Translations under genes and position numbers: made by a program
Source: a phage
Reading direction: 5' to 3' (one strand)
Sequence record: PZ386969.1
Length of the DNA: 64,000 bases
The notes under the pieces: model-generated
The model's input: only the letters and a program-made list of their open reading frames with translations
Database searches by the model: none
Told to the model about the DNA's origin: nothing
Part shown: positions 1 to 64,000 of the stretch, piece after piece
How positions within the stretch are numbered: the stretch's first letter is position 1
Layout: every line of letters begins with the position of its first letter

Positions 1-459
1 AGTAATGTTATCGAAAGCAAATGGCAGGGTCTCAGCAACCAGTAAGATTTCGTTAGTACGCCAGCAGTTGTCATACCCGTCAGTCATGAACGCCAGGTTG
101 TTGACGTAGCCGGGTTTCTTCAGGCCGCGCGCAGTATCCATCGCCAGTTTCAATGGCTCAACAAAACCAGTACAGCCGGATGGTTGCAGGAAACGGTCGA
201 TCAGTTTGTTCATCTCGCTCAGGTCAGATGCTGCACTAACCTGACGGCCAGCGAACACAGTACCAAAGTCGCCTTTGGAGGAGAAATACAGAACGCTCAC
301 AGTGTCTTCCGGCTTCACCAGGGATGGCAGGTTCTCCTTCAGGTGCTTGCGGACTTCAGGGAGCGCGCGGTACATAGAGCCGGAAATGTCTACAACGATT
401 ACATGGTTGGACGGAGCAGCAGTCGCAACCGCATTCTTAAATTCTAATGATTCAATCAT
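1..459 (-). CDS. von Willebrand factor A (vWA) domain protein; 3' end lies beyond the left window edge
   Basis: Minus-strand ORF from ATG at 457-459 running off the edge; N-terminus MIESLEFKNAVATAAPSNHVIVVDISGSMY carries the MIDAS DxSxS motif; ATGA overlap with upstream 71-aa ORF. Confidence 0.6.
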   Translation of the reverse strand, partial: MIESLEFKNAVATAAPSNHVIVVDISGSMYRALPEVRKHLKENLPSLVKPEDTVSVLYFSSKGDFGTVFAGRQVSAASDLSEMNKLIDRFLQPSGCTGFVEPLKLAMDTARGLKKPGYVNNLAFMTDGYDNCWRTNEILLVAETLPFAFDNIT

Positions 460-667
460 TGTTCTCTTCGCCTTGTGCGTAAGGGTTAAGTTCAGACTCA
501 TCAGCGGCTTCGATGCGCGTCTTTACAGAGTCCAGCATATTGTTGATAAACTCACGAGACTGCTCCAGCTGAGCCAAGAGCACATCCTTTGGAGCATAGT
601 TCTGAATGCAAGCCGGAATACTTTCAGACGTCGCCTTCAGGTCGGTAAAACATTCTTTCAGTATCAT
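452..667 (-). CDS. hypothetical protein (71 aa)
   Basis: ORF in track; stop overlaps vWA start (translational coupling); no recognisable motif. Confidence 0.4.
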   Translation of the reverse strand: MILKECFTDLKATSESIPACIQNYAPKDVLLAQLEQSREFINNMLDSVKTRIEAADESELNPYAQGEENND

Positions 668-735
668 TAGATCTCACTTAACAGAGACGACGCCCTGTTG
701 GGATTTAATAGCGGTCTTCACAGACATCAGGTTTC

Positions 736-762
736 CCTCAAAACAGGGGAGTCTCCTCCCCT
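736..762 (-). terminator. rho-independent terminator after the Nampt-like gene
   Basis: Stem AGGGGAG/CTCCCCT, loop TCTC, followed by TTTTG on the minus strand. Confidence 0.55.
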
Positions 763-769
763 TCGGTTA

Positions 770-2434
770 TCAGATTTGTGATGCCAGTTCTGCTACCAGA
801 GGAGCGGCGCGGACACGCGCATCTTCCAGTGTTTGAGTATTGAAGAACTCGCCATCACGATACACCAGCTGGTGCTGGTTGTCGGCGTCTTGCACCTGAT
901 CAAAGGTGATACCGTCAACCAACACTAGTTTACCCTGAGAGTCTTTAATGACTTTAAGGAAACCACGCGCAGACTTTTTAGTCCCGCCTTTATCGGTCTT
1001 CGGCTCTTTGAAGATCTCACGGAATTCACCGTTCACCTTACCAGCCGTGGCTTTCACTGCCGTGCCAGTACTGTCGCGGGTGTTCATCTGGTAGGTGTAG
1101 GAACCGATACCGAACACCACGTTGATGGAAGCGAAGTTCCGGCCAGCCAGACGGCTAAAGATCTGGTCTTCACGTGCCAGAGTGATGGAGTCACCGTAGA
1201 TCAGACCGATGTGTTCGTCCAACAGGAAGTGGCCAGTTTCAGTCTGGGTTCCACCAAAGATCTCCCACAGGCGCTGGATAGAGCCGACTGCTTCAGAACG
1301 GCTGATGATATTACGGTCATCTGCCATCAGAGAGTTGATCGTGCCTTCGCCTGTGATCAGGTGATAGGTGTTCGTCTCTTCGATGTGAATAACTTCGGTA
1401 CTGCTAGACACGCCGCTGATGTTCAGCGTGGCACGGTCTTTGAACCCCTCGATGCGGTAGCCGCCGACGATGTGCACAGGGTCGCCCGAGTCGGGGCGAA
1501 TCACGACTTTACCATTGCGCGCCATGATAATGTCTTTCAGGCGAGGTAGATAGTCGTCGATGACCTGCCAGTAATCCCACGCATCAGACACGATACTGAC
1601 GATGCCATCAGGATACACGTCCTGCACTAGGCGGCGGAAGGTTTCGAATTCACCATCCTTCGTGCCCATACACATCACCGCATGTTCCGTTGCGGCAACC
1701 GACCCAGCAACGACATAGTCTTCGTCGATGTCTGCGCCATAATACTCTTCTACGAAGTCCAGGGCAGGGTTGGTGTCGGTGCCTTTGAAGAACACCAGAT
1801 GACCGGAACCGGAAGACGCCGCGTCATGCCATCCGCTCATACCACGGAAGGAGAAGTCGTGGCCTTGGTAGTCGATGAACCAATGGTCTGGTGATACTCC
1901 CGTAGCGAGGGCAGCTTTCACCATCAGTGCCTTGTAATGCAGAGCTATGGTGGCGTTCGTCATCGGCTTCCAGATCTCAGAGCTGAACACAGTCTCCAGA
2001 TAGTTGGTCAGCCAGTAGAACTCCGGCAGGGTATTGAACATCACATACACCGGAACACCATACGGGCACATGGTGCCTTCAGGCAGCGCACGGACTTCGA
2101 TAGGCAGGTAGCCGAGGTCATGCAGGGCTTCAATATGCTCTGTGCCGACGCGGCCTGGACCCAGGACTTTGTTCATGCGACGGGCATACTTCTTCAGCAC
2201 CTTGGCCTTCGGGCACTGGAAGAATGCTTCGTCAAACAGTTCGTGGAACCAGGTCATGAAGCCCTGGATGCCCCAGACCACCACGCCGTTCTTCGGCAGG
2301 TGAGAGTTGAACAGTTTGTTAGAGCGCGGAGTTCCGTTGGAGAACACCAGCTCACTGCCTTCAGGGAACTGATAGATGTGCCCCGATTTGTAGAAGTCGA
2401 TTGCATGGATTGGGTCTAAGTGGCGCATGCTCAT
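770..2434 (-). CDS. nadV: nicotinamide phosphoribosyltransferase family protein (NadV/Nampt-like; candidate Namat)
   Basis: 554-aa ORF with ATG start and AGGA RBS; Nampt-like sequence recognised from memory; ATGA overlap with upstream Prs-like gene. Confidence 0.75.
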   Translation of the reverse strand: MSMRHLDPIHAIDFYKSGHIYQFPEGSELVFSNGTPRSNKLFNSHLPKNGVVVWGIQGFMTWFHELFDEAFFQCPKAKVLKKYARRMNKVLGPGRVGTEHIEALHDLGYLPIEVRALPEGTMCPYGVPVYVMFNTLPEFYWLTNYLETVFSSEIWKPMTNATIALHYKALMVKAALATGVSPDHWFIDYQGHDFSFRGMSGWHDAASSGSGHLVFFKGTDTNPALDFVEEYYGADIDEDYVVAGSVAATEHAVMCMGTKDGEFETFRRLVQDVYPDGIVSIVSDAWDYWQVIDDYLPRLKDIIMARNGKVVIRPDSGDPVHIVGGYRIEGFKDRATLNISGVSSSTEVIHIEETNTYHLITGEGTINSLMADDRNIISRSEAVGSIQRLWEIFGGTQTETGHFLLDEHIGLIYGDSITLAREDQIFSRLAGRNFASINVVFGIGSYTYQMNTRDSTGTAVKATAGKVNGEFREIFKEPKTDKGGTKKSARGFLKVIKDSQGKLVLVDGITFDQVQDADNQHQLVYRDGEFFNTQTLEDARVRAAPLVAELASQI

Positions 2435-3285
2435 TTTACACGTCCTGTATTTTCAGTTTTGAAAGGAAGCCCGTCGGCGGTGATGTTCTCCCACCAGACA
2501 GTGTCGGCATACACAGCATCATAGATCCCGTCGAAAACAGAGAGACCTTTGCTGAAGATGCCATGGGTAACGAAGAGCGTCATGTGCTTAGGCTTGTGCT
2601 TCTGAAGCTCTTTGCCTAACTCAACGAAAGTGCGCCCGCCGTCGCAGATATCATCAACCACAACCAGATAGCGGTCTTTGATCAGTTCAGGGTTCGTAAT
2701 ACTCACCCCAATGATCTCACCAGTCTTGGTGTCACGGTTCTTGTGACCGTAGACAACAGGAACACCGTCCAACGACAGGCTGAGGGCTTCGGTCTTCTTA
2801 GCCGCGCCGCCGTCAGGGGCTACCAACACAGCGTTGTTCCCACGGATGAACCAGCCCAGATACTGACGCACGATGTAATCTTGCGGGACAACATGGACGT
2901 TGTTGATCAGAGAAGACACAACATGGCTGTGAGGATCTTTGATCGCCACGCGGTCAAAGTTCATGCTATTGATGAACTCAGCCGCCCACTTCACAGACAG
3001 AGGCTCACCGAAGTCACAATGGCGGTCCTGGCGAGCATACGGGAAGTAAGGGATATACGCATGGAATGTCGTCAGACGGTCCACGTTACCCAGACCACGA
3101 ACGGCATTAACCAGAAGCGCCAGCTCAATGAAGTCGGCTGATGATTTGATGTGAGCATCAATCACCACGTTCTGAACGTGGCCGATAGGGATACCAGACT
3201 TTTGAATCTTGATATGTTCCTCACCACCTGGGAAGGTGAAGTGTTTGTAGAACACATCTTGGTCGTTCAATTTCAAACGAAACAT
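2431..3285 (-). CDS. ribose-phosphate pyrophosphokinase family protein (Prs-like; candidate ADP-ribose pyrophosphokinase Adps)
   Basis: 284 aa; FPYARQDR signature and VVVDDICDGG phosphoribosyl-binding loop; GAGG RBS. Confidence 0.7.
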   Translation of the reverse strand: MFRLKLNDQDVFYKHFTFPGGEEHIKIQKSGIPIGHVQNVVIDAHIKSSADFIELALLVNAVRGLGNVDRLTTFHAYIPYFPYARQDRHCDFGEPLSVKWAAEFINSMNFDRVAIKDPHSHVVSSLINNVHVVPQDYIVRQYLGWFIRGNNAVLVAPDGGAAKKTEALSLSLDGVPVVYGHKNRDTKTGEIIGVSITNPELIKDRYLVVVDDICDGGRTFVELGKELQKHKPKHMTLFVTHGIFSKGLSVFDGIYDAVYADTVWWENITADGLPFKTENTGRVK

Positions 3286-3393
3286 AATGCAGCCTCATGG
3301 TGTATTGTACAACCGTATTATACTGTGATGCACAAATTGAAACGTCCAGCATTTACGCTGGACGTTATTGATATTGAAAAGGTTTTGACAAAC

Positions 3394-3627
3394 TCAGGAT
3401 TTGGAGGAAGCGCCCTTCCATGTCTGACGTTTGTAGTGGGAAGCCATGGCCATCGACCCGGCGTATTGCGTTTCACCCCTGACTACCACAGCCACAACCA
3501 GCTTATGTCGCAACAGGAAGTCTAGACCTGACTTAGACGGGATATCGCCAATGCTCAGTGGACCACGATTGTACAGGGCATACATGGTGTCAAGCGCCGC
3601 CCCGGTAAAGATAATCTCTTTAGACAT
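3394..3627 (-). CDS. hypothetical protein
   Basis: ORF 3394..3732 in track; start moved to internal ATG (MSKEIIF) to remove a 98-nt overlap with the upstream gene. Confidence 0.3.
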   Translation of the reverse strand: MSKEIIFTGAALDTMYALYNRGPLSIGDIPSKSGLDFLLRHKLVVAVVVRGETQYAGSMAMASHYKRQTWKGASSKS

Positions 3628-3634
3628 GGCGGTC

Positions 3635-3940
3635 TCACTTAAACGAGTCAACGATGGATGTAAGAATTTCGGGGGTGGGTTTGGCGTCTTGTGGTTCACG
3701 GAAACCCACCTTTGCGATGCGGCCCAAGACATTGTACACTTCGCGCGGAAGGGTGTCTACGACCGTGTCCGACATGAACGCCACGTCTTCTTGGATGGCG
3801 TTGTATTCGGCCAGTTTAGCCAGTTCTGATTCTACCAGGGACTTCAGCTTTTGCAATGGGTCGTTGCAATAGTTGAGACGGTTGCAGTTGGTGAGCGCCT
3901 GAGTTAAATTCTCAAACGCTTCTTGTATTTCCTTTGACAT
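3635..3940 (-). CDS. hypothetical protein
   Basis: ORF in track; start taken at ATG MSKEIQEAF. Confidence 0.35.
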   Translation of the reverse strand: MSKEIQEAFENLTQALTNCNRLNYCNDPLQKLKSLVESELAKLAEYNAIQEDVAFMSDTVVDTLPREVYNVLGRIAKVGFREPQDAKPTPEILTSIVDSFK

Positions 3941-4322
3941 TGATATGTGCCTCGTATTGTTGACAGACAACAACTACTTTACGGCACATGTCGATATCGA
4001 ACAAGCCAATATGACACTCACGCTTCTTTATCCCCAGCTTATGCGCCAGCCAACTGTAAGCGTCGCTCCTGCTCCTCTCTCCGCTTTTCCACAATGGGTC
4101 AAACGATCTATGGGCTTCCTGCTTAGCAGCACGGAGAGCGGCATTCGCCATCCTTCCCAAAGGTTGTCTGCCGTCGCCATGGGCATGGCAACCGACACGG
4201 GCATCACATGGAGTGCATACCCAGAACTTCAGATTGCGGAGGTCAGGGCGATGAGGGTAGAGAACATCACCACCGACGAATTCGGCTGGGAGGCCACAGT
4301 AATCACATATAACAGGTTTCAT
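3912..4322 (-). CDS. zinc-ribbon protein (four-Cys CxxC...CxxC motif)
   Basis: MKPVICDYCG...CTPCDARVGCHAHGD; start at internal ATG 4322; follows a terminator hairpin at 4341-4360. Confidence 0.45.
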   Translation of the reverse strand: MKPVICDYCGLPAEFVGGDVLYPHRPDLRNLKFWVCTPCDARVGCHAHGDGRQPLGRMANAALRAAKQEAHRSFDPLWKSGERSRSDAYSWLAHKLGIKKRECHIGLFDIDMCRKVVVVCQQYEAHINVKGNTRSV

Positions 4323-4340
4323 ATTCTTTGTCCAAAAGAA

Positions 4341-4360
4341 ACCCCGCACATGGCGGGGTT
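4341..4360 (-). terminator. rho-independent terminator
   Basis: Stem CCCCGC/GCGGGG followed by TTTCTTTT on the minus strand. Confidence 0.55.
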
Positions 4361-4382
4361 GCTCAGGCCGAGGCCAACAGGG

Positions 4383-4754
4383 TTATTTCAGGAGTGCTTC
4401 CAGTTCTTCAACAGATTTGCTTTCCAGCTCTTGCTGTTTCTTACGCTGGATCAGCTCCAGGATAACCTGGTTGTTCGCCTTACGCTCTGCCGCTTCTCTG
4501 CTGTCGTCACGTTCTTTCAGCTTAACGCCGATGATGTGCTTGACAACGTCGAAGCGCAGCTGCAGTTCGGAGTCAACGTTGCTTTTGGTACCAATGAAAT
4601 CTTCTTCATCGGTTTCTGCTGCTTTCACCTGACGGCTCAGACCTTTCGCCATTTCGTTCAGGGCAGTCAGGCTCAGGTCCCAGACCTGCTCAACAGACAG
4701 CAGACCTTTGTTAGACTCGAAGCGCAGTTTCATACGGGTTGCTTTATCAAACAT
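4383..4754 (-). CDS. hypothetical protein (charged, predicted helical)
   Basis: ORF in track; followed by terminator hairpin 4341-4360. Confidence 0.45.
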   Translation of the reverse strand: MFDKATRMKLRFESNKGLLSVEQVWDLSLTALNEMAKGLSRQVKAAETDEEDFIGTKSNVDSELQLRFDVVKHIIGVKLKERDDSREAAERKANNQVILELIQRKKQQELESKSVEELEALLK

Positions 4755-4798
4755 TTTACTATCCTCAATGATGAATGGGTTACAATTTCAAATCAGGT

Positions 4799-6817
4799 TT
4801 AGAACACAACTTTCACAGTGCGGTTGAAAGAACCGCTCACCTTCACGAACACGTGGTTGCGTTGGGTGGTAGAGAAGCCCAGACCGGACAGCTGCTCAGT
4901 GCTTGGCTGTACTTTAATCTTACCACCTAACATTTCAAAAACCTTGCGGTGTTTATCAAGTTCCGGCTTCAGATATTCGTTATAGAAACCACGGGTGCCG
5001 ACAGGGTTAGCACAACCTTCCAGGATGAAGAACACGTGCTTGTTGCCAGTCTGCTCGCCGTCCCAATGGTTTGGTGAGTTCAGAACCAGCTGTACCTTCT
5101 GGAAGACGGAGGTCTTGATGCCCCAGATTTCCTGAGAGCGAGCGTCGTCTTTCAGGGTAGAACGGATGTCTACCACTTGTCCAGCGCGGACATCAATCAC
5201 AACAGCCAGAGTGCGATCTTTGTGCTTCAGGCCAGGATGCGAAAAACGCTTGGTCTGGCCTTTGTATTCAACTTCGATTTCGAAGCCCATATCACAGGTT
5301 TCACGCTGGCTGAAGTTAGTGACATAGAACTCGTACAGACCATCACGCAGCTTGCGTTCATCGCTGAAGAAGATGTTCTCCACCGGACGGCGGTTTGGAT
5401 CAATGCCGTCCATACCGTTCATGTCGATGTCTAGAGTTGCGCCAGTTGTCGAACGACGGTTGTGATAATACACGTGGTTGTGAAGAGGATCGTTCAGGCT
5501 CAGATCCAGGTCGTCGTTGTTATGCCAAGCCAGTGACACACGGAGGAAGCTGTCGACATTGCCGCCTGCGGTCTTCACGCGCTCTTTGATGGAGTCGGCC
5601 ACTTCGCCATTGTACGACCAGCTGAAGCCGTTGTTCCACTTGAACAGGTTAGGAGCGCCTGCGGTGGCCGGAGCGATCAGGGACATCAGGTTGCCAATGT
5701 GAGAGTTTTCGACCAGCACTTCCAGGGAATGCGCCTTTGGCAACAAGTTGGTCAGGAAGTCGTCGATCGTGATCTCTTCAACCTTGTCCAGGGACTTGGT
5801 CGGAGTCTTCACTTCAGACGCCAGCTGAGCAAACGGGTCCATCTTCTTCTGAGCTGCCAGATCGGCGAACAGAACGTTGTTGATGGTCAGATCGTCATAC
5901 ACGGCATAACGGCGACCCAGTGAATCAGTCAGACCCAGCGCTTCGACTTCTTTCTGCGCGTTTTCAATCATCGACTTCGTGACCAGCGCGGTTGGGCGCT
6001 TGTAGTTCGTCGGAGCGACTTTGGCTTCAAAGGACTTCACGGCGGTTTCCAGATCCCGGCCTTCATTGAGGTCTACCAGCAGAGAGCCAATCACGGTATT
6101 ACGAATGCCGTGAGGGGTATGACCGTTTGCACGGTAGCCAGTGCGCCAAGCCCACAGAGCGCGTTTCTCTTCTGCAGTTTGTTCGTACAGGGTCTTGTTC
6201 ACCACGAACGCCTGCACTGCCGCTTTGTGCTCTTCACCGCGATACAGAGAATTCTGGTCAATCAATTCCAGAACGATTTCAGCCGATTCCAGAGACAGTT
6301 CACGCAGGCCGCGCTCAAACACTTCAATCGCCTGGCGGATTTCACCCTTCTTAGAAGCGATGGTATCTGCCCGCAGAACATAGCTGCCCAGCAGGTCGGT
6401 GTGGAAGTGGTTGTAGGTGCGGACAATACCATCTTTCATTTCGTGATTCGACTCAACACCAACTTTCTTGGTGTCGTTGAAGTACACGTCGACGATTGCG
6501 TGCTGCTTAACGTATGCTGACAGCGCCGCAGCGACAACGTCGTATTCGTTACCCAACTGAATGTTATCCCAGATAGAGATCACGTTCAGGTCGGAGTCGA
6601 TGGTGACCACACCGCCGATGTTACGGATGAATTGTTTACAGCAGGTGCAGTCGTGCTCGGTACGCTCACGATAAAGCGGGTTAGTGCCAGCAGGGAAAGA
6701 AGACAGATACAGATCCCACAGAGCATCTTTATCGATGTTGGTCATGAACAGACCAGTTGCTGACATGGCCAGCACGTTATTGTTGACAGCTACTGCGAAG
6801 GGCTTAAAATCTGACAT
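4799..6817 (-). CDS. large hypothetical protein (672 aa) with N-terminal Cys cluster
   Basis: ATG start with AGGAAG RBS; HDCTCCKQF motif; no P-loop or other catalytic motif recognised. Confidence 0.6.
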   Translation of the reverse strand: MSDFKPFAVAVNNNVLAMSATGLFMTNIDKDALWDLYLSSFPAGTNPLYRERTEHDCTCCKQFIRNIGGVVTIDSDLNVISIWDNIQLGNEYDVVAAALSAYVKQHAIVDVYFNDTKKVGVESNHEMKDGIVRTYNHFHTDLLGSYVLRADTIASKKGEIRQAIEVFERGLRELSLESAEIVLELIDQNSLYRGEEHKAAVQAFVVNKTLYEQTAEEKRALWAWRTGYRANGHTPHGIRNTVIGSLLVDLNEGRDLETAVKSFEAKVAPTNYKRPTALVTKSMIENAQKEVEALGLTDSLGRRYAVYDDLTINNVLFADLAAQKKMDPFAQLASEVKTPTKSLDKVEEITIDDFLTNLLPKAHSLEVLVENSHIGNLMSLIAPATAGAPNLFKWNNGFSWSYNGEVADSIKERVKTAGGNVDSFLRVSLAWHNNDDLDLSLNDPLHNHVYYHNRRSTTGATLDIDMNGMDGIDPNRRPVENIFFSDERKLRDGLYEFYVTNFSQRETCDMGFEIEVEYKGQTKRFSHPGLKHKDRTLAVVIDVRAGQVVDIRSTLKDDARSQEIWGIKTSVFQKVQLVLNSPNHWDGEQTGNKHVFFILEGCANPVGTRGFYNEYLKPELDKHRKVFEMLGGKIKVQPSTEQLSGLGFSTTQRNHVFVKVSGSFNRTVKVVF

Positions 6818-6847
6818 GATGTAATCTTCCTGTTTCAGTTCAAATGT

Positions 6848-6868
6848 GCGCCCCGTTTGCCAGGGCGC
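6848..6868 (-). terminator. terminator-like hairpin
   Basis: Stem GCGCCC/GGGCGC; weak U-tract. Confidence 0.35.
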
Positions 6869-6931
6869 TTCGTTTAAGTGAGGTTAATATACGCTGGATT
6901 GAGTTATTGAAGAACGAAGTAAAGGGAATCT

Positions 6932-8155
6932 TTATTCAGGTTTCTTCAAACGGTCCAGCAAATTGACGGAACCACGTTTGAGCACGACTTCATCACAACG
7001 TTGCTTATACGCACTACCATTCCCGTCATACCCCACCTTTCCTCGAGGTTTCTCCCCGCGCATCACTGCCTCAACACAGCGGGTATATTTCTGAAGTTCA
7101 CAGAACATGTTCTCCAGCTGCATAACATTCATGCAACGATCTTCCGGTTCTTCTGCCGACCAAAATTCATTACGTTTATACCCATACTGAGCGAACAATT
7201 GATCTTGATGATCACGAACCCAGAATATGCATTCTTCATGCGTCATGCCGTCCTTGTCCAAAAATAACAGATCGATACCAGCACGGCAACCTGGACCAGC
7301 GATAGTGAAGTGGTTTTCACTGAATGGATATTCATCGATGTATGTAAAATCAACCCAAATCTGGTATGCCAAGAATGGTCCAAGCCCCTCAATGTCGTCA
7401 TACATCGCCTGGTAAACAGAGTCGGGACGGCTAAATTCCCTGAGGCGATCAAAGTAATGAGGGTGTTTGTTGACGAATGCCTTCAGGGAGCGGATGACAC
7501 GCATTGGCATGTACGGTTCCCAACCTTCGATGGTGTAGAAGTCCGGCTCTGCTTCAGCGATGGCCTTGGCTTCCTTGTAATCCATGTTCTGGGTTGAACC
7601 GTCTTTACAGATCAGATTCACCATCATCCCACCGAAGCGCTGCTCCTTGTGGTTGACAACTAGTTCGGGGAAAGCCAGGCATTGTTTCAGACCGCCTGTA
7701 TTAAACGCATTGGTGAAAACTTTGCCACCTTTAGATTCGAATTCCTGAAGAACACTTCGACACCATTCAAGATTTATGTTTCCGAATTCTTCGATCGTCC
7801 ATGGACCACCCAAAGCCTGTATAGGTTCCCACATGTTGTACATGCGGAACAATACACAGTTGAACATTTTGTCAGATAGCGTGAGATCCTGATTGAGGAT
7901 GATATTATTGATCAAATTTCGAGACTGTCTATCGTGCTCTCTCCGCACGTTACAAAACTTGACTTGGCGTAATACCGGATTATCCGTCCATGGCGCTGGA
8001 AGGCATTGCACGTCCTTCTTGACATGTATCGCATAACGATCCCTCATCCATTCATATGCCAGCTGACGGTGGAATGAACTTAACATAGGATGGGCTGATT
8101 TGATTTTGGTTTCACGGACACCGCAATATGGGATGTCATATGGTTTATCTTTCAT
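6932..8155 (-). CDS. hypothetical protein (407 aa)
   Basis: ATG start with AGAGGA RBS; flanked by terminator hairpins 6848-6868 and 8179-8199; function not recognised. Confidence 0.6.
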   Translation of the reverse strand: MKDKPYDIPYCGVRETKIKSAHPMLSSFHRQLAYEWMRDRYAIHVKKDVQCLPAPWTDNPVLRQVKFCNVRREHDRQSRNLINNIILNQDLTLSDKMFNCVLFRMYNMWEPIQALGGPWTIEEFGNINLEWCRSVLQEFESKGGKVFTNAFNTGGLKQCLAFPELVVNHKEQRFGGMMVNLICKDGSTQNMDYKEAKAIAEAEPDFYTIEGWEPYMPMRVIRSLKAFVNKHPHYFDRLREFSRPDSVYQAMYDDIEGLGPFLAYQIWVDFTYIDEYPFSENHFTIAGPGCRAGIDLLFLDKDGMTHEECIFWVRDHQDQLFAQYGYKRNEFWSAEEPEDRCMNVMQLENMFCELQKYTRCVEAVMRGEKPRGKVGYDGNGSAYKQRCDEVVLKRGSVNLLDRLKKPE

Positions 8156-8178
8156 GGTATCCTCTTAGAATACGAAAA

Positions 8179-8199
8179 CAGAGGCCATTATAGCCTCTG
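8179..8199 (-). terminator. rho-independent terminator
   Basis: Stem CAGAGGC/GCCTCTG followed by TTTTCG on the minus strand. Confidence 0.5.
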
Positions 8200-8223
8200 T
8201 TGTTTAGTGAATAACCGTATATC

Positions 8224-9096
8224 TTAATCGATACGGGTCAGTTGGGTGATAGATGATTGCACTGGGCTGGCCACATAGATACGGACGTTGGCTTTCCATT
8301 CACCCCAGATCAACGGTAGAGTTGGGAAGTTGTCTTCATTGAAAACAAACACGGGAATGTAGCTCTCGACTGTTTCGCCAGAGAACGCCTGGAAGCCCAT
8401 CTTGGTGTATCCCATGATCTCGTCAATAAAATCGAACGGAGCGAAGGCAACACCAGCGTGTTCGTTAGAGCCGAGCTGGCCTGGAATGGCCGTACCCGTC
8501 AGAATGATTTCAGTGATCTGGCGCTTAGGCTCGGCAGTCAGCATATCAGAGAAGTCAGGCTCTTTGAAGGTTGCCATGTTCTTCAGGAACTTGCCAGCCG
8601 GGTATTCTTTGCCGTCGACGGTGATGGTGTCTACCACTTTGATGCACGCCTGAGGGAATTCCCCTTCGATGCGCAGACTTTCGCGTGGGAAGCCTTTGTT
8701 GTAGTAGTAATCCAGTGCAGGCACAACTTCACCTTCATTGCGAATGAACTTGCTCATGTTAGACGCATACACGCGCTGTAGGCATTCGTCGCCGTCGAAA
8801 CCAGCAATATGAGCCAAACCGTCGTTGACTGTTGTGATGTCGCCCTGGGCATCCATGATCTGGCGCATGATGCCTTTGATGTCCACAACGGCAGGTTCTT
8901 TCAGGACTCGTGGAGTTGCAGTGAATTCCACCTTCACATCATGGTCAAAGAACACCGCTTCCAGCAGTTCGCGGGTCTCTTCCAGCACCAGTTTCGCCTG
9001 ATTGCGGATCTTACCAAAGTCAGGCGATGTGACGTCGCCCTTTGCATTACCGAAAGCCAGATTCAGATTCACGTTCTTAGAAAATGTAGTTGTCAT
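8224..9096 (-). CDS. hypothetical protein; N-terminal segment weakly resembles MazG/HisE-type pyrophosphohydrolase helices
   Basis: 290 aa; LVLEETRELLEAV segment; GGAG RBS; weak call. Confidence 0.45.
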   Translation of the reverse strand: MTTTFSKNVNLNLAFGNAKGDVTSPDFGKIRNQAKLVLEETRELLEAVFFDHDVKVEFTATPRVLKEPAVVDIKGIMRQIMDAQGDITTVNDGLAHIAGFDGDECLQRVYASNMSKFIRNEGEVVPALDYYYNKGFPRESLRIEGEFPQACIKVVDTITVDGKEYPAGKFLKNMATFKEPDFSDMLTAEPKRQITEIILTGTAIPGQLGSNEHAGVAFAPFDFIDEIMGYTKMGFQAFSGETVESYIPVFVFNEDNFPTLPLIWGEWKANVRIYVASPVQSSITQLTRID

Positions 9097-9112
9097 GATT
9101 TAGCGACTCCAG

Positions 9113-9577
9113 TTATTCGCTCTTGGCCTTCGTAGGCCGGATAATGTATTTTGGGACCAGCTTCCATTCAGGAACCTGATCGTGTTTAACCACTTTAATG
9201 CGTGACATATCGGCGGCTTCGGTGACCTGCTCGGGATGAATGACCTTCACCATGTTCCACTGCTCCAGCAGCTTGATGATGCGGTTCATCCTCAGGACAT
9301 CTTCGCGGTTAAATCCGTTGTAATGCCCGTCCAGCATGAATAGATGCTTAAAGTGGACGATATAATACTTACCACACTTATGAAGAATATGGCAAGTCTG
9401 ATACAGAGTATTCGGCTCTTGGCGCGTGTTTACCCCAATCCGGCTCAGTGTTTCCTTGATCCCCAGGAATATTCCTGGCCGATCTTGGTTCAATTGAACT
9501 TCAACCATACAATCAACGATGCTGGCCTCATCGTTGACGGCTGAAATGTTCAATATGTCTAGCGTATTGCGCGCCAT
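9113..9577 (-). CDS. regA: translational repressor RegA
   Basis: LYQTCHILHKCGKYYIVHFKHL and EWKLVPKY match T4 RegA (LYQSCHILQKKGLYYIVHFKEM, EWKLVPKY); AAGGAG RBS; about 25-aa N-terminal extension relative to T4. Confidence 0.8.
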   Translation of the reverse strand: MARNTLDILNISAVNDEASIVDCMVEVQLNQDRPGIFLGIKETLSRIGVNTRQEPNTLYQTCHILHKCGKYYIVHFKHLFMLDGHYNGFNREDVLRMNRIIKLLEQWNMVKVIHPEQVTEAADMSRIKVVKHDQVPEWKLVPKYIIRPTKAKSE

Positions 9578-9606
9578 GACTCATTCTCCTTTCACAATAG
9601 TTTGAA

Positions 9607-10029
9607 CTACTTAGCCTTGCGCGGTTTCGCTTTGGCGTTCAGCTCAGTGCGTCTCATCTTCTCGCGTATTTCGGCCAGGACTTCCTTCGGCAAGAAACGG
9701 ACGTACTCGGATGCCTTCTCCATGCTGATGTAGAAGTACTCGGAGAGTAACTTCACGTCAGGATCAATCGGACCTTTCTTAGACCATTTGTCGTAGCGTT
9801 TCCGCGCCGGAATGGTGTGAAAGGCATATGACCATTGCATCCATGGAGTAACAGCATGCAGTTTGTTCATCTGCTGAGCGGTCACTAGAGTGTCTTTGCT
9901 CTGAGCTAAACCACGCCGCGTCATAAACGGGTCGAATCCTTTCAACACTTCTGGGTCATCAGTCCGCAGAAGGTTTTCTTTGCTGCTGTTCAGAGCAGAC
10001 AGGTAATCGAACAATCCAAGGGCGGCCAT
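9607..10029 (-). CDS. gp62: clamp loader small subunit (gp62-like)
   Basis: TIPARKRYDKWSKK resembles T4 gp62 AVPRGKRYGKWAKL; position between gp44 and regA as in T4. Confidence 0.7.
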   Translation of the reverse strand: MAALGLFDYLSALNSSKENLLRTDDPEVLKGFDPFMTRRGLAQSKDTLVTAQQMNKLHAVTPWMQWSYAFHTIPARKRYDKWSKKGPIDPDVKLLSEYFYISMEKASEYVRFLPKEVLAEIREKMRRTELNAKAKPRKAK

Positions 10030-10033
10030 AGTA

Positions 10034-11023
10034 TCACTTCCACTTGATGTTGAGCATGACGTTGGTCAGGAAATACACAGCATGCAGCCAGACATCGCCG
10101 ACCTGACGGTGTTCAATCTGAGACTGACCACACACGCATACCAGATCAGGGATAGACTCATTCTGAACCAACATTTGCTTCTCTTTATCCTGTGGTACAC
10201 AGAACTGGAAGAAGCGGGAATAGAAGTCTTCAGTGATATAGTTCTGGTTGTCGGTCACCCACTGCTTCATCCCAGCCCAGTCATTATCCTTCAACATATT
10301 CACCAACATGCCCATATCGGCCGATTTTAACACAGCCAGTGCACGTTCGTCGATCTTGCCGTAAGTGGTGACGTTATCCTGTAGAACACCCATGATGCGG
10401 CGGTTATCAGGGAAATGGCGCTTGACAATAGCAGCCAACACAGGAGGGTCATACTCAACACCTTCGCAGCGAAGGATTTCAGCACAGCGGCGCATGAACT
10501 GAAGTTTTACCTCATCAGCCTCAGCCTCATTCCAGATAAAGTCGATTTCACGGCAACGAGAGCGCAGAGGTTCGTTCACACGTTGCTTGGCGTTGGTGGT
10601 CAGGATGAATGAACAGTTCTTGGAGACCTTCTCCACAATACCCTTCAGCGACTCCTGTGCCGCCATAGACAGACGCTCTACTTCGTCGAGGATAACGACT
10701 TTGCGACCACCGAATACGCTCACACCAGTAGAGTACTGAATCACGCGGTCACGGATAACGTCGATGCTGTTGTCCAGGGATGCGTTGATCATCAGTGGTT
10801 GCTTACAACCGATTTCATTACACACGGCCAGGGCGGAGGTAGTCTTGCCAGTACCAGGCTGAGGGGAGTAGAACAGCATAGACGGGATGTTGCCGTTGCC
10901 GCTGGTGATGTAGCCATGGATTTTAGCGCGGACGTCTTGAGGGATGATAATCTCGTCCAGGTTGTCAGGGCGGTACTTGTTTTCCCATGCGTACTGGTCG
11001 GAAACGATAGTGATATTAGACAT
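10034..11023 (-). CDS. gp44: clamp loader large subunit (gp44-like AAA+ ATPase)
   Basis: ENKYRP and SPQPGTGKTT Walker A match T4 gp44; start moved from track alternative start (11080) to ATG MSNITIV with GAGG RBS. Confidence 0.85.
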   Translation of the reverse strand: MSNITIVSDQYAWENKYRPDNLDEIIIPQDVRAKIHGYITSGNGNIPSMLFYSPQPGTGKTTSALAVCNEIGCKQPLMINASLDNSIDVIRDRVIQYSTGVSVFGGRKVVILDEVERLSMAAQESLKGIVEKVSKNCSFILTTNAKQRVNEPLRSRCREIDFIWNEAEADEVKLQFMRRCAEILRCEGVEYDPPVLAAIVKRHFPDNRRIMGVLQDNVTTYGKIDERALAVLKSADMGMLVNMLKDNDWAGMKQWVTDNQNYITEDFYSRFFQFCVPQDKEKQMLVQNESIPDLVCVCGQSQIEHRQVGDVWLHAVYFLTNVMLNIKWK

Positions 11024-11103
11024 TTCAGCCTCGTGTAGAAGAATCATTTCAAATAGGCGGGGAACGCCCCGCCCACACATTATAGCATCAGGCTGGAGAT
11101 TGA

Positions 11104-11772
11104 TTACTCAATCTGTGCGCCGACGAAGTAATTGATCGTCGCGTCGGATGATTGGAAGTTCACCATCTGTAGATCAGCACAGGCACGCAGAGTGTAGTTG
11201 CCTTCGATCATTTTCAGGTTGGCAACATCCAGCGGCATTACGAAGTCCGGCAGCGCGGTTTCGCCCAGCTCAACAGTGTAGTTGTTGGAGTTGTCCAGGG
11301 TAGTGGTGGTTGCAACCAGGCGAGTTTTGCCACCCTGAGCAACCAGGCGCACAGTCTTGTGTCCGAGGGTAGAACAGGCGCGGGTCAGTTCTTTCATCTT
11401 CTCTGGAGTGATGATCGCTTCAAAGTCGACAGACGGCAGTTCAATGGTGTCAGCCGGAACAACAGTGAGTTCTTTAGCAGAACGCCAGAATTGCAGCTGA
11501 GAGTTTTCGCCTTTCAACAGGATGTAGTCCTGATGGAATTCGGCTTTACCACCTTTGAAGGAAGGCAGGCGCTGGATGGCCAGAAGTTTGGTCAGGTCCA
11601 GGATAGGGAACTCAAACGGGAAGTCTTCTTCGATCTGTGCCACGGCGATAACAGTAGACGAATCGTTAATGCTGCGCAGCATCTTACCCGGTGTCAGGAC
11701 GATAGATGGGTTGATGGTCTCAAAGTTGGCCAGCAACTGAAGTGTACGTTCGGAGAGAGTGATCTCTTGCAT
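11104..11772 (-). CDS. gp45: sliding clamp (gp45-like)
   Basis: N-terminus LQLLANFETINPS resembles T4 gp45 ALLKNFATINSG; 222 aa; GAGGATA RBS. Confidence 0.8.
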   Translation of the reverse strand: MQEITLSERTLQLLANFETINPSIVLTPGKMLRSINDSSTVIAVAQIEEDFPFEFPILDLTKLLAIQRLPSFKGGKAEFHQDYILLKGENSQLQFWRSAKELTVVPADTIELPSVDFEAIITPEKMKELTRACSTLGHKTVRLVAQGGKTRLVATTTTLDNSNNYTVELGETALPDFVMPLDVANLKMIEGNYTLRACADLQMVNFQSSDATINYFVGAQIE

Positions 11773-11904
11773 TTGTATGTATCCTCAAAATATAGTGGGG
11801 GTTCAAGTCATGTTTGACGCAATCTAGTATCGCTGTGTTTTGTTTATAGAACAAGTGGCAAATTGCGCTACGCGTTATTAATAAATGCCTTCGGCATTTA
11901 TGGA

Positions 11905-11951
11905 CTTTATTAAAGATAATAACCTTTATTAAAGATAATAATCTTTATTAA
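11905..11951. repeat. AT-rich tandem direct repeat (19-nt unit CTTTATTAAAGATAATAAY, about 2.5 copies)
   Basis: Direct reading in the gp45 / plus-gene divergent region; hairpin AAATGCC-TTCG-GGCATTT just upstream at 11883-11900. Confidence 0.6.
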
Positions 11952-11980
11952 TCCTATTCGCTTCGCTCATAAAACAAATA

Positions 11981-12008
11981 CTCGTTGTTCGTTAACACTC
12001 ACAACTCG
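11981..12008. repeat. 28-nt motif CTCGTTGTTCGTTAACACTCACAACTCG, second copy at 52651-52678
   Basis: 27 of 28 identical between the two copies. Confidence 0.6.
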
Positions 12009-12014
12009 TATAAT
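11985..12014 (+). promoter_or_regulatory. sigma70-like promoter TTGTTC-N18-TATAAT
   Basis: -35 at 11985-11990, -10 at 12009-12014; about 120 nt upstream of plus gene 12136. Confidence 0.4.
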
Positions 12015-12135
12015 ACCACGCCATTGTTCAACAGGAAAGCAATTTTTTATTCAACAGCAAAATTAATTTAATTTGGTCTAAACATGCATGCGAAATAATA
12101 TGTATGTCAGGTTAACCAACACACGAGAGTAATAT

Positions 12136-12507
12136 ATGAAACAGTTCGTAGGATTATATGCGGTCGGATGCAGTAAGCCAGACGCCATCCTCACCGCAGG
12201 GCAATTTGTCACAGGCACCCCAGTTTATCTGGCACAGCTGGCGTCAGACAAGAACTTACCATCGGAGCCGCGATTTGTCCCTCTTGGCTTGATGACAGGC
12301 CTGAAAGTTGGTCTGTATGTCGGTGTTGTGACGTTTGAAAACGGCATCGAAGCGAAGGTTCTACCATTCAAAATGGGCAGCGAACAAATGCTGAAGGATA
12401 CGATCAGTGAACACCTGAACTCACAATGTCTGGCTTCTCTGGACAAATTGTTCGGCGTAGTATCTGATGAAGGCGAGGCCACCCCCGCCTATGTGAATCA
12501 AGATTAA
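12136..12507 (+). CDS. hypothetical protein (123 aa), plus strand, divergent from gp45
   Basis: ORF in track with ATG; 4-nt convergent overlap with UvsW 3' end; sigma70-like promoter about 125 nt upstream. Confidence 0.5.
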   Translation: MKQFVGLYAVGCSKPDAILTAGQFVTGTPVYLAQLASDKNLPSEPRFVPLGLMTGLKVGLYVGVVTFENGIEAKVLPFKMGSEQMLKDTISEHLNSQCLASLDKLFGVVSDEGEATPAYVNQD

Positions 12508-14012
12508 TCGTGATTACCCAGCGCCACCTTCATGAATTCCACAGGGTGGCGCTCTGCCAGGTAAAACTTGTAACGCTCGTGAGAGTGCCTAAGAGCGTGG
12601 TTCGTGCTGGCGTTGTACGATGCATCATCCACTAAGTCCCATATCCACGCGACGTCCTTAGAGGAGTGCTGACGCATCAGACGACCCAATGTCTGTATGA
12701 CGCGGATATATGACTTGCTCGGGTGTGCCAGTACAAGGTGGTGTAGCTTCTTGATCGACACTCCCTGCTGCATTGTCCCGTATGATGCCAACAGGGTGAT
12801 GTCCTCTCCATCCTCCATCGCTTTCTGTATGCGGCGGCGGTCTTCGATCTTCACTTCCCCGTTGATGACAAACACGTTGGGCTTGACTGCGCTCAGCATA
12901 TCATACACGACCATCATGTGACCATCAATACGTTCGAACATGATGGCCACGTTTCCTTTCAGATTCAGTGCCATCTTGGCGATCAGTTCGTTGCGGGACT
13001 GGTGTGTGATAAGGTATTCTATTTCCTTGGAATAATCCCCGTCTAGACCAACAGCATCCGCCGGAGTGTGCTTCAGCTGAATCATCTTCACTTTGATGTC
13101 AGTGGCGTACCCGAGATTGATAAGATCGCGAGCCGTGATGATCTTATGGTACGCCCCGAAGTGAGCCACCACCTGAAGCCCGGCAACTTTGGTATTCGCC
13201 AGCGTACCTGTAACCCCCAGGCGCTGGTCGGCATAGATGCAGTTGTTTAGGATGTAAGACAGTTTCTCAGACTTGGAGGTGTGCACTTCATCCACCACGA
13301 TATCACCGAACTGGTGGAACCATTCCTTCGGCTGGTCTTGAATACCCTGCCATGTACTGATGACGATTGGTTTGCTGATTTCCTTTGTCGCGCCCTCAAA
13401 GATCAATTGAGTGTTGACAACGGGCTTCCAATCACTGCCGTGTGCGTACTCTTCAAAGTTGTCGTACAGCTGAGTGACCAGGTGAATTGACGGAACCACG
13501 ATAAGCGTCTTCAGAGGACTTTCGAGAGCTTCTCTGCGCTGCCTGTAGTACCGCGCCATGACATACAGAATAAAGGACTTACCGGCACTCGTAGCCAGTT
13601 CACAGACGCATCTGGTTTGACGCATAGCCTTGGCGATGGTGTCGTACTGGTAGTCACGAGTCTCGGCATCGATATATTCGTGATTTTCGGTGCGGATCTT
13701 TGGATGCAGACTGTTGATGAAGTCATGGATTTCTTGGTCTGGGATGTCCTGAATGTACTTCAGAGCCGGATCCAGTTCAATGGTGTAGTTGTTGTTCTTG
13801 CAGAACTTGAACACCTCAAACAGTAGGCCGATATCAATCAGGCCGGATGACTTGGTGAACAAGCGAACAACCCCGTCCCATTTAGAGAAGGGGTTGGGAA
13901 CGAAGTTCGGGTCTTCGAATTTGAAGTAGTCATTCAGTTCTTCCCTGATAGAAAGATCTGCGATGCAACGCATGCGGACTTCGTTAACCTTAACAATCTG
14001 GATGTCTGCCAT
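12504..14012 (-). CDS. uvsW: UvsW-like SF2 DNA helicase
   Basis: ATSAGKS Walker A, DIVVDEVH box, and extended similarity to T4 UvsW (WQGIQDQPKEWFHQFG vs WQTVVKQPKEWFSQFG; KKLHHLVLAHPSKS vs KNLHHVVLAHGVKS); start at ATG MADIQIVKV with GGGAGA RBS. Confidence 0.85.
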   Translation of the reverse strand: MADIQIVKVNEVRMRCIADLSIREELNDYFKFEDPNFVPNPFSKWDGVVRLFTKSSGLIDIGLLFEVFKFCKNNNYTIELDPALKYIQDIPDQEIHDFINSLHPKIRTENHEYIDAETRDYQYDTIAKAMRQTRCVCELATSAGKSFILYVMARYYRQRREALESPLKTLIVVPSIHLVTQLYDNFEEYAHGSDWKPVVNTQLIFEGATKEISKPIVISTWQGIQDQPKEWFHQFGDIVVDEVHTSKSEKLSYILNNCIYADQRLGVTGTLANTKVAGLQVVAHFGAYHKIITARDLINLGYATDIKVKMIQLKHTPADAVGLDGDYSKEIEYLITHQSRNELIAKMALNLKGNVAIMFERIDGHMMVVYDMLSAVKPNVFVINGEVKIEDRRRIQKAMEDGEDITLLASYGTMQQGVSIKKLHHLVLAHPSKSYIRVIQTLGRLMRQHSSKDVAWIWDLVDDASYNASTNHALRHSHERYKFYLAERHPVEFMKVALGNHD

Positions 14013-14015
14013 ACA

Positions 14016-14044
14016 AAATCTCCCAAGAATTATGGGGTATTTAG
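14016..14044 (-). promoter_or_regulatory. late promoter motif CTAAATACCCCAT with imperfect inverted partner TGGGAGATTT upstream of uvsW
   Basis: Minus strand reads CTAAATACCCCATAATTCTTGGGAGATTTTGT then ATG. Confidence 0.5.
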
Positions 14045-14787
14045 TGATCTGGCCAGACTCCGTTCTGTTCTTTATCCATGCGATGGTACAGACGAACACG
14101 CTCAAACATCTTTGTCAGGATGTCATCACGGTTGAACTCAATGACGGTTGGTAGAGGGGAAGACTCGTTGGCGATCACATTGATGAGGCGGGTGATCTTG
14201 ACACCGAACATCTGCTGGAACATGACCGAATATAAGCACAGCTGGATACTGTAGTCCTCGATCATTCCCCGCGTCTTCATGATGTTCGATGTCTTGAAGT
14301 CGATGATAGCAGGTTTACCCTCATAAATCCCAATAAGGTCCACTCGACCTGCAAGACCAAGCACCTCGCTGTATAATGGGATCTCCTGAGCATAGATCTT
14401 TGTCATCTTGTTCAGATAGGGGAACAGCTGCTTGAACATGAACATGTATTCGCCAGCCGCTTCCAACACTTCTTTCATTGGGCGGTTCTTCAAATACAGT
14501 TCGCATGCAAGGTGCAGCTTCTCCCCTCGGTCAGCGCAACGCATGGTCTCAAGGTCGGCGGCCTCTGCACCTAGCTTCTTCCTCCAAGCCTCAAGCCATT
14601 CATGATCACCAGTACGCCCCAGCATAGTCGTGACGGATGTCAGCTTGACGCCAGTCGGCGATACATAATGACGACCGTTTTCCGTCGTCACACACTCCAG
14701 TTCCTTGTAAGGAAGTTCGTACTGCTGGAATGTGTAATGGCGGTTTTCGAAGTCATTCAGCTTGCGTAGATCCTGGAGAGATGCCAT
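14041..14787 (-). CDS. PD-(D/E)xK nuclease-like protein (Cas4/RecB-type motifs)
   Basis: GRVDLIG, IIDFKTS and QLCLY motifs in canonical order. Confidence 0.5.
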   Translation of the reverse strand: MASLQDLRKLNDFENRHYTFQQYELPYKELECVTTENGRHYVSPTGVKLTSVTTMLGRTGDHEWLEAWRKKLGAEAADLETMRCADRGEKLHLACELYLKNRPMKEVLEAAGEYMFMFKQLFPYLNKMTKIYAQEIPLYSEVLGLAGRVDLIGIYEGKPAIIDFKTSNIMKTRGMIEDYSIQLCLYSVMFQQMFGVKITRLINVIANESSPLPTVIEFNRDDILTKMFERVRLYHRMDKEQNGVWPDH

Positions 14788-14802
14788 TATGTGTGATCCT
14801 TG

Positions 14803-15255
14803 TTATACACCATCGAGATACTTTCTCCATTCAATAGCATTTTTCACTTCGTATCCCAGTTTGTTCAGGCGATCCAAACAAGTCTCTATGAACTTGACTT
14901 TTGCTTTTTGTTCTTGTAACAGAACAGACAACTCCACATAGTCATCGTCTGCTTTGACCCATGTATCCAGGTCAGACTTCAGGGGGCGAACCTTCAGGGG
15001 GCGCTCTGCGTAGATGTTCGGGGGTAACTCCCCTGCATAGTAGCGGCGCAAATAGAGATCTATCTGACGGAAGCGCCCATTGAGGAATTCAAGATAACGC
15101 CCCTCGCGCAGATAATGCCGCTGTACAGCCATCCAAGAGTGCCCGATTTTCAGCGAGATCTGGTCAAGGTTCATGTCTTCTGGGTCCACTGTGATCAGTG
15201 GCTCCAGTTCGTTCATGATGTCCTCGGTAGCCATTGTCTGTAGTTGTTCTTTCAT
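14803..15255 (-). CDS. hypothetical protein
   Basis: ORF in track; start moved from GTG (15303) to ATG MKEQLQT. Confidence 0.45.
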   Translation of the reverse strand: MKEQLQTMATEDIMNELEPLITVDPEDMNLDQISLKIGHSWMAVQRHYLREGRYLEFLNGRFRQIDLYLRRYYAGELPPNIYAERPLKVRPLKSDLDTWVKADDDYVELSVLLQEQKAKVKFIETCLDRLNKLGYEVKNAIEWRKYLDGV

Positions 15256-15299
15256 AAAATATCCCAGCTTGTCAATGTCATAGAGAATTATACCGCATT

Positions 15300-16103
15300 T
15301 CACTGATTAGAATCAATCGCCTTCCCACCAGATAGTGGAACCAGCTGTTGGAACTTGAAGGTCACTGTCGTCACCAGCTGAGGTACAGCCGCGTCTACGT
15401 CCACCAGTACGTTGTCCAAAGCAGTCGGGCGGGCTTCCTCCAGCACTAGAGTGAGGCCAATCGGTCGGTTGAGGTTATCCAGCAATTCAATGGTAATGTC
15501 CTTGCTGACAGGCAAATCCTTGCCGACGTTGCTGGTAATCCATTGGTGGATCTGTAACCATGATTTCCAGTCCTCGTCTATAACGAAAGTAAATACGACG
15601 GGATCATAGGTTAAACGTTCTGAAGGAATAGAAACCAGTACGTCTCCTGGCGACGGACCATCGATGCCTTCGGAGTACACCCCTGGTATACTGAAGTCGT
15701 GGATGTTACGGGTTAGGAGTACAAGGTCTCCGATAGTCAGACGCCACTTATCGGACGCCGCGAAATTAGGGTTTTCGTTCTTGAATTGTACGTTGGACAT
15801 AATAGCACCTTTGCTGTGGAGATATTTTGTGACCCTGATGCGCGGGATCAGTAGATTGTTGTTGGCATGCTCGATGCTCTTGTTTACGAGCTGTCGTATC
15901 TTTGTCACGCCAATAATTTCTGTTTCCGAACTCTGGACCCCGGAAGTGCGCACCGTACCTGTGATGTTGTCGGCCAGCGTTCCCACTTGTAACAAGGGTA
16001 TGCTGGACATCATCGTGCAAGAGTTCCAGCCCTTCCAGAAGCTCGTACCTTTAGGTTGCTTTGATGAGAACATGAGCACCCTCAAGCCATACTGGAAGAC
16101 CAC
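15300..16103 (-). CDS. hypothetical protein (start uncertain; internal ATG at 15800 also possible)
   Basis: GTG start with GGAGAGG RBS; C-terminal two thirds look protein-like; N-terminal 100 codons ambiguous against an opposite-strand ORF. Confidence 0.45.
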   Translation of the reverse strand: MVFQYGLRVLMFSSKQPKGTSFWKGWNSCTMMSSIPLLQVGTLADNITGTVRTSGVQSSETEIIGVTKIRQLVNKSIEHANNNLLIPRIRVTKYLHSKGAIMSNVQFKNENPNFAASDKWRLTIGDLVLLTRNIHDFSIPGVYSEGIDGPSPGDVLVSIPSERLTYDPVVFTFVIDEDWKSWLQIHQWITSNVGKDLPVSKDITIELLDNLNRPIGLTLVLEEARPTALDNVLVDVDAAVPQLVTTVTFKFQQLVPLSGGKAIDSNQ

Positions 16104-16479
16104 AATTCCTCTCCTGCGGCGTGGCGATGAAGGGAAGATTCCATACCTTTCAGCCAGTATTTATTACTCTCAGAACAACAGCATCATTATCACTTTTAAT
16201 CCATCATTCTATGCCAAGCTGAAGCAACGCATGGTTGGACGACTGGGTACAACATCGGATATAATCGTGACGTTCAAGATCATGAATGACTCAGATAAAC
16301 CAGTACGAATCGCAACTCAGGGTGTGTTCGTTAACAACGACGCGGTTGGAAATGGGATGAGTATCTTTGAAGTTAACCCAGGGGGAACGATCTTGATCAG
16401 ACTGAGTAATGTGGGTGTGAACTCCCTGCTGTTGGATGGCATCGAACCAGTGGGAGTTCTTCCGGCGCGGGAGCACTGA
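16072..16479 (+). CDS. hypothetical protein (135 aa), plus strand, embedded in minus-strand block
   Basis: 3' part of plus ORF 15664..16479 fills a 376-nt gap with no minus ORF; protein-like composition; weak RBS. Confidence 0.3.
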   Translation: MSTLKPYWKTTIPLLRRGDEGKIPYLSASIYYSQNNSIIITFNPSFYAKLKQRMVGRLGTTSDIIVTFKIMNDSDKPVRIATQGVFVNNDAVGNGMSIFEVNPGGTILIRLSNVGVNSLLLDGIEPVGVLPAREH

Positions 16480-17250
16480 TTACTTCAGTGCGTTCTTCAG
16501 ATTATCGGAACCAATGCTGTTGATGACACCTCCGGCGCAGATATCTTTCGCCCACTCTGAGATCACGTTGGCAAAAGAGAAGTTAAGACACTTACCAACC
16601 ATGTCTTGGATATGGGCTAACTCTGCTGCAATACCGTTCGTGATGTCCTGAGCAATAGAGGCTACTGATGCGACAGCAGTGTCGATGGCCTGAGTAACTT
16701 CAGCAGCCAGTGCCCGAATAGCATCAAGACCAGCACTGACACCCTGAGCTACCAATTCAGCCAACTCATTCATCTTGTTTGTGATAGTTGTGAGAACACT
16801 TTGCATGGTATTGATCCACTGTTTGCCGAGGTTCTGAATAACCCCAAATGCATTATTGATCAGGTCACAGTTGTTCGGTTCTCGACCTATAGACTTCAGA
16901 GCGGACTTATAAGACACAGATGTACCGATGCGGGAATATGCCTCGTTCACTGACTGGTCGCCATAGTTGATCAGCGTGGTGATGCTGGTGTTTGCTGAGT
17001 CGAACATCGCCGTAGATTCGTTGAGTTTGGCTACAGTCAACCCACCTGCCGTCAGCGCTTCCTGAATCTGCGTATTTCCGGTGTTAGCCAGTGACGCTGT
17101 AGTCGCCTTACCACTGGTGATTAACCCCTGTGAGGCGCTGCTGAGGGACGGGAGAGGATTGGTAAAGGCGTTGCCCTGCGATAGGGCGTCATAGATCTGT
17201 GCGTTCATAAGAAAATACCCCCATGGATGATGGGGGTATTTAGGGATCAT
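16480..17250 (-). CDS. hypothetical late protein (Ala-rich, helical); alternative start at 17208
   Basis: ATG at 17250 overlaps the stop of an upstream small ORF (ATGA); second ATG at 17208 lies just after a late-promoter hairpin. Confidence 0.5.
   Translation of the reverse strand: MIPKYPHHPWGYFLMNAQIYDALSQGNAFTNPLPSLSSASQGLITSGKATTASLANTGNTQIQEALTAGGLTVAKLNESTAMFDSANTSITTLINYGDQSVNEAYSRIGTSVSYKSALKSIGREPNNCDLINNAFGVIQNLGKQWINTMQSVLTTITNKMNELAELVAQGVSAGLDAIRALAAEVTQAIDTAVASVASIAQDITNGIAAELAHIQDMVGKCLNFSFANVISEWAKDICAGGVINSIGSDNLKNALK
17213..17243 (-). promoter_or_regulatory. late promoter CTAAATACCCCC as 5' arm of a 10-bp hairpin; 3' arm GGGGGTATTT 9 nt before ATG 17208
   Basis: Perfect inverted repeat AAATACCCCC / GGGGGTATTT with 9-nt loop. 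Confidence 0.55.
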
Positions 17251-17417
17251 GGTAGTTTGTAAACGAAGTTGGACCAGAACTTACGAACAAACTTCTTGAC
17301 ATAAACCATTCGGTTGGCGTATTCCCCATCCTTCAGGTCATTGTAGGTCTCGATCCATACCGCGCCCAAGAAGTACGCCGTGAAGATATAGCAGAACAGA
17401 TTGATGACGACAAACAT
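17247..17417 (-). CDS. small membrane protein (56 aa), absent from ORF track
   Basis: ATG with GGAG RBS; MFVVINLFCYIFTAYFLGAVWI hydrophobic helix; stop overlaps next start. Confidence 0.35.
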   Translation of the reverse strand: MFVVINLFCYIFTAYFLGAVWIETYNDLKDGEYANRMVYVKKFVRKFWSNFVYKLP

Positions 17418-17458
17418 GATGTATCTCCGCTGTGTGTACTCAAATTATTTATGATATG

Positions 17459-17881
17459 TTACAAAAGGCGCTTGGTCTTCGGCTTACCCATTAGAGTGAT
17501 ATCCACAGGGAGGCCAGCTTTCTTGCAACGGTTGATCATGTCCAGGGTGCCAGTGGACGAACCATCCCACATCGCAATCGGATACACTTCCAGCTTGGTC
17601 TGCCTGACGAGATCCAATGCCTTGTCTAACATGTCCTGATTGCGTTTGTTGCCCATCCCGTTCCCATACTTTTCATAATAGCTCGGAGGGATCGGCATGG
17701 GGGTGATATGAACATAATTGATTTCAGCCCAATCACGGCAAATCGTGTCGACACCCGTGGCCTCACCCTCGATCAACGTATAGACTTCATGAGGATCGAG
17801 GAGTTCGTCCAGCTTGGCGAATACCTTATCCCGCTCGGTGATTGAGCGGGAACCCGTAATGAGAACGATATACTTCTTCAT
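17459..17881 (-). CDS. hypothetical protein
   Basis: ORF in track; start moved to ATG MKKYIVLITGSR. Confidence 0.45.
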   Translation of the reverse strand: MKKYIVLITGSRSITERDKVFAKLDELLDPHEVYTLIEGEATGVDTICRDWAEINYVHITPMPIPPSYYEKYGNGMGNKRNQDMLDKALDLVRQTKLEVYPIAMWDGSSTGTLDMINRCKKAGLPVDITLMGKPKTKRLL

Positions 17882-17886
17882 AGAAC

Positions 17887-18231
17887 TCACAGCGCCCCAA
17901 GATTGCCGATTACGTACAGGGAGCACAGAGGAGTGCCTGACGAACGAGGTTCGATCGTCATCCCGCTCAGGCGGATCAGTTCCAGTAAGCCGTCAGTGGT
18001 CTGATACGCGCGTGTCGAACCGTTCGGTCGATATAGTTCCAGCTCAGTTCGCCCTTCCTTTAATGCATTTCGAATGCGCGTGAACACGCTGTGGTCGCCG
18101 AACTTCTGTTTCAGAATATCCAGTTTGGTGACCAGGCGACGCGATTTGCGTGGCTTACGCTCGCTCGGCTTTTCGAATTTGACGATGTGGGGGATCTCCA
18201 CGGATTTGTTCAGTTTGGTGTCTGCTGCCAT
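17887..18231 (-). CDS. hypothetical protein (basic)
   Basis: ORF in track with ATG. Confidence 0.45.
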   Translation of the reverse strand: MAADTKLNKSVEIPHIVKFEKPSERKPRKSRRLVTKLDILKQKFGDHSVFTRIRNALKEGRTELELYRPNGSTRAYQTTDGLLELIRLSGMTIEPRSSGTPLCSLYVIGNLGAL

Positions 18232-18300
18232 GGTAAAGTCCTCTATTTGTAGGGGATAGGGTATGCGGTTAACATACCCTGTTCAAAGGTTTAGAACAAA

Positions 18301-18630
18301 TCACAGATCCTGACACTGATCGCAGTATTCATCGTATGTGAAGGACTCATCACACAGGCCGTCCACGATCATAGCCGCTTTTGCTTCAGAGAAGATCGCG
18401 AGAGTGATATCATTGTCATCCAAGTCTTGACGGATGAACGGTTCATCTTCAGGGCGATTGAAGAAGACTTCAGCAGGTTCGATATAGAACTCCGCTTCAA
18501 GATCCTTTCGGGTTTGATGGCCAGTGATCCCCATCACCCACTGGCGCATTTCAGAGATGGTTTCCAGCTGCGGGTTGCTCAGCACGTTGGTTTTGGTTGC
18601 GTCGAATGCTACAAAGCCTTTAAAAGTCAT
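18301..18630 (-). CDS. hypothetical protein (acidic)
   Basis: ORF in track with ATG; early-type promoter upstream. Confidence 0.45.
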   Translation of the reverse strand: MTFKGFVAFDATKTNVLSNPQLETISEMRQWVMGITGHQTRKDLEAEFYIEPAEVFFNRPEDEPFIRQDLDDNDITLAIFSEAKAAMIVDGLCDESFTYDEYCDQCQDL

Positions 18631-18679
18631 GATATATTTCCTTCATTTCAGAGTCAATGTTGTGCTGCTTATGGAATGA

Positions 18680-18708
18680 AGTATACGGGGTTTATTGAAG
18701 AATTAAAC
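18680..18708 (-). promoter_or_regulatory. early-type promoter GTTTAA-N17-TATACT (minus strand) with AT-rich upstream region
   Basis: T4 early -35 consensus is GTTTAC; element shares about 75 percent identity with 60352-60414. Confidence 0.4.
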
Positions 18709-18714
18709 CCCGTA
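18683..18714. terminator. terminator hairpin overlapping the early-type promoter
   Basis: Stem TACGGGG/CCCCGTA with long loop. Confidence 0.35.
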
Positions 18715-18733
18715 TATTGAATAAATTTAAAAT

Positions 18734-18970
18734 TTATTTGAAGCGGTCGGGAAGGGTGTCGTGAACCTCGGCGCTCAGCACCAGAAACTTACCATCCGTC
18801 GTTGGGAAGCAATAGTCTTTCTTGATGTGTCGCAAGTGTTCAGCTACAGCTGTCACGCAGTCATCTGTCACGTCGGTCTTCTCACCAACCCACATGCTGG
18901 TTTTGGTGTTCAACCTGCCCTGGAATATAGTACCAGTGAGAGGACTTGCGCCGATCTTTTTGATAATCAT
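18734..18970 (-). CDS. hypothetical protein
   Basis: ORF in track with ATG; terminator hairpin downstream. Confidence 0.4.
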   Translation of the reverse strand: MIIKKIGASPLTGTIFQGRLNTKTSMWVGEKTDVTDDCVTAVAEHLRHIKKDYCFPTTDGKFLVLSAEVHDTLPDRFK

Positions 18971-18978
18971 GTTTGACC

Positions 18979-19422
18979 TCAGTTGTTAATGCGGAACAGT
19001 TGTGGATAACCACCTGGATGCCCTTCTCCGGTCACGAAGACCTCGTACCGGGCACCTTTAACCAAACCGGGCAAATTGCCTGAGTCGAGAAGATAGCGGA
19101 TTTTATCCATAGTGTCCATCCAGGACTTAGCAGGTTCAGCTTCAGCCTCTCCACGATTGAGGACGAGTTCACCTTCAGAATAATACTTCCCGCTGTCCTT
19201 CATGTAGTACAGCTTGATATGGATATACTGAGGGGATGGGACCAAACGCCAGCCGTCATCAATCAGATCCTGGCGATCATTATCCAGGGACTGGTAATCG
19301 ATCTCACCAGACGCCAGACCATAGCTGCGCATGTAGCGGAACTTCTCAACACGGTCTTTCACGTCAGAGATGAAGAACTCCTTCGTGGCTGGACTGATAA
19401 AAATGTATTTCTCTTTTGACAT
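18979..19422 (-). CDS. hypothetical protein
   Basis: ORF in track; start moved to ATG MSKEKYIF. Confidence 0.45.
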   Translation of the reverse strand: MSKEKYIFISPATKEFFISDVKDRVEKFRYMRSYGLASGEIDYQSLDNDRQDLIDDGWRLVPSPQYIHIKLYYMKDSGKYYSEGELVLNRGEAEAEPAKSWMDTMDKIRYLLDSGNLPGLVKGARYEVFVTGEGHPGGYPQLFRINN

Positions 19423-19439
19423 GATATAGTTCCTTCCTT

Positions 19440-19664
19440 TCAAAGAATGATGTGTTTGTCGATATCGGACTGCGTTGCAATCTCCCAGCGGACGATGTTC
19501 TCGGTTGTGATGAAATCACGGTTCAGGTGAGAGGCTGGCACATACACCAATGTGTTGACCATGAAGTAGCGCTGCTCATTGTTCCAGGAGTCAACATAAG
19601 CCTCAATAAGGCACACTTCGATCACTTCGCCTTTCGGCTTCTTCACAGTCTTTTTCAGGTACAT
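19440..19664 (-). CDS. hypothetical protein
   Basis: ORF in track; start moved to ATG MYLKKTVKK. Confidence 0.4.
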   Translation of the reverse strand: MYLKKTVKKPKGEVIEVCLIEAYVDSWNNEQRYFMVNTLVYVPASHLNRDFITTENIVRWEIATQSDIDKHIIL

Positions 19665-19724
19665 GGCACAACCCTCGGATAGTAGACGGGGCAATAATAC
19701 CTCTCGCCCCGTTATTGAAAACTG

Positions 19725-19925
19725 TTATCCTTCTTGTTCTTCCCAACCCCATTCATCTTCCCAAGACTGGCGAGGGGTCTTGCCTGCTTCGTAATCATCA
19801 CGCCAGGCGTCGGCGTCGGCGGCTGAACCGCCCTGGCTTTTCGCGACTTTGCACAATACGTCGTGCCACTCACGGAAAGTGGAGTTGGCGACTGTGGTGT
19901 TTACAGAATCTTCTTTCAGGCTCAT
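19725..19925 (-). CDS. hypothetical protein (66 aa, acidic, Trp-rich)
   Basis: ORF in track with ATG. Confidence 0.35.
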   Translation of the reverse strand: MSLKEDSVNTTVANSTFREWHDVLCKVAKSQGGSAADADAWRDDYEAGKTPRQSWEDEWGWEEQEG

Positions 19926-19977
19926 ACACGTTATCTCCGGTTAAGTTTGGCACATCATATAACGAATCCCCAAAATG

Positions 19978-20003
19978 AAAAACCCCGCCGAAGCGGGGTT
20001 TGT
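19978..20003 (-). terminator. strong terminator after the major capsid gene
   Basis: AACCCCGCCGAAGCGGGGTT flanked by A/T runs. Confidence 0.65.
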
Positions 20004-20026
20004 CAGGGTTAAGGACAACTATTCGA

Positions 20027-21361
20027 TTAGAAAAGTCCCTTAATTAACCCTTTGCGGAAATACACGTTGGTGTCCTTGGCGATACCATCCGCAGTCACAT
20101 AGACCTGTGGATCCTGGTTCGCTGGGATCTGAACGAACGGGTTGGCACAAATCCCGTAGCGGGTCTTGAACGCCATGCGTGGAGCGAAGGTGGTTTCACC
20201 CTGGGTGCGGTACATCTCCAGCGGAACGTATGGGGCGAAGAAGATACCAGCATCCAGCGCGGTTGCGCCTTTGTATGCCAGGGTGATGTACTCTGCTACT
20301 GCATACGGGTCGATGTAGACACGCATACCATTAGACAGCACACCAGCGAAGGTCTGGCCAGTCGGATCAATCGCCAGCTTGGTGTTTTCCTGCAGCGCCG
20401 GAGCATAATCCAGCATGCCGGACATCGCCAGAGCGGATGCTACGTTCGGGGAGCACAGAACACGGTTGCCTTTACCACGACGGGTGTCAACACCGATGCC
20501 GTTCGCTTCGACTTCCAGCATGAAAGTCATGTACTTCCATTTTTCCAGCGCCCAACGACCGGAGATGTCAGTGGAGATATCTACGATACCGTTGGTGCCG
20601 AATTTTTTGAAGCGTACTGCGCTGAAGTTCATGGTGCGGATAAACTCACGGTTCATCTCTGCCTGAATTTCAGTTACCATCACGTCGGACAGGATGCTGT
20701 CAACGTCTTCGCCGTGGATCGCCATCATGTCCTGGCGCAGTTCATGGCTGTAGTCAGCGTACAGGCCGCGAGACTTCGCAGTCACGGTTGCTTTCTGAAC
20801 GGTGATACCAACACGTGCCCATGGGTTAGTGGTGGTGCCCAGCAGTTCAGCGTCGGAAGTTGACATGCCTTTACCGATGGTGGTGGTGGCAGCGCCGGAA
20901 CCTTCGATCTCAGTCTGGGTAAAGCCAGATGGGTCGCCAGCCTGAGCAGTGTCGTCACCAGAGTAGCCAGAATCAGCTTCCTGCATGAACAGTTCTTTAC
21001 GGGAATGTTGGGTGTTGGATCCGCCGTCTGAAATGCCCTGGCGAGCACGCAGAGCAAAGATCTGACCGTCAGGACCAGACAGCGGCTGAACGCCGAAGAA
21101 GTCCATCGCGATGTTGACCGGAGCCAGACGTTTGGCCATGTCGATCAGGACTGGCTGCCATTTGCCCACAGAGGCGTTCACGGAGCCAGGAGCGTCGGAT
21201 TCGCCCAGGTTTTTGGCGTTCCACTCAGCCTGGTTTTGCAGCAGACGGACGGCAACGTTTTCGGCAGAAAGCGGCTGGATGCTTTCAGATTCTTTCTGAA
21301 GAACTGGCAGCCACTGCTCGCGCATTTGTTCGGTAACAAGTTTCTTAGCCATGATGGTCAT
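20027..21361 (-). CDS. gp23: major capsid protein (gp23-like)
   Basis: FGVQPLSGPDGQIFALRA, FAGVLSNGMRVYIDPYA and C-terminal FRKGLIKGLF match T4 gp23; strong terminator hairpin immediately downstream. Confidence 0.9.
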   Translation of the reverse strand: MTIMAKKLVTEQMREQWLPVLQKESESIQPLSAENVAVRLLQNQAEWNAKNLGESDAPGSVNASVGKWQPVLIDMAKRLAPVNIAMDFFGVQPLSGPDGQIFALRARQGISDGGSNTQHSRKELFMQEADSGYSGDDTAQAGDPSGFTQTEIEGSGAATTTIGKGMSTSDAELLGTTTNPWARVGITVQKATVTAKSRGLYADYSHELRQDMMAIHGEDVDSILSDVMVTEIQAEMNREFIRTMNFSAVRFKKFGTNGIVDISTDISGRWALEKWKYMTFMLEVEANGIGVDTRRGKGNRVLCSPNVASALAMSGMLDYAPALQENTKLAIDPTGQTFAGVLSNGMRVYIDPYAVAEYITLAYKGATALDAGIFFAPYVPLEMYRTQGETTFAPRMAFKTRYGICANPFVQIPANQDPQVYVTADGIAKDTNVYFRKGLIKGLF

Positions 21362-21412
21362 TCCTTACATTGATATTCAGTTAAGTTGAAATTACTTAGT
21401 AGTTCAAAATCA

Positions 21413-21430
21413 AGCCCCCTTTCGAGGGCT
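21413..21430 (-). terminator. terminator-like hairpin between scaffold C-part and MCP
   Basis: Stem AGCCC/GGGCT followed by TGATTTTG on the minus strand. Confidence 0.4.
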
Positions 21431-21443
21431 GTGGCTGCTAAAA

Positions 21444-21776
21444 TTAGCCGTTGATGCCGAAGCGACGATTATAGTCGGCCAACTGACGCTTGATAGATTC
21501 TTTCAGCTCTTTGTCTGTTTCATCTTCATCGTCATCTTCATCGCCTTCTTTCTTAGGCTTTTTGCCTTCGGCTTTAACATCTTTGTTGTCGTCATCGCCG
21601 TCTTTTCCGCCGACTTTGTCTTGGAAGTCATCGTCATCGTCATCGCCTTCTTTCTTCACGGACTTACCTTCTACCAGGTTGCGGAAGGTGTGTACGCGGG
21701 AAGCGAATTCGCTTTCGGTGGTGAACTGCACAGCTTCCAGCAGATTGACAACCGTTGCTTTCTTGGTGTCGACCAT
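21444..21776 (-). CDS. acidic protein; probable C-terminal part of the scaffold (gp22-like) gene in a shifted frame
   Basis: VVNLLEAVQFTTESEFASRV resembles T4 gp22 VSALVEGMDYSDAFSSKLSAIV; poly-Asp/Glu tail; overlaps the 3' end of the upstream ORF by 106 nt. Confidence 0.5.
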   Translation of the reverse strand: MVDTKKATVVNLLEAVQFTTESEFASRVHTFRNLVEGKSVKKEGDDDDDDFQDKVGGKDGDDDNKDVKAEGKKPKKEGDEDDDEDETDKELKESIKRQLADYNRRFGING

Positions 21777-22294
21777 ACCTCACAGATACGGGCGATCACA
21801 GAGTCACGCAGAGTCGCATTCGCGGCTTCTTTGATTTGACGGTTTTCGCTTTCGGCAATCGCAGCACGTCGTTCTGCTTCGGTCAGGCGGGCAGTCAGCG
21901 CAGCGATCTGGCCGTTTTCGTCGGTGGCAAAGTTGATACCAGCTTCTTTCAGAACACCAGTCAGGCCAGCCAGCAGATTTTCAGCCGCTTCACGTTTGAT
22001 CTGAGCGTCGATGGCAGGAGCGTTCTTGTTAGCCCACTCTTCTACAACCGCGTTCAGGAAGCCATCGACTTTGGTCGCAATTTCCATCAAGTGAGACTCT
22101 TTCAGCTGAGCAATCTCAGCCTGATGAGCTTCAACCAGACGCAGGCGCTCAATATTGGCAGCGTTTTCGGTTTCTTGAATAGCGGTCAGGCGAGCGGCTT
22201 CTACTTTAGATTCCAGCAGACCAGACACTTTATCCAGGAAGTCGGTGCTGAGGCCGTTAACGCCCTCAAACAGTTTTTGCAATTCAGGTTTCAT
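21671..22294 (-). CDS. gp22: prohead scaffold protein (gp22-like), N-terminal part; 3' tail probably out of frame
   Basis: Helical Ala/Glu-rich sequence similar to T4 gp22; last 35 codons Cys/Trp-rich and atypical; late motif ACTAAATA 27 nt upstream; AGGAAA RBS. Confidence 0.65.
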   Translation of the reverse strand: MKPELQKLFEGVNGLSTDFLDKVSGLLESKVEAARLTAIQETENAANIERLRLVEAHQAEIAQLKESHLMEIATKVDGFLNAVVEEWANKNAPAIDAQIKREAAENLLAGLTGVLKEAGINFATDENGQIAALTARLTEAERRAAIAESENRQIKEAANATLRDSVIARICEVWSTPRKQRLSICWKLCSSPPKANSLPAYTPSATW

Positions 22295-22319
22295 GATTGT
22301 TTCCTTCTGAACGATTTTC

Positions 22320-22330
22320 AGTATTTAGTG
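22320..22330 (-). promoter_or_regulatory. late promoter motif ACTAAATACTG upstream of scaffold gene
   Basis: T4 late consensus is TATAAATA; motif 27 nt before ATG. Confidence 0.45.
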
Positions 22331-22339
22331 AGGCTGAAT

Positions 22340-23008
22340 TCAGCCCAGATGTTTCAATGCGATATCGAGGCGGCGCAGGAAGTCGTCTTCTAACTGAATA
22401 TTGGTTTTCACCAATGAATCGACCACATGCCCCTTAATGTCCTTAGGAACCCAGATTCCTGAAGATTCATCAAGCTGCCATTCCACAGATTCGCTCACAG
22501 CCTTTACATAACAAACTTGTCCAGAAGGACGGTCGACTGCATCAACAGCAGTGAGCATAAAGCCGGGTTGAACGTCATCATAGCCGTTCACTGACTTGGT
22601 CTCACCAAGGCCACGTGTAGACACGGCCAGGTTGAAGTCTGCTTCAGCCAGAGCACGAATGATCTGACCTTTCGGTGTATTCAGGATCCGCGCTCGACCG
22701 ATAGCGTTGGTGCCTTCCCAGCGCAAAGATTCGGTTTTGAGTGCAGCGTGTTCGATATCGGGGAAAGGATAATCCGGATGCTTGAGTTCACCGATTGCAC
22801 GACGATCCTGGATATACTCTTTGTCGTATGCTTCGACAGCAGGGATACCCACCTTTTGGAGATCGTAGTTGCGACCATTACGGTTCACCTGGTTACACAT
22901 CACGAATGGACCTTCGATGTACATGGCTTTGCCGCCAGTAGCCGTGGCCGCTTCACCAATCTGAAGGTCTTTCCCTATCGCAGTGATCTCACGCAACAGT
23001 TTCATCAT
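22340..23008 (-). CDS. gp21: prohead core protease (gp21-like)
   Basis: YIEGPF..NRNGRNY, GELKHP and STRGLG resemble T4 gp21. Confidence 0.8.
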   Translation of the reverse strand: MMKLLREITAIGKDLQIGEAATATGGKAMYIEGPFVMCNQVNRNGRNYDLQKVGIPAVEAYDKEYIQDRRAIGELKHPDYPFPDIEHAALKTESLRWEGTNAIGRARILNTPKGQIIRALAEADFNLAVSTRGLGETKSVNGYDDVQPGFMLTAVDAVDRPSGQVCYVKAVSESVEWQLDESSGIWVPKDIKGHVVDSLVKTNIQLEDDFLRRLDIALKHLG

Positions 23009-23015
23009 TCGCTCC

Positions 23016-23321
23016 TTAACTCAGCCCCATCATACGACGGAACTTCATTGCTTTTTTCTTACGACGCTCGATTTTGCGTTGGTATCCCATACCCATGCGT
23101 TTCTTGGCTCGGATCGCCTTGCGGTTGCCCAGCTTGCGGGTACGGCGCTCACTGGCGACCATCACCTCACAACGGGAACCATCCGCAGACAGTTTGAAAC
23201 CAGGAGCACACTGCAGACGGCGACGGCGTTTGCCTTTTGCGTTCACCTTGTCAATGACTTTCTGCTCATCCATGCGGGAAGCCAGGAAATCAGCGAACGT
23301 TGCAACTTCTTCGATTTCCAT
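23016..23321 (-). CDS. basic prohead core / internal protein (gp68 position)
   Basis: 101 aa, Lys/Arg-rich; synteny between portal and protease. Confidence 0.45.
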   Translation of the reverse strand: MEIEEVATFADFLASRMDEQKVIDKVNAKGKRRRRLQCAPGFKLSADGSRCEVMVASERRTRKLGNRKAIRAKKRMGMGYQRKIERRKKKAMKFRRMMGLS

Positions 23322-23333
23322 GATACATTCCTC

Positions 23334-23504
23334 TTACTGGTCGTCGCCGAAAGGACCCATGTCTTGGCTCAGGGAGTTCAAGACATATTCAGTACCCTGC
23401 TGGACCAGTTCTTGGGCGCGAGCGGACAGCTCCATTTCGCATTCAGCAGCAGCGGCATCAGTATCACCAGCGATGATTGCTTTTACCAGATCGATAGCAG
23501 CCAT
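23334..23504 (-). CDS. small prohead core protein (gp67 position)
   Basis: Track ORF starts at GTG 23555; moved to ATG MAAIDLV with AGAGGA RBS; variant motif CTAAGTA upstream. Confidence 0.35.
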   Translation of the reverse strand: MAAIDLVKAIIAGDTDAAAAECEMELSARAQELVQQGTEYVLNSLSQDMGPFGDDQ

Positions 23505-23541
23505 GTTCATATCCTCTAAATGTTTTCTATACTTAGTCGAA

Positions 23542-25236
23542 TTATTCTTCACCACCAGGAGGGTTAGTCGCTGGGATGACGTTAGGTCTGAATTTCAGTG
23601 GACTGACTTCCCCGCTGCCGAAGCCGCCGGACTCATCTGCCTGCACTTCAGGGTATTTGCCTTCTTTCTTCTCTTTCGCGATCTTCTCTTGCTGGTCTTT
23701 GATGTCTTCATCGGACATACGCAGCAAATTGCGTTGAGCAAAATCGATAGAGAAGAGAGTGCCGATATATGGTTCGATCTGACCGAGAGCCGCCATACGC
23801 TGTGACAAGATTTCGTTCTCTTGTTGTTCACGGATGAAGCTGTCAGAAGTGAATTCGAACTTGACGAACGGCTTGATCTTCTCATTCCAGTCAGCCTGAT
23901 CTGTAATGCCTTTCAATATCAGTTGACGGCGCAGAAGTTCCAGGAAGATACCAGAAGAATAACGACGGCGCAGGCTCGCACAGAACTTGTTGAAGCGCAG
24001 TTCTTCCTGGGTGATTTCAGCAAGATTGGAACCACCAATGTTGATGGAACCTTCCTCTTGTAGACGGCTCTTAGGGATCATCAGAGCCTCGTAGAGCTTC
24101 TCGCGGAAGTATACCACATGATCCATTTGACCCAGTTGATCGCCACCGCCTACGTTGGAGATCTCGGTTGCGTTCTGCCCTTCGCGACGTGGTAGCCAGT
24201 AGTCCTCAGCGATACCCATCAAATGAGTGTTGCCAGCCACCTTACCAGTGGTGCGATCATACGCCAGACGGTTCTTGAATTTACCCATCATGGCTTGCAT
24301 GTATTCTTCGGCCGACTTCTTACCCAGCGTACCCACGTCGAGATAGAACGCTCGCTTCTCAGGAGCACGTGTGATCGCATAGATCACAGTTGCATCTTCA
24401 GTTGTAACAAGGTTGTTCAGGGGACGGATAGCTGGGTTCAGCAGGCTTGGTACAACCCCATTCGCCAGAGGCTCTTCACCACTGTCCAGATACACGATGC
24501 TCTCATCGTCGAACACCAGCTCTTGCTGTGACGGTTGGAAGTTCTGAGACGTACCGGACTGGCCAGTGAATTGGTTGCGGTTGTAGTTCGGGTTGTAGTA
24601 GTATTGAAGTTTTACGTCATTGATGACTTCGATACCGTCGCGCATCGCCTTTTGAACGATGTACACTGGGCGGATACAGCGTGAGTCCATCATGATGAGT
24701 TTGGCGATACCCGCTTTCTTGTTCTTCGGGTCCACTACAACGTGGAATGCCTGACGGCCTTCAATATACCATTTGCGGATCTTCTGATACGCCGTGTTGT
24801 CAAAGTCAAGGAGATGCATGATCTCTTTGAATGCTTCAGTGATCTTCTCTTTGACTTCGTTTGTGATGCCATCTACCTTTTCCAGGTTGATGGTTACAGG
24901 AGTCTCGTCCTCTTCACAGGTGACGATGTCGTTGACAATGATATCCACAGCCTTACGAATCTCAGGCTGCTGAGCCATAGACTGGTACTCTTCGACCAGC
25001 TGTTTGACGTTGAGCAACTCATTCTCAACACCAACGAAATTGAATGTGTTCGCGCCGCCCTGGAGGATGATCGAACCATCCTGAGAATCGTCCAGCGCAA
25101 CAACAGTCGCTTTTGAAAGCAACTTCTCTTCTTGGTTCGTGACCATCTTGTCGGTATCAATCGGCGCTTCTACTTTGCCGCCTCTGCCGAACAAGCCGAA
25201 GAACCCATTTCCGAATGCACCATTACCGAATGCCAT
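23542..25236 (-). CDS. gp20: portal protein (gp20-like)
   Basis: ITRAPEKRAFYLDVGTLGKKSAEEYMQ and EDYWLPRREGQ match T4 gp20 RITRAPDRRVWYVDTGNM and EDYWLQRRDGK. Confidence 0.85.
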   Translation of the reverse strand: MAFGNGAFGNGFFGLFGRGGKVEAPIDTDKMVTNQEEKLLSKATVVALDDSQDGSIILQGGANTFNFVGVENELLNVKQLVEEYQSMAQQPEIRKAVDIIVNDIVTCEEDETPVTINLEKVDGITNEVKEKITEAFKEIMHLLDFDNTAYQKIRKWYIEGRQAFHVVVDPKNKKAGIAKLIMMDSRCIRPVYIVQKAMRDGIEVINDVKLQYYYNPNYNRNQFTGQSGTSQNFQPSQQELVFDDESIVYLDSGEEPLANGVVPSLLNPAIRPLNNLVTTEDATVIYAITRAPEKRAFYLDVGTLGKKSAEEYMQAMMGKFKNRLAYDRTTGKVAGNTHLMGIAEDYWLPRREGQNATEISNVGGGDQLGQMDHVVYFREKLYEALMIPKSRLQEEGSINIGGSNLAEITQEELRFNKFCASLRRRYSSGIFLELLRRQLILKGITDQADWNEKIKPFVKFEFTSDSFIREQQENEILSQRMAALGQIEPYIGTLFSIDFAQRNLLRMSDEDIKDQQEKIAKEKKEGKYPEVQADESGGFGSGEVSPLKFRPNVIPATNPPGGEE

Positions 25237-25302
25237 GATTAAGTCCTCAACATTTTCTTGTAATTAGTGAGGGGGAATATAGATCCCCCAGCACTGAGGA
25301 CA

Positions 25303-25836
25303 TTAGAGAGACTTGTCTGAAATGGCCTGGAAGTAACGCAGGTCAACAGTGAACTGAGTATAAGAGTCCATTGCAGACATGTCCAGTTCCAGCTGACCGA
25401 GGTTCTGAGGCCAGGCGCCCTGAAGGGTCCAGGTCTTGGTGACATTGTCATTCGCATCCAGCAGTTCCATGATTACATCACGGAAATAATCATCTGGGTT
25501 AGCAGACGCACGGTTGTTGTTGCTGCCGTTGATGTACTGCTGCCAGACTTCGAATGCGTTGTACGGGGCGTTGTCCACAACGTTGATAAACGTTACAGGC
25601 AGAGCCTCAAAACGACGGTCACCTGGGAATGGAAGTTCACGACCACCCCATGGGACGAGTATCTCCCCGAGCTGGCCTGTTGGGGTATTTGTGGTCACCG
25701 CCAACAGCGAAACATCACGGATGGTATCGCTTCCAGCCACGAAGGAAGGGAAGTTAACAGTCACACGCCAACGGTGTTGGCGCTGAACGCCACCCCCGCG
25801 TGACATAGCTGCTCTGAATTCATTAACTGTAGCCAT
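25303..25836 (-). CDS. gp19: tail tube protein (gp19-like)
   Basis: 177 aa; position and C-terminal similarity to T4 gp19; late motif ACTAAATATTT and GAGGAGAA RBS. Confidence 0.75.
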   Translation of the reverse strand: MATVNEFRAAMSRGGGVQRQHRWRVTVNFPSFVAGSDTIRDVSLLAVTTNTPTGQLGEILVPWGGRELPFPGDRRFEALPVTFINVVDNAPYNAFEVWQQYINGSNNNRASANPDDYFRDVIMELLDANDNVTKTWTLQGAWPQNLGQLELDMSAMDSYTQFTVDLRYFQAISDKSL

Positions 25837-25860
25837 GGTCGTTCTCCTCTGAATAGTGTA

Positions 25861-25871
25861 AATATTTAGTT
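25861..25871 (-). promoter_or_regulatory. late promoter motif ACTAAATATTT upstream of tail tube gene
   Basis: Motif about 25 nt before ATG. Confidence 0.45.
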
Positions 25872-25917
25872 TTGAAATAAATGGGGGTTAAAATACTCCA
25901 AAGTGAGGATATTTATT

Positions 25918-27702
25918 ATGCCATTCCCCGATAAAAATTGTTTATGCTGCCACAAACCGTTCACCCCAACCAGGAAGGCTGCGTTGTATTGTAGTGACGA
26001 ATGTAAATCATTCATGCTGGGAACGATGAAACGTAATCCGGGTTTGTTGGATGACATCCCGACGACCGAAACCGAATGCCGCTCTTGGGTTGATAGTAAA
26101 CTCAGGAAGAAAGATGGTTCGTTGAACTACAAACTTATCTCTCATCCCCTACTCACGGCCCATACTGGGGTTGATGTTGTTGGATACGTGGTGTCACACA
26201 ACGACCTATTAGAAGAACCACAAGCGATAACTGCTTGGCTGTACGATATTCCGAAGTCGCAGTGTGCCACTTGCGGTGCTGACGTCGGCTTAGAAATGGA
26301 AGTCCAACCACCTAGATACAAAAAGTTTTGTTCCGAAGAATGCCAACGAGAATCAATGAAGGTGGGAGGCTCAGAACGGGCCAACCTAGAAAACGCCATA
26401 ACAGAGAAATATGGCGTAGCCAACATATTCCAACTGGAAGAAGTAAAACAAAAGTCACGGGAAACTGCCCTTAAGAAATATGGGGTCGACCACCCTATGA
26501 AGTCTGATGTTATAAAGGACAGAGTGGCTGCTTCCGTCATGGAACGCTATGGCGTATCACACGTCATGAAAATGCCAGAAGTGAGGGAAAGGGTGATTGA
26601 GACTTGGAGGAAGATCTATGGTGTGGATCATCCAATGTTCCTCAATTCCATTATAGAAAAGAGAAAGAAAACATGCGTCTTAAAATATGGGGTTGATTAT
26701 CCGTTGAAGGTAAAGGCTATATGGGATAGAAGCCAGGCCAATATCAGGATCATTTCAAAAGAAAAATACGGCGTACCTCACTATTTCTCTTCTGAAGAAT
26801 ATAGGAACTCTTTCACATACCCCAGCAGTCAAAGCCAAACACAGCCAGAAATAGAAATATGTTCATACCTGGATTCATTGGGCGTCGTTTATGAATCTGG
26901 TAATTTCTCCGTCCTCAGAGGTAAAATGTTCGACGGGAGGGCGACCACACGCCAGATAGACATATACTGCCCAGAACATAAGTTGGCAATAGAATTTAAT
27001 GGGTTGTATTGGCATTCGGAGAAACATCGATACAAAGACTACCATCTTGAAAAGACCATGCACTGTGAATCACAGGGTATTCAATTAATCCATATCTGGG
27101 AAGATGAGTGGCGTGACAAACAGGAAGTGGTTAAATCACTCCTTAAAGCAAAATTGGGGATAGGGAAACCATTGTCATACGCTCGCCAACATACCATTTT
27201 GGAAGGCTCCTATAGGACGTCCAAGGACTTTCTCGACCGATTCCATATACAAGGCGGTGTGGTGGCGACAGATTATATACACCTTGTAGACAAAACTGGG
27301 AATATCCAGGCGGTGATGTTGTTTACCAAACGAGTGCATGGTATTGAATTGGTGAGATTTGCTTCTAACAATTGCCATGGCGCATTCTCACGCTTGCTGA
27401 AATATTATATCGCTCGACATCGGGGTGAGACAGTATATTCTTTTGGTGATCGTTGTGTTGTCAGTCGTCTGAAAAATGTTTACCTGAATAACGGATTTGT
27501 TGAAAAGGAAATCCTTCCCCCTGATTACAAATATGTGACACCAGACTATAGCTTACGTATACACAAATTCAATTTCAGGAAAGAGAAATTCCTTAAACTT
27601 GGATATGATATAGAAGGTAAAACAGAGGATATGCTGTCGGTAGAAGCTGGGTTGGGGCGTATCTGGGGGTGTGGTCTCATCCGGTATGAACTGGAAAACT
27701 AA
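25918..27702 (+). CDS. free-standing nuclease, probable homing endonuclease (zinc ribbon + five KYGV repeats + PD-(D/E)xK Vsr/DUF559-like domain)
   Basis: Plus-strand ORF between minus-strand sheath and tube genes; RQIDIYCPEHKLAIEFNGLYWHSE...IWEDEW nuclease motif; start moved from GTG 25903 to ATG with GTGAGGA RBS. Confidence 0.7.
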   Translation: MPFPDKNCLCCHKPFTPTRKAALYCSDECKSFMLGTMKRNPGLLDDIPTTETECRSWVDSKLRKKDGSLNYKLISHPLLTAHTGVDVVGYVVSHNDLLEEPQAITAWLYDIPKSQCATCGADVGLEMEVQPPRYKKFCSEECQRESMKVGGSERANLENAITEKYGVANIFQLEEVKQKSRETALKKYGVDHPMKSDVIKDRVAASVMERYGVSHVMKMPEVRERVIETWRKIYGVDHPMFLNSIIEKRKKTCVLKYGVDYPLKVKAIWDRSQANIRIISKEKYGVPHYFSSEEYRNSFTYPSSQSQTQPEIEICSYLDSLGVVYESGNFSVLRGKMFDGRATTRQIDIYCPEHKLAIEFNGLYWHSEKHRYKDYHLEKTMHCESQGIQLIHIWEDEWRDKQEVVKSLLKAKLGIGKPLSYARQHTILEGSYRTSKDFLDRFHIQGGVVATDYIHLVDKTGNIQAVMLFTKRVHGIELVRFASNNCHGAFSRLLKYYIARHRGETVYSFGDRCVVSRLKNVYLNNGFVEKEILPPDYKYVTPDYSLRIHKFNFRKEKFLKLGYDIEGKTEDMLSVEAGLGRIWGCGLIRYELEN

Positions 27703-27728
27703 AACCCCGCCGAAGCGGGGTTTGTTTT
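27703..27728. terminator. bidirectional terminator between nuclease gene (+) and sheath gene (-)
   Basis: AACCCCGCCGAAGCGGGGTT with T-runs on both sides. Confidence 0.65.
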
Positions 27729-29622
27729 AAGAGGCTGCAACGATACCACCGCCGGATTCGATCTCACTGAATTCCATGTCTGGTCGAACGGAAGCAAAAT
27801 CCAAAAATATCCAATTTATTGAGTATTCCGGCTTGAGCCAAATGCCCGCGACCATGGTGTTGGCTGCGATAACTTCCGCAGTATTGTTGTCCTCATCACA
27901 CTTCACCATCCCGTCATAGATCGCGCCCATGTTGGCCAACTGGCGGATATATGGGCGGACAGCGTTGCTGAACAACCCACGAGTGAATGCATCGTTGTTC
28001 TCACCAAGGTAGTATTTGGCGATGGCTGCGATGTTTTGCTCTGCCATAATGAACAGACCACGAACGTTGATGCGGTCGAACGCAGATGGGCGGGTCAGGC
28101 CAGTCTTGTCGCCGTACAACACGATGCCTTCGTTGGAGAAGGTGACAATGCTGTTGATCTGGTTGCGATACAGCACAGCACGCTCATCAGAAGACGCAGA
28201 CCACGCCATTCGATTATAGTTGTTGTATTTACCACGGTTGTGGAACGCCGGAGATTTGTAGATACCCGCGATTTCAATGCTTCGCGCCCAAACACCTGCG
28301 GTGCCGCCACAAGCCGGAATCCAACGCATTTTGTCGTTGTACTTGTCGTACACATACGCCCAGTTGTCATCCATGAAGAAGTAGGAGGAGTCGCGAACAA
28401 GGCTTTCACGCCAGGCCACAACATCATCCATCTCACGACCACGGTTCCCGACGACCGCATCGCGAAGAGGAGACACGAAGGACACGGTGTCTTTACGCTC
28501 AGTGGACAGGTCGATCAGCGCCTGCTGCTCAATCAGTTCTTCACAGAAACCGAACACTGGCTTGGCATCATATGCTTCGGCGTTGTTCAGTGCCTGGATA
28601 GCCGCAACACGGTTCCCAGTGTAATCGTCTACACCACCTTCGAGTTCAATGACACCAGCAGCCAGGGTAGTGGCGAAGGTGTACACCCAATTTGAGGTGC
28701 CGTTGATCACGTCTTTGAAGTACGCATTGGATCCATCAGATTTCTTAGAACCCTGAGCGGTCTGCACCAGTTCATACTTCTCGATGATCGTACCGGAAGC
28801 ACCAACAGTGGTGACGGCAGCGGTAGCAGTCAGACCATTCGCGTCTGGAACAATCGCAGTCGCAGCCTGAGGACCGATTGCTTTGTGAGTGACGGTGACG
28901 GTGTTGGACTTCACAACAACAGAAGAATATACTTCAGACAGCTCCGTCAGCGCAGTTCCGATCTTGGTCGCCAGAGTCGCCGGGGTGTCAGCGTCAGTGT
29001 ACGCCACGGCTTTACCAGCAACAGAGATGGAACCAGCAGCGGTGGCAGTACCGGATACAGAGATACGATCAACCTGACTAACAGCGCCAGAAGAGTCGGT
29101 AATGCGCCCTACTTTGTCAACGATGGCGATATGGTACTCGCCATCCTGCGGAGCATATGCGAAGTTGTTACGGAATTCCCAGGTCGGGAACAGCGTAGCA
29201 TCACAGATGTTCACAGCAATGTCGTTACCCAGAGAGCCAGCATAGCGGCCTGTCCAGGTAATAGACGCAGATGGGGACGCGGTTTCGAAGTCTAGTTTGT
29301 TGCGGATAAGGATTGCAGTCTGACCTTTGGTTACAGCGTTGCGTGCCGCCGGACCGACCACACGGGTCACCCATGCAACAGAGCTGTAAGACAGGAAGTC
29401 AGCAATCACTAAGAAGTCGGTGGCAGTTGCATCGTTTGGCTTGAAGAATTTCTTCACCAGACCAGTTTCACCACCAGTGACCAACACAGGGAGTTCTGCC
29501 TCACCCCATTGGAATTTGCCGACAGTCGCACCCTGAACAACAACGGATGGAGACGTCTGAAGCGTGGCATCACGCTCAGTCCACTGTACGGACGGCGCAA
29601 CGCTGAAGCTTTGAGTTGCCAT
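27727..29622 (-). CDS. gp18: tail sheath protein (gp18-like)
   Basis: GKFQWG near N-terminus as in T4 gp18; 631 aa; late motif CTAAATATC about 35 nt upstream; start moved to ATG MATQSF. Confidence 0.9.
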   Translation of the reverse strand: MATQSFSVAPSVQWTERDATLQTSPSVVVQGATVGKFQWGEAELPVLVTGGETGLVKKFFKPNDATATDFLVIADFLSYSSVAWVTRVVGPAARNAVTKGQTAILIRNKLDFETASPSASITWTGRYAGSLGNDIAVNICDATLFPTWEFRNNFAYAPQDGEYHIAIVDKVGRITDSSGAVSQVDRISVSGTATAAGSISVAGKAVAYTDADTPATLATKIGTALTELSEVYSSVVVKSNTVTVTHKAIGPQAATAIVPDANGLTATAAVTTVGASGTIIEKYELVQTAQGSKKSDGSNAYFKDVINGTSNWVYTFATTLAAGVIELEGGVDDYTGNRVAAIQALNNAEAYDAKPVFGFCEELIEQQALIDLSTERKDTVSFVSPLRDAVVGNRGREMDDVVAWRESLVRDSSYFFMDDNWAYVYDKYNDKMRWIPACGGTAGVWARSIEIAGIYKSPAFHNRGKYNNYNRMAWSASSDERAVLYRNQINSIVTFSNEGIVLYGDKTGLTRPSAFDRINVRGLFIMAEQNIAAIAKYYLGENNDAFTRGLFSNAVRPYIRQLANMGAIYDGMVKCDEDNNTAEVIAANTMVAGIWLKPEYSINWIFLDFASVRPDMEFSEIESGGGIVAAS

Positions 29623-29662
29623 AATCTTATTCCTTCTCTGTAGAGTTTCGCTCAATTTGAAA

Positions 29663-29673
29663 GATATTTAGTG
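29663..29673 (-). promoter_or_regulatory. late promoter motif CACTAAATATC upstream of sheath gene
   Basis: Motif about 40 nt before ATG 29622. Confidence 0.45.
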
Positions 29674-29674
29674 A

Positions 29675-31885
29675 TCACCGTCTCAGCCATTCTTCCATAG
29701 ACATACCAGAGCGTTCATCATAAACCTGAATTCCACCGAACCCTGGGATGTTCTCCACAGAGTGAGGATCTGGCGTCGACATCATACCCCCAAATGGTAG
29801 CATCTGAGATTCTTCCATCGCAGACAACCGTCCTCTCATGTCGACTGAGATACTGGAGTTGGTGAGGTCACTAAACCATTCTTGTTTCACCGCCCATGCA
29901 TACAGCACAAGAGGCATTACACAGTCATCATGACAACCATCATCGGCTTCATACCTTGTTCCAGTCCATACGAATGTACTGAGTTCATCTATCGTGTCCT
30001 GGTCATCTATCACCAGCATTTCACGTTCAATCAGGGCTTTCAGGTTGGCACAGCCGTTTGTGCGCACCTTCTTGTTGGTATTGATACCAGGCTCAGGGCG
30101 GCGACCACCGATTCTCTTGCCTGTGCCCTTGGTATCTGTTGTAGTGAAGATGATCTCGGGATATTCAATTTCCTGGTATAGAATTGTGATCACCTGACCA
30201 CCCACGTCGTTGTTAGTCTCGACTAGCATCGGGCACGTTCCATACTTCTCGCCCATATCGGCGATTGTGTACGCGTACATCATTGGAGGTATCGTGTTAT
30301 TTCGATACTTGGCTGCGATCTTGTGAGGATAGTCTGTGATGTCGATAATGGTCAGCACAGAATAATCCCCTTCGACACCCTTGCCTGTATCTGCGATACC
30401 CATATAGATGCGCTTAGGATCGTAGTCGTGATAAATCTTGGTGAACTCGTTCGGCTCCTGATACAGCTTCGAGGTCATCTTGTCCAGACACTTGGCAGGT
30501 ATCAGTGATCCCACAGAACCACGGAACTTAATGCCAAATTCTTGATCGAAACGTGCATCACCCAGCTTCGCCCTTTGTTTGGATTCCCAGTCTGGATCTT
30601 TGGTGTACGTTGGAACACGATACCATGGGACCTCGGTGAGTTTGAAGTCGTTGTATTGTGGGTGTTCTGGGTTCGCCTTGGTGACGATGTCGTAGAACAA
30701 CCCGCGCTGACCTTTCGGCGTACTGGTCAGAATACAACGTGAAGTCTCTGCAGATGCAATCGCCGGGAATGTAGACTCCCAGAATTCAAAGTCGTTTTCA
30801 ATGAACGCCACTTCGTCCACATACAGGAGCGATACGGATCGACCACGGATGGAGTCGGAAGATGTCGCATAGGCGTAGATCTTTGATCCGTTTTCGAACT
30901 CGATCAGCGTGGAACCGAACTTCTCACAACCCTGTTGGAGGAAGAATGGCAAATCTTGATATGCTTTGCGAATACGATCTAGGATTTCAATCGCCTGCTT
31001 CTCTTTGTTCGCCAGTACTGCGATCTCTTTGTCGGAGTGGAACATCGCATACCAGAGCAGGAACGCTGCCACGACTGTCGTGTTGTGGCTGAGGAAGCCG
31101 TTGGTGTAGTAGCGCTGATCACTAGATTTCACCTGTAGGTCATACATGTGATGTGTCTCACCAGTCTGCCAAATCTCACGGATTTCTTCTGGACCTTCTG
31201 ACGTCATGATGTATGACCCAGAATTCAGGTCTTTGGCAAATATCTCCTTCATTTCCGGAGTGAAGAATATATGTTCGTCGGCCACGTTAATTCGCCGCCC
31301 AGTAACAGTCACAATAACGAATTCCGCATATTTCTTCGTCTTATGCGCTGCGATAACCGGAACCCAACCACTATCGGATTGCACAAAGTAACGTTTGCCG
31401 AAGCGGCTGTCCACGAACTTGTCATGGTTGCCAATGGTATTCAGCGGCACAGCGTGGTTGACGTCCTCGAAGCGGCTGTGAAGCTCCCCTATGGTCAGGA
31501 GCAACTGCTCTTGGCTGAGAGTATCGTAAACTGTGACAAGCGTGTCACCTTTTACACATTTCCCAGACTGACGAGCCTGGACGACCGCATTGAATCGATA
31601 GTCCTGGAAGTCATGGAACAACTGCTTCTGGTAATCGTGCATGTCAAAGAGGATGAAGCCTTTATCGATGGTCGTGATCTTGTAGTAGTTGGCGGCGAAG
31701 TAATGGGCGTCCATCGCGCACTCGACGAACTCCGATTCCTGCTCATCTGTTAGCATCAACTCCACACGAGGAGCGCGCACAGACGGCTTGCGCATGAACG
31801 TTTGGTCCATACGCAGTCTGACGTCTTCTGTCTTAAACCCCGTCTTGAGTGGGGCGTATTCTACATCACGCTTCTGATACGCCAT
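29675..31885 (-). CDS. terL: terminase large subunit (gp17-like) containing a mini-intein
   Basis: ARQSGK...TTVVAAFLLWYAMFHSDKEIAVLA matches T4 gp17 [30 protein letters not shown] once the insert is removed; C-terminal HDDCVMPLV; start at ATG with AAGGTG RBS. Confidence 0.9.
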   Translation of the reverse strand: MAYQKRDVEYAPLKTGFKTEDVRLRMDQTFMRKPSVRAPRVELMLTDEQESEFVECAMDAHYFAANYYKITTIDKGFILFDMHDYQKQLFHDFQDYRFNAVVQARQSGKCVKGDTLVTVYDTLSQEQLLLTIGELHSRFEDVNHAVPLNTIGNHDKFVDSRFGKRYFVQSDSGWVPVIAAHKTKKYAEFVIVTVTGRRINVADEHIFFTPEMKEIFAKDLNSGSYIMTSEGPEEIREIWQTGETHHMYDLQVKSSDQRYYTNGFLSHNTTVVAAFLLWYAMFHSDKEIAVLANKEKQAIEILDRIRKAYQDLPFFLQQGCEKFGSTLIEFENGSKIYAYATSSDSIRGRSVSLLYVDEVAFIENDFEFWESTFPAIASAETSRCILTSTPKGQRGLFYDIVTKANPEHPQYNDFKLTEVPWYRVPTYTKDPDWESKQRAKLGDARFDQEFGIKFRGSVGSLIPAKCLDKMTSKLYQEPNEFTKIYHDYDPKRIYMGIADTGKGVEGDYSVLTIIDITDYPHKIAAKYRNNTIPPMMYAYTIADMGEKYGTCPMLVETNNDVGGQVITILYQEIEYPEIIFTTTDTKGTGKRIGGRRPEPGINTNKKVRTNGCANLKALIEREMLVIDDQDTIDELSTFVWTGTRYEADDGCHDDCVMPLVLYAWAVKQEWFSDLTNSSISVDMRGRLSAMEESQMLPFGGMMSTPDPHSVENIPGFGGIQVYDERSGMSMEEWLRR
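31082..31558 (-). mobile_element. mini-intein (159 aa) in the TerL Walker A motif
   Basis: Insert begins CVKGDTLV right after SGK and ends SHN followed by Thr; no endonuclease domain. Confidence 0.8.
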
Positions 31886-32588
31886 TGTCTTCACCTTCTT
31901 CCTTCGGCTGCGGCTCGGCCTGAACGTCGATTACATCTTCTTCGGGATCAGGTCCTTTGGACGCAGCTTTCGCTGCAGCACGTTCTTCAGCACGTTTACG
32001 GGCGTCTTCGATGGTCTTCAGTAGATCACGGGAAGACCTGGCCTGTTTACCGACGTTGACCGTGGTTGTGCCATCAGGGGACGTGGTGACCTCGACGGTT
32101 GTTTCATCTCCAGGAGGTGGCTCTCTGTCGCCCGTGACTGCCTTGATAGTTTTCTGGTTCTCCATCAGGTCTTTGTTCAGACCGCGCATGAGTTCACCCA
32201 ACTCTTTAAAGACTGTGAAGGCACGGGGTGCTTCAGTCGTCGTCGCAAGTTTGGCTGCCTGTCCCATCATGAACATCGTGGCTTCCTGCATGGCATAAGT
32301 CGTGTCACGGATGCGTTTGTAGTCGGTGGTGGCATCAGTGTCTTCGAAGTCTGGAACCTTAGACTCCTTGGGCTTCAGCTCTTCTGGGTCCAATGAAGGA
32401 GGAAACACCACAGGCTCATACCCCGCAGACTCATACCCCGCAGGCTTTTCACCCAACCATTCACCTGTATCCGGATCGTAATCTTTTCCAGCCACAGGCG
32501 AGGTCTTCTCCATGACTTCTTGAGCGACCTCATCTCGCGCTTGGATAGCACTGAGGGTGGATAATAGGCGTTCTGACATAGCACTCAT
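31866..32588 (-). CDS. terS: terminase small subunit (gp16-like)
   Basis: Central region resembles T4 gp16; overlaps terL start by 20 nt; start moved from TTG to ATG with GGAG RBS. Confidence 0.6.
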   Translation of the reverse strand: MSAMSERLLSTLSAIQARDEVAQEVMEKTSPVAGKDYDPDTGEWLGEKPAGYESAGYEPVVFPPSLDPEELKPKESKVPDFEDTDATTDYKRIRDTTYAMQEATMFMMGQAAKLATTTEAPRAFTVFKELGELMRGLNKDLMENQKTIKAVTGDREPPPGDETTVEVTTSPDGTTTVNVGKQARSSRDLLKTIEDARKRAEERAAAKAASKGPDPEEDVIDVQAEPQPKEEGEDNGVSEA

Positions 32589-32590
32589 AA

Positions 32591-33286
32591 TCAATCTCCA
32601 GGATGATGTACACCGTCTTTGTCAACACGGAACCACTCTGGCAGTTCCGTCCACGGTGTTTTCAAATCATTAGACATTTCGATAATTATCTCTTTGATCC
32701 CGTTAGGATCCCCACCTCCACCGTTGTCCACCCAATAGTCATACCCGTAGATGAAGCCACTCAGCTGGAACATGAAGGAGCAGTCGACGTGTGGTGAATC
32801 AGAAGCATCCCCTTCCCAGTTATCGGACATCTGGTGGCTAACCAGTTGGATCTTGATCTTCTGGTCTTGCTGTAGTGTATCGTTGTCCTTGATACCACAG
32901 TCTAGAGAGGGAGTGAATACCGAATAAACCTGCTCTAGCACCTGTAACATCTCAACCAATTTCTTGGTTCGGATATTGTACTCAAAATCGATAATCAGGG
33001 GGATTCGCTGCTTCGCCCCTGCTGTTGGTGTCGATTGTCGATTGTGGTACGTCTTCGTCACCTGTTTGTTGATCTCAAACTGACCAAAAGAGAAAGTCGC
33101 AAATGGAAGCATGTTGGACGGCACGTTCCTGTTGAGGTCATTGCGTCTCCCGATGGCCATGTGTAATGGGACTTCCATAAGTCCACGCTCTGTGTTCACC
33201 TTCAGGTCAGACATAATGGTGGCAAACAGATTGATGTATTTCATCAATGAATCATGGTAGAAGTAATTTTCAAATGGTCTGGCCAT
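32591..33286 (-). CDS. tail sheath stabiliser / tail completion protein (gp15 position)
   Basis: Synteny between gp14 and terS; weak resemblance to T4 gp15. Confidence 0.5.
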   Translation of the reverse strand: MARPFENYFYHDSLMKYINLFATIMSDLKVNTERGLMEVPLHMAIGRRNDLNRNVPSNMLPFATFSFGQFEINKQVTKTYHNRQSTPTAGAKQRIPLIIDFEYNIRTKKLVEMLQVLEQVYSVFTPSLDCGIKDNDTLQQDQKIKIQLVSHQMSDNWEGDASDSPHVDCSFMFQLSGFIYGYDYWVDNGGGGDPNGIKEIIIEMSNDLKTPWTELPEWFRVDKDGVHHPGD

Positions 33287-33288
33287 GA

Positions 33289-33939
33289 TTATTCTCCAAA
33301 GTCGATCTTCATCTTGTCTGTTGCAAGTCCCTTCTCAAGAACATCTGCTAAAGCATTGTCGGTCTGTAGAGAAGAATCCTTGTACACGTCCGGTTCGTTC
33401 TCTTCGTCCAAGATGGACAGACGTTTGTCGATATCGTCGATCTCCGGAACGCCCGTATCGAAGTTTTCGTTGCCGTACTGGAACAACGTGCACGGTAGAG
33501 AGAACGTATACCATTTGCCAAATTGCATGAAGTCTTCATCGTTGTTCGGGTTGTTGACCTTGAAGATCTTGTTCGCCAGTGGTAGATAGATCAGGTCACC
33601 TTCCTGAGGTTGTTGTTCAAACCCAACACCGTTGCCTATCACCTCAGCAAATCGGCGGCGCGAGATAGAGAACGTCACTTCGTCTTGCAATTGGATACCC
33701 CCAAACTTCTCCCACATCTGGGTGTTGAAGCCCTGGTAATCCTGCATGTATGCTTCGATGTCGAACGCCTGGTCGAATCTGTGGTTAGCATCGTTGGTGA
33801 TAGGAAATTTTTCAACGATGGAACGGGGTATATACTTGATGTCTATCCCGCGCAACTCAATCATTTCCTGTACCAAATCTTCAATCAGCTTCTGTGTGCC
33901 TTGGTGATTGGTGGCGTTGAAATATTTAGAAGTGGCCAT
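33289..33939 (-). CDS. neck protein (gp14 position)
   Basis: Synteny; late motif GACTAAATACC about 25 nt upstream. Confidence 0.5.
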   Translation of the reverse strand: MATSKYFNATNHQGTQKLIEDLVQEMIELRGIDIKYIPRSIVEKFPITNDANHRFDQAFDIEAYMQDYQGFNTQMWEKFGGIQLQDEVTFSISRRRFAEVIGNGVGFEQQPQEGDLIYLPLANKIFKVNNPNNDEDFMQFGKWYTFSLPCTLFQYGNENFDTGVPEIDDIDKRLSILDEENEPDVYKDSSLQTDNALADVLEKGLATDKMKIDFGE

Positions 33940-33960
33940 ATCGATACCCTCAATTTTGAA

Positions 33961-33971
33961 GGTATTTAGTC
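33961..33971 (-). promoter_or_regulatory. late promoter motif GACTAAATACC upstream of gp14-position gene
   Basis: Motif about 25 nt before ATG 33939. Confidence 0.45.
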
Positions 33972-33998
33972 GAAGTTTATTCTTTTGAGGAATAGCTC

Positions 33999-34211
33999 AT
34001 GCAAGTGGAAGACATCAAAGAAGTTCGCAGCGGTCGTCGCGTCCGAATCATCTGTGTAGACGCCAAGATTGGAGGTGGTGATTACGACATCGTCGGTCTG
34101 GTGAAAGAAGTAGATGGCACAGACTTCATTGAGTGGTGGAACTCCAAAGACAAGACAGAAGACGGTCTGCTGCGTGGTAGTGGCAACGGAAACCTGGATT
34201 TGAAAATCTAA
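33999..34211 (+). CDS. hypothetical protein (70 aa), plus strand inside the neck module
   Basis: ATG with GAGGAA RBS; bidirectional terminator hairpin downstream. Confidence 0.4.
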   Translation: MQVEDIKEVRSGRRVRIICVDAKIGGGDYDIVGLVKEVDGTDFIEWWNSKDKTEDGLLRGSGNGNLDLKI

Positions 34212-34217
34212 AAGAAG

Positions 34218-34240
34218 GGCGGGTAATCCCGCCTTTCCTT
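34218..34240. terminator. bidirectional terminator
   Basis: Stem GGCGGG/CCCGCC, loop TAAT, T-runs on both strands. Confidence 0.55.
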
Positions 34241-34997
34241 ATCCCATGTAGAAGTCGATAGGGTACTGCTGACCAGTACGCAATTCTTCCTCTAAACGCT
34301 CGATCTCCGCTTCAGCCTCACTGAACATACTATCGCCATCCAGCTCGATACCGCCAGGGAGACGGATGCCTCTTGCCTTCTTGAGCACTTCTGCCCAGCG
34401 GCGCTTGACCAACGCAGTTGCATATGCCTTCAGCCACATATCATTCCATGCTTCTTCATTACCCTCAACCTCTGGGTCGATGTTCTGGAAGCATTTGAAC
34501 GCCAACACCTCGTCCTTTATCAGGGCGAATTGTGGGTAGAGTTTGCGCTGGAATTTCTTGTAAACGAAGGTGCGCTTCACGTTCAGCACACTGGTTATGT
34601 CAGACAAACGCTGTTGCATTGAAACATAGTCGACCAAGCGGATGGAAACGAGGGCGGCCTTTGGTACCAACATGGCTTGGGCCATCTGCCATTGAGGGGT
34701 TGCCCAGTTACCGATCGATTCAATCGGAGGGCCAACGATGACTTCAACCACGTCGTCGATGTCTTTGGGGAATTCGATGTAACCGTTGGTGATAGTTTCT
34801 TCAGTCACCTGGTGAACAAAGAATGCGTCCTGACTGCCATCACGATGATACTCCCAAAACTTCTGTAGAGCATCGTCTACAGCATCCGAAACTTGCGTTG
34901 GGTCAAGGTTGATCTGAATTACAGGTGCCCCCAATTTCTTGAGAATGTAATTCATAAATCCTTTACGATCAACAATAGAATTAACGGCCATTGCCAT
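34239..34997 (-). CDS. gp13: neck protein (gp13-like)
   Basis: KKLGAPVIQINLDPTQVSDAVDDAL matches T4 gp13 [25 protein letters not shown]; C-terminal LPGGIELDG. Confidence 0.8.
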   Translation of the reverse strand: MAMAVNSIVDRKGFMNYILKKLGAPVIQINLDPTQVSDAVDDALQKFWEYHRDGSQDAFFVHQVTEETITNGYIEFPKDIDDVVEVIVGPPIESIGNWATPQWQMAQAMLVPKAALVSIRLVDYVSMQQRLSDITSVLNVKRTFVYKKFQRKLYPQFALIKDEVLAFKCFQNIDPEVEGNEEAWNDMWLKAYATALVKRRWAEVLKKARGIRLPGGIELDGDSMFSEAEAEIERLEEELRTGQQYPIDFYMG

Positions 34998-35343
34998 TCC
35001 CCTTGTTGCTCTGGATATCAGCGACGGTGATACGTAAAGTGCGAACGTCGTCAGATAGACTGTTGCTATTGAGTTTCAACTCAGCAACGTTCTGCTTAAC
35101 GTAGTTGACGTCTGTGTTTAACACAGCAATCTTCTCATTCATATCGTTCACCTTGGTGAGGATTAGGTCGACCTTGTTGGAGTCACGCTCAACCACATCA
35201 AGGCGATTCTCAAATTTACCCATCATCCAAACAACCGAGCCAACAGAGACTATCGTCGCCGTCAGCACCCCGGTGAGGATCGCTTTCACATCGATCACAG
35301 TGTCAGTTTGGGTTGCCATCTTGGCCTCCTGACGGGAGTTCAA
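34981..35343 (-). CDS. membrane-anchored coiled-coil protein
   Basis: Hydrophobic helix ILTGVLTATIVSVGSVVWMMG followed by heptad-like segment. Confidence 0.45.
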   Translation of the reverse strand: MNSRQEAKMATQTDTVIDVKAILTGVLTATIVSVGSVVWMMGKFENRLDVVERDSNKVDLILTKVNDMNEKIAVLNTDVNYVKQNVAELKLNSNSLSDDVRTLRITVADIQSNKGNGNGR

Positions 35344-35551
35344 TCCCGAGGTGTTCTGCCATGAGTTGTACCATCGCTGTCAGTTGATCTATTTGCGCTG
35401 CCTGCGCTGCAATAGTTCTGTCCTTTTCTTCCTGATTTCGACGAGCGTTCAATGCTGCCAAACCGGCAGCATTGTCTGTGCAGATGATAGCCCCAGGGCA
35501 AGAGCTACTTCTCATCATCGATGCATGCCCTTGTACTTTTACACCACGCAT
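35303..35551 (-). CDS. hypothetical protein (82 aa)
   Basis: ORF in track with ATG; overlaps downstream gene by 41 nt. Confidence 0.35.
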   Translation of the reverse strand: MRGVKVQGHASMMRSSSCPGAIICTDNAAGLAALNARRNQEEKDRTIAAQAAQIDQLTAMVQLMAEHLGIELPSGGQDGNPN

Positions 35552-35600
35552 GATAATATCCTCTGTTAATGGCGGGGCAACCCCGCCTTGTTAATACTAC

Positions 35601-38600
35601 TTATGCCAGAGCAATCAAACGGAAATCTTTGAATGACGGCGGTGCTATGCGGTTGCCTCTGACCAGCAGGCGGATCTTCAGGCCAACGAAAGGATTGGTG
35701 CTGTCTACAGTCTTGTCATACTCATATTCGAAGAATGTAGAACCGTCATTGACCAGAGGGGATGTCGGTGCCACAGTTTCCCATGCCACATTATCCATCT
35801 CCTGGCCTGCGCGCAGCAGTTTAACCTGCACAGTCATTGAAGACTGAGAAGGTAGCATCGCGCCGAAGTATTGCTTCAGAGTGGTGCAAGGGTTATCGAA
35901 TCCGATATCCTTGGTCACATAGCTGAACACATCTTCAAACGGATCCACACCGTAGGTGTTGAAGATGATAGTGAAATCATCACCGTCGATCATTGGAGCC
36001 GTGTAGACATTACTCTCGTTGCGAGTCATGGTTGCACGAACCTGGAAGTCGCCCACCTGACGATAGATACCTTCTGTCTCCAGAGACACGTCCGTGTCGG
36101 ATTCGAACTCAACCCAATCAGAGAATGAGTTGGAGGTCGCATCGCGATAGCGGTATTCCAGTTTCAATACAGATCCTTCTAGGGCTGAATTGGTGACGCT
36201 TGCGTAGAACATGTCTACCAAGTAGTTGCCTAGGAAAGAAGCCGCTTCACCACCAATCTGACCGTCGGAGTCGGCGTTGGAACTCAGAACGAATTTGAAC
36301 GTCGTGAACGTCGCATCAGTCACAGTGTGTTGAGCGTTCAGTTGCTCAGGAGTGAAACCGCAACCACCCGTCAACCCAGACAGAGTAACACTTTCACCCG
36401 CAGTCAGGCCATGCCCCGGAGCGTACACAGTAACAGTTGAAGAACCGTTGACACATTTCACGGTGTTCAGACCCAGAGGGCGGATCTTCGGACCGACTTT
36501 AGCATCGAAGGTCACGATGTTTGAACCAGCGGAGAAGTTACAGCGATACACACGGAACTTCATATCGGCAGTCTGGTTTGGAGTCCAGGTCGTACCATTT
36601 GAAGATGTGAAGAACACGCCAGTGTACGGCTGTTTGGCAATGAACTCGTTGGTCAGCAAGTTCTTCTTACCCATCTCTGCGATGTATGCGTTGTAGTCCT
36701 GAGTGTTGGCCAAGAGAACAATCGCGAACTCAGTCTGCGCCTGCAGATACACAGGATAATCAAACTTGAACATCGTCGGCACAGAAGAGTCTGTGGAGAT
36801 GGAAACTTCTGATGGATTCAGAGTCTTACGAGTGACGACAGTCGTCGCTGGCAGACCATTGCTCATCTCACGGATTTCCAGAGTGATCGGGATATCACGG
36901 GACTTGGTAGAGAAGAACACTTCAATACCTTCGATGTATTCGCCGCCGATATTGGTGGCAACCATGAAGGACTGGGCGATAGGATCTTTCCACTTCGCGA
37001 CTTCAACCGTCTCTGTTTTGTTTTCCGTAGACTTGGTCGCAGTGTATCCCAGGACGCGAGTGTTGACATAAGTCTTCTGGATGCCCTGTTTCTTGCCGAA
37101 GGACTTATGAACAGCCTCGGCATTGGTCAGGGTATCATCAGCAGACTTGCTATCCACAGGACTGTCAGTCAGACGGAAGACGTTGTCGCCCGTGTTAAAC
37201 TTGATAGTCTCGTTCTGAGGAACCGCAAACACACCTTTGATGTTGCCGTTGGCATCAGTGTTCAACGCACCACCCAGTACACCACCGTTTGGGGTACAGT
37301 ACGCGCTCACATCACGTCCAGAGAAGAACGGATACACACGAGTGAACGGACGTAGACCTGTGGCTTCGAAGTTGATATTCGTTTTGCGCATGTATGGGAT
37401 TACCTGCGTTTCAACGATCTGCTCGCCAGTCAGGGTAGTGGTCGTCTTGTCGGTGTACGTGTACGTGGTGACGTCACGGGTAGACACAGTCGTGCGGTAG
37501 CGATAGCCCCACCATACACCACCTGCACCATGCGGTTCCCACACACGCTCAGACACAGACACAGTACGCCATGTGCCATACACAGAACCTTCTTTGATCG
37601 CACCACGGGTGTTGATCGTTTCGTTGATCACACGTGGGGTGACATAGTAGTTCTCAAACCAGTAATCAGTAGTCGGGTTCAGCTTCAAGAAGCCTTCCCA
37701 GTTGAACACCGCATACGGGTTCACGTTGATGGTCGTGGTTGCATAGTCCTGGCGGACAGAGATCTCACGGGTGTAGTTGCATACAACCATGCCATCCTGA
37801 ACGTTGTTCCAACCGACTGGCGTCAGGTCAATCGCGTTCTGCTGAACAAACGGGCGTAGGCGACCATTGTCAGTGTCGATTGAACCCACCCAGTCTGCAG
37901 ACAAATCGTCGATCAGACGGAAGTCTTTGAACGGGTCTGCTGCGATACCGTTCTTGAAGCGCGGGTTACCAGTAATTGGATCGAACACCTGTTGTGACAT
38001 CGCCGAGGATTCCAGCTGAGACAGTGAGGTGTAATATTCGACATTGGAGATACGGGTCTCCAGTTTACCGATATCGCGCATCGTGTAGCGGCGGTTGTCG
38101 ATAGTACGAATCTGGATGTCGTCAATGTTGGCCGTGTATGGTGGGATCATCAATTCATACAGGCGCATGCCGTTGTCTGGGATCGCAGGGGAAGCCAGGT
38201 TGTTGGAACTCACACCACGAGCAACGTTGAACACGCCGTTGTCTGCCAGATACACAGCATCAATACGAGGCAGATAGTACTCTGCATCTAGGATGATCGC
38301 GGTGTTCGGACGAACCATGTCCGTGTCAGACGCTCCGCTGGTGATCTTGGGACGGAAATCCAGACTGTCGGCCAATCCATACACAGTACCAGAACTGGAT
38401 GAAACATAGTTCGGGATGTCTGGGTAGTTGATGGACGAATAGGAGTCCGCTGTGAAGAAATCACCAGAGCTGTGAGCGAAATACTGATACACCACCGTGA
38501 ACGTCCCTGAAATGGCTCCTGTGGACGATATGAGGTTAGAAAGGTAGTATGCCGCATCGCGTTGACCACCGTCCAGAGTGAAGTTCGAGGTGACGTCAGC

Positions 38601-40439
38601 GCCATTTGCGTTCTTCACGCTGATCAGCTTGTAACCATCATGGTTCCCAAGTTGTGCGCTGGCCGCCGCAGTAAACGTCACAGTCTCGGTGGCTTCGGTA
38701 ACAGTCTTGGTCTTGATCGTCGCTGTGGTGCGGACCATCAATGCCAACAGGTTGATAGACTGGTTGGCATACCCCGCACCCAGGGAAATCTGCAGTGCTG
38801 AACCAACCGGAGTACCAGCCAGGGACAGTCCCGAAGAGATATCAAACTGAGCTGCAGTGCCATCTGCCTTCGCTGCGGAGTACAGTGAAAACTCAGGGCT
38901 GAAGCTGTAACCCAGAGGAGCAGAGATTGAGCCTGCACCAGCGGCGTTCAACGTGATCTTGTTTGACCGCAGGACGGTGTAGTTGATGTCGATGGTGCCT
39001 GTAGGTGCTAGAGTCTTCACACCAAATACAGGCAGAGGGAAGATCAGGTCAATTGCTGAACTCTGGCTGAACTGATTGGACTCCAGTTCGCAGGAGAACA
39101 TGGTTGTGCCGCTTTCTTCGTATGCAACTTTGGTAACAGTACCCATGTCCCCAGTCACAACCAGGTCGCGCATATACAGACGGAATTCAGTACCGGAGCG
39201 CTCTGCCGAAATCAGCAGGGCGGTGGCCTGCACATCGCTGGATGCGTTCAGGAACTTGTAGCGGATTGTGCGGGAGACAACCGGAACCCCTTTGGAGTTC
39301 TTGGACACCAGATAGTTGCCAGTCGAAACAGCCACAGGGTTGTTGTTCAGGATATCAGTGTCACGGGCTTTGTCAATTATGACCAGCTCTTCGCCGAGGT
39401 TTTCGATACGACGACCACGAACGTAGGAAATGCCTGGCTTCATAACAGCCACGAATTTGCTTTCATCACCACCTTCAGCCGGAGTGTATACGCCACCGTT
39501 GTTGTTCTGTTTCAGATGTTCGCGTAGGTCGATCTGGTGAGTAGAGACGTTGTAGTCACCATTGGTCTCATAGGTACGCTGAGCCATGGCGTCTTCGAGG
39601 ATGTTGTATGTTGACTGGGTGACCATGGACTGAATGCGACCGTCTTTCACCTTCGCCAGTTCGACGAAGTCGGCCACTTCTTCATCATAACCGTAGCGAG
39701 ACAACACGAGGTCGACGCGCAGGCGATGCGCACCAGGGGCTTTAGAGTTCGGAGTACCCTGAGCATTGGAGAACAGACTTTCATCTTCTGCTTCAGTCAC
39801 GATTGTTTCTGTAACTTTGAAGCCAATGCGGTGAGATGTAGAGTTCGATGCGTTGTCTACGATCAAAGTGGTTGGTTCAACATCCAGGAACATACCACGA
39901 ACGAAATAAACACCCTTTGTCATGCGAGCGACAATCGAACCGCCAACAGTATCGGCCACACCATAGCCGACACGGATGAAGTTATCGTTCACGTCATAGG
40001 TGTTGAAGTATAGATTGTCACCAGCTTCGAAACCGTCTGAACTACCACTCTCAGTCATCTCTAAGATGGCATACATTGTATCCGGCTCAGCTGGATAACG
40101 TTCCAAGGACAGGACGCGTGCTTTCGCATTGTTGTCCTTGCCCAGAACATAGAGTTCGGAGATACCTTCCAGATCAGTGAACTCACTACCGCCAGCCAGA
40201 GTGAACTTCATGGACACAGCAGTGTTGGTGATCGTTAGGCCGCCGGGGATAACCATTGAACCGTCTTTGAACAGATGGTTGCCAAGTTTCTCCAGTTGAT
40301 CCTGGAAGATGGTCTGCATCTGGTTCAGTTCACGCGTCTGAACTTTGATAGGTGCCGGACGGAATAGGATGCGCGAAAAACGCTTCTCTGGATTCCAGTC
40401 ATCCCAATATGGGCGGCGGTTGAGGTTCATTTCTTGCAT
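35601..40439 (-). CDS. giant virion structural protein (1612 aa), function unknown
   Basis: Continuous ORF; start moved from TTG 40487 to ATG MQEMNLN with GGAG RBS; late motif ACTAAATATC upstream; Ser/Thr/Asn/Gly-rich. Confidence 0.7.
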   Translation of the reverse strand: MQEMNLNRRPYWDDWNPEKRFSRILFRPAPIKVQTRELNQMQTIFQDQLEKLGNHLFKDGSMVIPGGLTITNTAVSMKFTLAGGSEFTDLEGISELYVLGKDNNAKARVLSLERYPAEPDTMYAILEMTESGSSDGFEAGDNLYFNTYDVNDNFIRVGYGVADTVGGSIVARMTKGVYFVRGMFLDVEPTTLIVDNASNSTSHRIGFKVTETIVTEAEDESLFSNAQGTPNSKAPGAHRLRVDLVLSRYGYDEEVADFVELAKVKDGRIQSMVTQSTYNILEDAMAQRTYETNGDYNVSTHQIDLREHLKQNNNGGVYTPAEGGDESKFVAVMKPGISYVRGRRIENLGEELVIIDKARDTDILNNNPVAVSTGNYLVSKNSKGVPVVSRTIRYKFLNASSDVQATALLISAERSGTEFRLYMRDLVVTGDMGTVTKVAYEESGTTMFSCELESNQFSQSSAIDLIFPLPVFGVKTLAPTGTIDINYTVLRSNKITLNAAGAGSISAPLGYSFSPEFSLYSAAKADGTAAQFDISSGLSLAGTPVGSALQISLGAGYANQSINLLALMVRTTATIKTKTVTEATETVTFTAAASAQLGNHDGYKLISVKNANGADVTSNFTLDGGQRDAAYYLSNLISSTGAISGTFTVVYQYFAHSSGDFFTADSYSSINYPDIPNYVSSSSGTVYGLADSLDFRPKITSGASDTDMVRPNTAIILDAEYYLPRIDAVYLADNGVFNVARGVSSNNLASPAIPDNGMRLYELMIPPYTANIDDIQIRTIDNRRYTMRDIGKLETRISNVEYYTSLSQLESSAMSQQVFDPITGNPRFKNGIAADPFKDFRLIDDLSADWVGSIDTDNGRLRPFVQQNAIDLTPVGWNNVQDGMVVCNYTREISVRQDYATTTINVNPYAVFNWEGFLKLNPTTDYWFENYYVTPRVINETINTRGAIKEGSVYGTWRTVSVSERVWEPHGAGGVWWGYRYRTTVSTRDVTTYTYTDKTTTTLTGEQIVETQVIPYMRKTNINFEATGLRPFTRVYPFFSGRDVSAYCTPNGGVLGGALNTDANGNIKGVFAVPQNETIKFNTGDNVFRLTDSPVDSKSADDTLTNAEAVHKSFGKKQGIQKTYVNTRVLGYTATKSTENKTETVEVAKWKDPIAQSFMVATNIGGEYIEGIEVFFSTKSRDIPITLEIREMSNGLPATTVVTRKTLNPSEVSISTDSSVPTMFKFDYPVYLQAQTEFAIVLLANTQDYNAYIAEMGKKNLLTNEFIAKQPYTGVFFTSSNGTTWTPNQTADMKFRVYRCNFSAGSNIVTFDAKVGPKIRPLGLNTVKCVNGSSTVTVYAPGHGLTAGESVTLSGLTGGCGFTPEQLNAQHTVTDATFTTFKFVLSSNADSDGQIGGEAASFLGNYLVDMFYASVTNSALEGSVLKLEYRYRDATSNSFSDWVEFESDTDVSLETEGIYRQVGDFQVRATMTRNESNVYTAPMIDGDDFTIIFNTYGVDPFEDVFSYVTKDIGFDNPCTTLKQYFGAMLPSQSSMTVQVKLLRAGQEMDNVAWETVAPTSPLVNDGSTFFEYEYDKTVDSTNPFVGLKIRLLVRGNRIAPPSFKDFRLIALA

Positions 40440-40481
40440 TTTGATGCTCCATCGATAGGTGCCATTATAGAGATATTTAGT

Positions 40482-40492
40482 ATACAACCAAC
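40482..40492 (-). promoter_or_regulatory. late promoter motif ACTAAATATCT upstream of giant structural gene
   Basis: Motif about 45 nt before ATG 40439. Confidence 0.45.
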
Positions 40493-40643
40493 CGAGGAAT
40501 AGAAAGAAATAAGCCCGAAGGGGCTTTGATTATCTTTCTGTGGTTATGGTCATGGATTCGAGACCTCTGCCATTCATGGTAGATGGTATTCAATTAGGTA
40601 TGTTTAATATATCAGGTCAGACTATTACCTTAACTGCTGTATC

Positions 40644-40681
40644 GATTAGGGTAATGCAAACAGTAAACTCTATATAAAAAG
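40644..40681. repeat. 3'-flank repeat shared by tailspike cassettes (copy 1)
   Basis: AGGGTAATGCAAACAGTAAACTCTATATAA aligns with 45503-45535. Confidence 0.55.
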
Positions 40682-40696
40682 TATTATTAATAAGTA

Positions 40697-40727
40697 AAAA
40701 CAACCCCATAGAAGTGGGGTTGTTTTT
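40697..40727 (-). terminator. terminator after tailspike 1
   Basis: Stem CAACCCCA/TGGGGTTG followed by T5. Confidence 0.6.
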
Positions 40728-40740
40728 AAGTGATTATTAC

Positions 40741-42657
40741 TTACATAACAACTGCGGCAGATATGTATCCTGAATCTTGATACGATCCAGAAAGGTCAAA
40801 AACTTCTAAGTTAAAAGAGTCAGGGGATGTACTTACGACATTAATTACTAATTTCCCTCCGCTAGTGGTATTGCCAACACTGCATAAAACAGCATAAGCA
40901 GAGGAGGGCATAGTATTAGATAGGTTGACGGTATATTTACCGGTCCCGGTTTTAGTTACAGTTGCTCCATCCGCATACACTGACGACCCCGAAATTCCAT
41001 TAAAATTGATCATTGCCCGTGTACATGCACTCGACCTTTTTGCGACGGTAGACCCAATAAATGCGTATTCTTGGGCCTTGTTAATATAAATCTTATTAAC
41101 AGAAGTGTCAGGTACTTGTAAGACGTTATCTATAACAACATTACAGGCTGTTGCTCCAGATACGGTAGAGCATCTATCTATCTCATAATTGTCGATATTA
41201 ATAGCCCTTACAAAACCTATACCCCCAAATGCTGACCAGTTTTGTTTAACAAGAACACCGGAAATACCGGACAGGAAAATAAGATCGCCTGTCGTATCTT
41301 TGCTAAACGTGTTGTTGGTTATTGAAACAGAAGAAGAACGCGGTGAGTGACTATCATCTGCAACATATACCCTGGCTAAAGAAGAAGCAGTATTCTCTTC
41401 AAAGTAGTTACCATCTACCAGTAACTGCTGTGCACCCCCGGCGACAACACCTACGTCATAGCCCGTGTTTGCTTCAAATAGAGAGTCTCTGACTATGAAA
41501 TTTCGTACACTACTTGCAGTACCTGAGTCTCCGATAAGAACACCGTTAACACCATCAAAGAAAGTACAATTATCAACTTTAACTACGTTGATATCTACTT
41601 TTGACGTTTTTACACCATTTGCACATTTAGCGAAATAGCATGAAGTTAGCTCAGCCACCCCGGAAAAATAGTCTGGGGCGTCGTAATGTAAATAAACACC
41701 GTACCGGGCGTTTCTGACAACGCAATCTTGAAGTTTTAGGTACCAAGCCCCTCCGAAATCAAAACCATCAGACGATGAGTCCTGAATATCCAAGAAAAGT
41801 CCAGAAATCTTAGCTCCTATCGCACCACCTTGAACCCGAATGGCGGGTGACGCTAACCCGGTAAACTTAATTACTGAACCTGTTGTTTGGTCATTAACAT
41901 GTCCAAAACTATTACCAACAATACATAGACTATCAGTGGCAGTTATGATTAAAGTAGAGCTTATAAGATAAATACCATCCGGTATGTATAAACTCTTTTT
42001 CGAATCTATTGCTGCCTGAAACGCGGCGGTATCATCGGTCACACCGTCGCCAACAGCCCCGAAGTCCTTGACTGACACCAGGTCTTTATTTTTATCATGT
42101 AGTGTTCGCTTAATGGAGTTGGCCAGAGGTGACTTAAATCCGACCAGACCAGCGCCATCATCAGATGCAAGATTGATTCTCAAGGCTGCATCACCAACAC
42201 TAACCCACTTGTCTAACCCAGTACCTCCAGCACTTTCAGGAGTTGAGCCAGAAGAAACGGTTTTAGGTAACTCACCATCCCAGCGATACTTACCTGTTGT
42301 ATGGGTAAGCAATTCATTTTTAACATTAAGTGTAGCACCATTGTCAAACGACCCAGACAATGTAACGTATTCTTCACGAGATACGGCTAATTCCCCAAGA
42401 TCTACGGAACCAGCTGAATGTACAAGTACGGCATTAGTACCAAGACTTACAGCAGTCACCCCCGAACCAATGTCAGCAGGCAAGGAATAGGCACGCTGAG
42501 TAGCCTTATCATAAATTACTTTGTAACCACCTAAGTCTACACCTACAGCAAAGTAGACTACCTCATTCTGTTTAACACCAAACTTACGGGCAATGGCTTG
42601 CTTATTGGTAAGAATACCAGTAGAGCCTTTACCACCTTGTGAGAACATTTCGTTCAT
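40741..42657 (-). CDS. tailspike-like protein 1 (638 aa)
   Basis: Gly/Ser/Thr/Asn-rich repetitive body; N-proximal module shared with the other two spikes; own terminator. Confidence 0.7.
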   Translation of the reverse strand: MNEMFSQGGKGSTGILTNKQAIARKFGVKQNEVVYFAVGVDLGGYKVIYDKATQRAYSLPADIGSGVTAVSLGTNAVLVHSAGSVDLGELAVSREEYVTLSGSFDNGATLNVKNELLTHTTGKYRWDGELPKTVSSGSTPESAGGTGLDKWVSVGDAALRINLASDDGAGLVGFKSPLANSIKRTLHDKNKDLVSVKDFGAVGDGVTDDTAAFQAAIDSKKSLYIPDGIYLISSTLIITATDSLCIVGNSFGHVNDQTTGSVIKFTGLASPAIRVQGGAIGAKISGLFLDIQDSSSDGFDFGGAWYLKLQDCVVRNARYGVYLHYDAPDYFSGVAELTSCYFAKCANGVKTSKVDINVVKVDNCTFFDGVNGVLIGDSGTASSVRNFIVRDSLFEANTGYDVGVVAGGAQQLLVDGNYFEENTASSLARVYVADDSHSPRSSSVSITNNTFSKDTTGDLIFLSGISGVLVKQNWSAFGGIGFVRAINIDNYEIDRCSTVSGATACNVVIDNVLQVPDTSVNKIYINKAQEYAFIGSTVAKRSSACTRAMINFNGISGSSVYADGATVTKTGTGKYTVNLSNTMPSSAYAVLCSVGNTTSGGKLVINVVSTSPDSFNLEVFDLSGSYQDSGYISAAVVM

Positions 42658-42681
42658 AACGACCTCTTTGTTTTTCTAAGA

Positions 42682-42705
42682 AACCCCGCCGAAGCGGGGT
42701 TAGTT
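42682..42705 (-). terminator. terminator after tailspike 2
   Basis: AACCCCGCCGAAGCGGGGTT, same sequence as at 19981 and 27703. Confidence 0.6.
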
Positions 42706-45210
42706 TTACGAGTAAGCACTCTCGAACTTACAAAACCAGGTTGCTCCTTCATCAGTTGTTGACAACCTAAAAACTTGTGTTCCAGCTGCTGTCAAAGATG
42801 GGGTATTGCTTGCTAATTTAACATTTGCACCAAATGTTATTGTTTTAGATGTTGTTGAACAGACAGCCAAAAGAACCTCAACATAACCAATTAGTGTATT
42901 TGTTAATACTGCTGGAGTTATTGTTACATCTCCTGTAACTGTAGCTGCGATGTAAGATGCGTCTGAAAAGTCAGGCGCATAACTTGCTGTTGGCGTCTCG
43001 AACTTTGGATTTCTTACCAATACAGGAACTCCAACATTTTTCCTGAAAATTGTACTATTGCAAACCATATCATACTCTATACCAACAAAATTCTTAGCTG
43101 CAAGTATGTTAGTAAATGTCTGGTCCGCAGAGTAAATATGAGTTATCAGCCTTGCCACCCATGCTGGTGAGTTTGAGTTTTCACACTCAATGAATGAACA
43201 GTTGATACTACCAACGGCGAATGGCATTAGTGATGCCGTATATGAAGATAGCCCTGCGTCATTAAACGCATTCATATTCACAAACGTCTGGCATTGAGAG
43301 AACGTATTACCGGTGGCTCCACCATCAATAAAAAAGCCAATCCCGCCGTTAATATAACCATCTACAGGATCTAAATTAGCTTTCGCGTAGTCCCATTTTG
43401 ATGGAGAATCTGCAAAACATTGATTGAAGGAATTGTTTATTGAGTTCTGTACAACAAAGCAGCATTTCATCCTTGAGTTCTGGTCAGTGACTGTATCGTC
43501 ATACATGCCCCAGTTGTGCACCTTACTAATTCTGTTATTGCCACCACCACGAACCCAGGTACCAAATCGGAAATAACGACCTTCACCCATACTAACCTGA
43601 TGATCGCTACCTTCAACAATGTGGGCTGTGCTGAGTGGATTAGTTGGTTTTAATACACCAACAGCATAAAACTTCAATAGGTGCACACCCATACCGCCAG
43701 CAATATGGATGCCATGACCATCAATATTGGCTACGTAAATGCCATCTAACTTGTTGGCATAACCATCAGATATTTTAAATCCATTAACAGTTTTTGCACG
43801 GGCATCAATTAAAAGATTGCTAATGTGCCCAGCGTATTGATTACCTGTACCTTTATCACACTTTACAGCATAACCAGATGAGTCTGCTATGAAGTCATCT
43901 GTCAGGTATACCCCACCGAAACCAGCATCAATGCTAACATCTCCGTGAATGTGTAGTGTCGTACTGATAGGATATTTCTTCCCATTCAGCCTGATAACTT
44001 TGCTTACAGTGTTAGGTTGTAGCCAGTCAGGATGGTTAGCAGCACTACTTGGTGCATGTTCTAAACCTGTTAAAGCTGCCGCAGCATCAATCGCATCCTG
44101 TAATGATGGATACATATCCGGGTTGACATTTATAATTTTCTTAAGCGCATTGCCAACAGTACCAGTTTCGTAATCAATTGACTTATCAAAACCTGAAAAA
44201 CCTGCTCCTGTAGGTTTAGCCAATTCTGACTTCAATGAAGCATCACCAACACTAACCCATGCACCTGTTCCAACACCACCGGTTGATGTAGTGGTTGAGT
44301 CAGCGGGGACAACTTTAGGTAGTGCACCCTCCCACGTATAGCACTGACCACCAGCGATGTGCCAAACAGCATCCGTTTCACTATTAACTGTTGCACCTTC
44401 TTCAAAGCTACCAGCAACGAGAGATAAACCTGCTTCTGCAAGTAAACGTCTCCACAATTCTCTGGTATTCGACTCTTGATGAGTAGGTAACAAAGTAACA
44501 GTAATATTACCTGGATTGTACGTTAACTGCCCATTACTAACGGATGAGATGTATATGTTAGAGGGTAATGAAGGTAACCCATATGACTTCTGCTCACTAA
44601 CAGAGTAGACAATCTTTTTACCATTCAATAATTGCGTAGTGTCAGTGCTAAGAATTACTTCACTGTCCTTAACGTTAGTTGCACGAGCGATTTCTTGAAT
44701 ACTTCGGTCAAACAACGGACTGATATTCGGTTGTTTAACAGACATTTCAGCGACTACCCAAACGCCTGCAGTCAGCGCAGTTTGTAAAGACACTTTCCCT
44801 GTCGTGCTGTCATAGGAATATTCAATTTCGGGTGTTTTGTACTCACCACCGATATAAAGAGATTGGACTCCATAATATGTGTAATCAGGAGTGAACTCGG
44901 TTTCACCTCCTATAGCCTGAAACTTATAGATTCGAACCCCGGTTTTATAATCTTCTGGAGACAGAATCTTATCAAACAGACAGAACACAACGTCACCTTT
45001 GGATAATGCGCGTCCGAGATTCAACGTATTTCCATCGATTTCAAAGTTGTCTAACGGAACTTGCATGCCACCGTTGATTGTGACTATACCAGTGACAGGG
45101 TAGAAAGGGAGGGAGATAAACTTCTCTCCACCCGTTGCTGTGTAAGTGTATGGAATCTGGTGCGGAGCTGTTACGACCGCTCCAAAGATGCTCTCGACGT
45201 TTCTGGTCAT
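42706..45210 (-). CDS. tailspike-like protein 2 (834 aa)
   Basis: Shared NVKD[ST]EV ... GGVGxGAW.SVGDA module; start moved to ATG MTRNVE after a late-promoter hairpin. Confidence 0.7.
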   Translation of the reverse strand: MTRNVESIFGAVVTAPHQIPYTYTATGGEKFISLPFYPVTGIVTINGGMQVPLDNFEIDGNTLNLGRALSKGDVVFCLFDKILSPEDYKTGVRIYKFQAIGGETEFTPDYTYYGVQSLYIGGEYKTPEIEYSYDSTTGKVSLQTALTAGVWVVAEMSVKQPNISPLFDRSIQEIARATNVKDSEVILSTDTTQLLNGKKIVYSVSEQKSYGLPSLPSNIYISSVSNGQLTYNPGNITVTLLPTHQESNTRELWRRLLAEAGLSLVAGSFEEGATVNSETDAVWHIAGGQCYTWEGALPKVVPADSTTTSTGGVGTGAWVSVGDASLKSELAKPTGAGFSGFDKSIDYETGTVGNALKKIINVNPDMYPSLQDAIDAAAALTGLEHAPSSAANHPDWLQPNTVSKVIRLNGKKYPISTTLHIHGDVSIDAGFGGVYLTDDFIADSSGYAVKCDKGTGNQYAGHISNLLIDARAKTVNGFKISDGYANKLDGIYVANIDGHGIHIAGGMGVHLLKFYAVGVLKPTNPLSTAHIVEGSDHQVSMGEGRYFRFGTWVRGGGNNRISKVHNWGMYDDTVTDQNSRMKCCFVVQNSINNSFNQCFADSPSKWDYAKANLDPVDGYINGGIGFFIDGGATGNTFSQCQTFVNMNAFNDAGLSSYTASLMPFAVGSINCSFIECENSNSPAWVARLITHIYSADQTFTNILAAKNFVGIEYDMVCNSTIFRKNVGVPVLVRNPKFETPTASYAPDFSDASYIAATVTGDVTITPAVLTNTLIGYVEVLLAVCSTTSKTITFGANVKLASNTPSLTAAGTQVFRLSTTDEGATWFCKFESAYS

Positions 45211-45216
45211 TTGAAG

Positions 45217-45253
45217 ATACCCCATAGAGGATTTGCCAATATGGGGTATTTAG
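45217..45253 (-). promoter_or_regulatory. late promoter CTAAATACCCCAT as 5' arm of hairpin; 3' arm ATGGGGTAT 6 nt before ATG 45210
   Basis: Inverted repeat ATACCCCAT / ATGGGGTAT with 15-nt loop. Confidence 0.55.
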
Positions 45254-45290
45254 TCTGAACTAATAAATTTATGAACAAAGGTATAACAAG

Positions 45291-45314
45291 AACCCCGCCA
45301 AAGCGGGGTTTGAC
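45291..45314 (-). terminator. terminator
   Basis: AACCCCGCCAAAGCGGGGTT followed by TG-rich tract. Confidence 0.5.
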
Positions 45315-45318
45315 ACTC

Positions 45319-45474
45319 CTATTCCAGACACATTTCAAAATGTATACCAACATCACCCCACCCATCATAAACAGACGACCCCGATATTCTTGATCCATCT
45401 ATGTTGGCGAAATAAAAATACGCTGACCCATCATTGATATCACCTATAAAGTTCTTATACCCGTTTGATGACAA
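45319..45474 (-). pseudogene. possible remnant of a tailspike C-terminus (51 codons, TTG start only)
   Basis: Frame reads ...ANIDGSRISGSSVYDGWGDVGIHFEMCLE stop, resembling the C-terminal end of spike 1; lies between a 3'-flank repeat and a terminator. Confidence 0.3.
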
Positions 45475-45490
45475 CCCGAGAGAGAGCCAA

Positions 45491-45540
45491 CAGCATTATC
45501 AATCAGGGTAATGAAAACAGTAAACTCTATATAATAAAAG
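45491..45540. repeat. 3'-flank repeat shared by tailspike cassettes (copy 2)
   Basis: AGGGTAATGAAAACAGTAAACTCTATATAA. Confidence 0.55.
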
Positions 45541-45562
45541 CCCCCAAAATTGGGGGCTTTTT
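45536..45562 (-). terminator. terminator after tailspike 3
   Basis: Stem AGCCCCC/GGGGGCT flanked by A/T runs. Confidence 0.6.
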
Positions 45563-45568
45563 ATTATA

Positions 45569-48500
45569 CTACCAGTAATACCAATCACCTTTTTTACTTC
45601 TGACTAGAATAGAACAATCGGTAACAGCTACTGTAGACACCCCACCAATCCTTATCTCATACAGTTTACTAGGCAATCTTTTCTTAGTTAGAGAGACTTT
45701 AAAATCTGTACCAGTTACAGTGATATATTCCGTCCCATCCTCACTATCTATCTGTAAATCTAGGCCGCTGGGACTTGCTGGGAGCTTAACATAAAGCTGT
45801 TGTTCTGCTGTACTACCAGCAAAATGACCGATAACTGTAGATGTCCACTCACTTAAAGTCAACCCTGAACGCACAAAGTCTACATTGAGCGGTTCCTTAA
45901 TAAGTGCAGCAGGTGCATTGTAATTATGCCCGTTAAGTACATAGTAGTTGCTGCTACCAACCTCTACTGTGTCTGCTGTGCAGTAAGAGTGGAAGGTTTT
46001 TGCGTTATCAAAGCGATATAGACTTCTGATTAGCACACGCTCTTGATTGCTTCTGGTTAAAATGCCACAACCTGCGGAAAGGTGGAGTGTGGAGATGGTA
46101 AGCGTATGACTTTCACTGTTGGCCTTGGATGACAGCAATGACACCTTGGGTTCACCCTCTTGAGTAAAGTCTTTACTATTACCCTCACAGTACATGACCC
46201 CAATGTCCCACGCAGCAGGGTCCATTGTTACTACCCCAGCACCTGCCGTATTCTCAGAGCAAATCACACCAACACTGGTAGACAAACCACGACCTAAGAT
46301 AATACCAGCACCTATTGTATATTTACTCGCATCATCCGTGATTGGGTCATAACCTAGTCCCGTAGACTTATCAGTACCCCATGCACTAATGTGAGGGAAG
46401 TGTGTAGCATTCACATAGGTATCCCCTTGCTCACCTTCTGTTGAATAACCTAATGCCATACCCCTTGCACAGTTGTTTGCATGGAGAGTGCCCATTTGAA
46501 AATACCAGCAAGCAAACATTACAATGCCATATCTATTAGCATTATATGCATAGATGCTACCCATCTCAGATTCTGCACACAGAAGACGTGCATAAAAACC
46601 ATATGATGCAATATCTGCACAGTCTACGTTTAAGCTACCGATTAAGCGTAATCCTCGCACTTGATTCTCTGTATTAGCCACATCCACTGTTGCTGTACCG
46701 ACAGGAAATTTACTAACGCGTACAACAGCTTTTAACGTAGGCCATACGGAGCCAATTGCTTTAATTGTTGCCCCGTTTAGATTCCCACGTAAGTAAGAAG
46801 GTATAACAACCTCATCCGTTACGTGGTAGGTAGAATTCCCATTCAGATTTAATGTACCTGTGGCTATAGCTAGTTTTATAGCAGGTAAACAGTCAAAACT
46901 AGGGTCATTGGGGATTGCACCAAAATTCTCAGGTGAGTGTTCATTAAACCCTGTTAGCTTACCAACGTTAGTCCAAGAAGAGTCTGGGGCAGCACCATAA
47001 CTAACAGGTAGTGTCCCATTGTACTTGTACCAGAACCCATCTGAATGTAGAACAACCTGATATTTATCGGATACATTCCCACCATCACCGAATACACCGC
47101 TCTTTTTGTAAAGAGACAGACTACCGGAATCAATAAGAGAAGAACCTTTCCAGGAGGCTAAACGTTGCTCTAATCCAACAACACCAACTACAAGCCATGC
47201 CCCTGGACCAACACCTCCTGTACCCAATGGGGTAGATTCTGGAGGGACTACTTTGGGTACAGAACCATCCCAACGATATTTAATATCGTTACTCACAACC
47301 AACTCATTCTTGGTATTAACAGTTACACCTGTATCGAATGAACCAGGTAAGGTCACATACTCCTCACGAGATACGGCTAATGCGCCCAGATCAACACTAC
47401 CAGCAGAATGCACAAGTACAGCCGAAGAACTAAGGCTGACTGCCGTGGTTCCAGTCGGTAGCTCTGGAATAAAATATGATCTCTGTGTTACTTTATCATA
47501 GATAACTTTATACCCGCTTAGCACAGCACCAACACTAAAATAAACGACCTCTGTATCTTTAACATTGGTTACACGAGCCACTTCCCGCAAAGTATGATCA
47601 ATTTGATTATAGATGTTTGGTGTTCCATTGATAATTACAACAACTTCATCTTCTGGTTCCAGTTCTTGCGCCAGAGTGATTTTACTGGTTAATGGATCGA
47701 ATGTGAATCCCAGATTTTTATACTGACGACTTCCGTTTATATCAATGGCCGGAACATCATCAACAACGACGTCCAACGTGATTTCGGTTTCACCGCCAAT
47801 CGCTGAACCCCCATTATAGACCCAAGTAATCGTAGAAGAACTAGAACCACCGCCATTACCCAATTGAATAGGAGTATATTCAATCACCTGAAGTTCTGTG
47901 CTGGCTGGCAAAGAAGGACTGAAAGTGATTACATTCCCATCTAGTGAATATTTGGATTCCGCAAGGCGTTTTCCGTCAGCATACACGTCCACGATTGTTG
48001 GTGGAGTATTGAGAGTGACAGTACTTGTTTCAGACGCCAAAATTTTTGTAAAGATTTCACGACTGTAGACACGGCCTTGGCCAAGACCGACGCCGGATGT
48101 AATAATCCAACCTTGTTCAGGTCCAGACCAAGTGAACGTTGCTGATACGTTATCAGTTGTTATAGCCATGTCTTCAGTGGAGCCATACAAATTATTTCCA
48201 GAAGGAGACACGGTCAATGGGTAAGTGGCAAATTTCCCATAAGCATCACAAATAGTAACGGAATCCCCAATACGCGTAGGGGAAGGGAGAACCACTGTAG
48301 ATGCCCCTGTGGTATTATTAATGAGATAGCCTCGCCCTTCAGTGAGCGTTGCCGTAGAGGCATGCGGAAGGACTTCCCAGCGGATGCCACCGCCACCCAG
48401 CGGCAACCAACCACCATTTTCGTAATAACCTTCGAATTCGTCGGAGTCGGCATTGTAGCGAACGGAAGACGGGAGTCCTGCGCTGGCATTACCCTCGGGT

Positions 48501-48622
48501 AAAGTCAGGACAGCATCTGGTCCATGCTCAATCGTACCCGTGTTGAGGACACCAGCCAAAGTAGACTGCTCTTCAGCCGCCAGACCGAGAGGGAAAACAG
48601 GCTGTGTTGGTTTATTAGCCAT
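45569..48622 (-). CDS. tailspike-like protein 3 (1017 aa) with extended N-terminal region
   Basis: Shared module in mid-protein; start moved to ATG MANKPTQ after a late-promoter hairpin. Confidence 0.7.
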   Translation of the reverse strand: MANKPTQPVFPLGLAAEEQSTLAGVLNTGTIEHGPDAVLTLPEGNASAGLPSSVRYNADSDEFEGYYENGGWLPLGGGGIRWEVLPHASTATLTEGRGYLINNTTGASTVVLPSPTRIGDSVTICDAYGKFATYPLTVSPSGNNLYGSTEDMAITTDNVSATFTWSGPEQGWIITSGVGLGQGRVYSREIFTKILASETSTVTLNTPPTIVDVYADGKRLAESKYSLDGNVITFSPSLPASTELQVIEYTPIQLGNGGGSSSSTITWVYNGGSAIGGETEITLDVVVDDVPAIDINGSRQYKNLGFTFDPLTSKITLAQELEPEDEVVVIINGTPNIYNQIDHTLREVARVTNVKDTEVVYFSVGAVLSGYKVIYDKVTQRSYFIPELPTGTTAVSLSSSAVLVHSAGSVDLGALAVSREEYVTLPGSFDTGVTVNTKNELVVSNDIKYRWDGSVPKVVPPESTPLGTGGVGPGAWLVVGVVGLEQRLASWKGSSLIDSGSLSLYKKSGVFGDGGNVSDKYQVVLHSDGFWYKYNGTLPVSYGAAPDSSWTNVGKLTGFNEHSPENFGAIPNDPSFDCLPAIKLAIATGTLNLNGNSTYHVTDEVVIPSYLRGNLNGATIKAIGSVWPTLKAVVRVSKFPVGTATVDVANTENQVRGLRLIGSLNVDCADIASYGFYARLLCAESEMGSIYAYNANRYGIVMFACWYFQMGTLHANNCARGMALGYSTEGEQGDTYVNATHFPHISAWGTDKSTGLGYDPITDDASKYTIGAGIILGRGLSTSVGVICSENTAGAGVVTMDPAAWDIGVMYCEGNSKDFTQEGEPKVSLLSSKANSESHTLTISTLHLSAGCGILTRSNQERVLIRSLYRFDNAKTFHSYCTADTVEVGSSNYYVLNGHNYNAPAALIKEPLNVDFVRSGLTLSEWTSTVIGHFAGSTAEQQLYVKLPASPSGLDLQIDSEDGTEYITVTGTDFKVSLTKKRLPSKLYEIRIGGVSTVAVTDCSILVRSKKGDWYYW

Positions 48623-48625
48623 TTC

Positions 48626-48666
48626 AAATACCCCTAAATGTGTTCGTTTCATCTAGGGGTATTTAG
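48626..48666 (-). promoter_or_regulatory. late promoter CTAAATACCCCTA as 5' arm of hairpin; 3' arm TAGGGGTATTT 3 nt before ATG 48622
   Basis: Inverted repeat AAATACCCCTA / TAGGGGTATTT with 17-nt loop. Confidence 0.55.
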
Positions 48667-48668
48667 TT

Positions 48669-49859
48669 TTAGAAAGAAGCTACAATAGAATAATCGACCG
48701 AACAAGCAGTTGTTGTATTCGCATTAACAACGGAAACTCTCAATTTACCACCCACCACAGCCCCTGTGAACGTCACTGTACCGCTCGTACTTTTCTGAAC
48801 CAACAACTCCGACTTGATAGTTCCGTCGCGAGTTATGGTTACTCGATATGTATCAACAACGTTACCTGTTCCCCATTGCGCGGTCACCAGTATTTGACAA
48901 AGGTTCACCAAATCAAAATCTGGAAGAGCCGTCGTCCCAGAAGCCGAAACCGTGTAAGAAGACAAATTCGTTTTGGTACGATAAACGGCGTTCCCTAAAC
49001 TATTGTCGACAGAGGTCATCTTGGCATTATACGTTGATACGCTAACTTTATCACTGGAAAGAGAACTGATGCTGTTATCCAGAGATGACATCTTCGTGTT
49101 GTACGTGCTAACCTCGACTTTATTACCCAGAGACGTATTGATATTGGAGATACTCAAATCCAATGACGCCATCTTCGTGTTGTAAGTCGAGGTGTTAACT
49201 TTCCCGTTTAACGATGTGTTGATGTTATTGATTCGGGACTCTAGACTCAGCATATCTGCGTCATACGCTGTCGTTGTCACATATCCATTAAATCGGTTAT
49301 CTGCAAACAACGCATCAAAAAATGCAGTCATTGTCCAATAACGCGCTCCAGAATCTGTTTGTACTGGAATTGAAGTTGGCATCGTTGATCCGGTATACGC
49401 AGACAATCTGGTGAAATCCAAATTGAATTTGTAATATCCGGATGTCAACAACTCCCCAGCCAAACCAGAACCAGGTGGGGTAGTGTCTTCACTGACACCA
49501 TGCTTTCTCAACATGCTCAGGTTAACACCATCTGTCGCTATCGTAGGCTCATCCACGATAGACAGTTTCTTCCCAGCCGGAACAGTCAGGCCGCCGTTGG
49601 CGGTCAACAACGCAACAAAAGTCTTGCTCCCATTGATCGTTTGTTCACCACCGTCGGTGCGGATCACTTTGTTTTTCAGTGTGTCGTAGATATTATCCAC
49701 AGAACGCTTCAGCTCGTATGTCAGATGAGCTGAAGGAGGGAACAACGGATCATCAACAGCGAAATCGTTGACAACATCAGTCTTGCTTATTTTATCGTCA
49801 ACAGAAGAAAGGATTGCATCAATCTGCTGACCTGTGTATCGACTCAGAAAATCGGCCAT
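48669..49859 (-). CDS. tail fibre protein with tandem 20-aa repeats
   Basis: Repeats of the STYNTKM..SISNINTSLGNKVEV type; AAGGAG RBS. Confidence 0.6.
   Translation of the reverse strand: MADFLSRYTGQQIDAILSSVDDKISKTDVVNDFAVDDPLFPPSAHLTYELKRSVDNIYDTLKNKVIRTDGGEQTINGSKTFVALLTANGGLTVPAGKKLSIVDEPTIATDGVNLSMLRKHGVSEDTTPPGSGLAGELLTSGYYKFNLDFTRLSAYTGSTMPTSIPVQTDSGARYWTMTAFFDALFADNRFNGYVTTTAYDADMLSLESRINNINTSLNGKVNTSTYNTKMASLDLSISNINTSLGNKVEVSTYNTKMSSLDNSISSLSSDKVSVSTYNAKMTSVDNSLGNAVYRTKTNLSSYTVSASGTTALPDFDLVNLCQILVTAQWGTGNVVDTYRVTITRDGTIKSELLVQKSTSGTVTFTGAVVGGKLRVSVVNANTTTACSVDYSIVASF
48990..49245 (-). repeat. in-frame tandem repeats (about 60-nt unit, 4 copies) inside the tail fibre gene
   Basis: Protein-level repeats of the STYNTKM..SISNINTSLGNKVEV type. 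Confidence 0.55.
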
Positions 49860-49860
49860 T

Positions 49861-50715
49861 TTAACTCCTTGAACTTTCTAGGAATACAGTAAACCCAGCA
49901 GGATGGAAATGCTGACGGAAGACGCGATCAAACACACCTTCAAAATCAGATACGTTGCCAGGAACTCTTATCACATACGTGAATTCATCATAGTAGTAAT
50001 CGTCACGCATTCCTGTCGCGCCGTCACATTCAAAGTTGTCATCCAGGCCACCAATTTCTTCCTTGGGATAATACACACTCACTGGGCAACCAAAGTAAAT
50101 CCAGAAGAACAATTCAATCGCTTTCTTCGTCCCGCGAATGCGATAAATGTGTTTAAGTAACTTCAACCAGCGTACATGGTCCAGTGTCCGGCGTTCAGTT
50201 CCCTCGACATACACAGAGAGAGTGTCTCCGTCTGAAGTCACCAAACTGTCCGAACCAACTGGCACAAACTTCCCGAACTCCAGGAAGGACTTATCAACCG
50301 TTCTCTGGAATCCAAAATCAGCATACCAATCGTCGATGCGTTCGTTCTTGTCTTCCATTGAGATTAATGGCCGACCGTCCACGTCCAGCAAATCTTCGAA
50401 GTCTAGCGCCATCATGTTCTCAAACGTGCGCGTCAGGAACTTGTCTTCCAAGAAGTCTTTGGCCTCAGTACCTGGCGTCTTGCGCTTCTTGATGTCAATC
50501 AACTGCTCAATAGGAGACTGATCCGTATTTGGGTTCACCCAGCCACCAGTGTCTGCCAGATACGCCAAGATCTCCTCTTCGGTGAATCCCTGCTGGCGGT
50601 ACAACCAGTTGAAGAACGTATCCATAAACTCGATGAATACTGGGAATTCATTCTGGTAAAACAATGGGGTTTCATATTTCACCCCATTGTGTCCGTTATT
50701 AAGATCTTTGGACAT
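49861..50715 (-). CDS. baseplate wedge protein (putative)
   Basis: GGAGG RBS; directly downstream of and overlapping the gp6-like gene; assignment by position only. Confidence 0.45.
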   Translation of the reverse strand: MSKDLNNGHNGVKYETPLFYQNEFPVFIEFMDTFFNWLYRQQGFTEEEILAYLADTGGWVNPNTDQSPIEQLIDIKKRKTPGTEAKDFLEDKFLTRTFENMMALDFEDLLDVDGRPLISMEDKNERIDDWYADFGFQRTVDKSFLEFGKFVPVGSDSLVTSDGDTLSVYVEGTERRTLDHVRWLKLLKHIYRIRGTKKAIELFFWIYFGCPVSVYYPKEEIGGLDDNFECDGATGMRDDYYYDEFTYVIRVPGNVSDFEGVFDRVFRQHFHPAGFTVFLESSRS

Positions 50716-52477
50716 AACGCACCTCCGGCTCCACAGTCACAGCACCGATGCGGAGCACCTGATTCTGTGTGGCCTGAATGTTCTGGTCAAGACCGTCTGG
50801 AGACACAATTATTGTCACACCCTCAGTGTTGTAGTTGGATACTATGATACGCTGGAGTTCAACAACGCCAGTCACATAATCAACCATTCCAACAGCTTGT
50901 ACCAGATATTCCTTGGTCGTGTCTGTTGTACTCACCTTGTACATATTCAGGACACCACTGACGTCGCGTATGTAGTAAGTGAATTCGACCTCGGCCGGAA
51001 GCGGCTTAAACCCACTGATACGCACAGAACCAGACGCAATCGAGCGCCCATAATCGAATGTGAAGCTGTCCAGTACCCCATAGTCTGGCTTGAAATGGCG
51101 CTTATACTTCACAGAAGTGATGTTTGACACTATCGATCTGTCCATGTCGGTGATGGCCGACTGCAACTGCTCTTTATCGAACAGTTCGTCGAATCCTTCT
51201 AGGTTCCCCAAGCCCCAGTTGACAACACCGTTCTTCACGACTGTCTTCAACTGCTCTTCGGTATAGGACGTGGAAGTCGGATCCCAGAACACGCGGGTGG
51301 TGACATCAACATAAGTCAGTTCAGCGTCGACAATCTTGGGTGTGATCGTGCCCACATTGTACTTGTCTAACGTCGCCACGATATCTGCCTTCTCAGCGTC
51401 CGAGAGCGCCTCACCAACAGAAGGTATCACAGCAATGTAAACGTATCCGGAGTCAGGCGGAGAGAGCGTGTCGCCGCCATATGCTTTGGCGCGGGAGACG
51501 TTGGAGAACAGACGCTCGGTCAACACAGCATAATCGACTTCGGCCACTGCCGCACCCTCAGCCTGATAAGCCAGCGGAGCAAGGCGCTTGATGTCCTCAA
51601 TGCTCTCTGGGTCCGCACCGCCGGAAGAACGTTCTGACACCAGCTCAACATCCACAAGGTTGAATCCCCCGATGGAAGACGCGGAGGACAAGGTAGTGAT
51701 GTCATTGCCGTCTGCACCAGCTGTCTCCAGATACTGGAGGTACACGACGTTCCCGTCTTCTACTCGCTTACAGATATACCCATCACCGAATTCGAACGTG
51801 TACATCCCGTCCAACCCCAGCTCAACGAAGTAGAGTTGCGCATACTGGCTCAAATCGAACGGGCTGACATATCGTGAGAAGGTAGACCGCACGTCAGATG
51901 TCTCAGATTCCTGCACCTGCACCACCATATGGTCGATGTCCACGGAAGAAGATGGGATCACATAGGTAGAGATCGCGCTACCTTCCACATCATAGGACTT
52001 GTACAGCCAGTTACCCTGTATGAGTTTGATGTTCTCGAACTTGTAAGAGCCGTCTACAAGAGAGGCGCTCACAGGTTGGTCAACCGTGAAGTTGTAGGAT
52101 TTGCCATCCTTCGCCCCAATGAACATCGCGCGGCGATCCATTATAATCGTGTCCGGAGCCGTGCTGGCGTCATATGGAGTGACTGTGACGTTTGCGTACA
52201 GGTACGCCGCCTGGTAGTTGTGAGGGGTGTACGACAAGAACCCGGCCGCAAGACCGACATTAGAACGCTGTTGAGCAGAGTGAAGATGGCTTTCGCCATT
52301 CAGCATGTTCTGCATGAACCCGATAGAGTTGGCATCCGAGGCCAAGATACGCACGATTGCACTGAGACCAGAACCTTCAAAGTCATAATCCTTGAAAGTT
52401 GGATCAGCTTTCATGCGCTTCTTGATAAGATACTCGAAAGCCCTGACATCGAGTGAAGGGACTGTTTGCGTGGCCAT
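50699..52477 (-). CDS. baseplate wedge protein (gp6 / J-like, putative)
   Basis: 592 aa; start moved from TTG 52528 to ATG MATQTV with GGAGA RBS; late motif GCTAAATATC upstream. Confidence 0.55.
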   Translation of the reverse strand: MATQTVPSLDVRAFEYLIKKRMKADPTFKDYDFEGSGLSAIVRILASDANSIGFMQNMLNGESHLHSAQQRSNVGLAAGFLSYTPHNYQAAYLYANVTVTPYDASTAPDTIIMDRRAMFIGAKDGKSYNFTVDQPVSASLVDGSYKFENIKLIQGNWLYKSYDVEGSAISTYVIPSSSVDIDHMVVQVQESETSDVRSTFSRYVSPFDLSQYAQLYFVELGLDGMYTFEFGDGYICKRVEDGNVVYLQYLETAGADGNDITTLSSASSIGGFNLVDVELVSERSSGGADPESIEDIKRLAPLAYQAEGAAVAEVDYAVLTERLFSNVSRAKAYGGDTLSPPDSGYVYIAVIPSVGEALSDAEKADIVATLDKYNVGTITPKIVDAELTYVDVTTRVFWDPTSTSYTEEQLKTVVKNGVVNWGLGNLEGFDELFDKEQLQSAITDMDRSIVSNITSVKYKRHFKPDYGVLDSFTFDYGRSIASGSVRISGFKPLPAEVEFTYYIRDVSGVLNMYKVSTTDTTKEYLVQAVGMVDYVTGVVELQRIIVSNYNTEGVTIIVSPDGLDQNIQATQNQVLRIGAVTVEPEVRYVQRS

Positions 52478-52515
52478 GATAATCTCCATCACCTGAGTTT
52501 GAATATGGTGTTGAA

Positions 52516-52526
52516 GATATTTAGCC
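52516..52526 (-). promoter_or_regulatory. late promoter motif GCTAAATATCT upstream of gp6-like gene
   Basis: Motif about 40 nt before ATG 52477. Confidence 0.45.
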
Positions 52527-52650
52527 AACGGGAATCAAAACGCTCGCGCGCGTTTAATTTATTCGAATATAACTCGCGAGGGGGCTGACGCCCTCGCTCG
52601 TAACACCGCCCTATGCGGGCAGCACCATTCCACAGCCATGGAGGCTGCTT

Positions 52651-52678
52651 CTCGTTGTTCGTTGACACTCACAACTCG
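52651..52678. repeat. 28-nt motif CTCGTTGTTCGTTGACACTCACAACTCG, copy of 11981-12008
   Basis: Located in the strand-switch region between the baseplate block and the plus-strand block. Confidence 0.6.
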
Positions 52679-52842
52679 AAGGGCACTGCGTTAGGATACA
52701 GTTTCTTGATGTTGTAGAAAAGTAGTTTTTACCTATTAATAATCACTGTCATTATTTTATTGGTCATTCCTGTGTTTATATTCAATAAACATACTCCCAA
52801 TATAATAACGGAGACATTTAATCAATCCAGTGAGGCTCCGGA

Positions 52843-53412
52843 ATGCACATTAACACAGCAATCATGAAACACATTATTCCTTTGTTAGCAAAATACGAAG
52901 GGGAACGCGCCGCGAAAATCCCTTTTGGAACAATTACCGAAGAAGTGAAACGCCTGACAGGTAAAAGTATCAATTTCCGTCGCGTTATTGAATCTGCCTT
53001 AGAGTTGGCTCGTTCTGATTTACGAAATCCAACATTTTCATTTAATATTGACATAACTTCTTCGCTTCGACAAGAAATGGAAGAATCATCACAAGCGCGG
53101 CGCAATCGTTTCCGTCATTTATATGTTCGTAACGAATTCTCTGAAGGTCGTGTTGGTATGAAACTGGAGTCTATTCGTTCTGACATTTGCTTCACTGTCA
53201 ACTATGTTTTAGAGCCAGAAAGCGGGCGCATTTATTTTGGCGCGATTATCGGTTTCTATGGGAACTCCATTAATGGTTGGGCAGAACGCGTTGGATTAAA
53301 AGAAACCCAGAACACTCATTCCACACCTTCTACCCATTATATGACGCATGAAGCTGCTGGCGAATATGTTTACCTTCTGCGTCGTGTTGTGAAGTTAGAA
53401 GTGTTAAAATAA
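52843..53412 (+). CDS. hypothetical protein (189 aa)
   Basis: ATG with GAGG RBS; first gene of the plus-strand block. Confidence 0.5.
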   Translation: MHINTAIMKHIIPLLAKYEGERAAKIPFGTITEEVKRLTGKSINFRRVIESALELARSDLRNPTFSFNIDITSSLRQEMEESSQARRNRFRHLYVRNEFSEGRVGMKLESIRSDICFTVNYVLEPESGRIYFGAIIGFYGNSINGWAERVGLKETQNTHSTPSTHYMTHEAAGEYVYLLRRVVKLEVLK

Positions 53413-53469
53413 CGCTTTATTCAATAAATAATTGCAGTAAAGTTATTTGCATGGAAGGGAGGGAACACT

Positions 53470-53616
53470 ATGTTTTACATGATGTTACTCCTCATCCTTC
53501 TGATCGGGATTACCTTTACTCTCCTGGGTCTACTCGATCAGTCCGGTAAACAGACGCCCACTTCGGCGCATCCGGTTTTGTGTGAAGGTTCGTCCGCACT
53601 GCTGTGGGCAGTGTAG
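53470..53616 (+). CDS. small hydrophobic protein (48 aa), absent from ORF track
   Basis: ATG preceded by AAGGGAGGG RBS; MFYMMLLLILLIGITFTLLGLL transmembrane-like segment. Confidence 0.4.
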   Translation: MFYMMLLLILLIGITFTLLGLLDQSGKQTPTSAHPVLCEGSSALLWAV

Positions 53617-55444
53617 CACAAAGAGGAGAGGACTTTTCAAATTAGCTTGGCTGTAGTAAAGTATTAAACACGAGGCGAATAGCGCGGTGGTAGTAGGGCT
53701 GGAACCCGAAACCAGGAAAGCCCAGTCTCAGGGCACCGTGACGAATAGAGGCGTAATATCAACCTCGCTGGTGTCGGTGGACGCACTGACCGTCGGAGAA
53801 CGAAACTCCCTGTTGTAGCGTGATTAGCTCAGAGAAGAGAGCGCCCCGTTGGCGAGTCGACACCAACACATAGGGGAGGTCGGGTCTGCCAAAATCCATC
53901 ACGCCGACAACATTATGAGTCTTCCATAGAGGGTTCATAATGTTGCGTCAAAGGGCAACACAAAGGTTCCTGTTGGTTGAATTAACTTGATTCATAGTTC
54001 CTACTGATCTTCCCGGATTCGAAGGATCACCAACAGGCGAGGCCGGATGCGTAAGTTCCGGTAAATCGATGGTGACGCCCTCGCAAACAAAAATAAAAGG
54101 TTTTATCAATAACGGGTTACAAAGTATAGTTAACCCACTGAACGGCAAGCTGTTTGAGTCCTGGCCACTCATAGTGTTGTGAGACCAAGACAGGTACGTT
54201 TAGGACTCAAACAGGTTTTCGTTTTCGTTGTGCGTGACTTTGCGGGTTTTTAGAAACTGACCAAGCAAATAACTGCTAATGATTCCGAAGTTCTGATGGC
54301 GGCGTAACAGCCTATAAGTCAGTGAGGTCTTCCGATTCCTCATCACCAAATTCGGCGCACTAAAATAGACGGGAGGGTGTGATTAATAAGCTCCCGTCGA
54401 CAATGCCGTTATATCTGACTGTCCAAAGGGGATAAGCTCCTGAGTAAGCAGAGGTGGGTTGCCTAAGTCAGATGGGATGTAAGGTCAGCGCTGGCCAAGC
54501 ATTTGGGTTCGACTCCTAAAAACGGCTCCACATCTTTGAGGATATTCTCACGAGTATCTTGAAAGATGTGAGCGAAGTCTTGCCATCAGCCCTGATCCCT
54601 GGCAGGTGAAGGGCACACAAATCGAAGTGCCTTGACAATTTATCTTAAACCCAAAGGTTGATCTACAAATTTGGGCGGCCAATCCGGTGGACGATAACAG
54701 CATATTGGGCCATACTGTTGAGTCAGGGCACTTCGATTTGTGAACTTTAGAGAGCATTGGGTGAAATAGACCATGCCTTGCAGATTGCGATGCCTACACA
54801 TTCCGGACACTGGTGGGCACCAAGAAGAACTCAGTAGCAGACGAGCCATCAGGGTTAGCTACCCGGCGCGGCGAGGACTGGGAGGCCGAACTAAGGGGAA
54901 ACCCGAGACAGGCGTAGTATTCTCAAGTTCACAAAATGAAGAGCATTTAAAGAGTTCGATTCTCTTTCAGGCCATTCGTGGTGTGATGTGAGTCATGAAT
55001 GTTCTTCATCTTTGGGTGATTCTATGTTGTCGGGCTATCAACCCATGCTTGCTGGAGCAACCAGCGGCTCTGAATCAACCAGCCAGCCTCGTTTGGTCCG
55101 AGCGTTAGAGGACAAGTTGCTTCTACATGGAAGCTGCGAGTTGCGACATTGGTTGCAACTTTGATGGCTCTGGATTTTATAAACCATGTCTATGGGTGAC
55201 GCGGGATCTTTAGTACCAGAGCTATCAAAGTTGTGTCCAACCCGATCTTACAAGCCCGTATCCCGGTCTGGTTAAGACTTGTAAGTGGAAAGCCCTGGAA
55301 AAATAAACGCCTGTGGCGAGGCTATGGTGCAAGCCAAAGACCCACAGAAGCGCGTTGCCGTGAGGCGCACAAACAGGCATGCATGAACTGATCATGCACA
55401 AACGGGATAAAGGGTTGACAGTCCTTGGTTGGTCACAATAATTT

Positions 55445-55521
55445 GGTCCTGTAGCTCAGTCGGTTAGAGCAGTGAACTCATAATTCATTGGTCATTGGTT
55501 CAAACCCAATCAGGATCACCA
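55445..55521 (+). tRNA. tRNA-Met (CAU)
   Basis: Manual cloverleaf: acceptor GGTCCTG/CAGGATC, D-arm GCTC-AGTCGGTTA-GAGC, anticodon loop CTCATAA, T-arm ATTGG-TTCAAAC-CCAAT, encoded CCA. Confidence 0.8.
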
Positions 55522-55655
55522 TATTGAGGGGCGATAGTTTAATGGATAGCTGTCCGGACAGTGAATCCTCATAGAGAACGGCTGGGCGGCCAAACCCAGC
55601 AGGTGAGGTGAAAAGCCTCAGACCCCGCCAATACAGTTTGTTGTAAAATAAATGT

Positions 55656-55683
55656 TTGTTCAATAAACTTTATATGGTATAGT
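55656..55683 (+). promoter_or_regulatory. sigma70-like promoter TTGTTC-N16-TATAGT upstream of tRNA-Asn
   Basis: -10 ends 9 nt before tRNA 5' end. Confidence 0.4.
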
Positions 55684-55692
55684 GATTTGCAA

Positions 55693-55768
55693 GACGATGT
55701 AGTTCAGTCGGTAGAACGGCGGTCTGTTAAACCGTATGTCGCAGGTTCAAGTCCTGCCATCGTCGCCA
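55693..55768 (+). tRNA. tRNA-Asn (GUU)
   Basis: Acceptor GACGATG/CATCGTC, anticodon loop CTGTTAA, T-arm GCAGG-TTCAAGT-CCTGC, encoded CCA. Confidence 0.8.
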
Positions 55769-56025
55769 GACAATGGGTGTGAACGAAAGTGAATAGGCAT
55801 AAAGTACGCGACCGACAAGCTCCAAGCCTCTGTCCAATAGCCGAACGGAATCCGAAGACGACGATAGTAGCGCCCACCAAATTCAGAGTGTAGAGGCTAC
55901 AGTAGTGCGCACCTCACGGGTTGCTACACCGGACACTCTGATACAAATCTACCGCCGCGTGGATTAGCTGAGGAAGGATGGCCGATGTCCTCGAGCGTGG
56001 CCCAGCACGCAGCGGCAGACCAAAT

Positions 56026-56109
56026 GTGAGTGTGGCAGAGCGGTCGAATGCAGGAGACTGTAAATCTCCCCGTAACAGCGCGGTGGTTCGAATCCATCCA
56101 CTCACACCA
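56026..56109 (+). tRNA. tRNA-Tyr (GUA), long variable arm
   Basis: Acceptor GTGAGTG/CACTCAC, anticodon loop CTGTAAA, T-arm GGTGG-TTCGAAT-CCATC, encoded CCA. Confidence 0.75.
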
Positions 56110-56329
56110 AACACAGTAAGCGTTGCAGCCAGCTGTGTATAAAATGGGGTGACTCCACATCGGAAACGATGCCCCAACTTCCAGAAATGGTCGGGCGCAA
56201 AGTCTGTAAAGTTCCAGGAGATCGAACCAGAAGGCACTGGTCGCCAGTTAACCAATCGGCGCTGAGAAGCGCGGGGAGTTGGGCTACGGCAGATCAAATG
56301 CTCAATCGGGTGTGAAGCCCGTCCAAATT

Positions 56330-56418
56330 GGAAGGTTGCCCGAGAGGTTTAAGGGACTCGACTGCTAATCGAGTGGGGCTTTTAGCCCCCGAAGGTTCGA
56401 ATCCTTCACCTTCCGCCA
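56330..56418 (+). tRNA. tRNA-Ser (GCU), long variable arm
   Basis: Acceptor GGAAGGT/ACCTTCC, anticodon loop CTGCTAA, variable-arm hairpin GGGGC/GCCCC, T-arm GAAGG-TTCGAAT-CCTTC, encoded CCA. Confidence 0.8.
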
Positions 56419-56634
56419 AATTACGGGCGTGACTTCCTGAAGAGTTAGAAGATGTGCATGTCGACTCTCTCGTAATCGGGTGTTTAGGAAGTTAAGAAAA
56501 TCGCGGCGAGGATAGTGAAATGCAAATAGCTTTCTCTACGTCGACGACTTCAGGTTCGACTCCTGACGCGCTCTCCCATAGGGTAGTACCAGTGCAAGCG
56601 TGTAGTCTTTCAACCCATCCCATCGATGTGGTGT

Positions 56635-56665
56635 AGCCGGATATCCTATCCGGCTTTCTTTTTAT
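56635..56665 (+). terminator. rho-independent terminator closing the tRNA cluster
   Basis: Stem AGCCGG/CCGGCT followed by TTCTTTTTAT. Confidence 0.65.
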
Positions 56666-56787
56666 CCCTGTCTTATTATCTTCTTATCGACCCAAGCATG
56701 TCCTCCTTTATCGTAGTTTGTTCAATGATACAAAGGGGGTTTAAAATTTAACCGTTAACCCCCTATCATAGATTTGAGGATACACTA

Positions 56788-57444
56788 ATGCGTAATGTTT
56801 CTATCTGGGAATTGAACGAAGTGATTTCCCGTGACACCCCTCCAATTGTCAGACTCTTCCGATACAAGGGTGTCAAGCGTACTCTGAATGAGTTCCTGTC
56901 GCCTGTTTACGTCTACCGTGATGGCGGGTTCTTCCGCCGCGATAAAAACATCCCGAACCTTGGTATGACGTTTGATTTGAGTATCAAAGGCCAGGTTGTA
57001 TTGATGGGTTATGATAGCCTGGAACAATCTGAGAAAGGCCAGGGCGCTCCACTTATGGTCTTCGGTTCGTTTGAACAAGCCGTGCACTGGCTGATCAGAA
57101 ACGGATATGATTTCTATGGCGAAGAAAGCGCCAATTGGCGTCGTCGCAAGGTCAAGTCTGTTGATCTGGTGGATTTGAATCTGATGTACCAGGCCATGGC
57201 TCGCGAGTACGAAAAGAATCTCGTCAAGCCTGTCGCCCAGGAGAACAATGTTGTTAACGACGCAACTGAGTCTTCTCATCATGACGTGAACATCGTTCCA
57301 GCCTGTGAAACGAAAGCGCCGACACCGCCCACTCCTCCGGCCAGTCGTGTTCTGAATGATCAGGGTGCTCCAGTAAAACAAAAGGTCAAAAAGCCAACTT
57401 TCATGGATAACATGATGAAGTTCCTTCGTCTGTTCAAGAAGTAA
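56788..57444 (+). CDS. hypothetical protein (218 aa)
   Basis: ATG with GAGGA RBS; follows the tRNA-cluster terminator. Confidence 0.5.
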   Translation: MRNVSIWELNEVISRDTPPIVRLFRYKGVKRTLNEFLSPVYVYRDGGFFRRDKNIPNLGMTFDLSIKGQVVLMGYDSLEQSEKGQGAPLMVFGSFEQAVHWLIRNGYDFYGEESANWRRRKVKSVDLVDLNLMYQAMAREYEKNLVKPVAQENNVVNDATESSHHDVNIVPACETKAPTPPTPPASRVLNDQGAPVKQKVKKPTFMDNMMKFLRLFKK

Positions 57445-57513
57445 TCCGAGATTCTCCTTTTCTATATTCCTGTAGATACGCTATGATAAGCCAATGTCTA
57501 CAGGAGAAATAGA

Positions 57514-58707
57514 ATGAACAAGACCATCTTCGATACCCTTTCCCTCGACCGCAACCTGGTCCATTGGGAAGATTATCTCTACAAGCACACCCCGTGCGAA
57601 CTTGTCGTCAACCCCGAAACCAACCAGCAGGTCTGGTTCAAGCGTGAAGATTATTTTGCGCCGCTGTCTAACTATGCCAACGCCAAGCAGGGCATCAATG
57701 GCAGCAAACTCCGCCAGGCCATCTGGTTGATGGTTGAGCACCTCAAGGCCGGAGGCTCCCCTGACATCATCCATGGTACTGTCGTTGGTAGTCCGCAGTC
57801 CCCTATGGCGACAGCAGTCTCTCGGCACTTCGGCGGCAAGACAACCACTGTACTCGGAGCGACCAAACCCACCACCTGTATGAACCACGACATGGTGGCA
57901 ATGTCAGCCTGGTTTGGTAGTGAGTTCAACTTCGTCGGCTCGGGTTACAACAGCACGATCCAGCCGCGCTGTAAGAAGTTGATCGAACAACAGAATCCAA
58001 AGGCGTATTATCTGGAGTATGGTATCACCCTCGACCATACAACCCACTCCCCTGAGCGCATTGCTGGGTTCCATATGCTGGGTGGCGAGCAGGTTGCCAA
58101 CATCCCTGACCATATTACCGATCTGATTATCCCTGCTGGATCCTGCAACTCGTGCACAAGCATCCTGACCGGGCTGGCAATGCATCCGAAGCCTAATCTG
58201 AAGCGTGTGTATCTGATCGGCATCGGTCCGAACCGCCTGGACTTCATTGAGAGCCGTCTGCGCATCATCGGCAAACATGCCAATCTACCGCACATTGTCG
58301 ACTTCACCCGTCGCTATCACGACAACCCAGACTATGTACACGGCAAGAAGGAGCTTCAGCATGCCTCTAAGAGCGTTTCGCTGGCTGGCCTCCTGAGTGG
58401 TATCAGGCAGAAGGAAGAGCCAGAGGTCGTGCTTCCTCGCTTTGAGGTACACCATTGGGATCTTCATACCACTAATTGGGTTCGTTATAATGACCTGATG
58501 GAATATCAGTGGGGTGATATTGAGTTGCATCCTCGCTATGAAGGCAAGGTCATGACCTGGGTTCAGCAACACAAGCCCGAGTTGCTCAATGAGAACACTC
58601 TGTTCTGGATTGTGGGTAGCAAGCCGTACATTGAGCCAATGAAGGCTGCATGCCCTGAACTGGCTATCCCTGAAACAGTTCCTGTAAACGACTTCACCCC
58701 TTCCTGA
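57514..58707 (+). CDS. PLP-dependent enzyme, fold type II (ACC deaminase / D-cysteine desulfhydrase family)
   Basis: TPCELV...FKREDY...NGSKLRQ (PLP-lysine region) and IIPAGSCNSCTSILTGL Gly-rich loop align with E. coli DcyD motifs KRDD, GGNKLRK, VVASGSAGTHAGL. Confidence 0.7.
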   Translation: MNKTIFDTLSLDRNLVHWEDYLYKHTPCELVVNPETNQQVWFKREDYFAPLSNYANAKQGINGSKLRQAIWLMVEHLKAGGSPDIIHGTVVGSPQSPMATAVSRHFGGKTTTVLGATKPTTCMNHDMVAMSAWFGSEFNFVGSGYNSTIQPRCKKLIEQQNPKAYYLEYGITLDHTTHSPERIAGFHMLGGEQVANIPDHITDLIIPAGSCNSCTSILTGLAMHPKPNLKRVYLIGIGPNRLDFIESRLRIIGKHANLPHIVDFTRRYHDNPDYVHGKKELQHASKSVSLAGLLSGIRQKEEPEVVLPRFEVHHWDLHTTNWVRYNDLMEYQWGDIELHPRYEGKVMTWVQQHKPELLNENTLFWIVGSKPYIEPMKAACPELAIPETVPVNDFTPS

Positions 58708-58713
58708 TCCATC

Positions 58714-58747
58714 CTAAATACCCCATACAAACCAGTGTGGGGTATTT
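58714..58747 (+). promoter_or_regulatory. late promoter CTAAATACCCCAT as 5' arm of hairpin; 3' arm TGGGGTATTT abuts ATG 58748
   Basis: Inverted repeat AAATACCCCA / TGGGGTATTT with 11-nt loop. Confidence 0.55.
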
Positions 58748-59212
58748 ATGAAAACCTTTCTTGAATATCTTAAAGAGGCGTCTGAGGCTGAACCCAAGTT
58801 CGATAACATGCGCCTCTTTCACGGCTCCAACGTAGAATTCGATGTCTTCGACTTTGAGCGCTTCGGTCAGACCGACTGTGGTACGATGGGACCTGGGTTC
58901 TATCTGACAGGCAACGAAGAAGAGGCACAGCGCTATGCAGAGAATGCCGTCCGCTACCGCCAGAGTGGTGAACCCCATGTTCTGGTGTTTAACGTCAGTG
59001 TTAAGAAGCCCCTCGAACTTGACTCTAACAATGTCTCGGCCTGGGAAGACGCTATGCGTGAACTTGGTATCGAACCGGGTAAGATCCATGAGAACGCCGC
59101 CGAGCTAATTGCTCAGGGCTATGACTCCACCATCGTGCTGGACCGCTTTGGGTTGCCTATGGTACGTGAGATCGTCCTGTACAAACCAGGCCTGGCAGTG
59201 CGGGAAGCCTAA
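58748..59212 (+). CDS. PARP-like (H-Y-E class) ADP-ribosyltransferase domain protein (154 aa)
   Basis: LFHGSNVEF ... GPGFYLTGNEEEAQRYA ... REIVLY parallels the PARP catalytic signature LWHGS ... GKGIYFADMVSKSANY ... NEYIVY; late-promoter hairpin immediately upstream. Confidence 0.5.
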   Translation: MKTFLEYLKEASEAEPKFDNMRLFHGSNVEFDVFDFERFGQTDCGTMGPGFYLTGNEEEAQRYAENAVRYRQSGEPHVLVFNVSVKKPLELDSNNVSAWEDAMRELGIEPGKIHENAAELIAQGYDSTIVLDRFGLPMVREIVLYKPGLAVREA

Positions 59213-59221
59213 ATACCCCCA
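59209..59221 (+). promoter_or_regulatory. late promoter motif CTAAATACCCCC upstream of acidic protein gene
   Basis: Motif 28 nt before ATG 59249. Confidence 0.45.
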
Positions 59222-59248
59222 TATGGCTAACCCACTGAGGAACCTAAC

Positions 59249-59707
59249 ATGCCAACCTCCAAATTGTTTGAATCAGAATACACCAATGACATCCCTGTAT
59301 GGACTGGTGTTCAAGACGGTATCACGATTGAGCTGTTTAATCGTGAAGAGACAGGCGCGGAAGAGATCTATGCAGGCGTTGAAGGCACTGATGTTGTCCG
59401 CGCCGCCGTAGCACTTGCTACCTTCCTGGAAGATGCACCGATTGATGGTGTGCCGTTCGAGGCGCACGTAGATCCCAAGGATCCGACCTCTATCATCATT
59501 ACAGTGAATGGGGTGCCATACACTTCGTACAGTATCGAGACGGACGAAGAGGGAAGCGGAGCGCTGTATATTGCCACCGACCTGCAGCTGGAAGACGATG
59601 AGATGGATTATCTGATTCAGAACGGGGTGCTGCCACCGTTTACCGATGAAGAACTGGACACGGAACTGGCTGCTGTCGGGGACGACGAAGACTTCTGGGA
59701 AGAATAA
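59249..59707 (+). CDS. acidic hypothetical protein (152 aa)
   Basis: ATG with GAGGAA RBS; CTAAATACCCCC motif upstream; Asp/Glu-rich. Confidence 0.5.
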   Translation: MPTSKLFESEYTNDIPVWTGVQDGITIELFNREETGAEEIYAGVEGTDVVRAAVALATFLEDAPIDGVPFEAHVDPKDPTSIIITVNGVPYTSYSIETDEEGSGALYIATDLQLEDDEMDYLIQNGVLPPFTDEELDTELAAVGDDEDFWEE

Positions 59708-59709
59708 GA

Positions 59710-59740
59710 AAAGGGGCGTTAAGCCCCTTTCTTATTTCTT
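59710..59740. terminator. bidirectional terminator between convergent genes
   Basis: Stem AAGGGGC/GCCCCTT with T-rich flanks on both strands. Confidence 0.6.
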
Positions 59741-59744
59741 CACA

Positions 59745-60302
59745 TTAAAGGCGGGAATCCAGCCAGGCGTTCTTTTCGTTCTGCCACTCCCAAGCGGCCT
59801 GACCGCCTGCCATGATCACTTCCAGGGAAGGAGTATTGTCATCCTCGCCACCGTGAAGGTCAGGGTCGAAGCCGTCATCTTCAGGATCGTCTTCGCATTC
59901 ATTCTGATAAGCGGAATATTCGATGTAATGGGCTTCAGCATCGCAATCCATGTCACCCAGAGCAGCCTCAAGAGTCATTTTACCTTCGGCAATCAGCTCG
60001 GCAGTCGCATCGTCCAGGCCTGCGTCTTTCGCTTCAACGAACAGTTCGTGACGTTTCTGGAAAAGGAAGAAGTTCATGGCTTCAATGCGTGAGTCGAAGT
60101 ACTCTTTGCGGGGAATCATGATTTCACGACCATCGACTTTGCTTACCATCAGCAGGCATGAACCGTATTCAACCAGGTAGCGACCGCCTTTCACTGGGTT
60201 GGAACCGTCAATTGTTCCCAGAGTGGTGATTGCGCGGCCTTCTTCAGTTCCGTACATTACAGTTTTACCAGATTTGGATTGAGTGATAATTTCGATTGCC
60301 AT
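59745..60302 (-). CDS. hypothetical protein
   Basis: Track ORF starts at TTG 60389; moved to ATG MAIEIITQ with AAGGAA RBS; early-type promoter upstream. Confidence 0.45.
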   Translation of the reverse strand: MAIEIITQSKSGKTVMYGTEEGRAITTLGTIDGSNPVKGGRYLVEYGSCLLMVSKVDGREIMIPRKEYFDSRIEAMNFFLFQKRHELFVEAKDAGLDDATAELIAEGKMTLEAALGDMDCDAEAHYIEYSAYQNECEDDPEDDGFDPDLHGGEDDNTPSLEVIMAGGQAAWEWQNEKNAWLDSRL

Positions 60303-60351
60303 GATGTATTTCCTTCTCTTCAGATTGTTGTTTGTTCGTACTACAATTAGA

Positions 60352-60380
60352 AGTATACGCCAGTTATTGAAGAAGTAAAC
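60352..60380 (-). promoter_or_regulatory. early-type promoter GTTTAC-N17-TATACT (minus strand)
   Basis: Exact T4-like -35 GTTTAC; AT-rich upstream block; drives gene 59745..60302. Confidence 0.45.
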
Positions 60381-60397
60381 TTTATTCAATAAATATT

Positions 60398-60610
60398 TTA
60401 ATAAATTTTGAACTCTGCTCCCCTGTACGTCGCCTTCCCTCGTTCTATGAGGCCGTCAGGGACAATTACCTTTGTCGGCCAACCACCATCTGGAGCCTTA
60501 ACAGTCAGGCGCGTCTTGTGATCGCCTAGCTGTGTTTGTTCATAAATCCTTCCGCGCACTATCGTCGCCCCGCCTTGGGTGACAAGCAATCTCTTGTTTA
60601 CCACATTCAT
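60398..60610 (-). CDS. hypothetical protein (70 aa)
   Basis: ORF in track with ATG. Confidence 0.4.
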   Translation of the reverse strand: MNVVNKRLLVTQGGATIVRGRIYEQTQLGDHKTRLTVKAPDGGWPTKVIVPDGLIERGKATYRGAEFKIY

Positions 60611-60652
60611 TCCCTAAACACCAAAAGAAAGGGGAGTTTCCTCCCCTTGAAC

Positions 60653-61225
60653 TTATTTCTTCAGATCAGGCCACGCACCAGAGGTCGCAGTAGACCCAGC
60701 TGGGGGAGCAGACTCAAGATCGGGAGCACCCGACTGAGTAACAACAGTGGGATCTTTCTGTACGACCCGAACCCCAAATTGCTTGAGAGCATCCATAGCT
60801 TGGGCTTTTCGCCTGTTGCTTTTGTAGTGGTTGTAGCCTTTGATACCGAATGATGCACTAATTGCTGTCAATAACGAATAGGTATACCATTCAGGTGCGG
60901 TATCTAGTGCCTGAAGGCCACCGATTACTGCTTTGATGAAATCCCCTTTATGATACTCACCAGGGAACAGAAACAGTTCCACAACCGGAGCAGTCATGAC
61001 GAGGATGGCGGGTATGGCCAACACGATAGTCCAGAATTCGTCTTTCCAAGACCCGCCGACTTCGGTAATCTTAGACAGCTCCCAATCTGAGGAGGACTTG
61101 ATGGCCTCCAGCTTGACGTCGTGTTTGGCCTGTACAACTTCCCGCTTATATTGGATCAAATCAGTCCCGAGGTTCCAGAGTTGCTTGAGCGCCCCTGGGA
61201 TCATACCAACGAGGGGGATTGCCAT
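60653..61225 (-). CDS. membrane protein (two hydrophobic segments)
   Basis: Start moved to ATG MAIPLVGM with AAGGAG RBS; segment FWTIVLAIPAILVMTAPVV. Confidence 0.45.
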   Translation of the reverse strand: MAIPLVGMIPGALKQLWNLGTDLIQYKREVVQAKHDVKLEAIKSSSDWELSKITEVGGSWKDEFWTIVLAIPAILVMTAPVVELFLFPGEYHKGDFIKAVIGGLQALDTAPEWYTYSLLTAISASFGIKGYNHYKSNRRKAQAMDALKQFGVRVVQKDPTVVTQSGAPDLESAPPAGSTATSGAWPDLKK

Positions 61226-61304
61226 AATAAACTCCTTGGTCAATGAATGGCTCTATGGTTAAATATGCCCACGTGCTAACGGCACGGATAACCTGGAGAA
61301 TTAC

Positions 61305-64000
61305 ATGACCGTTTTCTATACGAACGTTGCCCGCAGGGGCAATGACCTGTTGATTCGAATTGCAGATGACATGGGTAATCGCCGTCTGTTGAAAAAGAAA
61401 TTCGAACCCACTCTCTATTTACCCACGGCTGACTATTCAAATGTTGAAAAGGTCGGCCTTCTCAATGAACCCCTGGTAGCCAAGCAGTTCCCTTCCATGC
61501 GTGACGCTGATAACTATCTTGAAGAGTACAAGGAAGTCCAGGGTGCTGCCATTTACGGGCAGACCGATTATGCATACCAGTTCATCGCCCATAGCTTTCC
61601 TGGAAAGATTGAGCCGGATTATTCCAACATCCATATTGCTAACCTCGATATCGAAGTGTTCTCCGCCGGGTGGAAAGATGGAAAGATGACCAAAGGTCCA
61701 TTCCCTCACCCAACCATTGAGCAGCAGACGTTCAAAGGGAATGAGGCGCGCATTCGCCGCTTCCATCAGCAGGTACTGGCCAACCATGACTTCATCCGTG
61801 AGCACTTTCCCAGTTCCTTTATCAGCAACAACGTCACTGATAAGTTCCCTATCATTGACAGCAACGGCAAGATCACCCAAGACATGAATGCGGCGTTCCC
61901 CATTACCCTGATCCAGCTTCAGGACATGGCGACCAATAAGTTCATGGTGTGGGGTATGCCGTGCGCGAAGGATCGTGCGAAGTTCAGATACGATCCAGAA
62001 GACGCGGAGATCGGTGGACTTGAGGTGGAGTACAAGGAGTTTGTCACCGAGCAGGATCTGCTGCGATCTTTCCTTGACTTCTGGTCACAGCGTCAGTTCG
62101 ACGGCTGGACAGGTTGGAACATTGAGACGTTTGATAGTCCTTATCTTGTTGAGCGCATGAATCAGGTTCTGGGTGAGGCTGAAACGTCGCGCCTCAGTCC
62201 TTGGGGCATCATTAAGAAGCGCATCATCCGTGATAAGAAGGGTGACATCACGACGTATCAGTTCGTGGGTTGCCCTATGCTCGATTATATGCAGATCTAC
62301 AAGAAGCACACGTACACCACCCGTGAACGCTACTCTCTTGACTGGATTGCTTACTGTGAGCTGGGTGAGAAGAAGATGGACTACAGTGAGAGCAAGTCGC
62401 TCTTTGATCTGTACTTCAACGACTACTGCAAACACACCCGATATGGTATCAAAGACGTTAAGCTGGTATGGCGACTTGAACAGAAGCTGCGCCTGCTCCA
62501 GCTGATGTTCGTCCTGGCCTACCGCACCAAGTCCAACTATGAAGACGGTCTGGGCACTGTGGCTCCGTGGCTGGCCATGTGCTACTATCGCCTGTACGAG
62601 AAGGGGATAGTGCCTAAGATCCAGCGTGTATACGATGGTCCGACCGAATTTGAGGGTGCATACGTCATGGATGTGACACCAGGAATCTACTTCTGGGTCT
62701 TCTCGGAAGATTTGAACTCCCTGTATCCTCACATCATTCAGCAGTACAACCTCGGTCCTGAGACTATCGTTGGCGACAAACACCAGCGCCGTGAGATCAT
62801 TGAGGCTATGTGTGAAGAGCTTGCTGCTCAGATGAATAACATGGCAACGCCGATGCACAAACGTCGGTTGATGAAAGCCCTTCACGACAAGCTGTTGCGT
62901 GCGGTTGACGAACGCCTGCAGGTTGTTGATGAGTTGGTTGCCCTGGGTGAGTTCCACTTTGAAACCCTGCGCCGCTACAACGTGTCGTTCACGCCGAACG
63001 TTCAATTCTTCAGCAACGAGAAGATGTCGTTCCTGTCTGAAATCATGCGTGGTATCTACAGCGACCGTAAAGTAGAGAAAGCCAAGGGTCTGAAGTATGA
63101 GCAGTGGGCTGGTTGGTGTAAAGAGATGTCGAAGGGCGACTTCCATCTTGAGTCTGCCATGAAGTCTCGCTACTATGACCCAGAGTGGTATGAAGAGCAC
63201 AAGAACATTGATCTTGATGCCCTGACCGAAGTGATGAAGAAGTGGGAAGATCTGGGTGTTGCTCAAGATACCCTTCAGCAAGGTCTGAAGATCTTGATGA
63301 ACGCAGGTTATGGCGCGATCTCAAACGTCTGGTTCAAAGAGTACTTCAACCTCAACATTGCCGAAGCCATCACCACATCCGGTCAGCTGATCAACAAGTG
63401 GAACAAGCGTTACACTGATGACTATCTGAACAAGCTGTGTGGTACAACAGGCCAGGACTTCGTCATCGCAGGGGATACCGACTCCAACTACATCTGTATT
63501 GAGCGTCTTGTCAAGCAGTTGTGGCCTGATGTTACTGACCATCATGCTATGGTTGATAATATCGACCAATGGATCAAAGACAACTACCAGCCGAAGACCA
63601 ATGAGTGGGCACAGCTTCTGTGTAACACCATGAACGGATTTGAACAGCGTATGGTATGGGAGCGTGAGGTCATTGCGTCAGCCGCTGTCTGGCGAGCCAA
63701 GAAGATGTATGCCATGGCCGTGTACGACAGTGAGGGTATCAAGTATGAGAAGCCGAAGATCAAGTTCAAAGGTCTGGAAGCCCGCAAGTCCACCACGCCG
63801 GAATGGTGTCGTGAGCGCCTTGTCAAGTGCTATGAGAAGATCCTACTCGGCACCGAAGAGGAAGTACAGACGCTCATCTCCCAGTACAAAGAGGAGTATA
63901 TGAAACTCTCTGTAGACGATATCGCCAAGGCGTCAGGCGTGTCCGACATAGAGAAGTGTGTGGCTGCTGACGGATCGTTTATATCTGGTGCTCATTTTGC
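61305..64000 (+). CDS. gp43: DNA polymerase, family B (gp43-like); 3' end beyond right window edge
   Basis: Open frame from ATG 61305 with GGAG RBS to the window end; exo I ANLDIEVF, motif A DLNSLYPHII, motif C IAGDTDSNYI; N-terminus resembles T4 gp43. Confidence 0.9.
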   Translation, partial: MTVFYTNVARRGNDLLIRIADDMGNRRLLKKKFEPTLYLPTADYSNVEKVGLLNEPLVAKQFPSMRDADNYLEEYKEVQGAAIYGQTDYAYQFIAHSFPGKIEPDYSNIHIANLDIEVFSAGWKDGKMTKGPFPHPTIEQQTFKGNEARIRRFHQQVLANHDFIREHFPSSFISNNVTDKFPIIDSNGKITQDMNAAFPITLIQLQDMATNKFMVWGMPCAKDRAKFRYDPEDAEIGGLEVEYKEFVTEQDLLRSFLDFWSQRQFDGWTGWNIETFDSPYLVERMNQVLGEAETSRLSPWGIIKKRIIRDKKGDITTYQFVGCPMLDYMQIYKKHTYTTRERYSLDWIAYCELGEKKMDYSESKSLFDLYFNDYCKHTRYGIKDVKLVWRLEQKLRLLQLMFVLAYRTKSNYEDGLGTVAPWLAMCYYRLYEKGIVPKIQRVYDGPTEFEGAYVMDVTPGIYFWVFSEDLNSLYPHIIQQYNLGPETIVGDKHQRREIIEAMCEELAAQMNNMATPMHKRRLMKALHDKLLRAVDERLQVVDELVALGEFHFETLRRYNVSFTPNVQFFSNEKMSFLSEIMRGIYSDRKVEKAKGLKYEQWAGWCKEMSKGDFHLESAMKSRYYDPEWYEEHKNIDLDALTEVMKKWEDLGVAQDTLQQGLKILMNAGYGAISNVWFKEYFNLNIAEAITTSGQLINKWNKRYTDDYLNKLCGTTGQDFVIAGDTDSNYICIERLVKQLWPDVTDHHAMVDNIDQWIKDNYQPKTNEWAQLLCNTMNGFEQRMVWEREVIASAAVWRAKKMYAMAVYDSEGIKYEKPKIKFKGLEARKSTTPEWCRERLVKCYEKILLGTEEEVQTLISQYKEEYMKLSVDDIAKASGVSDIEKCVAADGSFISGAHF

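Follow-up and report, generated by a model that had tools for sequence, protein, structure and literature searches.

Two short adjacent genes on a phage genome raise the question of whether a small protein resembling ADP-ribosyltransferases (ARTs) is carried inside the virus particle and delivered into the host with the DNA, and whether the very acidic protein encoded beside it acts as its partner. The genes lie in a stretch of 64,000 nucleotides (sequence record PZ386969.1, hereafter ‘the window’) from an Ackermannviridae phage that is Vi1-like and of Agtrevirus type, with 97% identity to Enterobacter phage fGh-Ecl02 and Escherichia phage AV101. The original prediction, which was made from the sequence letters, took T4 as its frame of reference. 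This was its single factual slip, as the genome is not T4-like. The two ORFs themselves are as it described them, with products of 154 aa (ORF A) and 152 aa (ORF B, pI 4.05). The locus is organized as follows.

57514..58707, plus strand: gene for a PLP-dependent enzyme, upstream of ORF A (Pfam PALP at 30.3 bits, a weak match under the cut-off; phrog_3650)
58748..59212, plus strand: ORF A, a predicted stand-alone ADP-ribosyltransferase of the ART-PolyVal family with an H-Y-E-type fold, 154 aa
59238-59243: GAGGAA, the Shine-Dalgarno sequence of ORF B
59249..59707, plus strand: ORF B, a very acidic virion protein, 152 aa (phrog_3852)
59710..59730, both strands: bidirectional intrinsic terminator, found by a terminator scan, that ends both the A-B late unit and the minus-strand genes converging on it

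An equivalent terminator is annotated in phages LIMEstone1 and Ag3, and the PLP-enzyme gene stays close to A and B also where gene order differs. A search of NCBIfam with the products of all three genes returned no matches.

The assignment of ORF A begins with Pfam, where residues 21-128 match the ART-PolyVal family (PF18760) at 41.6 bits (E 2.7e-10; gathering threshold 31.2), and where the sister family DUF3990 (PF13151) scores 31.2 bits, slightly below its cut-off of 32.2. All 21 of the database homologs already carry both annotations, one homolog is named ‘ART-PolyVal-like’ in UniRef, and a GenBank record reads ‘ADP-ribose transferase’. Judged by its sequence, ORF A is a member of an already catalogued family of PARP/diphtheria-toxin-type ARTs. 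The fold proposed in the original prediction is likewise borne out by an AF2 model (pLDDT 84), which contains the split beta-sheet of ARTs.

Links to better-known enzymes emerge only at the level of the family. Searches of the PDB with ORF A as a single sequence, or with a narrow profile of its orthologs, returned noise (TPR repeats, 14-3-3). The broad family profile alone reached tankyrase, PARP4, PARP12, PARP16, PARP10, PARP3, exotoxin A and diphtheria toxin with the H, Y, Y and E residues in register, and these matches are marginal (E 0.006-2; sequence identity of only 15-24%). Relative to these proteins, ORF A has a much smaller core and lacks both the helical regulatory domain of PARPs and the translocation and receptor domains of the toxins. 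The residues expected to form the active site are listed below.

58820..58828, plus strand: H25-G26-S27, the NAD-binding His motif, aligned with FHGS of tankyrase-1
58901..58936, plus strand: Y52 (in GFYLT) to Y63 (in AQRYA), the two Tyr residues of the H-Y-E nicotinamide pocket, aligned with GIYFA and SNQYV of tankyrase
59123..59125, plus strand: D126 in a G-Y-D-S strand, aligned with the GHHS strand of tankyrase
59168..59170, plus strand: E141 in REIVLY, a candidate counterpart of the PARP/tankyrase catalytic Glu, aligned with the E of AEYVIY in tankyrase-1

The ordered H-Y-E elements that had first drawn attention to this protein, LFHGS (H25), GPGFYLTGNEEEAQRYA (Y52 and Y63) and REIVLY (E141), are indeed present in its translation. 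H25 does not vary among the 18 orthologs or the 63 distant domains compared. Among the same distant domains, Y52 is kept in 60 and D126 in 62, whereas position 63 holds Y in 55 cases and F in the other 8. E141 is invariant in the orthologs and is replaced by Q in six and by H in two of the distant domains, with E retained in 54. The H, Y and Y residues align convincingly with tankyrase-1 (16.3 bits), and the Glu segment is in register at just 1.2 bits, which is weak alone.

For the ART-PolyVal/Tox-ART-HYD2 group, the published active site places H on strand 1, Y on strand 2 and D on strand 5 (Iyer et al. 2017, PMC5512222). In agreement with this arrangement, H25, Y52 and D126 of the model fall within or next to the strands at residues 18-27, 51-54 and 127-131, respectively, and D126 is probably the ‘D’ of the H-Y-D description. 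From the alignments, both E141 and D126 are candidates for the catalytic acid, the family being published as H-Y-D. The original prediction also held that ORF A differs in class from the T4 enzymes Alt, ModA and ModB, and rightly so. Those enzymes belong to the R-S-E class (PMC5512222), and the Arg, Ser-Thr-Ser and Glu-x-Glu active site of their group (R-S-E-2, Alt/VIP2 clade) is not found in ORF A, which is excluded from it because the catalytic class differs.

ORF A shares with ART-PolyVal/Tox-ART-HYD2 proteins the motifs HG[ST], G-x-G-[FI]-Y and G-[YH]-D-[GS]. A phage origin, a gene context of late or virion type, and a prediction that the protein is packaged and then injected (Iyer et al. 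2017, PMC5512222) are further points in common. However, it is a single domain of 154 aa, whereas the majority of its distant relatives are domains in polyvalent proteins of 1,000-7,000 aa, with up to nine tandem copies. Embedding in a large polyvalent protein, from which ORF A departs, is the typical context of PF18760 and is not a strict requirement of that family. ORF A also differs in carrying the conserved E141, aligned with the PARP catalytic Glu, besides the published Asp, and in having, at its N-terminus, a T4-type targeting decapeptide where the polyvalent proteins have MuF, portal or vRNAP fusions.

Other small ARTs are of comparable size. DUF3990 (PF13151) members from Rhs/T6SS toxins and from the PADLOC groups PDC-M13, M10 and M42 measure about 150-160 aa, and the PADLOC matches reach 37.6 bits. 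In contrast to the proposed role of ORF A, these proteins are toxins or candidate defence proteins of bacteria, come with immunity partners and are not virion cargo. AcrIF11, an anti-CRISPR mono-ART of about 137 aa from phages and plasmids, has no detectable sequence relationship to ORF A. Its expression follows entry, and it is not known to be carried in virions. ORF A is probably an active, NAD+-dependent ADP-ribosyltransferase, a view that draws on its motifs and predicted fold. No biochemical characterization of any ART-PolyVal member was found in the literature searched.

Late expression would fit a protein that travels in the particle. The elements preceding the two genes are these.

58714..58724, plus strand: late-promoter motif CTAAATACCCC before ORF A, an exact match that forms the 5′ arm of a hairpin
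58715..58748, plus strand: hairpin with a 14-bp perfect stem and a 6-nt loop (dG -21.9 kcal/mol; z -5.15 versus shuffles)
59209..59219, plus strand: second late-promoter motif CTAAATACCCC, serving ORF B, which overlaps the ORF A stop codon (59210-59212) and has no hairpin

There are six exact copies of this motif in the window, including the two at 58714 and 59209. Allowing at most one mismatch gives seven matches against a chance expectation of 0.56, and seven were reached in none of 100 shuffles. The sites before ORF A and ORF B are both annotated ‘putative late promoter’ in LIMEstone1, and motifs of this type have been published as a hallmark of the Ackermannviridae (PMC7283392). Homologs of the T4-type late transcription factors gp55 and gp33 are encoded in AV101. 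The claim that each gene sits behind a late-promoter motif is upheld by the enrichment of the motif and by the LIMEstone1 annotation. Our literature search for Ackermannviridae transcriptomics found nothing useful, and the family is absent from a preprint on phage transposon mutagenesis.

The description of the promoter before ORF A as a ‘hairpin’ promoter is correct as well, given the perfect stem noted above. Its 3′ arm takes in both a Shine-Dalgarno-like GGGG run and the first base of the ATG start codon of ORF A. Of the six late motifs in the window, four are arranged in this way. Across seven phages from 3-4 genera the stem is invariant and the loop is variable, and in paralogous cassettes the stem extensions differ in sequence yet stay complementary. 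Covariation is absent among the orthologs, in which the stem does not vary and the 5′ arm is constrained anyway as a promoter. This conserved hairpin, with a late promoter in its 5′ arm and a ribosome-binding site in its 3′ arm, is new here. We infer that it serves in translational gating.

A route into the head is suggested by the first ten codons of ORF A, together with a protease gene located elsewhere in the window.

58748..58777, plus strand: candidate capsid-targeting propeptide MKTFLEYLKE (codons 1-10), with a predicted prohead-protease site at L8-K9-E10/A11
20027-21361, minus strand: major capsid protein gene (gp23-like) of a T4-type head module, flanking the protease gene
22340..23008, minus strand: gp21-type prohead protease gene, whose product would act in trans (tblastn with T4 gp21: 37% identity, E 9e-20)
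23542-25236, minus strand: portal gene (gp20-like) of the same T4-type head module, on the other flank of the protease gene

In T4, experiments have shown that the capsid-targeting sequence (CTS) depends on residues 4 and 7 for targeting and on L or I at position 8 and E at position 10 for processing (PMC9026906). The start of ORF A, MKTFLEYLKE followed by AS, agrees at all four of these functional positions with MKTYQEFIAE followed by AS of T4. IPII and IPIII of T4 begin with MKTYQEFIAE and A, and IPI begins with MKTFKEF. When ORF starts were scored for such a tag, that of ORF A ranked best among 1,674 in the window and among 4,570 genome-wide, as a unique outlier. The same signature is present on LIMEstone1 ORF080 and ORF082, both of which are virion proteins confirmed by mass spectrometry (MS), and on distant stand-alone relatives of ORF A. 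Orthologs from Kuttervirus have Tyr at position 8 and an inconstant Glu at position 10, so cleavage after residue 10 is not universal. The window phage possesses the T4-type head module that such a tag would call for, in which the gp21-type protease gene lies between gp20- and gp23-like neighbours, and its capsid protein has L-G-E/S at the site analogous to the T4 maturation site. The head-loading tag is likewise new here, as a candidate for which the resemblance to T4 suggests both targeting and cleavage.

Published MS on homologs supports the expectation that ORF A is packaged in virions. In the virion proteome of LIMEstone1, the homologs of A (ORF173) and B (ORF174) were each detected by one peptide. 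In CsCl-purified virions of Sajous1, the A homolog gp116 yielded 10 spectra and the B homolog gp115 yielded 31. These data do not distinguish head from tail, and a head-internal position for ORF A is suggested by its tag. The ART-PolyVal family had previously been predicted to be packaged in virions and injected (PMC5512222, PMC9503650). ORF A appears to be made late, has homologs in virus particles and bears a T4-style tag, and therefore it is probably injected into the host. The literature supplied the detection of homologs in virions and the T4 targeting rules, and the fold, family, conserved residues, motifs, hairpin, N-terminal similarity, protease gene and phyletic pattern were computed here.

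Taken as a whole, we judge it somewhat probable that ORF A is a late-made, head-loaded and injected ART that is cleaved by a gp21-type protease, that its translation is gated by the hairpin, and that ORF B is independent of it. In this scheme, the T4-type late machinery of the phage would transcribe ORF A from CTAAATACCCC. The 3′ arm of the hairpin would conceal the ribosome-binding site, such that only transcripts begun at the late promoter, which do not contain the 5′ arm, would be translated efficiently, and read-through transcripts from the PLP-enzyme gene would carry a closed hairpin and remain silent. MKTFLEYLKE would then act like the T4 CTS and bring ORF A into the prohead's scaffolding core, and the gp21-type protease would cleave it there after L-K-E. 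The resulting enzyme of ~144 aa would be kept in the head, enter the cell with the DNA and ADP-ribosylate at least one host target before any phage gene is expressed.

Such a scheme would amount to the strategy of T4 Alt and IPI* carried out with a different ART clade. T4 Alt is also a late-made ART of a myovirus with a gp21/gp22/gp23-type head, is present in virions and is dispensable. The internal proteins IPI, IPII and IPIII resemble ORF A in having an aromatic residue at positions 4 and 7, L or I at position 8 and E at position 10, and in being small, late, non-essential and diverse ‘cargo’. The homology ends at the propeptide, and the T4 proteins are non-enzymes and mostly basic, whereas ORF A has an acidic pI of 4.7. 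IPI* is injected and acts against restriction. For polyvalent proteins, Alt was the functional model used by Iyer et al. (PMC5512222).

Among the protein-modifying enzyme domains of the giant polyvalent proteins of phages and conjugative elements, which are predicted to be injected, ART-PolyVal has been reported to be the most common. The Ackermannviridae ORF A appears to be a natural minimal form of this family, with one domain of about 17 kDa. Its assets include homologs in the virions of two genera, a recognizable late promoter, a candidate T4-type tag and natural knock-outs among close relatives, in the form of Ag3-type phages. With this minimal form and these knock-outs, the long-standing idea that head-packaged H-Y-type ARTs serve as early takeover or anti-defence enzymes becomes directly testable. 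Phages of Kuttervirus, Agtrevirus and Limestonevirus, which are used in biocontrol and therapy, offer a test system for packaged ARTs. The present assignment also gives a probable identity to proteins that have been listed for more than 10 years as ‘unknown structural protein’. Moreover, if the tag works as in T4, foreign cargo could be loaded into Ackermannviridae capsids.

Several other readings of the same evidence should be weighed. One accepts that ORF A is packaged and injected and proposes that its chemistry is different, either hydrolysis or phosphorolysis of NAD+, as with MbcT and RES toxins, or ADP-ribosylation of nucleic acid, as with DarT and CmdT. We consider this unlikely, although it is the alternative that we would take most seriously.

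A further reading concerns ORF B, for which the original prediction had raised the possibility of a DNA mimic with charge as the sole basis. The protein has 38 D+E against 4 K+R, for a net charge of about -34 over 152 aa, and has no Pfam match. Its AF2 model (pLDDT 70.9) has a beta-rich core (residues 18-125) and a disordered acidic tail that finishes with a conserved DDEDFW, which we take to resemble the interaction tails of SSB and gp2.5-type proteins. ORF B could be a co-injected DNA mimic or anti-restriction protein of the Ocr/ArdA kind that acts independently of A, as would suit its extreme negative charge, its presence in virions, its conservation across a family with modified DNA and its acidic-aromatic C-terminal tail. 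However, our structural search found no fold relatives among known DNA mimics or elsewhere, and the core is predicted to be globular and beta-rich, with disordered tails, in place of an elongated array of surface carboxylates. The N-terminus was also examined as a head-loading tag and rejected (score 14, not an outlier). It is unlike a CTS, and so head loading of B is unsupported. On balance, a mimic seems rather improbable.

Comparably improbable, in our estimation, is a broader proposal of T4-like cargo loading in the Ackermannviridae, whereby a small number of proteins would be taken into the head by way of the short N-terminal tag MK-x-F-[LIQ]-[EQD]-[YF]-[LF]-x-E. The 144-aa PARP-like enzyme would enter with the DNA and modify, by ADP-ribosylation, either a nucleic acid or some component of host immunity as a pre-loaded counter-defence, in the manner of AcrIF11 but delivered by the virion, and ORF B would likewise be loaded beforehand, for example as a decoy for nucleases. 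If the counter-defence reading were true, the ART-PolyVal family would gain its first biochemical function, and relatives that lack A, such as Ag3, would be available for comparison.

We give still less credence to the view that ORF A acts late in the producing cell, like T4 ModA and ModB, with its detection in virions due to carry-over and its tag resemblance due to coincidence or functionless common descent. The single LIMEstone1 peptide is at the level of obvious contaminants such as DNA ligase, and likewise of PhoH and gp44, the Sajous1 list includes non-structural proteins too, and the cleavage motif is missing from some orthologs. Nevertheless, the 10 Sajous1 spectra are close to those of the baseplate hub (13) and the baseplate wedge subunit (12) and well over those of terminase (4 for the large subunit, and 1), and detection was independent in two genera. 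The N-terminal signature, a 1-in-4,570 outlier that recurs in other MS-confirmed virion proteins, also argues against this view.

Least credible is a functional pair, in which the ART would be toxic and the co-expressed B would inhibit it, confer immunity to it or serve as a chaperone for its packaging, by analogy with Tox-ART toxin-antitoxin or type III effector-chaperone pairs, as B persists where A is not functional (Ag3, Bue1) and is separated from A by three genes in a divergent relative. The partnership suggested in the original prediction thus finds no support in the distribution of the genes or in any fold relative of B, and the strict co-occurrence and adjacency of a toxin and its cognate partner are not seen. 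ORF B looks like a separately promoted, family-wide acidic virion protein that is independent of A. It is present throughout the Ackermannviridae sampled, in 278 phage records against 226 for A, counts that are indicative only, the verified absences of A being those in Ag3 and Bue1. ORF A appears to be an accessory function that is lost in some lineages. Ag3 retains B beside an internally deleted remnant of A, and Erwinia phage Bue1 retains B with A absent. A ‘putative N-acetyltransferase’ of phage Gloob was considered as a replacement gene in the slot of A and was rejected, as it is a mis-annotated A ortholog. An intact ortholog of A is also present in Klebsiella phage K751, with 73% identity.

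Megablast searches place this region in the Ackermannviridae (Vi1-like myoviruses), with 97% identity to Enterobacter phage fGh-Ecl02 and Escherichia phage AV101; Agtre-, Limestone-, Kutter- and Taipeiviruses have homologous regions, and the phage is not T4-like. Both genes named in the original prediction are present exactly as described: ORF A, the proposed ADP-ribosyltransferase (ART), whose translation contains LFHGS, GPGFYLTGNEEEAQRYA and REIVLY, and the very acidic ORF B (pI 4.05; 38 acidic versus 4 basic residues). The locus is arranged as follows.

57514-58707 (+): PLP-dependent enzyme gene (weak PALP match, phrog_3650; annotated as threonine ammonia-lyase or PLP enzyme)
58714-58724 (+): exact CTAAATACCCC motif, 7 nt past the stop codon of the PLP-enzyme gene
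58748-59212 (+): ORF A, 154 aa
59209 (+): exact CTAAATACCCC motif, overlapping the ORF A stop codon
59249-59707 (+): ORF B, 152 aa
59710-59730: bidirectional terminator, end of the ORF A-ORF B unit
59745-60389 (-): convergent 214-aa ORF (phrog_4823, no Pfam match), having its terminator in common with ORF B

Gene content at the convergent position differs among relatives: between one and three small genes occupy it in Ag3, Gloob, D5lw and LIMEstone1. The PLP-enzyme gene remains linked to the ART and ORF B genes despite changed order in a divergent metagenomic relative (L010) and in Erwinia phage Bue1. In ViI-like phages, a PLP enzyme takes part in thymidine hypermodification.

The ART assignment was correct, given that ORF A scores 41.6 bits against Pfam ART-PolyVal (PF18760; gathering score 31.2) and that a family profile reaches H-Y-E enzymes. 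The score for the sister family DUF3990 falls slightly under threshold, and all 21 of 21 database homologs already carry both annotations; existing labels include ‘ART-PolyVal-like domain-containing protein’ for a UniRef homolog and ‘ADP-ribose transferase’ in one GenBank record. ORF A is a predicted ART from a catalogued, automatically annotated family. Its AlphaFold2 model, with 18 orthologs as input, is confident (pLDDT 84.3, pTM 0.76). An exhaustive profile search recovered 1,348 relatives, most of them domains in proteins of 1,000-7,000 aa, the ‘polyvalent proteins’ of Iyer et al. 2017, in which as many as nine ART-PolyVal copies stand in tandem and GNAT domains sometimes occur. The same clade is also found in Rhs toxins and PADLOC candidate defence systems. 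Some orthologs bear other labels (‘putative N-acetyltransferase’, ‘ParB C-terminal domain’, ‘DarB-like antirestriction protein’), as in OL615011 (Gloob gp182), OP610151 (Guerrero), PP974338 (FKP10) and PP889471 (phi1_146021); Gloob gp182 shares 73% identity with ORF A, and therefore at least its label is wrong.

Orthologs of ORF A invariably retain H25-G-S, G-F-Y52, Y63, G-Y-D126-S and E141. Among 63 near-full-length distant domains, conservation is as follows.

H25: 63 of 63
Y52: 60 of 63
Y63: 55 Y and 8 F
D126: 62 of 63
E141: 54 E, 6 Q and 2 H

In the description by Iyer et al., the family is of H-Y-D type and its Asp lies in strand 5 (Tox-ART-HYD2 clade; PMC5512222). When a profile from 35 diverse members was run against PDB sequences, the matches were H-Y-E enzymes (tankyrase-1, E 0.006; PARP4, PARP12, exotoxin A, diphtheria toxin, PARP16, PARP10 and PARP3), save a handful of unrelated low-scoring sequences. 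In the tankyrase-1 alignment, YHGt aligns with FHGS, GkGfYlt with GAGIYFA and AkeYA with SNQYV. A second segment (GYDgvi with GHHSVI, vkEvvvF with YAEYVIY) would put E141, the Glu of REIVLY, where PARPs have their catalytic Glu, with D126 on the preceding strand. Because this segment is weak alone (1.2 bits), either D126 or E141 may be the catalytic acidic residue.

A candidate T4-type capsid-targeting sequence at the start of ORF A is new in this analysis. The T4 internal proteins IPII and IPIII begin MKTYQEFIAE↓A and IPI begins MKTFKEF; ORF A begins MKTFLEYLKE↓AS (arrows mark the cut position or its candidate counterpart). For targeting to the head the N-terminal decapeptide of IPIII is enough, with residues 4 and 7 required; processing needs residues 8 and 10, and the prohead protease gp21 cuts after L/I-x-E (PMC9026906). 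ORF A has F4, Y7, L8 and E10 at these positions. Scored with BLOSUM62 against the T4 tag, its decapeptide (30) ranks first of the 1,674 ORF starts in the window (next 20; mean -2.4, sd 6.1). It keeps that rank in a set of 4,570 starts that also covers most of the AV101 genome. Genes for proteins resembling gp20, gp21 (37% identity) and gp23 lie in the window. The major capsid protein homolog, at 20027-21361 (-), has NLGE↓SDAPG about 53 residues from the N-terminus, a position analogous to the L-T-E↓A maturation site of T4 gp23, which is consistent with conserved gp21-type specificity.

The signature recurs on LIMEstone1 ORF080, which follows a TATAAATA promoter and starts MKPFIQYFNE, and on ORF082 (MSKPSFLQFMQE). 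Both are MS-confirmed virion proteins listed as ‘unknown structural proteins’. Two small proteins (MKGFQDFL...) carry it too. Ackermannviridae carriers other than ORF A, with starts MKPFLQYFKE, MKGFQDFLED, MKGFQDFLLKE and MSKPSFLQFMQE, include the following.

AV101 75517-76095 (L012 25517-26095, -)
AV101 24608-24841 (L011, +)
LIMEstone1 ORF079, ORF080 and ORF082 (L013 3041-5512)

The ART and these tag-like carriers may together form a set of head-internal cargo proteins. Distant stand-alone ART-PolyVal proteins begin MKTFEQFLKE, MKTFLEYITE, MLTFEAYLAE or MISFKQYILE, and on one such contig the adjoining gene begins MKTIQEFALD. Kuttervirus orthologs have Tyr at position 8, with variation at position 10 in some lineages, so cleavage after residue 10 is not universal.

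Virion packaging, as originally proposed, is supported by published mass spectrometry of homologs. LIMEstone1 ORF173 and ORF174 (homologs of ORF A and ORF B) are annotated ‘confirmed structural protein’, on one peptide each, the level of evidence that the table also gives for DNA ligase and gp44. The evidence from CsCl-purified Sajous1 virions is stronger: gp116, matched to ORF A by coordinates, gave 10 spectra and the ORF B homolog gp115 gave 31, compared with 20 for tail lysozyme, 13 for the baseplate hub and 4 for the large terminase.

Late-promoter motifs had been predicted before both genes, and exact copies of CTAAATACCCC lie at 58714 and 59209, each labelled ‘putative late promoter’ in the LIMEstone1 annotation. 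For Ackermannviridae, CTAAATAcCcc has been published as a hallmark motif (PMC7283392). The window holds six exact copies, and seven matches at one mismatch against 0.56 expected at that tolerance; AV101 encodes a gp55-like late sigma and a gp33-like co-activator. The predicted hairpin at ORF A is a perfect 14-bp stem (58715-58748; dG -21.9 kcal/mol, z -5.15), whose 5' arm is the first motif; a GGGG run and the first base of the ORF A ATG fall in its 3' arm. Among seven phages of several genera, the loop upstream of ORF A varies and the stem does not. Hairpins of this kind form at four of the six exact motifs, at 17233-17243(-), 45243-45253(-), 48656-48666(-) and 58714-58724(+); those at 14034(-) and 59209(+) have no such hairpin. 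The 3' arm consists of GGGGTATTT plus an extension, ending 3-10 nt before the start codon, and extensions outside the promoter consensus vary by cassette with complementarity kept. T4 genes e, soc and I-TevI are precedents for hairpin gating of translation. By analogy, a late promoter would start transcription within the hairpin and leave the ribosome-binding site open in late mRNA, and read-through mRNA would carry the closed hairpin. This arrangement suggests a general device limiting translation to late-promoter transcripts.

The best-supported reading, again by analogy, is an Alt/IPI*-style strategy that uses a different ART clade. ORF A would be made late, its tag would load the product into the prohead core, proteolysis would release it from the tag, and it would enter the host together with the DNA for early ADP-ribosylation of host targets. 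Injection of this kind was predicted for the ART-PolyVal family in the literature (Iyer et al., PMC5512222; also PMC9503650), to which we add a concrete candidate loading signal and published virion evidence. Also new are the stand-alone tagged architecture, the tie between ‘unknown structural protein’ entries and an ART, and natural knock-outs.

The proposed pairing of ORF A with ORF B is not supported. In Shigella phage Ag3, ORF A is a frameshifted internal-deletion remnant, and the hairpin promoter, second promoter and ORF B are intact. Bue1 encodes the PLP enzyme, gp174 and ORF B with no ART, and in L010 the ART gene is followed by the PLP-enzyme gene, two others and then ORF B, which leaves three genes between the pair. 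ORF B is therefore independent of ORF A and probably not its dedicated antitoxin or chaperone; ORF A might still require ORF B. ORF B is also the commoner gene (278 versus 226 phage records, as indicative counts). Its only family assignment is phrog_3852, and structural searches of PDB and BFVD found no relative. In its model, of moderate confidence, residues 18-125 form a beta-rich core and the ends are disordered; the tail, DDEDFW, is conserved.

The Ag3 remnant (L004, about 2650-2790) joins the first ~9 codons to the last ~19, and this natural knock-out is probably common to MK-13, P46FS4 and SKML-39, which have the same reduced coverage. Where no ART lies directly upstream, ORF B is served by a hairpin late promoter of its own, CTAAATACCCCAATG...CATTGGGGTATTA at L010 8320-8372 and CTAAATAACCCCAT...ATGGGGTT at Bue1 3430-3503 (L015), with stem extensions likewise divergent yet complementary. 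The annotated start of L010 ORF B is probably too far upstream, the true start likely being MLESKLF. Outside the window, AV101 encodes a T4 Tk.4-like protein with an A1pp/macro motif (31899-32498; listed for the Vi01 core genome as ‘ADP-ribose binding protein’). It also encodes nicotinamide phosphoribosyltransferase and PRPP synthetase as an NAD+ salvage pair (97645-100160), and thus the phage may have a writer along with a possible eraser or reader and a supply of NAD+.
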